Shown here piece by piece: positions 1 through 32,000 of a DNA stretch of 32,000 bases (position 1 is the stretch's first letter; each line of letters opens with the position of its first letter). A model generated the notes under the pieces. That model saw nothing but the letters and a program-made list of their open reading frames with translations, had not been told where the DNA came from and did no database searches. This stretch comes from Planctopirus limnophila DSM 3776 (GTDB taxonomy: Bacteria > Planctomycetota > Planctomycetia > Planctomycetales > Planctomycetaceae). Where the stretch lies: contig NC_014148.1 of assembly GCF_000092105.1 (NCBI RefSeq), forward strand, positions 1,560,001 to 1,592,000. The letters are read 5' to 3'. A program made the position numbers and the translations under genes.

Positions 1-1725
1 GATGGGTTGGCCAGCGTCGTGAAGATCACAGACGACCTTAAAAATGGTCATCCATTTCCCCAGGCCACTCTTCCCGAATTTGGAGAGATCCTGCACGAAC
101 TCCGTCACAAGGGCTGCTTTCTCTCCCAGAAGAGATTTTGCGTATTCAACACCTTTTGTGAATTTCCGACCGGGAAGCAGAATTTTCCCCTGATTATCAA
201 ATCGCAACCAATCAAAGCCAGCGGCGGCAAAGACCGCTTTATGGCGAAGTTCCTGTGACCAGGGGCCAGCCTTCTGGGCGACAAATTTTGAATTGATGGC
301 ATGCCTGCGGAGATGTTTCAGGCCGAACATGTGCTTCTGAATGACAAACTCGTTGTTTGGTCTATCTGGTGCCAGATGAAGAAGCTCTTGCAGTAACAAG
401 CACAGAATCGCCGCATCGTCTTTGTAAGGTGTACCTGTTTCGGCAGTCGGAGATGAAACAATTTGCGGCTTTGGCGGTTGGATAACTTTTTCTACTTCCG
501 GCTGTTGAAAGGTCGGTTCATCAAAATCGATTTCCAGAGACTCAACATCCAGTTCACCGCTGATGAGTTTGGGAAGTAAGAGGTCACGGGTTTTGCGAAG
601 GATTTTGTTTTTTCTAAGGATATTTTCAATGTGCTTTACTACGGGGGTTGTAAGAACGTCAAACTTCTGAATTAAAAATGGTTGCGGAAGAATAATTTCA
701 AGATCCGCTATCAATTTTGTTGTCAGACTTCCACGAGAGCTACCGTCAGAGATCTGCCGGAACTGGTCATACCTTTGCACTAAATCAAAAAATAAAAAAC
801 TATCAGTAGTTTGCTTACCATCAGCCGTTACAGCAATTGTTGACTGATTGATGTAGCAATCTAGGCAAAGCATCGACGTTTGGCCACGAGTCTTGCCTTG
901 GCCCGCACTTGCAATAACAGTGCAGCCAGATCGTGCAAAACGGGTACTTGAATTAGTCACGCCCTCCTGTGTGATTTTCTTTTCAGTCTCTGTAATAAAG
1001 GTGTTTCCGGTTTCGCCGGATGATAGCCACGGAATATCACCATCCCAGTATTCATTGACATTAGTTCTTGGTGTCCCTCCGCTAGTAATTCTTTCGCAAA
1101 TTGAATCCAATCGTTTAACCTGCCAACCCTCAGGGATTTTGCCGAGTGGGGAATCGACGAGCAGGGTGTTTTCGTGGCCTGGGAAGCGGAAGTGGACGAA
1201 CCATTCCCGGTAAATGGCCTGGGCCATCTCTTCCAGAATGGCAATTCGCCGGGTGTTGTTCTCAATCAGATCATCATACGCCGAAAGAATCCCCGCAATT
1301 TTGCGTTGGACTGGCTCGGATGGAAATGTCAACTGTAAACCGTTCAAAATTGTTAAAGTCAAGAACTTGGTTGCGGCACCTGTGGATATACTTTGCAAAT
1401 GTTCAAGCAAGGGCCACATAGAGTAGTAAAGGAAACGCGTGTTGAGTCGCGTGCAATCTTGTGGCGTAACAACATACGTGCGTTGATACGCGTCAAATCG
1501 TCCGTGAAAATACTTTAGTGGATATATGCCGTTGGCATTGTTTCCGGCGAGTAACACACATTCTGTATCGAAGGCAAAAGTGTTTGTGCGAAGCGTCTCT
1601 TGCGAGCATGTAAAAAAGGGATATGCACCGTTTGATACAGCAGCATTTGAATTCAGCTTGCCCGTCTTGAAAGTCACTAGATTGCTAAGGGCGTCTGTCG
1701 TCCAGCCATTTGGAGGCATATTCAT
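1..1725 (-). CDS. hsdS: Type I restriction-modification specificity subunit HsdS (two target-recognition domains) fused in frame to a C-terminal extension of unknown function; 3' end beyond the window edge
   Basis: Own translation of the minus strand. ATG at 1725-1723 overlaps the hsdM stop (ATGA). No TTA/CTA/TCA triplet occurs in plus-strand frame 1 from nt 1 to 1752, so 575 codons are open. The ORF is missing from the supplied track because it has no stop inside the window. Protein starts [23 protein letters not shown]. Central conserved helix is [36 protein letters not shown] and distal conserved helix is [19 protein letters not shown], which is the classic TRD1-CR1-TRD2-CR2 HsdS layout. 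At least 180 further residues follow. Confidence 0.85.
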
Positions 1726-3323
1726 AATGCTGCCTCCAACAATTTGACGACGTTAACGGCAATTCGTTCTTCCAACTCACGGGCTTCACTGTTGAGAACT
1801 TCCAGTTCTTCACTCAGTTCTTCCAGCCGTTCGGCAAACACAAAATCGTCCGGGGCTTTGTCGGCAACTCCCACATACCGGCCTGGGTTCAAACTCCAGC
1901 CCTGGGCTTCAATTTCCTGGAGTGTGGCGATTTTGCAGAGTCCAGCCACATCCGCATACTTCAGCTTCGGGAAGGTGGCTTTCAGGTCTGGTTCGACTCC
2001 AGGAAACTCCAGGTCGTCTCCAGCGGTGAATTCGGGTTGTTCACCACGATAGAGCCGCACGATATTGGCAATGTATTCGAGTTGCTTCGGGCTGAATTTG
2101 CGGTGGGCACGATCCACCTGCCGGAAGATGTGCCGAGCATCAATGAAGAGCACCTGCTCTTTCCGCTGGGAACCTTTCCCGCTGAGATTGCTTTTCCCTT
2201 TATCGAGGAACCAGAGCGTGCAGGGCAACGTGACCGTGTAGAAGAAGTTCGGGCCAATGGCAATCATCACATCCACCACATGAGCCTTGAGCAGCTTCTG
2301 GCGGATTTCCATTTCGGATTGCCGGGCATCGGCGGCACTGTTGGCCATGACAAAGCCAGCCCGGCCTGTGGCATTCAATGACGAGTAGAACAACTCAATC
2401 CACAGGTAATTGGCATTGTCGGCTCGGGGCATTCCCAAAGGAAACCGGGGATCTTCCTTAAGCTTCTCCTTATCGACTTTGTCCACATTGAAGGGAGGAT
2501 TGGCCATCACGAAATCAAACTTGCCCACGGATTCATGAGGGTCTTCGTAATAGGTGTTCCCCTGGCGGATGTCTCCTGATAAGCCGTGAACTGCCAAGTT
2601 CATCTGGCATAGCTGACGGGTTTCATCCACGCGTTCTTGTCCGTAGATCGAAATCTCGACAGCAGGGTTGTTGTGGTGAGCTTTGATGAAGTCAGCCGAT
2701 TGCACAAACATTCCGCCTGAACCACAGGCAGGATCGTATATGCGGCCATGGTAAGGTTGAATGATTTCGACAATCAGTTTCACCAATGAGGTGGGAGTAA
2801 AGAACTCACCCCCTTTTTGACCTTCGGCTCGGGCAAAGTTCCCCAGGAAGTATTCGTAAATCTTCCCGAACGTATCTCCTTCGGCATCCACAGGGATGGA
2901 GGAAAGATTTTTGAGCAGAGAGACCAGCGTGGTGTTCTCAATTTTGCTGTAAGTTTTGGGAAGAATGCCTTTGAGTTCTTCGTTCTCTTTTTCAATGGCT
3001 TTCATAGCCGTAGTGATGGCCTTGCCGATGTCTTCACCTTCGGGAAGTTCCAGCAGAGCGGAGAAGCGGGATTCTGGCGGGAGGAACATCACCCCTTTGG
3101 CTTGAAAATCTTCTTTGCCAATAGCCCGACGGCTGCCGCTCTTTTTCGCAAAGAGAACATTCAGTTCTCGTTCGGCCTGGGTAAACCGGTGATCGGCATA
3201 CCGCAGGAAGATCAGCCCCAGCACGGGAACCGAATACTCGGACGATTTCAGTTTGCTGTTAGCCCGCAATTCATCTGCGGAAGCCCACAAGCGGCGTTCT
3301 ATTTCGGTGTGTCCGTTGGCCAT
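1722..3323 (-). CDS. hsdM: Type I restriction-modification DNA methyltransferase subunit HsdM (N6-adenine)
   Basis: ORF 1722..3437 in the track. It has an HsdM N-terminal-type segment ([17 protein letters not shown]...[14 protein letters not shown]), AdoMet motif I ([10 protein letters not shown]) and catalytic motif IV NPPF (VMANPPFN). Start placed at the internal Met ([13 protein letters not shown], nt 3323) by analogy with HsdM N-termini; the longest ORF starts at 3437. Confidence 0.9.
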
Positions 3324-3493
3324 GGATAGAGGAGCAGTCTTAAGGGGGAAGCCGTCATTAGAAAAATGTTGTACCAGTGAAAAAGAGTAGATGATTGGTG
3401 AACCCTTCGAAAGGGTGTTTGCATGGGAGAGATTCATCAGCCTTTATTCCAGGTGACTGATTTTCGGTTTGTGTAGGTCAGGCAAGAGTGTGT

Positions 3494-3526
3494 TCCATTT
3501 TCCCCATACTCCAAGGGTGTATGGCA
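3494..3526 (+). repeat. Copy A of the island repeat motif (tCCATTTTCCCCA-N2-CTCCA-N-GGG..GT.TGG)
   Basis: tccattttccccatactccaagggtgtatggca. It aligns with copy B at 6024. Weaker shared tail (tgttcag.tttt) after a 17-nt insertion in A. Lies in the hsdM/orf438 divergent intergenic region. Confidence 0.7.
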
Positions 3527-3869
3527 CCCTCTCATGGGTGTGTTCTTGTGTTCAGTTTTAATGCGCTTTTGGGTAAGTTTGGCCGAGCCTCAGAAATCGC
3601 TCGTAGATCGCTTTGGTTGCCGGGATGATGGATTGTTCGTCCTGGGCCACGAGAGGCGATTTCCGGGCCAGCGAGAGGCCTTAATGACGATGAGAGCGTG
3701 TCCGGGATGAACGGTTTTTGATCAGTCATCGATGCTTGGTGTGTTCTTTTGTTCATGTTTGTGTGAAATTCACAACCCAAGTGCAGGTTTTAAGTTGCGT
3801 CAAATTCCAGTGCTGCTGTTATGCTCACAACGACCTGATTGTGAGTTTCTTCCAGACACATGAGGTTTC

Positions 3870-5186
3870 ATGTCCGAGCTGCCAGCCGTTTTGCGTGCCT
3901 ATCGTCGGGAGTTCGAGCTGTTCCGGGGGAAATATGGAACAGTGGGAGTTGTCATTCTCTGCAAGTTGGATTGGAAATCTGCCGGTATAGAGTTCCCAGC
4001 CACTGGCTGCTCACCACCAGATCACGTTTGGGATTTGACGGAAGACAAGATTTTGTGGGCCAGAGAGTTTCCAAGTCGTGCTCCCGAGCCAAACGACACA
4101 GAAGCTGATCCATTTCAACGCGTTATTCGTTTTGATGGCCGGTCTGACCAGTCTTTTCAGGGAGCGGGATTACGTTCGGCTCAACTGCAAATTTTGGCCA
4201 GCTCTGCTGATGAGCTGTCGGAGTGCCAACTCCCAGAGAACCCAGCCACCAGCTCATTACAGTCAAGATCGTATGCCACGCCAGATGGCCAGATCTTGCA
4301 GGTGACAAATTCCACTTCCTCCACAACATCCAGACATCAGCTCTCTGGTGGAGTTATGGAACTGAGGTTTTTCGGACAGTTGCACGGTTTTGATTTTGAA
4401 CTGGAGAAGCTTCAGAAAAACGTTTTGAAGGCTCTGGAGAACTGGTGGCCAGCTTCAGAGATTCTGAGAGAGTTCTGCCCAGCCTTGAAGTTTTCGTGCA
4501 CTCCCATTTTACAGGCTCATCTGTGGGCCGAATTGGTTTACTGGGTGAGCCAATCGAAATTTGTGCATTCACCCTATGTGATTGAGAAGTGGATTCCTGC
4601 ACAGACGTCTTACAACATCAAACGGAAACTCTGGTCTTCTCTCTCCCAGAAGAAAACAGGAATGTCTTCAATTCCTGCTGACAGAATCCCCATCTGTTGG
4701 TGCAGTGGCCTGAAGGATTTGGCAGCAGCTTCTGTGGTCTTCCTGGATGTGCTGGCGGAACGATTTGGCAAAAGCTCTTCAGCAGTGGCAATCATTCCGC
4801 CTGAGCCAGCCACAAACCTGGAGCCAATCATTACAGGCAGTGCTCCAGCAGGTGGAGAAGCAACGCCAGCCAGCAAACTCAACGCATGGCCTGAAGAAAT
4901 CAAAGAAAAATTGTTGAATACTGCAACGCCTCTTGAGCAGCGGATTATCAGGTTTTTCTGGGAGAGAAAGCACGCATCCGACATTCAAAGTCTAATTGAT
5001 GCTGCCTGGGGAGATAAGCCAGACACTTCGGTTGAAACTGTGAAAAAGGCAATTCAGCGGCTCAATCTGAAATTTGCAGACAACCTGACAATTTCGTTTC
5101 ATCCCAGCACAGACCGAGTTCAGTTCGAGCTATTGAAGCATTCAGGCAATTCCCAGCAGCCGGACAAATCAGCGGACAAATTTTAG
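3870..5186 (+). CDS. Hypothetical protein (438 aa), no recognisable N-terminal family; C-terminal winged-helix-like DNA-binding domain
   Basis: Long ORF with no competing frame. The C-terminal segment LEQRIIRFFWERKHASDIQSLIDAAWGDKPDTSVETVKKAIQRLNLKF resembles the OmpR/PhoB Trans_reg_C pattern (..LL..VWG......TV.V.I.RLR.KL). No Walker, nuclease or RT motifs were noticed. Confidence 0.7.
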   Translation: MSELPAVLRAYRREFELFRGKYGTVGVVILCKLDWKSAGIEFPATGCSPPDHVWDLTEDKILWAREFPSRAPEPNDTEADPFQRVIRFDGRSDQSFQGAGLRSAQLQILASSADELSECQLPENPATSSLQSRSYATPDGQILQVTNSTSSTTSRHQLSGGVMELRFFGQLHGFDFELEKLQKNVLKALENWWPASEILREFCPALKFSCTPILQAHLWAELVYWVSQSKFVHSPYVIEKWIPAQTSYNIKRKLWSSLSQKKTGMSSIPADRIPICWCSGLKDLAAASVVFLDVLAERFGKSSSAVAIIPPEPATNLEPIITGSAPAGGEATPASKLNAWPEEIKEKLLNTATPLEQRIIRFFWERKHASDIQSLIDAAWGDKPDTSVETVKKAIQRLNLKFADNLTISFHPSTDRVQFELLKHSGNSQQPDKSADKF

Positions 5187-5281
5187 GACATGGCTGTCCC
5201 CTGATTTGTCGGCCTCTCGTGGCATAGTTCCCCTACCGCATCAACGACGAGCGGAGAACATGACCTGTGAGAGAGGTGATT

Positions 5282-5503
5282 ATGTCCAAGTCCTTAATTC
5301 GTGCTCCTTCATTACGCCAGCTTCCACCACCTGCCGAAATTCGGCGTGACCTGGGAGCCATCACCAGGGAGGCCGCTTTCCTGCGTTCCATGCTCAAGCT
5401 ATCAGAACGCTTACACCGTCATTTGGAACTGATTCAAACACTTCAATCCATTCAGGGAGATTCCAAGCATGTCCAGTGTAACCGCAGCCAGCCCAGCCGA
5501 TGA
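5282..5503 (+). CDS. Small hypothetical protein (about 73 aa), predicted helical
   Basis: ATG at 5282 is preceded by gagaggtgatt (SD-like). The ORF sits between orf438 and the HTH gene and overlaps the latter by 35 nt. No family recognised. Confidence 0.4.
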   Translation: MSKSLIRAPSLRQLPPPAEIRRDLGAITREAAFLRSMLKLSERLHRHLELIQTLQSIQGDSKHVQCNRSQPSR

Positions 5504-5720
5504 TTTCCACAGCAACCCTAACGAGAAACTTTTGATATCTGCTAAGGAGGCAGCTCGGCGGCTATCTATCAGTGAGCGTAGTCTATGGTCTTTAACGAAC
5601 CAACGCCGAATTCCCACTATTCGAATCGGACGAAGTGTTCGTTATTCCGTGATTGGCTTGGAAGAGTGGATTCGGCAGTCCACCCAGAGTCAGTACCGGG
5701 GGGGAGGTTCCCGAACCTGA
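5469..5720 (+). CDS. Excisionase / AlpA-type helix-turn-helix DNA-binding protein
   Basis: LLISAKEAARRLSISERSLWSLTNQRRIPTIRIGRSVRYSVIGLEEWIRQ matches the excisionase-family HTH (HTH_17-like) pattern. Located next to an integrase. Confidence 0.75.
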   Translation: MSSVTAASPADDFHSNPNEKLLISAKEAARRLSISERSLWSLTNQRRIPTIRIGRSVRYSVIGLEEWIRQSTQSQYRGGGSRT

Positions 5721-5849
5721 CGTTGTCCAAGATACCGCCCCCGGTGCCTGAAATGTGCCGCACCGAAAAGTCACCAGGAAAAGGGCCGGAAAGTGAGCAA
5801 ATCTTGTGCTTTTTCAGCAAAAGCCAACGAAGGGCACCCTGGCTAGCCT

Positions 5850-6018
5850 CCTCACGTGCACGCGTGCGTAATTATTATATTATATATTTAATAATTACAA
5901 TTTCTGAAGTTTCTCTGGGAGTTGGTTATTATCTAATAACCAACTCCCAGAGAAGATAATAAGGCTCTTTAAGAGACTTTATTATGGTTGTGTAATTAAC
6001 GCACGCACGCACGTGAGG
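5850..6018. repeat. Composite structured non-coding region: imperfect 25/26-bp inverted repeats flanking an AT tract and two palindromes
   Basis: Left arm is cctcacgtgcacgcgtgcgtaatta (5850-5874). Right arm is taattaacgcacgcacgcacgtgagg (5993-6018), differing by 1 indel and 2 mismatches. Both arms are alternating purine/pyrimidine tracts. nt 5871-5900 contains a single C. Confidence 0.85.
5911..5954. repeat. Perfect 44-bp palindrome (21-bp arms, 2-nt centre)
   Basis: ttctctgggagttggttatta-tc-taataaccaactcccagagaa; arms verified base by base as exact reverse complements. Followed by an imperfect palindrome at 5956-5985 (ataataaggctctt/aagagactttattat). Confidence 0.95.
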
Positions 6019-6023
6019 GGCTG

Positions 6024-6060
6024 TCCATTTTCCCCACGCTCCAGGGGGGGTGTGTGGTGC
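6024..6060 (+). repeat. Copy B of the island repeat motif
   Basis: tccattttccccacgctccagggggggtgtgtggtgc, starting 4-6 nt after the right inverted-repeat arm. Confidence 0.7.
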
Positions 6061-6087
6061 GTTTGTTCAGGTTTTTGCCAGTGCAGG

Positions 6088-6123
6088 CCATTTTCCCCAC
6101 GGTTTAGGGGTATGTACATAGGG
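6088..6123 (+). repeat. Copy C (more diverged) of the island repeat motif
   Basis: gccattttccccacggtttaggggtatgtacatagg shares the CCATTTTCCCCAC core and the GGG block. It lies 64 nt downstream of copy B in the same orientation. Confidence 0.55.
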
Positions 6124-6226
6124 TTTCACCCCCTCTTTCACGAAATGGTTTTTCAATTTCTCCACACTGTTTGAGTGCCGAAATCGTATGATTTGCACCC
6201 CGGTGAGGTGATTAAGGTACTATCTC

Positions 6227-6268
6227 CCAGAAAATCAGACCGATTTTAGAGATCATCCAGAAAATCAG
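6227..6268 (+). promoter_or_regulatory. Two 12-bp direct repeats (CCAGAAAATCAG) 30 bp apart, just upstream of the integrase start
   Basis: ccagaaaatcag at 6227-6238 and 6257-6268. An aaaatc/gatttt dyad lies between them. The int ATG is at 6289. Confidence 0.4.
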
Positions 6269-6288
6269 CATCCAGGAAGGTTTTTTAT

Positions 6289-7764
6289 ATGTCCAGCGTC
6301 TTCAAACGAAATGGCAAAGGCAATTACTACGCAACGTGGTTTGACCATCTGGGAAACCGCATGACTCAATCCACGAGAACATCTGATAAAGCAGCGGCTG
6401 AAAGAATTGTGAAGCAGTGGGAAGCACAGGCTGCACTTCGTCGTGAGAATGTGATTGATCCCAGAATGGAAACCTTGACAAAGCAAGGGCAGCTTTCAGT
6501 GGAAAGCCACTTGAAAGACTTCGAGGCTTCCATGGTCTCTTCCAATCGTACGGACAAGCATGTCCAACATGTCGTGGGAGTTGTCCGCAAGATTTCAGCA
6601 GCAGCACACTTTGGACGCATCAATGAAATTTCTGCGGAAGGCGTCAACCGGTACGCTTCCTCATTGAAAGGCAAACGTTCTTTACGAACGATTCAATCCC
6701 ATCTTTCTGCCATGAAGGCATTCACGCTCTGGCTGTGGAGAAATCACAAACTTTCTGTTGACCCTCTTTCGTCTATCCGTCTGCCAGATCCAAGAAAAGA
6801 GCGTCGGAGAACCCGCCGATTTCTTTTGGTTGAAGAGTTTGATTGGTTAAAAGCGGTCACTGAGGCCAGCCCACGAGCTTTCGGGATGTCTGGTTACGCC
6901 AGAGCCTTGCTGTACGAACTGGCCATCGTTTCGGGGCTCCGTTCGGCAGAACTTCGCAGCTTGAAGAAGTCTAACTTTGTGCTGAAGACTGATCAGCCGC
7001 ACGTGTTGTGTTTGGCTCATGCCACCAAGAATCGGAAAAAGTGCCGCCAATACCTTCCATCTGATCTGGCAGCAAGATTGGATGAATTCCTGAAATCAAA
7101 GCGTGACAACGAAGTAGCCTTTGACATGCCACGCTCCGAACGTATTCCCAAAATGTTGCGTGCTGATCTTTTGGCTGCACGTAAAGCCTATCTGTCATCT
7201 GATGAAATCCATCTCCCAGAGAAACAAAAACGTCAGCAAGATGAATTCCTTTGTGATTCGACATCGGAGGGAGTTCTCGACTTTCACTCATTGCGGCACA
7301 CTTGCGGAGTTTGGCTGAGTCAGGCTGGAGCGAATCCCAAAGCCATCCAGGCAATCATGCGCCACAGCACCATTACCTTAACCATGGATACATACGGTCA
7401 TCTGCTGCCTGGAGAGCAGGCAGGGCTTGTGGATCTGGTGACTGAGTACCAAAAAGCCAAAATCGGCCACAAATCCGACGACGACCTACAGCGCAAATTA
7501 CAGCAGTCAGAGAGCGGAGCAGTGCGGAAGGTTGCGGCTGTGTGCCAGAAGGCTGACCAGTCAGCACGTGGCGACAGTCCGCATAACTCATTGCCAGAGA
7601 ACGAATTATGCGAACCCGTGCGAGCCGTTGCTGTGAGAAACGAAACTACGCCCATGTGGATTCGAACCACAGACCGTCGGATTAGAAATCCGATGCTCTA
7701 TCCAGCTGAGCTATGGGCGCGAGTCATCTTGATCGAGGATCAAGATCTGCATGTATTGCAATGA
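6289..7764 (+). CDS. int: Tyrosine site-specific recombinase (phage-type integrase) with a long C-terminal tail
   Basis: Catalytic signature: LAIVSGLRSAELRSL (Arg), HSLRHTCGVWL (H-x-x-R), MRHSTITLTMDTYGHL (His...Tyr369). N-terminal SAM-like domain. The ORF stays open for 122 codons after the catalytic Tyr and crosses tRNA-Arg on the opposite strand. Confidence 0.9.
   Translation: MSSVFKRNGKGNYYATWFDHLGNRMTQSTRTSDKAAAERIVKQWEAQAALRRENVIDPRMETLTKQGQLSVESHLKDFEASMVSSNRTDKHVQHVVGVVRKISAAAHFGRINEISAEGVNRYASSLKGKRSLRTIQSHLSAMKAFTLWLWRNHKLSVDPLSSIRLPDPRKERRRTRRFLLVEEFDWLKAVTEASPRAFGMSGYARALLYELAIVSGLRSAELRSLKKSNFVLKTDQPHVLCLAHATKNRKKCRQYLPSDLAARLDEFLKSKRDNEVAFDMPRSERIPKMLRADLLAARKAYLSSDEIHLPEKQKRQQDEFLCDSTSEGVLDFHSLRHTCGVWLSQAGANPKAIQAIMRHSTITLTMDTYGHLLPGEQAGLVDLVTEYQKAKIGHKSDDDLQRKLQQSESGAVRKVAAVCQKADQSARGDSPHNSLPENELCEPVRAVAVRNETTPMWIRTTDRRIRNPMLYPAELWARVILIEDQDLHVLQ
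7647..7720 (-). tRNA. tRNA-Arg (anticodon UCU)
   Basis: Minus strand folds by hand into a cloverleaf: GCGCCCA-TA-GCTC-AGCTGGATA-GAGC-A-TCGGA-TTTCTAA-TCCGA-CGGTC-TGTGG-TTCGAAT-CCACA-TGGGCGT-A. It has a 7-bp acceptor stem (G1-U72 wobble), a GG D-loop, a TTCGAAT T-loop and anticodon TCT. CCA is not encoded. Confidence 0.9.
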
Positions 7765-7929
7765 GAATTCGTCGATTTGGCAAGGGAGCGAAGCGTTTAT
7801 GAGATTGAGGTCTGCTGGCGGTCATTACTCTGCAGGCGATCGAGACCAGTCGCTGGTCTGATTTCGGATAGAATTTGGAGGTAATTGCCTGGGATTGGTG
7901 GTAAGTCGAACACTTCCGGAAGCGTCAGT

Positions 7930-8109
7930 ATGACTCATCATCGAAATCTGCCCACAAAACTTTGCGAGGTTTGTCGGCGGGAGTTTGCGTGGCGGAAGAA
8001 ATGGGAGTCCGTCTGGAACGACGTCAAATACTGCAGTGAGCGGTGCCGACGTTCGAAGGCTTCGCCAGAACACGCATCAACATTATCGAAGCCGCCAGTC
8101 AGCCACTAG
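7930..8109 (+). CDS. DUF2256-type small zinc-ribbon protein
   Basis: [32 protein letters not shown] matches the DUF2256 pattern recalled from memory (C-x2-C...WRKKW...YCS-x-RC). ATG at 7930 preferred over the TTG at 7885. Confidence 0.7.
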
Positions 8110-8404
8110 ATCAGTGCTCAAAAGTCACCGTTTTCAAGGGTCACCTTACAGAATCGTGGACTCAGCAACTGCGATCGTGATTCATTCATCACAACGGCCA
8201 AGTCAAGCGAAACAGGCACGACTCCAGCAAGAGTGGCCCAGGAGAAAATTGGCATGACGGATTGGAGGACTTCTGGTAGTCTCACGAAATCCGGTCACAC
8301 GATTGATCGGAAATGACCTGTTCTGCACCTGATGTTGACTCGGGGGTGAGAACGAGAGGTCTCAGATAAAGTCGAGAAAATGAGGCTTTTGAGCTTCATC
8401 TGGA

Positions 8405-10459
8405 ATGGAGTTGACACGGATGTCCGAACAATGGCTGTGGAGTTCACGGGTGCGCCCCGTTGTTGATGGCTCAGGTTCTCACTCACAGAACGTGGTGGAT
8501 CGCGCGACTTACTCCGGGCGGTCAACAGGTTCACTTTTCAGTAACTCCAGTATTCAACTCCGAACGAGCCTGGCGCTGGCGTTGATGATTACCCTGATGT
8601 GCCCGGGCCGCGAAGCTCAAGCACAGGTGACTGCCAAGCAGATTCTCCAGGCTTACTCGCCTCGACAAAAGGATGTCGATTATGAGGTGCCAACGCCCGC
8701 TGATCTGGAAAAATGCCAGGTGACTGTCGAACGGCTGGGCAAAGTCTCTGGATACGTGGTGCTGGGTGCTCAGGGCCAGTTACTTCGTCGCTTCATGGAT
8801 ACCAACGGTGATAACAAAGTTGACCAGTGGCGCTACTACAATCACGGAATTGAGGTCTACCGCGACGTCGATTCCAACTTCAACGAGAAACCCGATCAGT
8901 TTCGTTATGTGAATCTGGGCGGAAGTCGCTGGGGAATCGATCAGAATGAAGATGGTAAAGTCGATTCATGGAAATCCATTTCTGCCGCAGAAGTCTCTCG
9001 AGAAGCCATCAAGTCGATGACAACTGGGGATTTTGGCCTGTTGGAGACGTTGCTGATCAATGCGGCTGATTTGCGAACTCTGGGAGTTAACGCCGCACTG
9101 CAAAAGAAAATGCTCGAGAATGTCAGCCAGCCGGAAGCCAAAGTGCGGCAGATTTTCTCCAAGTCCAGAGATTTCACACCGAAGTCTGTCTGGGTGCGAT
9201 TTGATGCATTAATGCCCGGATCCATTCCTGCGGACGACGGAAAAGCCGAGACCGATCTTCAGGTTTACGAAAATGCGATGTGCATTGTTGATAACGGTGG
9301 GGGCAAGACCGCGCTGATTCAGTTAGGGGAACTGGTACGCGTGGGCGATGCCTGGAAATTGACTCAGATCCCTGAACCGATTGGAAGCGATTCGATTACC
9401 GTCGCAGGTGGTGTGTTGATGCAGCCACTCTTGGCCAGCGCTGAAAGTGCGGCTCCCTCGGTCTCCCCGGAAATGCAGGCTTTGCTGGATAAGCTACAGA
9501 AACTGGATGCTTCCTCGGCTTCCCTGGCTGGCACACCGGAAGCCATGGCGAAGTTCAACAATGCTCGCATTGAACTGCTCCTGCAGATCGTGAATGCCAC
9601 CACTTCTGAAGATGACAAAGAGCAGTGGATGCAGCAATTGGCCGATGGTTATGCCGCTGCTATTCAGACGGGCCAGGGTGGAGACAGTCTGGATCGATTA
9701 AAGGATATGGAAACGAAGCTCAAAAAAGATGCAGCAGCTTCCCCACTGGTGCCTTATGTCACTTACCGTCGCATGTTGGCCCAGTACAGCGTCGAAATGA
9801 ATACCGCGAATGAGGCCAAGCGGGCGGATATTCAGAAAGCATGGCTGGAAAGCCTCGAAGGATTCATTACGACCTATCCGAACTCAGAAGATGCCAGCGA
9901 AGCGATGCTGCAACTGGCGATTACCGAAGAGTTCAATGGCCGTATCAAAGAAGCCGTCGCCTGGTACAGCAAGCTGGCAGCGGCACAGCCTCAATCCATC
10001 GCGGGGAAAAGGGCCGCTGGTGCAGTAACTCGAATTCAACTCAATGGGCAGCCACTGAAGCTTTCGGGAACTTTGCTTGAGGGTGGGAGTTTCAATGTAT
10101 CGCAACTGAAAGGGAAGGCAGTTCTGGTGGTCTACTGGGCCACATGGTGCCAGCCTTGTGCAGCCGATCTCCCTCAGATTCGAGCCCTTTACGAACAGTA
10201 TCGCGCACAGGGATTTGAAATTGTAGGCGTCTGCCTTGATGTGGATACGTCACCTCAGGACGTGAACAAATTCCGCGTGGAAAACAAGATGCGCTGGCCG
10301 CAGATCTACGAGCGAGGTGGTCTGGAAAGTCCGGCGGCTGTCCAACTGGGTGTCATCACATTGCCTACGATGATTCTGACAGATCGAGCTGGTCGTGTGG
10401 TGAACCGTGGAGCCACAGTTCAGGATTTGAAGACGACTTTACCCCAGATCCTGAAGTAA
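8405..10459 (+). CDS. Secreted multidomain TlpA-like thiol-disulfide oxidoreductase (thioredoxin fold at C-terminus)
   Basis: C-terminal VLVVYWATWCQPCAADLPQIRALYEQYRAQGFEIVGVCLD is the redoxin/TlpA WCxxC motif. A signal-like segment LRTSLALALMITLMCPGREAQA lies about 55 residues into the ORF, so the true start may be downstream (for example GTG near 8490). The middle is TPR-like and helical. Confidence 0.85.
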   Translation: MELTRMSEQWLWSSRVRPVVDGSGSHSQNVVDRATYSGRSTGSLFSNSSIQLRTSLALALMITLMCPGREAQAQVTAKQILQAYSPRQKDVDYEVPTPADLEKCQVTVERLGKVSGYVVLGAQGQLLRRFMDTNGDNKVDQWRYYNHGIEVYRDVDSNFNEKPDQFRYVNLGGSRWGIDQNEDGKVDSWKSISAAEVSREAIKSMTTGDFGLLETLLINAADLRTLGVNAALQKKMLENVSQPEAKVRQIFSKSRDFTPKSVWVRFDALMPGSIPADDGKAETDLQVYENAMCIVDNGGGKTALIQLGELVRVGDAWKLTQIPEPIGSDSITVAGGVLMQPLLASAESAAPSVSPEMQALLDKLQKLDASSASLAGTPEAMAKFNNARIELLLQIVNATTSEDDKEQWMQQLADGYAAAIQTGQGGDSLDRLKDMETKLKKDAAASPLVPYVTYRRMLAQYSVEMNTANEAKRADIQKAWLESLEGFITTYPNSEDASEAMLQLAITEEFNGRIKEAVAWYSKLAAAQPQSIAGKRAAGAVTRIQLNGQPLKLSGTLLEGGSFNVSQLKGKAVLVVYWATWCQPCAADLPQIRALYEQYRAQGFEIVGVCLDVDTSPQDVNKFRVENKMRWPQIYERGGLESPAAVQLGVITLPTMILTDRAGRVVNRGATVQDLKTTLPQILK

Positions 10460-10654
10460 GTATCGACGCGAGACTTTCTACAAGACTTGGTAACGCCGAT
10501 ATCGAACTCTCTTCTTGTTGAGATTTTCGTTGGGTTGTTTCCGCAGGCTTTTAAAAATGGGTATGCCATGGATTGGCTGAGAGCATGGATTCGACCAATC
10601 AAGAAGCCGATTCAGCAGGCGATCATTCAGAGTCATCGGCGCTCTGGCCGGATC

Positions 10655-11824
10655 ATGCTGAGTGACACCACCCTTCGCGATGGTGAGCAGATGCCCGGAG
10701 CGACCCTGGAGCCCGAAGAGAAACGAGAAATTGCTCTGGCTCTCGAAGCTGCCGGGATTCACTCGCTTGATGCAGGCTTTCCCGCCAGTTCTCAACAGGA
10801 TTTTGATGCGATTCGACTGATGGCCCAGGTGATCAAACGGCCTGTGATGACGGCCCTTTGCCGAACAGTCGAGGGAGATGTTGACGCCGCGGATGAGGCT
10901 TTAGCCGGTCTGGCACCTCATAAAAGAGGGGTGAGTCTGTTCATTGGGACCAGTCCTCTGCATCGGGAATATAAGCTCAGAAAATCTCGCACTGAGGTTC
11001 TCTCGATCATTGATCGATCGGTACGGTACGCCTCGAAAAAGTTTGATATTGTGGCCTTCAGCCCGGAAGATGCCAGTCGGACAGAAGCAGACTTTCTGGT
11101 GGAATGCTACGAAACAGCCATCCAGGCCGGTGCGACAACCATCGGCTATCCGGATACCGTCGGTGTTCTGACACCTGAGAGGGCGTACGTTGCCATTCGT
11201 CATGTGATGGAGCATGTTCCATCGATTAGGAAAGTTCTGGTTGCGGTGCACATGCACAATGATCTGGGCCTCGCGGTGGCGAACAGCCTGGCTGGATTAA
11301 CGGCTGGTGCTCACATTGTGCAATGCACAGTTAATGGGATTGGTGAGCGGGCCGGAAATGCAGCCTTGGAAGAAGTGGCCATGGCGCTCTATGTCAATCA
11401 GGAGCAGTATGGCCGTGCAGTGAAGCTCAACTATGAGTCACTCTTTCCGCTCTGCCAGTTGGTCGCGAAAAAGACTGGCGTACCGATGGCTTTGAATAAA
11501 CCCGTGGCAGGCCGCACGATTTTTGCGACAGAAGCCGGAATTCATCAGGACGGCCTGCTCAAGCATCCGGATACTTATTTGCCCTATCGGCCGGAAGTCG
11601 TCGGAGGTCCCGCGATTGAACTTGTGCTGGGGAGGCATAGTGGCAAAGGTGCCGTGGCTCATCATCTGCAGAATCTGGGGTATCAGGCGACCGATGCCCA
11701 TGTGATGTTCATTCTCAATCAGATTAAAGGCATGCCTCGCGGCGCATTGATTGACAAGGCACAGATCCACGAGTGGATGAATCAAAAGCCTCATCATGCG
11801 GAAACAGGCATTAAAGTAGCTTGA
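10655..11824 (+). CDS. HMGL-like 2-isopropylmalate / homocitrate / citramalate synthase family protein (short form, no LeuA regulatory domain)
   Basis: [18 protein letters not shown]...[22 protein letters not shown], plus [21 protein letters not shown] and [17 protein letters not shown]. Start placed at the Met just before the LRDGEQ motif; the longest ORF begins at 10487. Confidence 0.85.
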
Positions 11825-11861
11825 AACAGCGATCCGAGGGCTTTGAAAGCAATTGGGTAAG

Positions 11862-12281
11862 TTATTTCTTCCGGGAACCAGAAGTTTGTCTGCGGTTCGA
11901 AGTGAGCTGACCCGTGGCAAATTCTTCACGGCGGGTACGGCTGCCCACACCGATGGTGCGAAATGGAAGTGCTGCCATCTCGCCGACGCGAGGCATGGGC
12001 GTCCCGCGGTAATACACCCGGCGGATCGTATTCCCGTAGAAGTGCAAGGGACGGTAAGGCCTCAGCTCGATAGGCGTCGCATCGATCTGTGTTCTCAATG
12101 GGCCGGTCGCCACTACAACGGGAAGCCAGCCTGGCTCCTCGAGTGATGTTTCATTCGCCAGGGCGGTGGAGGCTGTCCCCACCAGCATCAGCAGCATGGC
12201 TGGTAATGTGCACAGGGAAGAAGTTCGAGAAACTTTTTGTGAGCAGCCAGGGAACCCGAGGTGAGATGAGTGCTTGAACAT
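11862..12281 (-). CDS. Hypothetical small secreted protein
   Basis: ORF 11862..12371. The internal Met at 12281 gives a signal-peptide-like LCTLPAMLLMLVGTASTALA followed by a basic C-terminal half. Competes with an antisense 97-aa ORF. No family recognised. Confidence 0.4.
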   Translation of the reverse strand: MFKHSSHLGFPGCSQKVSRTSSLCTLPAMLLMLVGTASTALANETSLEEPGWLPVVVATGPLRTQIDATPIELRPYRPLHFYGNTIRRVYYRGTPMPRVGEMAALPFRTIGVGSRTRREEFATGQLTSNRRQTSGSRKK

Positions 12282-12632
12282 AGGCTCATTTTGTGATGTG
12301 CTGCCGACCTGAAACACAGATGTTTCTCTTTCCGTCTGGAAATGAAGATGCATGCTCGAGACCTTCGCCAAGCTCTACAACGTTGATTCGCAATGAACAT
12401 CGGATCTTCGATCAGCGAGTGAGAACCTTTGCTGGGCGATCAGTGGCAAAAACCGCCTGACGCTTGACGATGCCGAAAAAGAACTTATGACCGTTAAAAT
12501 TGATCATGCTGCTCCCCGTTGTTTGAAGTTCCATTTGGTTGGAACTGTGGCCGGTGATTGAAAAGCCGCCAGTGACTTGGGGATCGAGTGAATCATTTGT
12601 AGGCTGTTTACGGGATATAGGGCTTGTAATCC

Positions 12633-14972
12633 ATGCACGGGTTGCAGCCACTCAGTTCAGCATTCAGGGAGGAAAGCTTGGTCAGTATGGTGGACGTTAC
12701 TGATTTGGCTGATTGCGAAATCACCCGTGAAAAACTCGATCAAGCTTCGAGTTCTCAATTCGTCGCTCAAGGTTCCTGCCTCAATGAAGCTCGTTTGTTA
12801 CTTCAACGACTTTGGGGATACGAAGATTTTCGGCCTCTTCAAGAACAGGTGATTCAAGCTTTGCTCGCTGGGCGGGAAAGTGTCGTGGTGCTTCCCACGG
12901 GCGGCGGGAAATCACTGTGCTACCAGGTTCCCGCTCTGTTAAAGCCAGGCCTGGCGATTGTCGTTTCACCGTTGATTTCACTGATGTTTGATCAGGTGTC
13001 GTCACTTCAGGAAGTAGGTGTTGCAGCTGCGGCCATTCACAGCGGGTTGTCCAATCAGGAGCGGCAGCAGATTGCCGGTCAGATCCGCTCGGGTGAACTT
13101 CGATTGCTCTACCTTTCTCCTGAGCGATTGATGACCGACCGGATGTTGGGCTTTCTCGAGCAAGTCCCGCTTTCCATGCTGGCCATTGATGAAGCTCACT
13201 GCATCAGTGACTGGGGACACGATTTTCGCCCGGAATATCGGATGCTTTCGGGCTTGAAAGATCGCTTTCCACAACTCCCCATCCATGCATTTACGGCAAC
13301 CGCCACACAGGAAGTTCGTCAGGATATCGCCCGGCAACTCGGCCTGGCCAATCCTCAATTCCATGTCGGATCATTTGATCGACCGAATTTGATCTACCGG
13401 GTCATCCCCAGAGAAGATCGAGATCAGCAGGTGATTTCGACCATCCGGCGGCATCCCGGAGAATCAGGTGTCGTCTACTGTCTCCGCAGAAAAGATGTCG
13501 ACGATGTAACGACGATGCTCAAGCAGGCCGGATTTCGAGCACTCCCTTACCATGCCGGTCTGCCCGATGAAGAGCGGCATGCCAACCAGCATGCATTTCT
13601 CAATGATCATGTCGAGATCATCGTCGCGACAGTCGCCTTTGGCATGGGGATTGATAAGTCGGATGTCCGGTTCGTCATCCACACCGGTGCACCAAAATCT
13701 TTAGAAGCTTACCAGCAGGAAAGTGGTCGGGCAGGTCGCGATGGACTCGATGCCGAGTGCTGGCTCTTTTATGCCCAGGGGGATTTTGCTTTATGGCGTA
13801 GCTTGCAGGCTAATCTTCCAGAGAAGGCTCAACAGACAGCGCAGCAGGTCCTGGCTGGAATGGAAGGGTTCTGCCAATCGACAAAATGTCGACATCGAGC
13901 GATTATCGAATACTTTGGACAGGCGGGGGAATCGGGTGAATGTGGTGCCTGCGATATCTGTCTGGGCGAACTGACGGAAGTTGAAGATTCGTTGGTGGTC
14001 TCGCAAATGATTCTCTCTTGTGTCGTAAGAGTCGAACAAAGTTTCGGGGCAGATCATGTTTGTAAAGTGCTGGTGGGATCGCGCGCCAAAAACATCCTTA
14101 ATCGTGGGCATGACCAACTGAGCACATTTGGATTGTTGAAGGGCGTGGACTTGAAAGTCCTGCGCCATTGGATCGAGCAACTCATCTCGCAAAGTTTTCT
14201 CGAACGATATGGCGAGTACGGCCTCCTGCGGGTCACGCCGGCAGGTCGGCTTGTTTTGAAGGGTGTCCAGAGCCCGCAATTACTCGTCGCGAATTCGACC
14301 TCGTTCAGACAGACAGGTGTTGCTCAAGTGGCGTGGGCAGGTGTTGATCGTGAACTCTTCGAAGAGTTGCGTGATTTGCGAAGGCAACTGGCAACAGAGC
14401 GTGGAGTGCCCCCATTTATCATTTTCGGAGATGCTCCACTGCGGGAGATGGCGGCTGTCCGTCCGTTGAGTACGATCAGTTTTCGACAGATTCGTGGGAT
14501 TGGAGATAAAAAGACCAGCCTGTACGGCGAGGTCTTTGTCGCTGTGATTTCGCGGTATTGTCACGAACGCAATCTGGCTGGCGATCAGTTTGCCGTGAGA
14601 GAACAAAGTCAAAACTCTCCACCGGCAACTGTCGATCAAAGCCCGCCGATCAAGCGAGAGCCCGGAGAGATCCAGAAGCGAGCATATGAATTGTTCTCCA
14701 GCGGGCAGGAGCTTGAGGCTGTGGCAAAAGTTCTAGAGCGAAGCCGATCCACTGTCGCGCAATATCTGGAAGAATACATTCTGGATCGGGGACTGCAGGA
14801 TGGTCTCCCGTGGGTTGAAAAGAGCGAGTTCTCTCAGATTGAGGGAGCTTTCGAGGCAGAGGATCACCGCCGATTGAAGCCCGCGTTTGACCGGCTGAAT
14901 GGTCAGGTCACCTACGAAAAATTGCGAGTCGTGCGCGCCTGCCTGCAGAATCGCGGCCACTGGCCCAAGTGA
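12633..14972 (+). CDS. recQ: ATP-dependent DNA helicase RecQ with a C-terminal HTH-like extension
   Basis: Motifs VLPTGGGKSLCYQVPAL (Walker A), DEAHCISDWGHDFRPEY (DEAH box), the RQC zinc cluster CRHRAIIEYFG...CGACDICLG, and an HRDC-like ELRDLRRQLATERGVPPFIIFGDAPLREMA. About 140 extra residues follow. Start is uncertain (12633 or 12687). Confidence 0.95.
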   Translation: MHGLQPLSSAFREESLVSMVDVTDLADCEITREKLDQASSSQFVAQGSCLNEARLLLQRLWGYEDFRPLQEQVIQALLAGRESVVVLPTGGGKSLCYQVPALLKPGLAIVVSPLISLMFDQVSSLQEVGVAAAAIHSGLSNQERQQIAGQIRSGELRLLYLSPERLMTDRMLGFLEQVPLSMLAIDEAHCISDWGHDFRPEYRMLSGLKDRFPQLPIHAFTATATQEVRQDIARQLGLANPQFHVGSFDRPNLIYRVIPREDRDQQVISTIRRHPGESGVVYCLRRKDVDDVTTMLKQAGFRALPYHAGLPDEERHANQHAFLNDHVEIIVATVAFGMGIDKSDVRFVIHTGAPKSLEAYQQESGRAGRDGLDAECWLFYAQGDFALWRSLQANLPEKAQQTAQQVLAGMEGFCQSTKCRHRAIIEYFGQAGESGECGACDICLGELTEVEDSLVVSQMILSCVVRVEQSFGADHVCKVLVGSRAKNILNRGHDQLSTFGLLKGVDLKVLRHWIEQLISQSFLERYGEYGLLRVTPAGRLVLKGVQSPQLLVANSTSFRQTGVAQVAWAGVDRELFEELRDLRRQLATERGVPPFIIFGDAPLREMAAVRPLSTISFRQIRGIGDKKTSLYGEVFVAVISRYCHERNLAGDQFAVREQSQNSPPATVDQSPPIKREPGEIQKRAYELFSSGQELEAVAKVLERSRSTVAQYLEEYILDRGLQDGLPWVEKSEFSQIEGAFEAEDHRRLKPAFDRLNGQVTYEKLRVVRACLQNRGHWPK

Positions 14973-15251
14973 TTTTCATTCGTAAGGATTCAGAATGAAG
15001 ACGGGCAGATCGGGCATTGCCAAACTGACATTTTGGCTGTCAAAATGGCGGCTTTGAAACGTCCTGCCAAGATGGCGTTTGTCGTAAGTGTTCATCAAAT
15101 TTCAGGATACATTTCGGAGAATTTTTGGGAATGCCGTTTGCGTTTTTGCTGGAACGTCTGAGTTCCGGGGGCACGGGCACCAACAATCAGACATCAAATC
15201 AAGAGTGGTTTTCTTTTCTAAGTTGCCCGTGGACAAGTCAAGGAGATCGTC

Positions 15252-15746
15252 ATGATTCCAGCAGTTCAAAACTCAAATGGCCGACATCTGGTGGCAGCTT
15301 TGCCAGGGCATCGGCTGTCCCCAGTCTTCGACCGATTGTTCGAAGACTTTCTCGCTCCAGCGTCCCAGTCTTGGACTGGTTTTCCCTCCAGTCTCTGGGA
15401 AGATGAAGGAGCGATTCATTTTGAAATGGATCTCCCTGGCATCCACGAAGCGGATCTTGAGATCACAGTGCATGAAGACCATCTCGTGGTGAAGGGCGAA
15501 CGCAAGGCACCTGCGGAAAAGCATCAAAACGATCAGAGGGTCTATGGTCAGTTTGAACAGCGCGTCAAATTGATCGCAGCAGTGGATCTGGCGCAGATCG
15601 AAGCCTCTCTCCATCAGGGAGTGCTGCATGTCAAGCTGCCCAAGAGTCAAGCCGCCAAGCCATTCCGAGTGACGTTGCAATCGACCGGCAATTGCCAATC
15701 ACAGATGGGAATGGTCAATCAGGATTTGACGAGCGGCAATCAATAG
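15252..15746 (+). CDS. Hsp20 / alpha-crystallin family small heat-shock protein
   Basis: Alpha-crystallin core AIHFEMDLPGIHEADLEITVHEDHLVVKGERK...YGQFEQRVKL...ASLHQGVLHVKLPK. aggaga lies 7 nt upstream of the ATG. Confidence 0.9.
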   Translation: MIPAVQNSNGRHLVAALPGHRLSPVFDRLFEDFLAPASQSWTGFPSSLWEDEGAIHFEMDLPGIHEADLEITVHEDHLVVKGERKAPAEKHQNDQRVYGQFEQRVKLIAAVDLAQIEASLHQGVLHVKLPKSQAAKPFRVTLQSTGNCQSQMGMVNQDLTSGNQ

Positions 15747-15799
15747 CTCATTGCCTGAGTGACGGATTCAATGGGAAATTTGCCGTTCAGTTCTTACGG

Positions 15800-15831
15800 A
15801 GGCCCGCAGTTCTGTGGGCCTTCTTGTATTT
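15800..15831 (+). terminator. Probable intrinsic terminator downstream of hsp20
   Basis: aggcccgca-gttc-tgtgggcct forms a 9-bp GC-rich stem with one G-U pair, followed by ttcttgtattt. Confidence 0.55.
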
Positions 15832-16157
15832 CCAGGTCGTATTTTTATGAACTCACTGGTGACTTTGAAGATGACATGCACAATCCACTGAAGGGGATTC
15901 ACACAAGATCCTCAACGGTTAGGGCGTTCTGCGAGTTTTAGCGGTAAACTGAAGTGAGCCTGAATTCTGATTTTCAATGAATTTCAGTCTGTAAGACGCA
16001 ATAAACTGGTCGAGTACCCCCGGTAGACGTATGCTCTTAGGAGATTGTCTGCCGCGCTAACTTTTGGCAAATTCAGGCGGTCCTCGAAGAAGCTCTGTCT
16101 GTCATCCTGCCCCGCATCCCCCAGTTTGAGTGCTCCTGCATTCAGGAGTGAGTTCTC

Positions 16158-17438
16158 ATGACGATCAACCAAGAATCTGCAAAGCGTGTCGAGTCGGTCA
16201 CTCAAATCGAGCAGCCCGGCGGATCACCTTCCACCACACGCTCTTCGAAGAAGGTATTCTTCGTATTCACCGGTCTGTTTGTGATGGCCTTTCTGGTCTG
16301 GTATCTCAGAGACGACTGGTGGCCCCGCGTGGAGGCATTTGTCGGTCTGAAATCGGAAGTTCAAAAGCCACCGTCCCGCATCATCCCCGTCGGGACAACC
16401 GAAGTTCGCGAACAGAACATCAAACTTTATCTCAATGGATTAGGAACGGTCACGCCATTTAAGACGGTCACAGTCCGGGCGCGAGTCGAGGGTGAACTGA
16501 TTCGAATTGCCTTTACAGAAGGGCAAATGGTTCAGGAAGGCGAACTTCTGGCCGAGCTCGATAAGCGCCCCTTCGAATTGCAGCGAGACCAGGCGATTGG
16601 GCAACTGGCTCGCGACGAAGCGGCACTCGCTTCTGCCCGGCTGACACTTGATCGCTACGAGCAATTGCTGAAAGAAAAAATCATTCCTTTGCAGCAGGTA
16701 CAGGAGCAGCGCGCCATCGTCGATCAGACGATGGGGATCATTCAGTCGGATCAGGCAGCCATTGCCAACGCTGAGTTGCAGATTGCCTATTGCCGCATTA
16801 CTGCACCTGTCTCAGGGCGTATTGGGTTGCGCTTGGTCGATTTGGGAAACATCGTCCGCGCGAATGATCCGACTGGGATTGCAGTCATCAATCAGGTGCG
16901 GCCCATTACGATTGTCTTCACTGTCTCACAAGATGAAATCCCACGCATTCAACAGAGGATTCGCGAGCAGAAATCACTTGAAGTTCTCGCTTACGACCGA
17001 GACTTTTCCAATCTGCTGGCGAGAGGGGAGTTGCTGGCGGCCGACAACCAGGTGGACTCTGCCACCGGGACATTAAGGCTCAAAGCCATTGTGGAAGACG
17101 ATGCCGACCAGTTGTTTCCCAATCAGTTTGTGAATACTCGTCTTCTGATCGATGAGCGGATCGGTGCCATCACCGTGGCTTCAGCAGCCATTCAACAGGG
17201 ACCCGAGGGTTCGTTTGTGTATGTGGTGAATGCCGATCAGAAGGTCGATTTCCGACCGATTCAGACCGGGCCATCTGAAGGGAATCAAACGATTGTCGAG
17301 TCAGGTCTGAAAGTCGGTGAGATCGTGGTGATCGAGGGAATCGATAAGCTCAAACCGGGAGCACAAATCACTCTTCGCGATCAACCGGCAGGTCGCAAGG
17401 AAAAGTCCAGCGATGTCACGCCGCCTGCAGCCAGATAG
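16158..17438 (+). CDS. mdtA: RND efflux periplasmic adaptor (membrane fusion protein), MdtA-like
   Basis: N-terminal TM helix (VFFVFTGLFVMAFLVWYL). HlyD/MFP-type lipoyl and barrel segments (GELLAELD, ITAPVSGRIGLRLVDLGNIV). First gene of a three-gene RND operon. aggag lies upstream of the ATG. Confidence 0.9.
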   Translation: MTINQESAKRVESVTQIEQPGGSPSTTRSSKKVFFVFTGLFVMAFLVWYLRDDWWPRVEAFVGLKSEVQKPPSRIIPVGTTEVREQNIKLYLNGLGTVTPFKTVTVRARVEGELIRIAFTEGQMVQEGELLAELDKRPFELQRDQAIGQLARDEAALASARLTLDRYEQLLKEKIIPLQQVQEQRAIVDQTMGIIQSDQAAIANAELQIAYCRITAPVSGRIGLRLVDLGNIVRANDPTGIAVINQVRPITIVFTVSQDEIPRIQQRIREQKSLEVLAYDRDFSNLLARGELLAADNQVDSATGTLRLKAIVEDDADQLFPNQFVNTRLLIDERIGAITVASAAIQQGPEGSFVYVVNADQKVDFRPIQTGPSEGNQTIVESGLKVGEIVVIEGIDKLKPGAQITLRDQPAGRKEKSSDVTPPAAR

Positions 17439-17584
17439 GTCTTTTCAACGGGGTGCCGGGCATTGATGAGTGAGTCATCAAGTGGCTTTGCCAAAGCAGA
17501 CCTCTCGATGCCGCCTGAAGTCCCGATCAACGGAATCACTTGTTTTTGTACATTGCTTGGGACTGGTGAGGATCGAAAATCGAA

Positions 17585-20500
17585 ATGGATCTTTCAAGGA
17601 TTTTCATTCTCAGGCCCGTCGCCACTGTCCTGCTGATGGTTGCGATTCTCCTCTCGGGAATGATCGCTTATCGGTTGTTACCCGTCTCAGCATTGCCACA
17701 GGTCGATTATCCCACGATTCAAGTGGTGACATTCTATCCGGGTGCCAGTGCCCATGTGATGGCGTCATCCGTGACCGCACCCTTGGAACGGCAGTTCGGG
17801 CAGGTGCCAGGCCTGCAGCAGATGACATCGACCAGTTCCGACGGCAGTTCTGTCATTACATTACAATTTGAACTGGAACTCGATATCGATGTCGCTGCTC
17901 AGCAGATCCAGTCTTCGATTAACGTCGCTTCGACATTTCTTCCCCGAGATCTCCCGAATCCGCCGATCTACACCAAAACCAATCCCGCCGATGCCCCGGT
18001 ACTCACCTTAGCCCTGACATCGCAGACATTACCTTTGTCGAAAGTGCAGGATCTGGCCGATACCCGCCTGGCACAAAAGATTTCTCAACTCAGTGGCGTG
18101 GGGCTTGTCAGTCTCAGTGGTGGCCAAAAGCCAGCTGTGCGAATTCAGGCCAATCCTGCAGCCCTTTCTCATCTGGGCTTAAGTCTGGATGACATTCGTA
18201 ATGTCGTGGCGGGCGCCAACGTCAACCAGGCCAAAGGAAGTTTTGATGGCCCGAAGCAGGCCTTTACCATTGGAGCGAACGATCAGATTTACGCCGCCAG
18301 CCAATACGCAGATTTGATTGTGGCCTATCGCAATGGTGCGCCGGTCTTACTCTCGGAAGTTGCTCGGGTGATCGATGGTGTGGAAAACGAACGACTGGCC
18401 GCCTGGTTGAATACGACCCCCGCAGTACTGGTGAACATTCAGAGACAGCCCGGTGCGAATACGATTGAAGTGGTGGACAGGATTCGTGACCTGCTTCCAC
18501 AACTGAAAGAATCACTCCCGTCAGCGATTGATATCCACATCCTGACAGACCGTTCGCAGACGGTACGTGAATCGGTTGAAGCTGTCCATTTTGAACTGCT
18601 CCTGACCATTGCACTCGTGGTGCTGGTGATCTTTTTGTTCCTTAGAAATCTTCGCGCCACGTTCATTCCCAGTGTCGCCGTTCCCCTCTCTTTAGTGGGG
18701 ACCTTTGGCGTGATGTATCTGTTGGGCTTCAGCCTAAATAATCTCACGCTCATGGCGCTGACGATCTCGACAGGCTTTGTTGTCGATGATGCCATCGTGA
18801 TGATCGAAAATATCATCCGCTACCTTGAGGAAGGAGATTCCCCCTTGGAGGCGTCCCTCAAAGGTGCCCGCCAGATTGGCTTTACGATCATCTCCTTGAG
18901 TGTGTCTCTGATTGCAGTGCTGATTCCACTATTGTTTATGGGAGATATCGTCGGACGACTCTTCCGTGAGTTTGCCGTGACGCTCAGTGTGACAATCCTC
19001 GTCTCGGCAGTGGTCTCTTTAACGCTCACTCCGATGATGTGTGCCCGCCTGCTCAAAGAAACTCATCAGGCTCAGCAGAGTTGGCTCTATCGCCAGTCGG
19101 AAGCATTTTTTGAGTGGATTATTGCCCGCTACGGCGATTCACTCAAAGTGGTTCTCAGGCATCAACTGGCCACAATGCTGGTGTTTGCGGCCACCGTCGT
19201 CGCCACGATCTACCTCTACATGATTGTGCCGAAGGGCTTTTTCCCGGTGCAGGATACAGGAGTGCTCCTGGGGATTTCAGAAGCTTCGCAAAGTATTTCG
19301 TTTGAGGCAATGTCCCAGAGACAGCTCGAACTCAATCGTGCGATACTGGAAGATGAAGATGTCGCCAGTCTCTCCAGCTTTATTGGTATTGATGGTACGA
19401 ACACCACGGTCAATAGTGGCCGAATTCAGATCAATCTCAAACCACTCGAAGAGCGCCACGCCAGTGCCAGTGAGATTCTCAGTCGGATTCAGCAACGAGT
19501 CGATAGCATTCCGGAAATTCAACTTTATTTACAGCCCGTTCAGGATTTAACAGTCGAGACGAAATTAAGCCGGACTCAATACCAGTACAGTTTGGAATGC
19601 CCCAATACCAAAGATCTGGAAGAATGGGCACCTCGATTTGTGGAGCGACTCCGAGAGCTGCCTGAACTCCGGGATGTCGCCAGTGATCAGCTCAATCGGG
19701 GATTGCAACTGAGAGTCCGAATCGATCGTGATATTGCCTCGCGATTGGGAGTTACTCCGTTCATGATCGATGAGGCTCTCTATAATGCCTATGGCCAGAG
19801 GCAGATCTCGATCATGTTTACAGAGCTGAACCAGTACCGCGTGATCCTGGAGGTTCTTCCCGAATTCCGCAACTCGCCGAAAGATCTCAGTGAGATCTAC
19901 ATCCAGCCTCCGGGCGGCCAGCCGATCCCATTGAACACTTTTGCCACTCTGGAAGATTCGAATACAGCCTTAACGGTCAACCATCAAGGGCAGTTTCCGG
20001 TTGTGACGGTTTCGTTCAATCTGGCTCCGCAAGTCTCTTTAGGAGCGGCGGTCGCAGCGATTGACCGCGTCCACGAGGAACTGGATATGCCGGCAGGTAT
20101 CGTCGGTGGATTCCAAGGAACAGCCGAGGCCTTTACGGCTTCACTGCGCAGTACTCCATGGCTGATACTGGCAGCCTTAGTGACGGTCTATATCGTCCTG
20201 GGAGTCCTCTATGAAAGTTTTATCCATCCATTGACCATTCTTTCGACACTCCCTTCCGCTGGAGTGGGAGCACTGGCTGCCATGCTGCTCTGCCGGGTCG
20301 ATCTCAGTGTGATTGGTCTCATTGGGATTATTCTGCTGATCGGCATCGTGAAAAAGAATGCGATCATGATGATCGATTTTGCGATTGATGCGCAGCGGGT
20401 TGATCGTAAGTCGGCAGAAGAAGCGATTTTTGAAGCCTGTCTGTTACGCTTCCGTCCGATCATGATGACGACCATGGCGGCACTGCTGGGCGCAGTCCCT

Positions 20501-20740
20501 TTAGCCATAGGTCATGGTTCTGGCTCAGAACTCCGCAGCCCGCTGGGGATCACGATTATCGGCGGACTGATTGTCAGTCAGTTGCTCACTCTCTATACGA
20601 CACCCGTGATCTTCTTGTGGTTTGAACACCTCGGCGAACGATTGGGATTCTCGGCTTCTCGTGCAGAAATTCTGCAACAAGAGCTCGATCGAGATGACCA
20701 TGAGAGTGGTTTTGTCGCTCTTTCCGGAGAGCGTGCATGA
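17585..20740 (+). CDS. mdtB: RND multidrug efflux permease, MdtB-like
   Basis: 1051 aa. The N-terminus [51 protein letters not shown] is closely colinear with E. coli MdtB as recalled. AcrB-family motifs are present ([27 protein letters not shown]). Confidence 0.92.
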
Positions 20741-23700
20741 ATCTTTCGACACCATTTATCTTACGGCCCGTCGGTACGACGCTGCTCACGATGGCAATCA
20801 TGCTGGCGGGTGCGCTCAGCTATTCTTTTTTACCGGTCGCACCTTTACCCCAGATTGATTTTCCCACGATTTCGGTAAGTGCCAATCTGCCGGGAGCCAG
20901 CCCTCAGACGATGGCATCGGCTGTGGCGACACCTCTCGAGCGACAGTTTGGGCGAATCGCTGGTGTTACAGAGATGACATCCAATAGTTCGCTGGGAAAC
21001 ACATCGATCACGTTGCAGTTCGATCTGGATCGCAATATCGATGCAGCGTCCCGTGATGTTCAGGCAGCGATCAACGCTGCCAGAGGCCAGCTTCCCACGA
21101 ATCTACCGAATAACCCATCGTATCGAAAAGTGAATCCTGCCGATGCCCCGATCATGGGAATCAGTATTGTTTCTAATACTTACACACAAGCACAAATGTA
21201 CGATGCGGCTGCAACGATTCTGCAGCAGAAATTGTCGCAGGTGCGCGGAGTGGGGCAGATCATTATTGGCGGTGGTTCGGCACCGGCAGTGCGTGTTGAC
21301 GTGAATCCAGCACTGCTGAATCATCTTGGCCTCGGATTACAAGATGTTCGCGAAGTGTTGGGTAATGCAAATGCCAACCGACCCAAGGGATTGATCGACG
21401 ATGGTCAGAAAGCGTGGTCGTTAGATGCCACAGATCAGCTCTATCAGGCGGAAGAATATGCCTCTTTGATACTTTATCAACAGGATGGGGCAATTGTTCG
21501 ACTGCGGGATGTCGCCCGTGTGACTGATTCTGTCGAAAACAGCCGGTCCTACGGCATCAGCAACGGAGTTCGTTCGGTTTCCCTGCTCATCTTCCGACAG
21601 CCCGGTGCGAATATCATCGAAATTGTCGACAAGATCAACGCGATGCTGCCTCAGTTAGATGCTCAGATTCCGGCTGAAATGGAATTGAGAGTCACGATGG
21701 ATCGAACGGCCACGATTCGGGCATCACTGGAAGATGTGCAGTTTACTTTAATGTTGTCAGTGGGCCTGGTGATTCTCGTCGTGTTTTTCTTTCTCAGAGA
21801 TCTCCGGGCGACGATTATCCCTTCGGTAGCGGTCCCTGTCTCACTGGTGGCAACTTTTGGGGCCATGTATTTACTCAATTACAGTCTTGATAATCTCTCG
21901 CTGATGGCACTGACCATTGCCACGGGATTTGTGGTCGATGATGCGATTGTGGTCATCGAAAATATCTCTCGCCATCTGGAAGAGGGTATGTCGCCCATGG
22001 CGGCTTCGATTCGAGGGGCCCGCGAAATTGGTTTTACCGTTTTGTCGATCAGTATTTCTCTAGTCGCCGTATTCATTCCGATCCTGCTCATGAACGGACT
22101 CGTGGGACGGTTGTTCCGTGAGTTTGCAGTGGTACTCTCCGTGGCGATTGGCGTCTCAATGGTGGTCTCCTTAACGACGACACCCATGATGTGTGCCTGG
22201 ATGCTCAAGCATCGTAAAGTCAAAGATCGCGGCTGGTTTTTTCGCTGGACCGAAGCGATTTTTGATTTATGGATTCGCATGTATGCCTCAAGCTTGCGTG
22301 TCGTCTTGCGGCATCAGTGGATGACACTGATTGTGACCATGGGAACAATTGCCCTGACAGGTTACCTGTATGCCGTGATTCCCAAAGGGTTTTTCCCTCA
22401 GCAGGATACGGGGCGTCTCTCTGCCAATCTTGTGGCAGATCAGGCCACCTCCTTTCGAGCCATGACGGCTCTGCTCGATCAGTTTGCCGCTGTTATTGAA
22501 GACGATCCGGCTGTCGCGACCGTTCAGGCTTCGATTGGAGGAGGTTTTGGTGGCGCCACAAACTCAGCGAGAATCTTTGTGATGCTCAAACCATTGAGTG
22601 AACGAAGAGCGACCCCCGAACAGATCATGGGACGGATTCGTGCAAAAGCCTCGAAGATTCCCGGCGCTGCACTTCTGATGCAGTCCGTGCAGGATCTTCG
22701 GATCGGTGGACGCGGAAGCAGTGCTCAATATCAATACAGCCTCAAGGCAGACAGTATTGAAGAGCTGAATGAATGGACGCCGAAACTTCTCGACCAGATG
22801 CGGCAGATACCGGGCATCGTCGATTTAAATTCTGACCAGCAGAATGGCGGCCTGCAGACCCGGCTGGAGATCGATCGAACAACAGCGGCCCGGTTAGGAG
22901 TTTCGCTTGCGCAGATTGATAACACGCTGTACGACGCCTTTGGTCAGCGGCAGGTTTCAACCATGTACAAATCCCAGAACCAATACCGCGTTGTGATGGA
23001 AGTCGAGCAGGAGTTTGCTGAGAATCCGGATGCGTTGAACGGGCTGTATGTGCAGGGGCCGGAAGGGGCACAAATTCCACTTCAGGCGTTATGCACCATC
23101 ACGAAAACGAACTCATCGCTATCTGCCAATCATTCGGGGCAGTTCCCCTCAGCGACGATTTCATTCAATCTGGCCCAGGGTGTCTCGTTGAGTCAGATTG
23201 TCCCTCAGATCGAGCAGATTTCGGTCAAACTCGGCTTGCCGGAAAATATCCAGGGGAAATTTGCGGGTGCCGCCGAGGCCTTTCAATCGTCGTTAAATAC
23301 TCAACCACTCCTGATTCTGGCGGCGCTGGTTTCAGTCTATTTCGTGCTGGGGATTCTCTATGAAAGCTACATCCATCCGTTGACCATTCTGTCAACTTTG
23401 CCTTCAGCGGGAGTCGGCGCCTTACTGGCCTTGCTGTTATGTGGTTATGAACTGAATGTCATGTCGCTGATCGGGATTCTGCTTTTGATCGGGATCGTGA
23501 AAAAGAACGCCATCATGATGATCGACTTTGCCATTGAAGCTGAACGCACCGCAGGGAAATCACCGGAAGAAGCGATCTTTGAAGCCTGTCTCATGCGGTT
23601 TCGTCCTATCACCATGACGACGATGGCCGCACTTTTTGCGGGCTTGCCATTAGCTGTGGGTTCTGGCAACGGAGCCGAGATCCGCCAGCCACTGGGGATT

Positions 23701-23868
23701 GCCATTGTGGGCGGCTTGATCTTCAGCCAGGTCTTAACCTTGTATACAACACCTGTGGTGTACCTGTTTCTTGACCGAGTTCGCCTTCGATTCGGAAGTA
23801 AAGCCGATTCGAGATTAGCAATTTCCCATCAGGAGTCATCGAGGGAGGGACTGGCAACTTCCGTTTGA
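20737..23868 (+). CDS. mdtC: RND multidrug efflux permease, MdtC-like (second paralogous pump subunit)
   Basis: 1043 aa AcrB-family paralog. Its ATG overlaps the mdtB stop (ATGA). The tandem arrangement of two permeases after one adaptor matches mdtABC. Confidence 0.9.
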
Positions 23869-24058
23869 CGAGACTTTTGAGGTGCCAATCTGTGGTGCGT
23901 TGTTTCTTCCGGTGGTCGACTGGTTGAACAGGTCCTGATGGCCAGTAGTCCGGAGCCAGTTTCCCGGTTATACTGAGATTGTTGCAGACTTCTTTGGGCC
24001 CATCGAGAGAGTGTCTTACTGAACCCTTTCTGAATCGCTTTGTGGAAGAGTCGTTCTC

Positions 24059-24955
24059 GTGATGGACTTTCTAAAAAAACTGTTCCAAAGCAAACCCCGT
24101 GTTCAGAAGGTCGATATCGGCCGTCGTTTTGAACTCTACGGGCGTGTCGGTCAGGGGAGTATGTCCAAAGTCTGGAAAGCGCGGGATTCCAAACTCGGCA
24201 AGATTGTGGCCCTGAAAGTCCTCGACATCGACAAGACCAACCGGTTGGAGGCTCGATTTAAGGGGCTCAAAAAACCATCCGAAGGTGAGATTGCCATCAC
24301 CCTCAAACATCCCCATATTGTCAAGACGTTTGAGCACGGGGTGACGACCAAAAACGAGGCTTATCTCGTGATGGAGTTTGTCGAAGGGGTCGCTCTGAGT
24401 TTTCTGATCAGTGCTCAGAACGAAGTCATGAAAAAGCACTGCTTGCGAATGACCATCGAATTGGGAGAGGCGATCAATTATTTCCATCGGCAGAACTGGA
24501 TCCATCGCGATATCTGTCCACGAAATATCCTGCTCGATGAAAATCACCGCATCAAGTTGATCGACTTTGGACTGGTGGTTCCCAATACACCGCATTTTCA
24601 GGCTCCTGGTAATCGCACAGGCACTGCGAACTACATGGCACCTGAACTGATCCGCCGGCAACGGACAGATCAGCGGATTGATGTTTTCTCGTATGCCGTC
24701 ACTTGCTTTGAAATGTTTGCCGGCCAGTTACCCTGGGAATCTGGGCAGACACTCGAATCGATTCTTTCCCATTTAAATTCGCCACCAGCCGATCTCAAAA
24801 CCTATTGCCCCGATCTTGATGATCGAATTGTTCAGGCCGTCATGAAGGGATTGGCTATCCAGACGAATGATCGCTGGCAGAGGATCAGCGAAATGATTGA
24901 GGTTCTAAGATCTGTGCATCAGGAGCAGAGTGCCAAAGATCCAGCGAACTCATGA
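24059..24955 (+). CDS. Serine/threonine protein kinase, catalytic domain only (298 aa)
   Basis: Hanks motifs: GQGSMSKVWKA...VALKV (Gly loop and Lys), HRDICPRNILL (catalytic loop), DFG, and YMAPE. Start is GTG 24059 or ATG 24062. Confidence 0.88.
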   Translation: MMDFLKKLFQSKPRVQKVDIGRRFELYGRVGQGSMSKVWKARDSKLGKIVALKVLDIDKTNRLEARFKGLKKPSEGEIAITLKHPHIVKTFEHGVTTKNEAYLVMEFVEGVALSFLISAQNEVMKKHCLRMTIELGEAINYFHRQNWIHRDICPRNILLDENHRIKLIDFGLVVPNTPHFQAPGNRTGTANYMAPELIRRQRTDQRIDVFSYAVTCFEMFAGQLPWESGQTLESILSHLNSPPADLKTYCPDLDDRIVQAVMKGLAIQTNDRWQRISEMIEVLRSVHQEQSAKDPANS

Positions 24956-24998
24956 ACGGTATCCATCAGCTTTCAAAGCAGTGGGCCTTCTGATTATG

Positions 24999-25046
24999 CT
25001 GACCACAAACCTCGGCGTCTGACGAGGCCGTCTTGAGTGTGGTCAG
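24999..25046 (+). terminator. Nested stem-loop between the kinase gene and uvrD (possible terminator)
   Basis: Outer 9-bp stem ctgaccaca/tgtggtcag encloses an inner cctcg...cgagg hairpin, followed by gcagtttctc. The loop is long, so this is weak. Confidence 0.3.
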
Positions 25047-25085
25047 GCAGTTTCTCATCAAGTCTTCGATGGATTCCTGGGACTT

Positions 25086-27128
25086 ATGCTGGATATTTCG
25101 CATTTGAATCGCCCACAGCAGGAGGCCGTGCGGACACATCGCGGGCCACTTCTGGTTCTGGCCGGCGCTGGAACTGGCAAGACACGAGTCATTACCTATC
25201 GCATGGCCGATCTCATCGCTGCTGGCGTTGATCCTGAACGAATTCTTTCGGTGACGTTCACCAATAAAGCGGCCCGGGAAATGCTGGATCGAACCTCATT
25301 GCTCTTAGGCCGCACCATGAAAAAGCGGCCCACAATCTCGACGTTTCACAGTTGGTGTGTGGGCATTCTGAGACAGGAAATTGATTCACTGGGATATCCC
25401 AAACAGTTCGTGATTTATGATCGCGGAGATCAGGAGTCAGCGGCACGAAAAGCTCTGCAAGTCCTTAAGATGACCGATACGGCTTTGAAACCTGGAGATC
25501 TTCTCGCCCAGATCAGTCGCTGGAAGATGCAGGGAGTCATGCCCGATCTCGCACAGGAGATTGCCGATTCGGATCATGAACAACTCGCCGGCATGGCTTA
25601 CCGCAGGTACCAACTGGCGCTCAAGGCGGCTGGCGGAGTCGATTTTGATGACCTGCTATTCCTGACATTTCAATTGTTCAAACATCATCCGGAAGCACTT
25701 GAGCGACAGCAGAATCGATTCGACTTTGTGCAGATTGATGAATACCAGGACACGAATGAACTGCAGTTTCGATTGATCGAATCCATCGTGAGGCGGCACC
25801 AGAATCTCTGTGTGGTGGGTGATGATGACCAGTCTATCTACGGCTGGCGCGGTGCCGAGGTGAAGCATATTCTAGGTTTTAAGCAGTCATTTCCTGCTGC
25901 AAAAGTGGTGCGACTGGAAGACAATTATCGCTGCACAGAGTCGATCATTCAGTTGGCCAATCAACTTGTGGCCCATAATCGTGGTCGTCATGAGAAGCGA
26001 TTGATTGCTCATCGGGGGGGAACATCGGTGGTGTTCCGGGAATATCCCGATGAGCAGGCAGAAGCCGAAGGCGTGGTGCGGGATATTGCTTATCTGATTC
26101 ATCAGCTCAATGTTCGCCCCTGCGAAATCGCGATCCTCTTTCGCACCAATGAGCAGCCTCGAATTTTTGAGCATGAACTTCGCCGCAAGCAGATTCATTA
26201 TCGAATTGTCGGTGGACAATCCTTCTTTGATCGCAAGGAAATCAAAGACCTGCAGGCTTATTTGAAAGTGCTTGTGAATCCGCGGGACGATCTTTCGCTA
26301 CTGCGGATTATCAACGTACCTCCGCGCGGGATTGGTGACGCAACCTGCGAGCGATTACTGGCCAGAGCTGTCAAAGAGAAACGTCGATTCTGGGATGTGA
26401 TTCCGGATGCGGCTGCCGCTGGCGAGATTACATCCAAGGCACTCAATAACCTGCGACAGTTTGAAAAGCAGATGTCGGGTTTGAGAGAAGCCTTTAAACA
26501 ACCCGGGGTCAAGTTAAGCGAAACATTCCTGCGGATGGTCGAGACCACTGGTTACGCCCGTGAAATTGAGCGAACCTATAAATCAGCCGAGCAGCAGGAA
26601 ATGAGAAATCTGATTCTGGGTGAATTCGCAAATGCCGTCTCGCAATATGAGGCCCAGTCGAGGTCCCCTTCACTGGAGGGATATCTCGATGAGATCTCTT
26701 TGGGAGGATCTGATTTTGCTGCCCCCGAACGACCCGATGAAAATGCCATTACTCTGATGACTTTGCATAGTGCCAAAGGTCTGGAGTTTGAGCGGGTTTA
26801 TCTTGTGGGGTTGGAAGAGGGGATATTGCCACATAAACGCAGTGTCGATGAAGAGTTTGAAAACCCATCCTCTGTCGAAGAAGAACGGCGGCTCTGTTAC
26901 GTGGGAATTACTCGGGCGAAAGATTTTCTGACAATTACCCGTTCGCAGAGCCGGGTGAAATGGGGCAAGAAACGCGAGACCAAGCCGTCGCGATTTTTGA
27001 AAGAAATGCGAACTGCGATCGAAACCACTGCCGCTCCGGAGGGAGCGGGTATTGATACAGCGGCCCGATCCCGGACAACCGGCGGCGGACGAACCGGCCA
27101 TCCCGCCCCACATGGAGAAATGTTGTGA
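25086..27128 (+). CDS. uvrD: UvrD/PcrA/Rep-family ATP-dependent DNA helicase
   Basis: Motifs LVLAGAGTGKTRVITYR (Walker A), DEYQDTN, VGDDDQSIYGWRGA, LEDNYRCT, TLHSAKGLEFERVYLVG, EEERRLCYVGITRAK. Confidence 0.93.
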   Translation: MLDISHLNRPQQEAVRTHRGPLLVLAGAGTGKTRVITYRMADLIAAGVDPERILSVTFTNKAAREMLDRTSLLLGRTMKKRPTISTFHSWCVGILRQEIDSLGYPKQFVIYDRGDQESAARKALQVLKMTDTALKPGDLLAQISRWKMQGVMPDLAQEIADSDHEQLAGMAYRRYQLALKAAGGVDFDDLLFLTFQLFKHHPEALERQQNRFDFVQIDEYQDTNELQFRLIESIVRRHQNLCVVGDDDQSIYGWRGAEVKHILGFKQSFPAAKVVRLEDNYRCTESIIQLANQLVAHNRGRHEKRLIAHRGGTSVVFREYPDEQAEAEGVVRDIAYLIHQLNVRPCEIAILFRTNEQPRIFEHELRRKQIHYRIVGGQSFFDRKEIKDLQAYLKVLVNPRDDLSLLRIINVPPRGIGDATCERLLARAVKEKRRFWDVIPDAAAAGEITSKALNNLRQFEKQMSGLREAFKQPGVKLSETFLRMVETTGYAREIERTYKSAEQQEMRNLILGEFANAVSQYEAQSRSPSLEGYLDEISLGGSDFAAPERPDENAITLMTLHSAKGLEFERVYLVGLEEGILPHKRSVDEEFENPSSVEEERRLCYVGITRAKDFLTITRSQSRVKWGKKRETKPSRFLKEMRTAIETTAAPEGAGIDTAARSRTTGGGRTGHPAPHGEML

Positions 27129-27820
27129 GCGATCAACTGCCTCTGATTCTGGGGATCGAAACCTCAGGCCGTGAAGGTTCGCTGGCACTTGTTCGAGGGG
27201 ACGAGATTGTCGGTCACCGTCAGCTCGAAACGACGGGCCGCCGGCATGCGCAAACACTCGTGGCTGAGCTGGCACAGATGTGCCGTGAGGCGCAAGTGCA
27301 ACCTCACGAGATCACGGCTGTTAGCGTGAGTATTGGCCCCGGAAGTTTTACGGGACTGAGAGTGGGTTGTACTGTCGCCAAGACCATTTGCTATACGACG
27401 GGAGCGAAACTGTTGGCGGTCGATAGTCTGCTGGCGAGCGCGACCGCCTGGAGTGGCGAACATCGTCAAGTCTGGGCGATTGAAGATGCCCAGCGTGGTG
27501 AATTGTTCGTGGGGCATTACCAGCGAAGTTCAATTGGTTTTTCACGGAGTGATGCCATTCAGATCGTTAAATCGCGGGAATGGCTCGCGGGCCTGACGAC
27601 CACAGATGTGCTGATCGGCCCGGGATTGTCTCGAATTGTGGAGTTATCGACCGCAGCTCAGCGAATCGAAGCCAGCGTGGCAGCTCCTCCCGCGACCACA
27701 ATTGCCCGCCTGGCACAGAAACTCTATGACCAGGCACAGTTTTCAGATCCCTGGACGCTCGAGCCTTTCTACGCAAGGCTCAGTGCTGCAGAAGAAAAGG
27801 CTGCGAAGGCCAGATCTTGA
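27125..27820 (+). CDS. tsaB: tRNA threonylcarbamoyladenosine (t6A) biosynthesis protein TsaB
   Basis: ILGIETSGREGSLAL and IGPGSFTGLRVG (YeaZ/TsaB signature). The GTG start overlaps the uvrD stop (GTGA). Confidence 0.85.
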   Translation: MSDQLPLILGIETSGREGSLALVRGDEIVGHRQLETTGRRHAQTLVAELAQMCREAQVQPHEITAVSVSIGPGSFTGLRVGCTVAKTICYTTGAKLLAVDSLLASATAWSGEHRQVWAIEDAQRGELFVGHYQRSSIGFSRSDAIQIVKSREWLAGLTTTDVLIGPGLSRIVELSTAAQRIEASVAAPPATTIARLAQKLYDQAQFSDPWTLEPFYARLSAAEEKAAKARS

Positions 27821-28267
27821 ATTCTATATTCAGAGAATGATACGCATCCGACGATTCTGCTTTACTTTGTGTGCCATGCTTGCAGCTCTGGGCAAGCATG
27901 CCTTCACGCCGGGGTGGCAGGGGTCGGATGTCTTCATCCGCCACCTGGTCATCACCATTCGCAAGTATGACTGCACCGGTAACGTTCCTTCTCATCATGA
28001 TGACCTTGAACATCAACGCTCAACGAATTGGGGGCAAACGAGGACGTTTGACCCCAGCCACCCGGTCGCAAGAAGAAGAGAACGACTTTCACAACCAGTG
28101 AGTTGTAGCGCCCTGAAGTTCCTTCGACTTGTGAAAAGGGGAAGCAGCAAAAGATTTCCTGATACCCTCATGCGTTTCCTCGTATCCATTTTGAATAGGA
28201 CGCATTATGAAATCGTATTTGAGGTCGTCCGTAGCGATCGGGAACAGCACTCGACAAGGATGGGAAA

Positions 28268-28735
28268 ATGATTCGAATGATTAGACCTGAGGATACTCCC
28301 GAACTTCTGGCGATTTGTGAGACTACAGGTCTATTCACGATCGAAGATCTTCCGACGCTACAACTCCTGTTTGATGATTATCACTTGACGAAATCGCGAT
28401 TAGGACATCATGCGCTGGTTTGTGAAGACGAAGATGAACTCATAGCCGTGGCTTACTACTTACCCAGGGAGTTGACTGATCGAACATGGGAACTTCTGAT
28501 GATTATGGTGCGTGCAACACGCCAAACCAAGGGGGTTGGCTCGCTTATGATCGAGGCCTGCCAAGAGCACATCAGATCAATGGGCGGAAGGTTGCTTCTC
28601 ATCGAGACCAGTTCCACCGACGACTTCGGACCAGTCCGGCAATTTTATAGAAAGCACGGCTTTAACGACGTGGCGACTGTTCCTGACTACTACTCGGACG
28701 GTATCGGGAAAGTGACATTCTTGAAACGATTATAA
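28268..28735 (+). CDS. GNAT-family N-acetyltransferase
   Basis: Acetyl-CoA binding-type segment RQTKGVGSLMIEACQEHIRSMGG and FYRKHGF. Proximity to tsaB suggests, but does not prove, a RimI-like role. Confidence 0.75.
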   Translation: MIRMIRPEDTPELLAICETTGLFTIEDLPTLQLLFDDYHLTKSRLGHHALVCEDEDELIAVAYYLPRELTDRTWELLMIMVRATRQTKGVGSLMIEACQEHIRSMGGRLLLIETSSTDDFGPVRQFYRKHGFNDVATVPDYYSDGIGKVTFLKRL

Positions 28736-28759
28736 TTCTCGATAGTGGTTACAAAGAAA

Positions 28760-28787
28760 GACTTCCACGGCAAATGCCATGGAAGTC
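28760..28787 (-). terminator. Hairpin between convergent GNAT and typA genes (probable terminator, best T-tract on the minus strand)
   Basis: gacttccacgg-caaatg-ccatggaagtc forms a 10-bp stem with one mismatch. On the minus strand it is followed by tctttctttgt. Confidence 0.5.
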
Positions 28788-28817
28788 TCATAGTGCACAT
28801 CAATCAGGAAATGGCAG

Positions 28818-30653
28818 CTATTCGGTCACACTACCTCGCGAGTGCTGCTTGCGCTCGGTTTCTGTCAGGCGGATTTTGCGGAGACGAATGATAGAGGGAG
28901 TCACTTCGACATATTCATCATCTTCAATGTACTCGAGAGCCGCTTCGAGAGAGAGGCGGCGTGGTGGCTTGAGGATGATGTTTTCATCAGAACCTGAGGC
29001 ACGCATGTTCGTGAGTTTCTTTTCACGAATCGGGTTGACCACCATGTCGGTATCTCGTGAGTTTTCTCCCACGATCATCCCTTCATAGACTTCATCGCCC
29101 GGGGCCACGAAGAGTTCCGAACGCTCCTGGAGTTTCCCGAGGGCGAAAGCGACCACTTTCCCACGCTCTTGAGAAACGAGAACACCGTTCGCCCGGCGAG
29201 GAACATCGCCTTCGATTGGCTTATAGCAGTCGAACTGGTGGTGAATAATGGCTTCGCCACGCGTCGCATTGAGCATCCGGGTTCGAATCCCAATCAGGCC
29301 ACGGGCCGGGATCGAGAACTCGAGGTGGGACATCCCGGTGCTGTTGGTGGTCATATTGGTGACTTCGCCGCGGCGATTCCCCACAATTTCCATCACGGGG
29401 CCAACTTCGTTTTGAGGGACATCGACGACAAGAATTTCGAATGGTTCGTAAATCTTGCCGTCAATTCTTTTGCGAATGACTTGTGGCTTGCCCACGGAGA
29501 GTTCGTAGCCTTCGCGTCGCATCTGCTCAATCAGCACGGAGAGGTGAAGCACGCCACGTCCGGAGACGTTGAAGGCTTCTTTGTCAGAGGCTTCTGTCAC
29601 TCGCAGAGCCACGTTCGATTCAAGTTCACGATCCAGTCGATCCCGTAAGTGGCGAGTGGTCAGATACTTCCCGCCACCTTCTTTAGCACCGGCAAAGGGA
29701 GAACTGTTGATTGTGAATACCATCGAAATGGTGGGTTCATCCACACTGATTCGAGGCATGGCTTTAGGAAAGGCCGGGTCGGCGACGGTATCGCCAATTT
29801 CAGGCTTGGATAGCCCGGTAATCGCGACAATATCACCAGCGGTCGCTTCTTGAACGGGAGTACGTCCCAGTTTGTCGAAAACTTCCAGGGCGACGACTTT
29901 TTCGTTCTTGATCGACCCGTCGGCCTTCATCAGCGAAATCGTCTGGCCAGTCTTGATCTTGCCGCACGAAATACGACCCGTCGCAATCCGGCCCACGAAT
30001 TCCGAGTAGGTCAGCGAAGTGACCATGTACTGCAGCGGAGCCTCTTCATCAACTTCCGGCCCGGGAATCCGCTCAATGATCAGATCGAGCAGTGGACGGA
30101 TATCTCCACTGCGTGTCGCTGGATCATGAGAGGCATAACCTGAGCGGCCACTGGCAAACACATAAGGGAAATCGAGAGTCGCGTCGTCGGCACCCAGTTC
30201 GACGAAGAGATCAAAAGTTTCGTTCAAAACATCGAGAGGCCGGGCATCGGGACGGTCAATTTTGTTGACAACCACGAGTGGCTGAAGACCGACTTCCAGT
30301 GCTTTTTGGAGCACGAAGCGAGTTTGTGGGCGTGGACCTTCGAACGAGTCGACGAGTACCAGGGCGCCATCGGCCATCCGCAAGACGCGTTCGACTTCAC
30401 CACCGAAGTCGGCGTGGCCGGGAGTATCGATGATATTGATTTTGGTATCGCCATAGGTCAGGGCGATGTTTTTGGCGAGGATGGTAATGCCGCGTTCGCG
30501 TTCCTGGTCATTAGAATCCAGGATACATTCCTGCTGGAGTTGTGACTCGCGGAACTGGCCACTGAACTTGATCAAACTGTCCACCAGAGTGGTTTTGCCA
30601 TGGTCAACGTGAGCAATAATGGCCACGTTGCGGATGTCGTTTCGTCGCTTCAT
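28818..30653 (-). CDS. typA: Translational GTPase TypA/BipA
   Basis: [19 protein letters not shown] (G1), [14 protein letters not shown] (G3), NKIDR (G4). 611 aa and colinear with BipA. Confidence 0.95.
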
Positions 30654-31019
30654 GTTCTCAAATCAAAAAGTTGGGCGGGTCGAACAGTAAGTTCACCGCA
30701 AGGAAATACGGGGCTGACAACCTTGTCAGCGTTTAGTTTGGCAACTCGGTCTTTGAGTCATCGCATAGTCCACCATTACGGTCGACGCGCAAAACTCAGC
30801 CAGACCGGACGCGGAAACTGGTTTCAACCAGTTCCGATGTTCTATGAGCCTGAGACTGAATAACCTGAGGCGGTTTTGCCAAGGTATTAGTCTATCTTCA
30901 TAGTTCCCGACTCGAAAGCCTGTCACGGCCCGGGACTTGTGATAATCTCGCGAAGAATATGGATTTTCGATTGATCGTACCTATTTCATCGGCTGATTCT
31001 GGATCAATTAGATTGGAGC

Positions 31020-31871
31020 TTGTTGATGTGTTCGGGGATGGCCTCTTCCTGGAATCAGCTCCTTCATAGGAGAAACCAGCTTCTGGTGAGTGTCCGGAAT
31101 GCCGAAGAGGCCAGGCTGGTGGTCAATTCCGGGGTCGCTGTGCTGGACGTTAAAGACCCTGCGCGGGGAGCCCTGGGCAGGGCCGACGAATCTGTCTGGA
31201 GAGAAATTCTGGCTGTTGCCGGAAAACATCGGGTTGCGCCTGGGGTCTCAGAAAAGTCCTCAGGCAGGCCGACTCGTGTCCATTCTGGTTTGGTGACGTC
31301 ACTCGCACTCGGGGAACTTTTAGAAGTTGAACCGTGTGCGATTCCGGAAGGCGTTGATGTCTTAAAAGTGGGGTTAGCTCAGTGTGGACGGCAACAGTGT
31401 GCAGGCCAACGGGAAGATCAAGAAGGCTGGACTCGAAAATGGCTCCAGTTCCGAGAGCAAACAGAAGCTCTGTCAAAACGCAGTTTCCGCTGGATGGCAG
31501 TCGCCTATTTTGACTCTGCGGCACGAGCCCCCGATCTGGAAGAAGTCAAGACTTTTGCCATCCAGCAACAGTTGGCCGGCGTGCTGATTGACAGTTATGA
31601 GAAAACGGGTCAAACGATGACCGACGTTTACAGTTGGGAACAATTGAGTGCTTGTCGAGATGAACTGGTCGCTGCTGGGATGCTGCTCGCCATTGCCGGC
31701 CAGATTCGAGAAGAAATGCTACCCGTTCTCAAGAAACTTGAGCCGCATTTGCTGGCCGTTCGATCAGCAGTTTGTCAATTGCGGGATCGAAATCGGAGTG
31801 TGAGTCCCGAGGCTCTGGAAAAGTTTAGTGCGGAGTTGTCGCTGCCGCTGGAAGCTATGACTCGGCAATAG
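31020..31871 (+). CDS. MfnB/DUF556-family protein ((5-formylfuran-3-yl)methyl phosphate synthase-like)
   Basis: LLVSVRNAEEARLVVNSGVAVLDVKDPARGALG, LKVGL, AVAYFD, VLIDSYEKTG, LAIAGQI and LAVRSAVCQLRDRN align by eye with archaeal MfnB as recalled (LLVSP..DVKNP..GSLG, KVGL, AAGYAD, MLDT..K.G, LAGSI, VGVRGAAC..GDRN). Start is uncertain (TTG 31020, ATG 31026 or 31038). Confidence 0.6.
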   Translation: MLMCSGMASSWNQLLHRRNQLLVSVRNAEEARLVVNSGVAVLDVKDPARGALGRADESVWREILAVAGKHRVAPGVSEKSSGRPTRVHSGLVTSLALGELLEVEPCAIPEGVDVLKVGLAQCGRQQCAGQREDQEGWTRKWLQFREQTEALSKRSFRWMAVAYFDSAARAPDLEEVKTFAIQQQLAGVLIDSYEKTGQTMTDVYSWEQLSACRDELVAAGMLLAIAGQIREEMLPVLKKLEPHLLAVRSAVCQLRDRNRSVSPEALEKFSAELSLPLEAMTRQ

Positions 31872-32000
31872 CGAACCAGAGATCACCAGCGAAACGTGCC
31901 CGTGATTCAAGAACGTCTCTGTGATTCAACACAGAATCACGATTTCCTTTGAAGGATGGGTTAGTGCATGGCTATTCTGCAACAGTGTTGGGAAGCAGCC

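What the first reader, a model, noticed from the sequence alone, without database searches (positions are those of the whole stretch)
1..560. HsdS continues in frame into an extra C-terminal domain of at least 180 aa (ORF absent from the supplied track)
The minus-strand frame set by ATG 1725 has no stop down to nt 1. The canonical HsdS ends with its distal conserved helix ([13 protein letters not shown], about nt 550-590), but translation goes on. Next comes a Pro-rich linker ([25 protein letters not shown]), then a globular-looking domain (...[101 protein letters not shown]...) that leaves the window. By eye, [10 protein letters not shown]...[13 protein letters not shown] loosely resembles the SocA/Panacea (DUF4065) pattern KLQKLLY...F.AWKYGPV; I hold that only weakly. 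Type I R-M loci are known to host embedded accessory defence genes (for example PrrC between hsdS and hsdR). A covalent fusion of such a module to the specificity subunit would be unusual. It could couple target recognition to a second activity.
Basis: partly seen in the sequence, partly recalled or inferred. Interest (0 to 1): 0.72.

Follow-up and report, generated by a model that had tools for sequence, protein, structure and literature searches.

The report
HsdS fused to DarG-like antitoxin domain
The DNA-recognition subunit of a Type I restriction system in Planctopirus limnophila really does carry an extra C-terminal domain related to the toxin-binding half of the DarG antitoxin, and this undescribed fusion recurs in over 100 protein clusters with no DarT toxin gene nearby.

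Summary
The minus-strand frame from ATG 1725 stays open to nt 1 (575 codons). Two independent public assemblies match the window with 0 mismatches and complete the protein at 620 aa. It consists of a canonical HsdS (residues 1-392), a 39-residue Pro/Glu-rich linker, and a 189-residue domain.

The domain is a homologue of the C-terminal, DarT-sequestering domain of DarG:
- PADLOC DarG model, E 7e-5, directly on the window's tail.
- hhalign against E. coli DarG, 95% probability.
- AF2 model (pLDDT 96) against PDB 7YK3, TM 0.65, the only significant fold match.

A 2026 paper states that DUF4065/Panacea proteins are homologous to this DarG domain.

The fusion is not a one-off: 105 of 149 listed cluster representatives carry it on HsdS. 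Others carry it on Eco57I/MmeI-like enzymes or on small antitoxin-like proteins. No DarT or macrodomain appears in any visible neighbourhood, and some operons hold only hsdR-hsdM-hsdS.

The function is inferred. I favour a tethered protein-binding module acting on the restriction subunit (about 0.3). DNA binding is a close rival, because these tails are strongly basic. I rate it a new variant of a known kind, of moderate interest.

The parts
1..432 (-). DarG-C-terminal-domain-like tail, residues 432-575 of the 620-aa protein. The last 45 residues and the stop lie beyond window nt 1.
   Evidence: PADLOC DarG PDLC02990, E 7.1e-5, tail 8-179 against profile 166-327/329. Family profile A4 against PDB 7yk3_B, E 2.7e-4. 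hhalign of A4 against E. coli DarG, 95.4%, E 1.8e-8. AF2 pLDDT 96.3. Foldseek 7yk3_D, E 2.8e-5, TM 0.65.
433..549 (-). Flexible Pro/Glu-rich linker, residues 393-431 ([39 protein letters not shown]).
   Evidence: Coordinates. A low-complexity spacer of variable sequence and length sits at this position in all homologues.
550..1725 (-). Canonical HsdS: TRD1, central conserved helix (nt 1308-1171), TRD2, distal conserved helix (nt 588-550). The start ATG at 1725 overlaps the hsdM stop (ATGA).
   Evidence: Pfam Methylase_S, E 1.8e-27, two stretches. 8000 HsdS homologues. Coordinates and overlap.
1722..3437 (-). hsdM (571 aa), translationally coupled to hsdS.
   Evidence: HsdM_N and N6_Mtase on the identical product.
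3870..5186 (+). 438-aa protein of unknown function, conserved at the same position (between the HTH_17 gene and hsdM) in a related island.
   Evidence: No Pfam hit. 28% identity, E 3e-40, to the L008 368-aa gene in the same position.
5469..5720 (+). HTH_17 excisionase-like gene of the island.
   Evidence: PF12728, E 1.1e-10.
6289..7764 (+). Tyrosine integrase ORF at the island border.
   Evidence: Phage_integrase, E 8e-15.
7647..7720 (-). tRNA-Arg(TCT), the island's attachment site. Everything to its left in the window is island DNA.
   Evidence: ARAGORN. In P. hydrillae the same tRNA lies between the Redoxin/DUF2256 genes and the Rv0078B-like pair, with no integrase or hsdMS.

Best explanation
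Shown: window nt 1-1725 (minus strand) encodes most of a 620-aa HsdS of a Type I R-M system. The system lies on a genomic island integrated at tRNA-Arg(TCT) in Planctopirus limnophila. After the normal end of HsdS comes a 39-residue flexible linker, then a complete 189-residue domain homologous to the C-terminal, DarT-sequestering domain of the antitoxin DarG (the DarG-CTD branch of the Panacea/DUF4065 superfamily). It has no macrodomain. No DarT gene is visible in this locus or in related loci. The architecture is conserved across HsdS proteins with unrelated target-recognition domains. Inferred mechanism: every characterised member of this superfamily works by binding a toxic protein. DarG-CTD sequesters DarT, PanA binds its PanT toxin, and SocA hands SocB to ClpXP. 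I therefore propose that the tail is a tethered protein-binding module built into the methylase core (M2S1). Some operons contain nothing but hsdR, hsdM and hsdS, and single-chain Eco57I/MmeI-like restriction enzymes carry the same tail. The most economical partner is thus the system's own toxic part, the HsdR restriction/motor subunit. The tail would hold or restrain HsdR, or present it for proteolysis. That adds a type-II-antitoxin-like layer of self-protection on top of methylation, parallel to DarG's two-layer action (enzymatic reversal plus sequestration). The identity of the domain and the reality of the fusion are near-certain (about 0.9). The stated confidence refers to the HsdR-directed mechanism.
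For: Real fusion: open frame; identical in independent assemblies; annotated 620-aa NCBI protein. Domain identity: NCBIfam antitoxin_DarG, weak on the window tail (E 0.031, positions 140-225/338) but hit by 47 of 62 family members, best 8e-10. PADLOC DarG, E 7.1e-5, on the window tail over the whole CTD, and 14 of 21 diverse tails hit, best 2.7e-13. Profile against PDB sequence 7yk3_B, E 2.7e-4. hhalign against E. coli DarG residues 173-353, 95.4%. Foldseek 7yk3_D, E 2.8e-5, TM 0.65, next best hit E 0.46. Conservation: 185 cluster representatives at E<=1e-3; 105 of 149 listed have an HsdS N-part, 79 of them full length; the tail occurs on HsdS with different TRDs; 58 invariant columns among 6 tails of 50-58% identity. 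No DarT or macrodomain: neighbourhoods L008, L009, L011, L015, L020-24; tblastn with DarT and macro queries over 282 kb gave nothing better than E 0.09. Minimal operons: L015 is hsdR-hsdM-hsdS_tail flanked by housekeeping genes, and L009 is hsdM-hsdS_tail-hsdR. Same tail on a 1542-aa Eco57I/MmeI-type enzyme. Superfamily precedent for toxin binding: PMC7003065 (DarG C-terminus sequesters DarT); PMC8832971 (PanA-toxin complexes, SocA-mediated proteolysis). ClpXP degradation of HsdR is the known self-protection route in EcoKI (PMC4231737).
Against: No experiment and no complex prediction links the tail to HsdR. The RM-associated tails are strongly basic: median net charge +7, pI 9.3, and 118 of 127 have pI>8. 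Four genuine DarG CTDs are acidic to neutral (net charge -4 to +1). The tails therefore cannot act as ssDNA mimics in the way reported for M. tuberculosis DarG (title of Deep et al. 2023, cited). A basic winged-helix-like fold fits DNA binding at least as well. hsdR was not seen in the window, and the source locus beyond nt 1 could be read for only 326 nt. Gene content next to hsdS varies: a NOV_C nuclease-like gene, pP_pnuc_1, or an Rv0078B-like antitoxin. Other partners are therefore possible.
Confidence: 0.3

Rival explanations
1. The tail is an accessory nucleic-acid-binding domain. A basic, winged-helix-like module on a flexible tether contacts DNA flanking the recognition site, or ssDNA/RNA. 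It would raise affinity, aid target search, or autoregulate the operon.
For: Net charge 0 to +14 in 99 HsdS-fused tails, median +7, pI 9.3. Genuine DarG CTDs are not basic. Partial Foldseek matches of the N-terminal subdomain to DNA-binding winged helices (MUS81, DpnI, IdeR, KAT6A), probability 0.4-0.75. No conserved partner gene. The hosts are all DNA-specificity proteins.
Against: No member of the DarG-CTD/Panacea superfamily is known to bind DNA. The winged-helix matches are not significant (E>0.7). Non-RM members fused to an HTH_3 domain (P0153) would carry a redundant DNA binder. Non-HsdS members are also mostly basic, so charge is not specific to the RM context.
Confidence: 0.25
2. The tail tethers an unlinked toxin or effector to the R-M complex, in the manner of PrrC with EcoprrI. 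A DarT-like or other toxin encoded elsewhere is kept latent on HsdS and released when a phage disables the restriction complex.
For: DarG-CTD and Panacea domains neutralise toxins by direct binding. DarTG is often inserted between hsdS and hsdR (PMC5179494, PMC12255303; seen here in L026). In some loci nuclease-like genes follow hsdS_tail directly: NOV_C in L008 and pP_pnuc_1 in L020.
Against: No gene is conserved next to tail-bearing hsdS, and minimal three-gene operons are flanked by housekeeping genes. No DarT was found in 282 kb of related loci. The rest of the P. limnophila genome could not be searched.
Confidence: 0.15
3. The tail is a functionless relic. A deletion in an hsdS-darT-darG-hsdR island removed darT and the macrodomain and fused the DarG C-terminus to hsdS.
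For: The gene order hsdS-darT-darG-hsdR exists (L026; PMC12255303). The tail begins at the point where the CTD begins in DarG models (position about 166 of 329).
Against: The fusion is kept in at least 105 clusters at 50% identity, with intact full-length domains and conserved core residues. The AF2 model is very confident. The same tail sits on other host proteins. A deletion may explain its origin but not its persistence.
Confidence: 0.05
4. The fusion is a sequencing or assembly artefact. A missed stop or frameshift near nt 540-600 has joined two genes.
For: None was found.
Against: There are 0 mismatches against two assemblies from separate SRA runs. The same fusion occurs in many lineages. 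No stop occurs in frame.
Confidence: 0.01

Closest known systems
DarG antitoxin of the DarTG2 toxin-antitoxin system (C-terminal DarT-binding domain; PDB 7YK3 chains B/D; NCBIfam NF048014; PADLOC PDLC02990)
   Same: The whole 189-residue tail aligns with the DarG C-terminal domain in sequence profile and in fold. It shares the motifs QK..Y, GPY/W, LE..AT and W..K....F. DarTG is itself habitually embedded next to hsdS in Type I operons.
   Different: There is no macrodomain and no DarT gene nearby. The domain is covalently joined to HsdS rather than to a glycohydrolase. The tails are strongly basic, whereas four genuine DarG CTDs are acidic to neutral.
Panacea / DUF4065 antitoxin domain (PanA, SocA; PF13274)
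   Same: It shares the QKLLY...GP motif. PMC13621843 states that DUF4065 proteins are homologous to the DarG C-terminal domain. A weak fold match was found to a phage 'SocA-like Panacea' protein (E 0.16). Like Panacea, the domain is promiscuous in its fusion partners and contexts.
   Different: The Pfam DUF4065 model does not score on any of 21 diverse tails, even at E<=10. No adjacent toxin gene is present.
Canonical Type I HsdS (e.g. EcoKI, EcoR124I; PF01420)
   Same: Residues 1-392 have two TRDs and both conserved helices. The gene is translationally coupled to hsdM.
   Different: Canonical HsdS ends about 13 residues after the distal motif, as 85 of 95 close homologues do. This protein continues for about 230 more residues.
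PrrC-EcoprrI (an accessory defence protein held latent by a Type I enzyme)
   Same: Conceptually, it is a second defence-related module physically associated with a Type I complex. This comparison rests on my own knowledge.
   Different: PrrC is a separate gene encoding a nuclease. Here the added module is an antitoxin-type binding domain with no catalytic motifs, and it is fused to HsdS.

Membership tests
Type I R-M specificity subunit HsdS | Two Methylase_S target-recognition domains separated by conserved helices | tested here: met
   PF01420, E 1.8e-27, 2 stretches. Central and distal helices located.
Type I R-M specificity subunit HsdS | Adjacent, co-oriented hsdM | tested here: met
   hsdM at 1722-3437 overlaps the hsdS start by ATGA.
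Type I R-M specificity subunit HsdS | hsdR in the same locus | tested here: inconclusive
   No hsdR in the window. The locus continues beyond nt 1 and could not be read. The relatives L008, L009, L015 and L020 do have hsdR.
DarG antitoxin (DarTG2) | C-terminal DarT-binding domain | tested here: met
   PADLOC DarG, E 7.1e-5, over profile positions 166-327/329. hhalign 95.4%. Foldseek 7yk3_D, TM 0.65.
DarG antitoxin (DarTG2) | N-terminal macrodomain (ADP-ribosyl glycohydrolase) | tested here: not met
   No macro hit in Pfam or NCBIfam on the 575 aa. tblastn with two DarG macrodomains found nothing in the window or related loci.
DarG antitoxin (DarTG2) | Neighbouring darT (DUF4433) gene | tested here: not met
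   None in the window or in L001, L008, L009, L011, L015, L020-24. Caveat: only 326 nt downstream of the source gene could be read.
DarG antitoxin (DarTG2) | Physical sequestration of DarT | not testable with these tools
   This needs binding assays. It is shown only for EPEC DarG (PMC7003065).
Panacea / DUF4065 (PanA, SocA) | Match to the PF13274 profile | tested here: not met
   No DUF4065 hit for the tail or for 20 relatives at E<=10.
Panacea / DUF4065 (PanA, SocA) | Shared fold or superfamily relationship | tested here: inconclusive
   BFVD 'SocA-like Panacea' protein, E 0.16, probability 0.69. The literature states that DUF4065 is homologous to DarG-CTD. No DUF4065 sequences were at hand for a direct profile comparison.
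Panacea / DUF4065 (PanA, SocA) | Bicistronic pairing with a toxin gene | tested here: not met
   No conserved neighbour.

The most novel reading that the evidence does not exclude
The antitoxin-type tail makes the methylase core (M2S1) a direct protein-level regulator of a toxic partner. Two versions are open. In the first, it clamps the system's own HsdR or delivers it to a protease, giving built-in restriction alleviation in analogy to SocA-ClpXP. In the second, it holds an unlinked DarT-like toxin and releases it when phage anti-restriction proteins hit the complex, giving a restriction-coupled abortive-infection switch. Either version would give a physical explanation for the long-noted but unexplained association of DarTG with Type I R-M operons.
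Probability: 0.2. Interest if true: 0.8.

Novelty: new variant of a known kind. Interest (0 to 1): 0.55.

Why it matters
Type I R-M enzymes are thought to consist of three standard subunits. Their self-control is known mainly from ClpXP-dependent HsdR degradation in E. coli. Jankevicius et al. [quoted passage not shown] This work finds the toxin-binding half of DarG covalently attached to HsdS in more than 100 protein clusters. It also occurs on single-chain Eco57I/MmeI-type enzymes, always without DarT. This suggests that the DarG-CTD/Panacea fold has a function tied to restriction complexes themselves. It offers a simple test system: one extra domain on a flexible linker that can be deleted. 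It also defines a domain family missing from Pfam, which would improve annotation of many 'restriction endonuclease subunit S' proteins.

Tried and rejected
1. A tail-only word-index search (160 aa) found nothing. The exhaustive profile search was needed.
2. A genome-contig scan with the tail alignment returned only chance GIDNWPGK matches in Mucilaginibacter FtsX-type permeases. The source genome appears not to be searchable there.
3. E. coli genomes, PLSDB plasmids and INPHARED phages hold no DNA-level relative of the locus. tblastn found no relative of this tail, or of a DarG-closer tail, in the plasmid and phage collections.
4. I tried to read beyond window nt 1 through the neighbouring gene. 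Plim_1219 and its paralogue Plim_1214 are not on record as encoded genes. Only the P. hydrillae syntenic region was obtained.
5. Pfam DUF4065 assignment was rejected at the profile level.
6. The first AF2 model, built from 6 sequences, was mediocre (pLDDT 80.8). It was replaced by the 21-sequence model.
7. The second kind of HsdS tail (P0060, P0069, P0107) was tested for relatedness to this one and is unrelated (hhalign probability 0.6%).
8. Deep et al. 2023 (the 7YK3 structure paper) is not held, so DarT-contact residues could not be compared.

Full report
**Observation.** Translating window 1-1725 on the minus strand from the ATG at 1725 gives 575 codons with no stop. Over nt 1-560 the other two minus frames hold 4 and 12 stops. 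The ATG overlaps the stop of the upstream hsdM (1722-3437, 571 aa; HsdM_N and N6_Mtase) in an ATGA overlap. The ORF is missing from ORF tables only because it runs off the window. A Pro/Glu-rich linker occupies nt 549-433, and the globular tail starts at TPYKDD, nt 432.

**Completing the gene.** A look-up of the exact HsdM product returned Logan contigs L001 and L002, and a look-up of the HsdS product returned L001 and L003. L001 matches window 1-7591 with 0 mismatches and extends 326 nt past window nt 1. L003 matches the hsdS part with 0 mismatches. In both contigs the gene ends after 620 codons. The protein is identical to P0001, named by NCBI 'restriction modification system DNA specificity domain protein [Planctopirus limnophila DSM 3776]'. 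A frameshift or missed stop is therefore excluded for practical purposes.

**The tail is an add-on.** Among the 120 best HsdS homologues, 95 carry the distal motif. Of these, 85 end a median 13 residues after it, and ten continue for 198 residues or more. Seven of the ten have the same tail as the window protein, at 50-58% identity, on HsdS proteins with entirely different target-recognition domains. One is from Rubinisphaera brasiliensis. The other three have a different, unrelated tail.

**What the tail is.** Pfam finds only Methylase_S in residues 1-392 and nothing in the tail. NCBIfam gave one weak lead, antitoxin_DarG positions 140-225 of 338, E 0.031.

An exhaustive profile search with six tails (A1) found 185 cluster representatives at E<=1e-3, with the domain always C-terminal. 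Of 62 such proteins, 47 hit NCBIfam antitoxin_DarG, best E 8e-10. The PADLOC DarG model hits the window's own tail at E 7.1e-5 over the full domain (tail 8-179 against profile 166-327 of 329). It also hits 14 of 21 diverse tails, best 2.7e-13. A profile of 21 diverse tails (A4) finds one significant PDB sequence, 7yk3_B 'DNA ADP-ribosyl glycohydrolase', at E 2.7e-4. The aligned motifs are QKLMYF, YGPYS, ELLASTHW and KWTK...YSD. hhalign of A4 against the DarG of an E. coli hsdM-hsdS-darT-darG-hsdR island gives 95.4% probability, E 1.8e-8, over DarG residues 173-353 of 355.

An AF2 model built with A4 has pLDDT 96.3 and pTM 0.91. Its only significant Foldseek PDB matches are 7yk3_D and 7yk3_B (E 2.8e-5 and 9.2e-5, TM 0.65 and 0.60, full length). 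The next hit has E 0.46. The shallower first model gave the same top hit. The tail is thus a complete homologue of the DarG C-terminal domain.

That domain is known to bind and sequester DarT (PMC7003065). It is reported to mimic ssDNA in M. tuberculosis (title of Deep et al. 2023, as cited; that paper is not held).

Pfam DUF4065 does not score on the tail or on 20 relatives, even at E<=10. PMC13621843, however, states that DUF4065 proteins are homologous to the DarG C-terminal domain. A phage 'SocA-like Panacea' model is a weak fold match, E 0.16. The hunch holds at superfamily level, and the nearest defined family is DarG-CTD.

**Distribution.** Of 149 listed representatives, 105 have an HsdS-like N-part and 79 of these are full length. 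The rest include:
- a 1542-aa Eco57I/MmeI-type enzyme, P0193;
- fragments with PglX/Alw26I-like methylase ends;
- an HTH_3 fusion, P0153;
- a family of about 295 aa with an unknown N-terminal domain of about 110 aa;
- stand-alone proteins of about 200 aa.

tblastn found no relative of this tail, or of a DarG-closer tail, in PLSDB plasmids or INPHARED phages.

**Context.** The window shows, from left to right:
- hsdS and hsdM on the minus strand;
- a 438-aa unknown gene (3870-5186);
- an HTH_17 gene (5469-5720);
- a tyrosine integrase ORF (6289-7764);
- tRNA-Arg(TCT) (7647-7720, minus strand);
- housekeeping genes from 8405.

In Planctopirus hydrillae the same housekeeping genes and tRNA-Arg abut an Rv0078B-like antitoxin gene directly, with no integrase or hsdMS. 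Window 1 to about 7646 is therefore a tRNA-integrated island. In P. limnophila the gene after hsdS is the Rv0078B-like antitoxin Plim_1219 (PF18993, E 7e-17). A 90%-identical paralogue, Plim_1214, lies five locus tags away. This may explain why both Logan contigs stop at the same point.

Related tail-bearing loci have these gene orders:
- L008: HTH_17, a homologue of the 438-aa gene, hsdM, hsdS_tail, a NOV_C protein, a 60-aa gene, hsdR, an AAA_21 gene.
- L009: hsdM, hsdS_tail, hsdR.
- L015: hsdR, hsdM, hsdS_tail, flanked by housekeeping genes.
- L011: hsdS_tail followed by housekeeping genes.
- L020-24: hsdR, hsdM, GmrSD, hsdS_tail, pP_pnuc_1, an AAA_15/21 ATPase.

No DUF4433 family is listed for any of these. 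tblastn with two DarT proteins and two DarG macrodomains against the window and all loci (282 kb) gave nothing better than E 0.09. The known arrangement hsdS-darT-darG-hsdR exists elsewhere (L026; PMC5179494 and PMC12255303).

**A difference from DarG.** The RM-type tails are basic: median net charge +7, pI 9.3, and 118 of 127 have pI>8. The HsdS-fused tails range from 0 to +14. The CTDs of four genuine DarGs (M. tuberculosis, E. coli, Zymomonas, B. thuringiensis) have net charges -3, -4, -1 and +1, pI 5.6-7.8. The DarG sample is small. Even so, the contrast argues against an ssDNA-mimic role for the tails.

**Mechanism (inferred).** All characterised superfamily members act by binding a toxic protein. 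The tail sits on a flexible tether. It needs no extra gene, since minimal operons exist. It also occurs on single-chain restriction enzymes. I therefore favour a tethered protein-binding module directed at the system's own restriction component (HsdR), giving a second, antitoxin-like layer of self-protection (about 0.3). ClpXP-mediated HsdR degradation is the known self-protection route in EcoKI (PMC4231737). SocA, a Panacea protein, is a proteolysis adaptor. This makes an adaptor version conceivable, but it is unsupported by data here.

The rivals are:
- DNA binding by a basic winged-helix-like domain, about 0.25;
- tethering of an unlinked toxin, about 0.15;
- an evolutionary relic, about 0.05;
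- an artefact, about 0.01.

The remaining probability is 'something else'.

**Novelty.** Searches of the paper library for HsdS with DarG, HsdS with 'C-terminal extension', and DUF4065 with 'specificity subunit' or 'restriction' found no description of this fusion. Pfam has no family for the domain. I rate it a new variant of a known kind: a Type I specificity subunit (and relatives) carrying a DarG-CTD/Panacea-type domain.

Noticed in passing
window 6289-7764 (+) and 7647-7720 (-): Window 1 to about 7646 is a genomic island integrated at tRNA-Arg(TCT). The integrase ORF as listed overlaps the tRNA gene by about 118 nt on the opposite strand. P. hydrillae has the same tRNA and flanks without the island (L017).
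   Followed up: partly
window 3870-5186 (+); L008:892-1998 (-): A 438-aa protein with no Pfam hit is conserved (28% identity, E 3e-40) at the same position, between the HTH_17 gene and hsdM, in an unrelated metagenomic island that also has a tail-bearing hsdS. It may be an island regulator or defence component.
   Followed up: partly
P0060, P0069, P0107 (HsdS homologues): These carry a second, unrelated kind of C-terminal extension on HsdS, about 150-200 aa, with repeated motifs such as ALGY.R.G..I...L..AVRRGIL. It has no Pfam hit and no relation to the DarG-like tail by hhalign. P0060 shares its first TRD with the window protein. HsdS tails appear to be exchangeable modules.
   Followed up: partly
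L010:2964-4701 (P0162 at 3817-4701): A family of about 295 aa (unknown N-terminal domain of about 110 aa plus the DarG-CTD-like domain) sits after a 261-aa gene with a weak sigma-70 region-4 HTH and beside an AbiEi/AbiEii pair. It may be an undescribed toxin-antitoxin-like cassette.
   Followed up: no
P0193 (1542 aa); P0150, P0166, P0167, P0224, P0247: The same tail is fused to the C-terminus of Eco57I/MmeI-type single-chain restriction-methylases and of PglX/Alw26I-like methylase fragments. It is therefore not specific to Type I systems.
   Followed up: partly
L001:7732-7917; L017:10001-10808: The gene after hsdS is an Rv0078B-like antitoxin (Plim_1219). It has a 90%-identical paralogue (Plim_1214) nearby in the same genome. 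In P. hydrillae its partner is a 195-aa protein with a weak AbiEii nucleotidyltransferase match (E 0.0026).
   Followed up: partly
L008:6010-7017 and 10724-13099; L020:11889-14739: In two unrelated islands the gene right after the tail-bearing hsdS encodes a nuclease-like protein (NOV_C in L008, pP_pnuc_1 in L020). An AAA_15/21 ABC-type ATPase gene follows directly in L020, and lies after a 60-aa gene and hsdR in L008. This could be a recurrent companion module.
   Followed up: no
alignment A4 (tail-only sequences): The PADLOC models 'MTase_I' and 'Specificity_I' hit 5 and 3 of 21 tail-only sequences. Some seed sequences of these Type I models may therefore already contain this tail unnoticed.
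   Followed up: no

Follow-up and report, generated by a model that had tools for sequence, protein, structure and literature searches.

In the Int/Vis system of phage P4, the promoter region of the integrase gene is controlled by Int together with an RDF. The immunity regions of phages such as lambda (OL/OR) and 186 have multipartite operators that involve long-range looping. In the IntS/TorI system of KplE1, the integrase gene of a tRNA-associated element is controlled by Int and RDF sites near its promoter (PMC2951348).

The locus described here, in a 32-kb window of planctomycete DNA (the whole stretch that was analyzed), shares with KplE1 a repeat-packed noncoding region before int and a small HTH excisionase-type gene, and such repeated sites, right before int and beside an RDF-type gene, are found in five elements. 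The likeness has a limit, however. The KplE1 sites are arm sites of att, since att and the int promoter overlap there, whereas here att lies at the 3′ end of int, and the three classes of motif that we call M, R, and DR are absent beside it. Literature searches on planctomycete islands and on Z-DNA at integrase promoters found nothing directly relevant to such an arrangement.

In our reading, to which we give nearly even probability, a composite control region that acts in cis occupies the xis–int spacer, and the module at 5850–6018 would be its upstream half. Among the roles offered by a first-pass annotation of this DNA, which had also considered an origin and an oriT, recombination-directionality control fits best, since a conserved, repeat-rich spacer separates xis and int in every close relative.

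Results

The element and its relatives

The host is a small, rare planctomycete mobile element inserted at tRNA-Arg. Its family has a four-gene core, all of it on the + strand here: orf438 (3870..5186), encoding a fast-evolving protein specific to the element family; the gene for a conserved 73-aa protein (5282..5503); an excisionase-like HTH_17 gene (5469..5720; HTH_17 E 1.1e-10, with PHROG excisionase matches), which terminates in a conserved G7 run; and a tyrosine integrase gene (6289..7764; Phage_integrase E 8e-15). The last two bear out the xis-like and int neighbors that had been proposed for the module. Three family members carry restriction-modification cargo. The module is part of the 568-bp spacer that runs from the HTH_17 gene to int, and a scan of this spacer for a hidden conserved ORF found none.

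The int ORF crosses tRNA-Arg(tct) (7647–7720) in the antisense direction. Assembly breaks suggest an att repeat at 7562..7697, with limits of ± about 30 nt at each end, made up of the 3′ part of the tRNA plus 55–85 nt; three Logan contigs from the same strain end at 7591, and the right-hand contig begins at 7668. Identical contigs are present in SRR017854/5, SRR10279970, and SRR4046663, so that the host strain appears to have been sequenced as an isolate. A search of the window, L001, and L002 for another copy of the tRNA/att segment gave none, the other end of the island lying beyond the available DNA, and exact-protein look-ups with right-flank genes, aimed at an empty attB or alternative junctions, gave one contig only. 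Conserved beside att are TTACAG repeats and TTATGCGA..GTGCGA. An M-like site at 7591, by the att boundary, was taken as coincidence because the relatives do not keep it.

Comparison rests on five independent spacers, those of the window, L001, L002 (with L166), L252, and L007; the integrases of the relatives are 50–55% identical to that of the window. The five share a long length and the M, R, and DR classes of motif, but their nucleotide sequences are otherwise unalignable, with too much divergence to score covariation column by column. When the Int alignment was run against metagenome and viral collections, the only new members were L086 and L087, both identical to L007. In more distant members of the family, a small XRE-type HTH gene takes the place of the spacer, which suggests that this position is a regulatory slot for int.

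Architecture and folding of the module

The module is bounded by two inverted arms of alternating purines and pyrimidines of the TAYGCACGC type, which we call R boxes. The left box (RY-L, 5850..5870) includes GCGTGCGTA and the strictly alternating 18-nt Py/Pu tract CACGTGCACGCGTGCGTA (5853–5870), within which lie CACGTG, GTGCAC, and ACGCGT. The right box (RY-R, 5999..6018) is an (ACGC)n arm, with ACGCACGCACGCACGTG at 5999–6015, that pairs with 5850–5869. The outer inverted repeat so formed (5850–5869/5999–6018) is 20 nt long at 90% and grows to about 27 bp, with bulges, on folding. Inside it is a 34-nt tract with a single C (5870–5903, 2.9% GC), which holds an AT-only hairpin (5868..5898), followed by a perfect 44-bp palindrome (5911..5954; 21-nt arms, 100% complementary, 2-nt gap) and by a hairpin at 5956..5985, AT-rich and imperfect, that appears on folding and is not kept in relatives. 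Apart from the AT-only hairpin, these elements had all been picked out in the first-pass annotation, whose description is confirmed: its imperfect 25-bp inverted repeat was a fair estimate, and its near-pure AT tract extends somewhat further than was stated. A minus-strand sequence of the sigma-70 type (TTCAGA-18-TATAAT, 5908 to 5879) overlaps the AT-only hairpin, the count of such matches in the region being about that expected from shuffles. On the + strand there is no sigma-70-like promoter upstream of int, an observation that counts against the operator reading of the spacer.

Terminal inverted repeats of 20 nt around an AT-rich interior, itself bracketed by the 10-nt direct repeat TGYGTAATTA (5865 and 5989; 9/10), would also be the outline of a 169-bp MITE inserted between xis and int. 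But no second copy of the unit turned up in the 32-kb window or among about 250 fetched loci, and its arms and palindrome have no match in phage, plasmid, or viral-contig collections. Moreover, there is no target-site duplication; the flanks (...TGGCTAGCCT and GGCTGTCC...) continue the inverted repeat instead. The putative terminal repeats are R boxes native to the orthologous spacers of L001, L002, and L252, and the interior carries the M boxes of the element family itself. We give such an insertion a very small probability.

The palindrome-rich module is real and far beyond chance. Each arm sequence is unique in the 32 kb, and no shuffle gave two matches. A 191-nt stretch folds strongly as + strand RNA (−96.5 kcal/mol, z −13.8), as − strand RNA (−91.3 kcal/mol, z −15.1), and as DNA (−55.2 kcal/mol, z −14.1), with zero shuffles as stable in any of the three. 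At only about 30% GC, the module ranks among the stablest 100-nt windows of the 32 kb. Four of the five spacers fold well below their shuffles (z −13.8, −8.7, −8.5, and −4.8), a result that weighs against the binding-site reading; that of L007 is unstructured (z 0.04).

The folds do not correspond to a recognized RNA. An Rfam scan of the module (cmscan) gave zero matches at gathering thresholds and, at E up to 10, generic hairpin families only, far under their cut-offs. A canonical intrinsic terminator was considered and rejected, there being no GC-rich hairpin with an immediate U-tract. The large hairpins all lack a U-tract, the stem of the 44-bp palindrome is preceded by T-rich and followed by A-rich DNA, the wrong polarity for a terminator, and a terminator scan returned two weak matches only, both inside RY-L and equal in number to the shuffle expectation.

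Inverted repeats enclosing a long hairpin also recall the msr/msd layout of retrons, a resemblance pointed out at the outset together with the missing RT gene, and an oriT or a lambda-type attP arm could be drawn in the same way. The likeness is superficial. The window ORFs scanned and the called genes include neither an RT nor a relaxase domain, which tells against both a retron and the suggested oriT; for a retron, in addition, the downstream neighbor is a tyrosine integrase, Rfam gives no match, and the nesting is absent in relatives. As for an attP arm, the putative att repeat is some 1.6 kb distant, and the motifs conserved beside it differ from M, R, and DR. We regard this whole group of identities as scarcely credible.

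Nesting itself had been put forward as a sign of function, an argument that the comparison with relatives does not support: they keep the motif classes but do not keep the nested structure. Motif order and nesting vary among them. The R arms are separated by 129 nt in the window, lie adjacent in L002 and L252, and are interleaved with the M arms in L001; the 129-nt AT-rich insert is found in the window only. Because the R arms abut in two relatives and the AT insert is confined to the window, we take the nested hairpin-in-hairpin fold to be a lineage-specific rearrangement. The nesting would then have arisen by chance in a single lineage, and what is conserved would be the vocabulary of boxes.

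M boxes

The arms of the 44-bp palindrome each carry an M box, one inverted relative to the other (TTCTCTGGGAG/CTCCCAGAGAA). The M box consensus is CTCC(N0–1)CAGARAA, and the form in the window palindrome is CTCCCAGARAA. Six exact M boxes fall within 4230–7223 and none in the rest of the 32 kb; with up to one mismatch allowed, there are 10 sites against 1.5 expected, a number reached by no shuffle. For the shorter CCCAGARAA, six of seven matches are in 3 kb (binomial p ~4e-6). Coding regions carry M boxes too, orf438 having two exact copies (4230, +; 4954, −). All five related spacers contain inverted M pairs at variable distances, the gap between half-sites ranging from 4 to ~108 nt in either relative orientation, too variable for a simple dimer operator.

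Besides the pairs, every member has an unpaired M copy at a fixed position before int. The solo box of the window is CTCCCAGAAAA (6224–6234, +), 65 nt before the int ATG, and a direct repeat, CCAGAAAATCAG (6227–6238 and 6257–6268, +), ends 21 nt before the same ATG; solo boxes likewise lie ~50–65 nt before the int start in L001, L002, L166, L252, and L007. In L007, all five M copies share the variant CCTCAGAAA, which suggests a common trans-acting reader or concerted evolution. We thus take the M box to be a sequence motif and not merely a pairing partner.

The arms of several dyads are, however, complementary well past the M core, and in lineage-specific sequence. In the window the match is 21/21, with 10 complementary bases between the M box and the center in each arm, and the L252 dyad has 20-nt arms and a stem of roughly 35 bp that extends beyond the conserved core. 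Half-site binding alone does not explain this complementarity, which fits either selection for hairpins or the mutational perfecting of quasi-palindromes.

It is here that the hairpins themselves become candidates for function, as RNA or as extruded or single-stranded DNA. They could possibly form a structured xis 3′UTR or int 5′UTR that insulates int from, or pauses, read-through from the xis operon, possibly as a block relieved by the AlpA-like HTH_17 protein, or the folded form could be recognized by a protein, as in integron attC sites, REP sequences, and rolling-circle origins. The very strong folding of four spacers and the arm complementarity beyond the core favor such a role, as does the solo M box, which in every member has complementarity with M(−) arms upstream of it (12/12 in L001 and L002, for example), so that alternative pairings are possible. 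Against it, besides the Rfam and terminator results above, the mismatches favor no consistent strand: the RY stem has A·C/C·A on the + strand and so pairs better on the − strand, and the first M pair of L002 has G·T on the + strand. Box order and nesting change from relative to relative, the L007 spacer has no structure, and M boxes occur in coding regions as well. The int-proximal leader, including the solo M box region, is unstructured and the ribosome-binding site is not sequestered; masking of that site by the solo box was rejected because the leaders are unstructured. On balance we think a function of the hairpins as such unlikely.

Alternating purine–pyrimidine tracts

Alternating tracts of 16–39 nt occur in the xis–int spacers of L001, L002, and L252 but are nearly absent from the rest of about 0.75 Mb of related loci. 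The window has tracts of 18 and 17 nt, L001 of 23 and 16 nt, L002 of 29 and 39 nt, and L252 one of 20 nt, and L001 has CACGCACGCACGCG at the place equivalent to RY-R, just 5′ of its first DR. In the three closest elements, the spacers show a ~140-fold enrichment of tracts of at least 14 nt (6 versus 0.025 expected; Poisson p ~3e-13), and L252 adds one more. Conserved alternating boxes of this kind are unusual for a bacterial regulatory region.

The tracts are rich in CG and CA/TG steps, as Z-DNA-forming sequences are. The B-to-Z cost per window tract would be ~8–10.5 kcal/mol before junctions, by approximate textbook dinucleotide energies. It is conceivable, then, that the inverted R boxes and the M palindromes form a DNA-structure switch, in which negative supercoiling or transcription of the xis operon would drive a flip to Z-DNA or the extrusion of a cruciform and so gate protein binding and int expression. 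If this were true, excision in a planctomycete element family would be under a conserved control that senses supercoiling. We consider it a doubtful proposition.

Direct repeats

Just outside the module, on the + strand, are three DR units (6020..6175; starts at 6020, 6083, and 6148, the third weak). Each consists of an element-specific half (CCATTTTCCCCAC in the window), 5 nt, and a conserved AGGGGTG. The arrays contain two or three direct repeats of 28–40 bp each, with start-to-start distances of 63 and 65 bp in the window, 43 and 41 in L001, 34 and 32 in L002, 64 in L007, and 44 in L252; the spacing is close to whole helical turns in all five elements. Because the units are direct repeats, they form no hairpin. 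A fourth unit (TCCATTTTCCCCATActccAAGGGTGTATGG, 3489..3528, +) lies 375 nt upstream of orf438, and an extra DR upstream of the orf438 operon is present in three elements, the window, L001 (−2627), and L002 (−2560). The variable half of the DR differs by element, whereas the N-terminal domain of Int, the Xis protein, and the 73-aa protein are nearly invariant. The orf438 products are only 25–43% identical among elements, and the pairing of a variable DR half with a diverged orf438 fits an element-specific regulator and its operators.

This arrangement resembles the lambda OL/OR and 186 systems in two ways: operator-like copies stand at one promoter with another 2.6–2.8 kb away at a second operon, and the repeat sequence varies between related elements while the architecture is constant. 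It differs in that the DRs are direct, asymmetric, 28–40 bp long, and 32–65 bp apart, and in that no repressor is recognized.

Phased direct repeats could also be iterons. Iteron-binding initiators end in a winged helix, and the origins of SaPIs consist of AT-rich DNA flanked by sets of repeats, much as in the window. Under a vegetative origin of the excised element, the DRs would be the iterons, the AT tract the unwinding element, and the dyads auxiliary sites, with orf438 as an initiator that autoregulates through the DR before its own gene. The window indeed has helical-phase direct repeats beside an AT-rich tract, a DR upstream of orf438, and in orf438 an element-specific, putatively DNA-binding protein whose C terminus may be a winged helix; the sign of this is weak, Trans_reg_C having matched the orf438 C termini at E 0.004, a score that misses the Pfam cut-off, in one of four homologues.

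Several results weaken this origin reading, which the first-pass annotation had raised. The AT tract is specific to the window, since L001, L002, L252, and L007 have no equivalent. The DR spacing, 32–65 bp, is wider than that of typical iterons, and the conserved core includes no helicase or primase. Searches for an initiator gave no candidate family: Pfam and PHROGs offered no Rep, primase, or helicase match for orf438, sequence and profile searches of the PDB were empty, and an alignment of three sequences contained no invariant HUH-like motif. A word-indexed protein search with orf438 gave zero matches, and an exhaustive HMMER search of 1.84 billion representative proteins placed its family in four clusters; a single-sequence AlphaFold model was poor (pLDDT 33). 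We judge the origin reading rather improbable.

The DRs, the M boxes, or both could also be secondary recombination sites of Int, at which upstream modules are exchanged or deleted. The suggestion comes from L003, which shares the Int and right flank of L002; the two part exactly at the left border of DR3, past which L003 has an unrelated truncated ORF. Two further contigs stop 9–23 nt from that point, a contig from the window strain begins 44 nt left of DR4, and for many contigs of the family the end falls no more than a few hundred bases before int. Such a system would be loosely like integron attI/attC, which likewise has direct repeats and a single box beside a tyrosine recombinase gene and, upstream, imperfect inverted repeats whose outer boxes are conserved and whose centers vary. 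It would differ in that int is co-oriented with the upstream genes, cassettes are absent, and an ordinary tRNA att site lies 1.6 kb away. Further, the junction is a single one from a metagenome assembly, mosaic breakpoints before int are common in the family even where there is no DR, and M gaps of 4 to ~108 bp do not fit a crossover region of 6–8 bp. We therefore hold secondary recombination to be very improbable.

Discussion

We return to the reading of the spacer as a control region for int. Specifically, the module may be a binding-site array for element-encoded proteins that sets int expression, a view that the motifs favor and that we hold tentatively, at somewhat short of an even chance. 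The dyads would then be paired recognition sites, the 44-bp palindrome as a pair of M sites and the outer arms as a pair of R sites. Downstream of them follow two or three DRs, which lie along a single helical face, and then the solo M box ~60 nt before int. The sequences themselves show the presence, conservation, copy number, positions, and phasing of these boxes, and we infer that element-encoded DNA-binding proteins occupy them. Their cooperative binding, with looping of the intervening DNA, would set the level of int transcription and, through it, the balance of integration and excision. The candidate binders are the HTH_17 protein, the 73-aa protein, Int, and the fast-evolving orf438 product, and any assignment of proteins to boxes would be guesswork. 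The extra DR upstream of orf438 raises the possibility that the same system also sets transcription of the orf438–xis operon.

Mobile elements of the Planctomycetota are almost unstudied, and the comparison made here defines a small integrative family at tRNA-Arg. Its spacer offers a compact, testable case of how int expression is set when att is not beside the int promoter. If orf438 is the specificity-determining regulator, it would represent a new family of DNA-binding proteins.

Results

The 568-bp spacer holding the repeat-rich module lies between an HTH_17 excisionase-like gene (xis; 83 aa, 5469-5720) and int, which encodes a tyrosine integrase of 491 aa (6289-7764). Upstream of xis are the minus-strand hsdM (1722-3437), orf438 (3870-5186), and a 73-aa ORF between orf438 and xis. 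The features that the first-pass annotation had listed at 5850-6018 are all present in the sequence. A strictly alternating 18-nt tract, CACGTGCACGCGTGCGTA (5853-5870), and its partner arm, ACGCACGCACGCACGTG (5999-6015), form an inverted repeat (5850-5869/5999-6018; 20 nt, 90%) that reaches ~27 bp with bulges when folded. Between these arms lie a 34-nt AT tract with a single C (5870-5903; 2.9% GC), a perfect palindrome with 21-nt arms (5911-5954), and an imperfect hairpin (5956-5985). Two direct copies of the 10-nt TGYGTAATTA, at 5865 and 5989, flank the AT-rich interior. The arm sequences do not recur in the window, and no shuffle reached two matches. Folding as RNA and single-stranded DNA, as had been proposed, gave z scores of -13.8 (plus-strand RNA), -15.1 (minus-strand RNA), and -14.1 (DNA) for a 191-nt stretch, which ranks among the most stable 100-nt windows of the 32 kb at a GC content of only ~30%. 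The observation is thus genuine and highly non-random. One Logan contig of the same strain (L169) stops at 5969, just past the 44-bp palindrome; an assembly break is expected where a palindrome exceeds the assembler word size.

Homologues of Int number in the hundreds and come from Planctomycetota, which places the window in a planctomycete, but few reach at least 50% identity. In the loci that share its layout, a homologue of orf438 is followed by a small ORF, an HTH_17 gene, a long spacer, int, and tRNA-Arg. These loci are L001 (= L006; spacer 536 nt), L002 (559 nt; its Int is identical in L003-L005), L166 (138 nt of sequence upstream of int), L252 (= L253; 701 nt; found via the orf438 homologue P0124), and L007 (= L086 = L087; 548 nt), a truncated element whose orf438 homologue is reduced to its last ~95 codons, beside an mreB-like fragment (1-1200). 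In distant Int relatives (L045, L107, L093, L098, L030, L031, and L038), the place of the 540-700-nt non-coding spacer, immediately before int, is taken by a small XRE-type HTH gene. Two of these, L093 and L098, have int genes that are 99.6% identical, yet the genes ahead of them are unrelated and the sequences part abruptly at -67. A 50.9-kb viral contig, IMGVR_UViG_2936139773_000001 (L173, L174), has an Int homologue (39% identity) near both ends.

No base-level alignment of the relatives' spacers was possible, and a search for an ORF conserved among them found none, but they are assembled from one set of boxes. The first is the M box, CTCC(N0-1)CAGARAA, whose exact copies in the window are at 4230(+), 4954(-), 5911(-), 5944(+), 6224(+), and 7213(+), with no others. 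Allowing up to one mismatch, 10 copies are observed in the window where 1.5 are expected, and six of seven matches to CCCAGARAA fall inside 3 kb (p ~4e-6). The 44-bp palindrome is no more than two M boxes in inverted orientation. Each relative has one to three inverted pairs, with 4, 10, 22, or ~108 nt between half-sites, which among relatives occur in either relative orientation; a solo M box stands ~50-65 nt before the int start in every relative, and all copies in L007 are the variant CCTCAGAAA. The second, the R box, corresponds to the arms previously described as Z-DNA-prone: the spacers of the window, L001, L002, and L252 have an inverted pair of alternating Pu/Py tracts of 16-39 nt, in which GCGTGCGTA or the complementary ACGCACGC is found. 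Alternating tracts of at least 14 nt occur at 0.015 per kb in ~0.74 Mb of other related DNA, versus six in 1.7 kb of spacer (p ~3e-13). The third, the DR unit, is a bipartite direct repeat consisting of an element-specific T-rich half ending in CAC, 5 nt, and a conserved AGGGGTG. Two or three copies lie between the dyads and int, at spacings of 63/65, 43/41, 34/32, 64, and 44 bp, all near whole helical turns, and the window (3489-3528), L001, and L002 each have an extra unit ahead of the orf438 operon. A fourth motif, GGGGGACTATAGGGGG, is common to L001, L007, and L252. Also upstream of orf438 is a 23-nt direct repeat, GGTGTGTTCTTGTGTTCAGTTTT (87%; 3537-3559 and 3738-3760, 201 nt apart), and a related sequence, TGTTCAGGTTTTT, comes after the first DR unit, at ~6064. 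Runs of G7-G8 recur throughout the spacers, and the 3' end of xis carries a G7 run (5699-5705) that is kept in L001, L002, L007, and L252. One contig (L170, from the early run SRR017855) has G6 there, a frameshift giving 93 rather than 83 aa; this could be sequencing error or phase variation.

The motifs thus recur in related islands, but their nesting and order do not. The window has 129 nt between its R arms; in L002 and L252 the arms are adjacent, and in L001 they interleave with M arms. The AT-only tract has no counterpart in the relatives' spacers. Without the AT-rich interior, the window's R arms would give a simple hairpin like those of L002 and L252. The nested, retron-like look is therefore a rearrangement of one lineage, and fold z scores range from the window's -13.8 through -8.7 (L002), -8.5 (L252), and -4.8 (L001) to 0.0 in the truncated L007, whose spacer, without R boxes, is not unusually structured. 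A retron, to which the layout had been superficially likened, is not supported, as no reverse transcriptase was found among the window ORFs scanned or the called genes and Rfam gave no hit. The suggestion of an oriT likewise finds no support, with no relaxase among the island ORFs in the window. Could the module instead be a MITE? Its "terminal repeats" might be read in this way, but they are native to orthologous spacers, target-site duplication is absent, and the module is single copy across the window, the related loci, and the phage, plasmid, and viral-contig collections searched, making this unlikely.

The int ORF reads antisense through the whole of tRNA-Arg(tct) (7647-7720), an overlap seen in all five subfamily loci scanned (L001, L002, L007, L086, and L166). 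The consensus C-terminus of the Int family is itself translated tRNA sequence (...IRTxDxRIRxPLLYPxEL), which would put the att core within the int 3' end throughout this large planctomycete family. Because three same-strain Logan contigs end at 7591 and the right-hand contig starts at 7668, we infer an att repeat at ~7562-7697 that takes in the 3' portion of the tRNA and a further 55-85 nt. No repeat copy of this segment occurs in the window, so the second att copy lies to its left; the genes right of the tRNA look chromosomal. The module is therefore island-internal, ~1.6 kb from att, which argues against an attP arm. The motifs conserved beside att are not M, R, or DR boxes but TTACAG repeats, as TTACAG-N-TTACAGCAGTC, and TTATGCGA..GTGCGA, just left of the tRNA (7482-7506 and ~7605-7625). 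Their conservation across five elements exceeds that predicted from 50% protein identity, and we regard them as candidate arm-type or core-proximal sites for Int. An M-like box, TTGCCAGAGAA (7591-7601, two mismatches), starts exactly where the three contigs end; it is not kept in relatives, and we rejected it as a meaningful att-edge site, the match probably being coincidence.

Discussion

Our leading interpretation, held tentatively and at slightly less than even confidence, is a composite region of protein-binding sites that controls int, and perhaps also the orf438-xis operon, in a rare planctomycete family of integrative elements. The boxes would serve as multiple sites in double-stranded DNA, recognized in trans. 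We favor this because unpaired M copies keep their sequence at a fixed position, every M copy in L007 carries the same change, the DR units are direct repeats in helical phase, and another DR copy is found at a second operon, at a distance of 2.6-2.8 kb.

Alternatively, hairpins could be under selection as RNA, single-stranded DNA, or cruciforms. The dyad arms remain complementary well past the M core, where their sequence is specific to the lineage (21/21 for the window; arms of 20 nt and a stem of roughly 35 bp for L252). Quasi-palindromes, however, tend to be perfected by template switching, which could equally explain this complementarity. Moreover, mismatches indicate no consistent strand, the int-proximal leader lacks structure, and the large hairpins have no U-tracts, which also argues against an intrinsic terminator. 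An origin, as the first-pass annotation proposed, is a less likely possibility, suggested by the phased repeats, the AT tract, and an orf438 without recognized relatives, but the relatives' spacers lack the AT tract and Pfam, PHROG, and PDB comparisons revealed no recognizable replication protein. Finally, with low probability, DR units could take part in recombination. A metagenome contig (L003, 1-110) departs from L002 (7780-7900) exactly at the left edge of DR3; it has the Int protein and right flank of L002 and, beyond that edge, a truncated ECF-sigma-like ORF absent from L002, and two further contigs end within 9-23 nt of the divergence point. In this family, however, mosaic breakpoints commonly fall upstream of int, including where no DR unit is present.

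If the boxes are protein sites, their readers may be encoded by the element. The Int N-terminal domain, Xis, and the 73-aa protein are nearly invariant and show no co-variation with the variable half of the DR units. The orf438 protein has diverged, with 25-43% identity between elements (including P0122-P0124). This pattern would make orf438 the candidate reader of DR units and the conserved proteins candidate readers of M and R boxes. The orf438 protein has no relatives in Pfam, PHROG, or PDB, and its family amounts to no more than four clusters in a set of 1.84 billion representative proteins; a sub-threshold Trans_reg_C match hints that its C-terminus may be a winged helix. Regulation of an integrase gene by Int and RDF sites beside its promoter has precedent in KplE1 (PMC2951348). 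In KplE1, however, the att arms themselves are the regulatory sites; in the present element, att lies at the opposite end of int.

Restriction-modification genes adjoin the conserved core, with type I hsdS and hsdM in the window (1-3437; L167) and an MmeI-like enzyme in L001 (768-4583) and L002 (1-852), the latter also carrying HNH and DUF6946 genes; this cargo suggests a small defence-carrying island. The most unusual parts of the proposed control region are its conserved alternating Pu/Py boxes and the orf438 protein.
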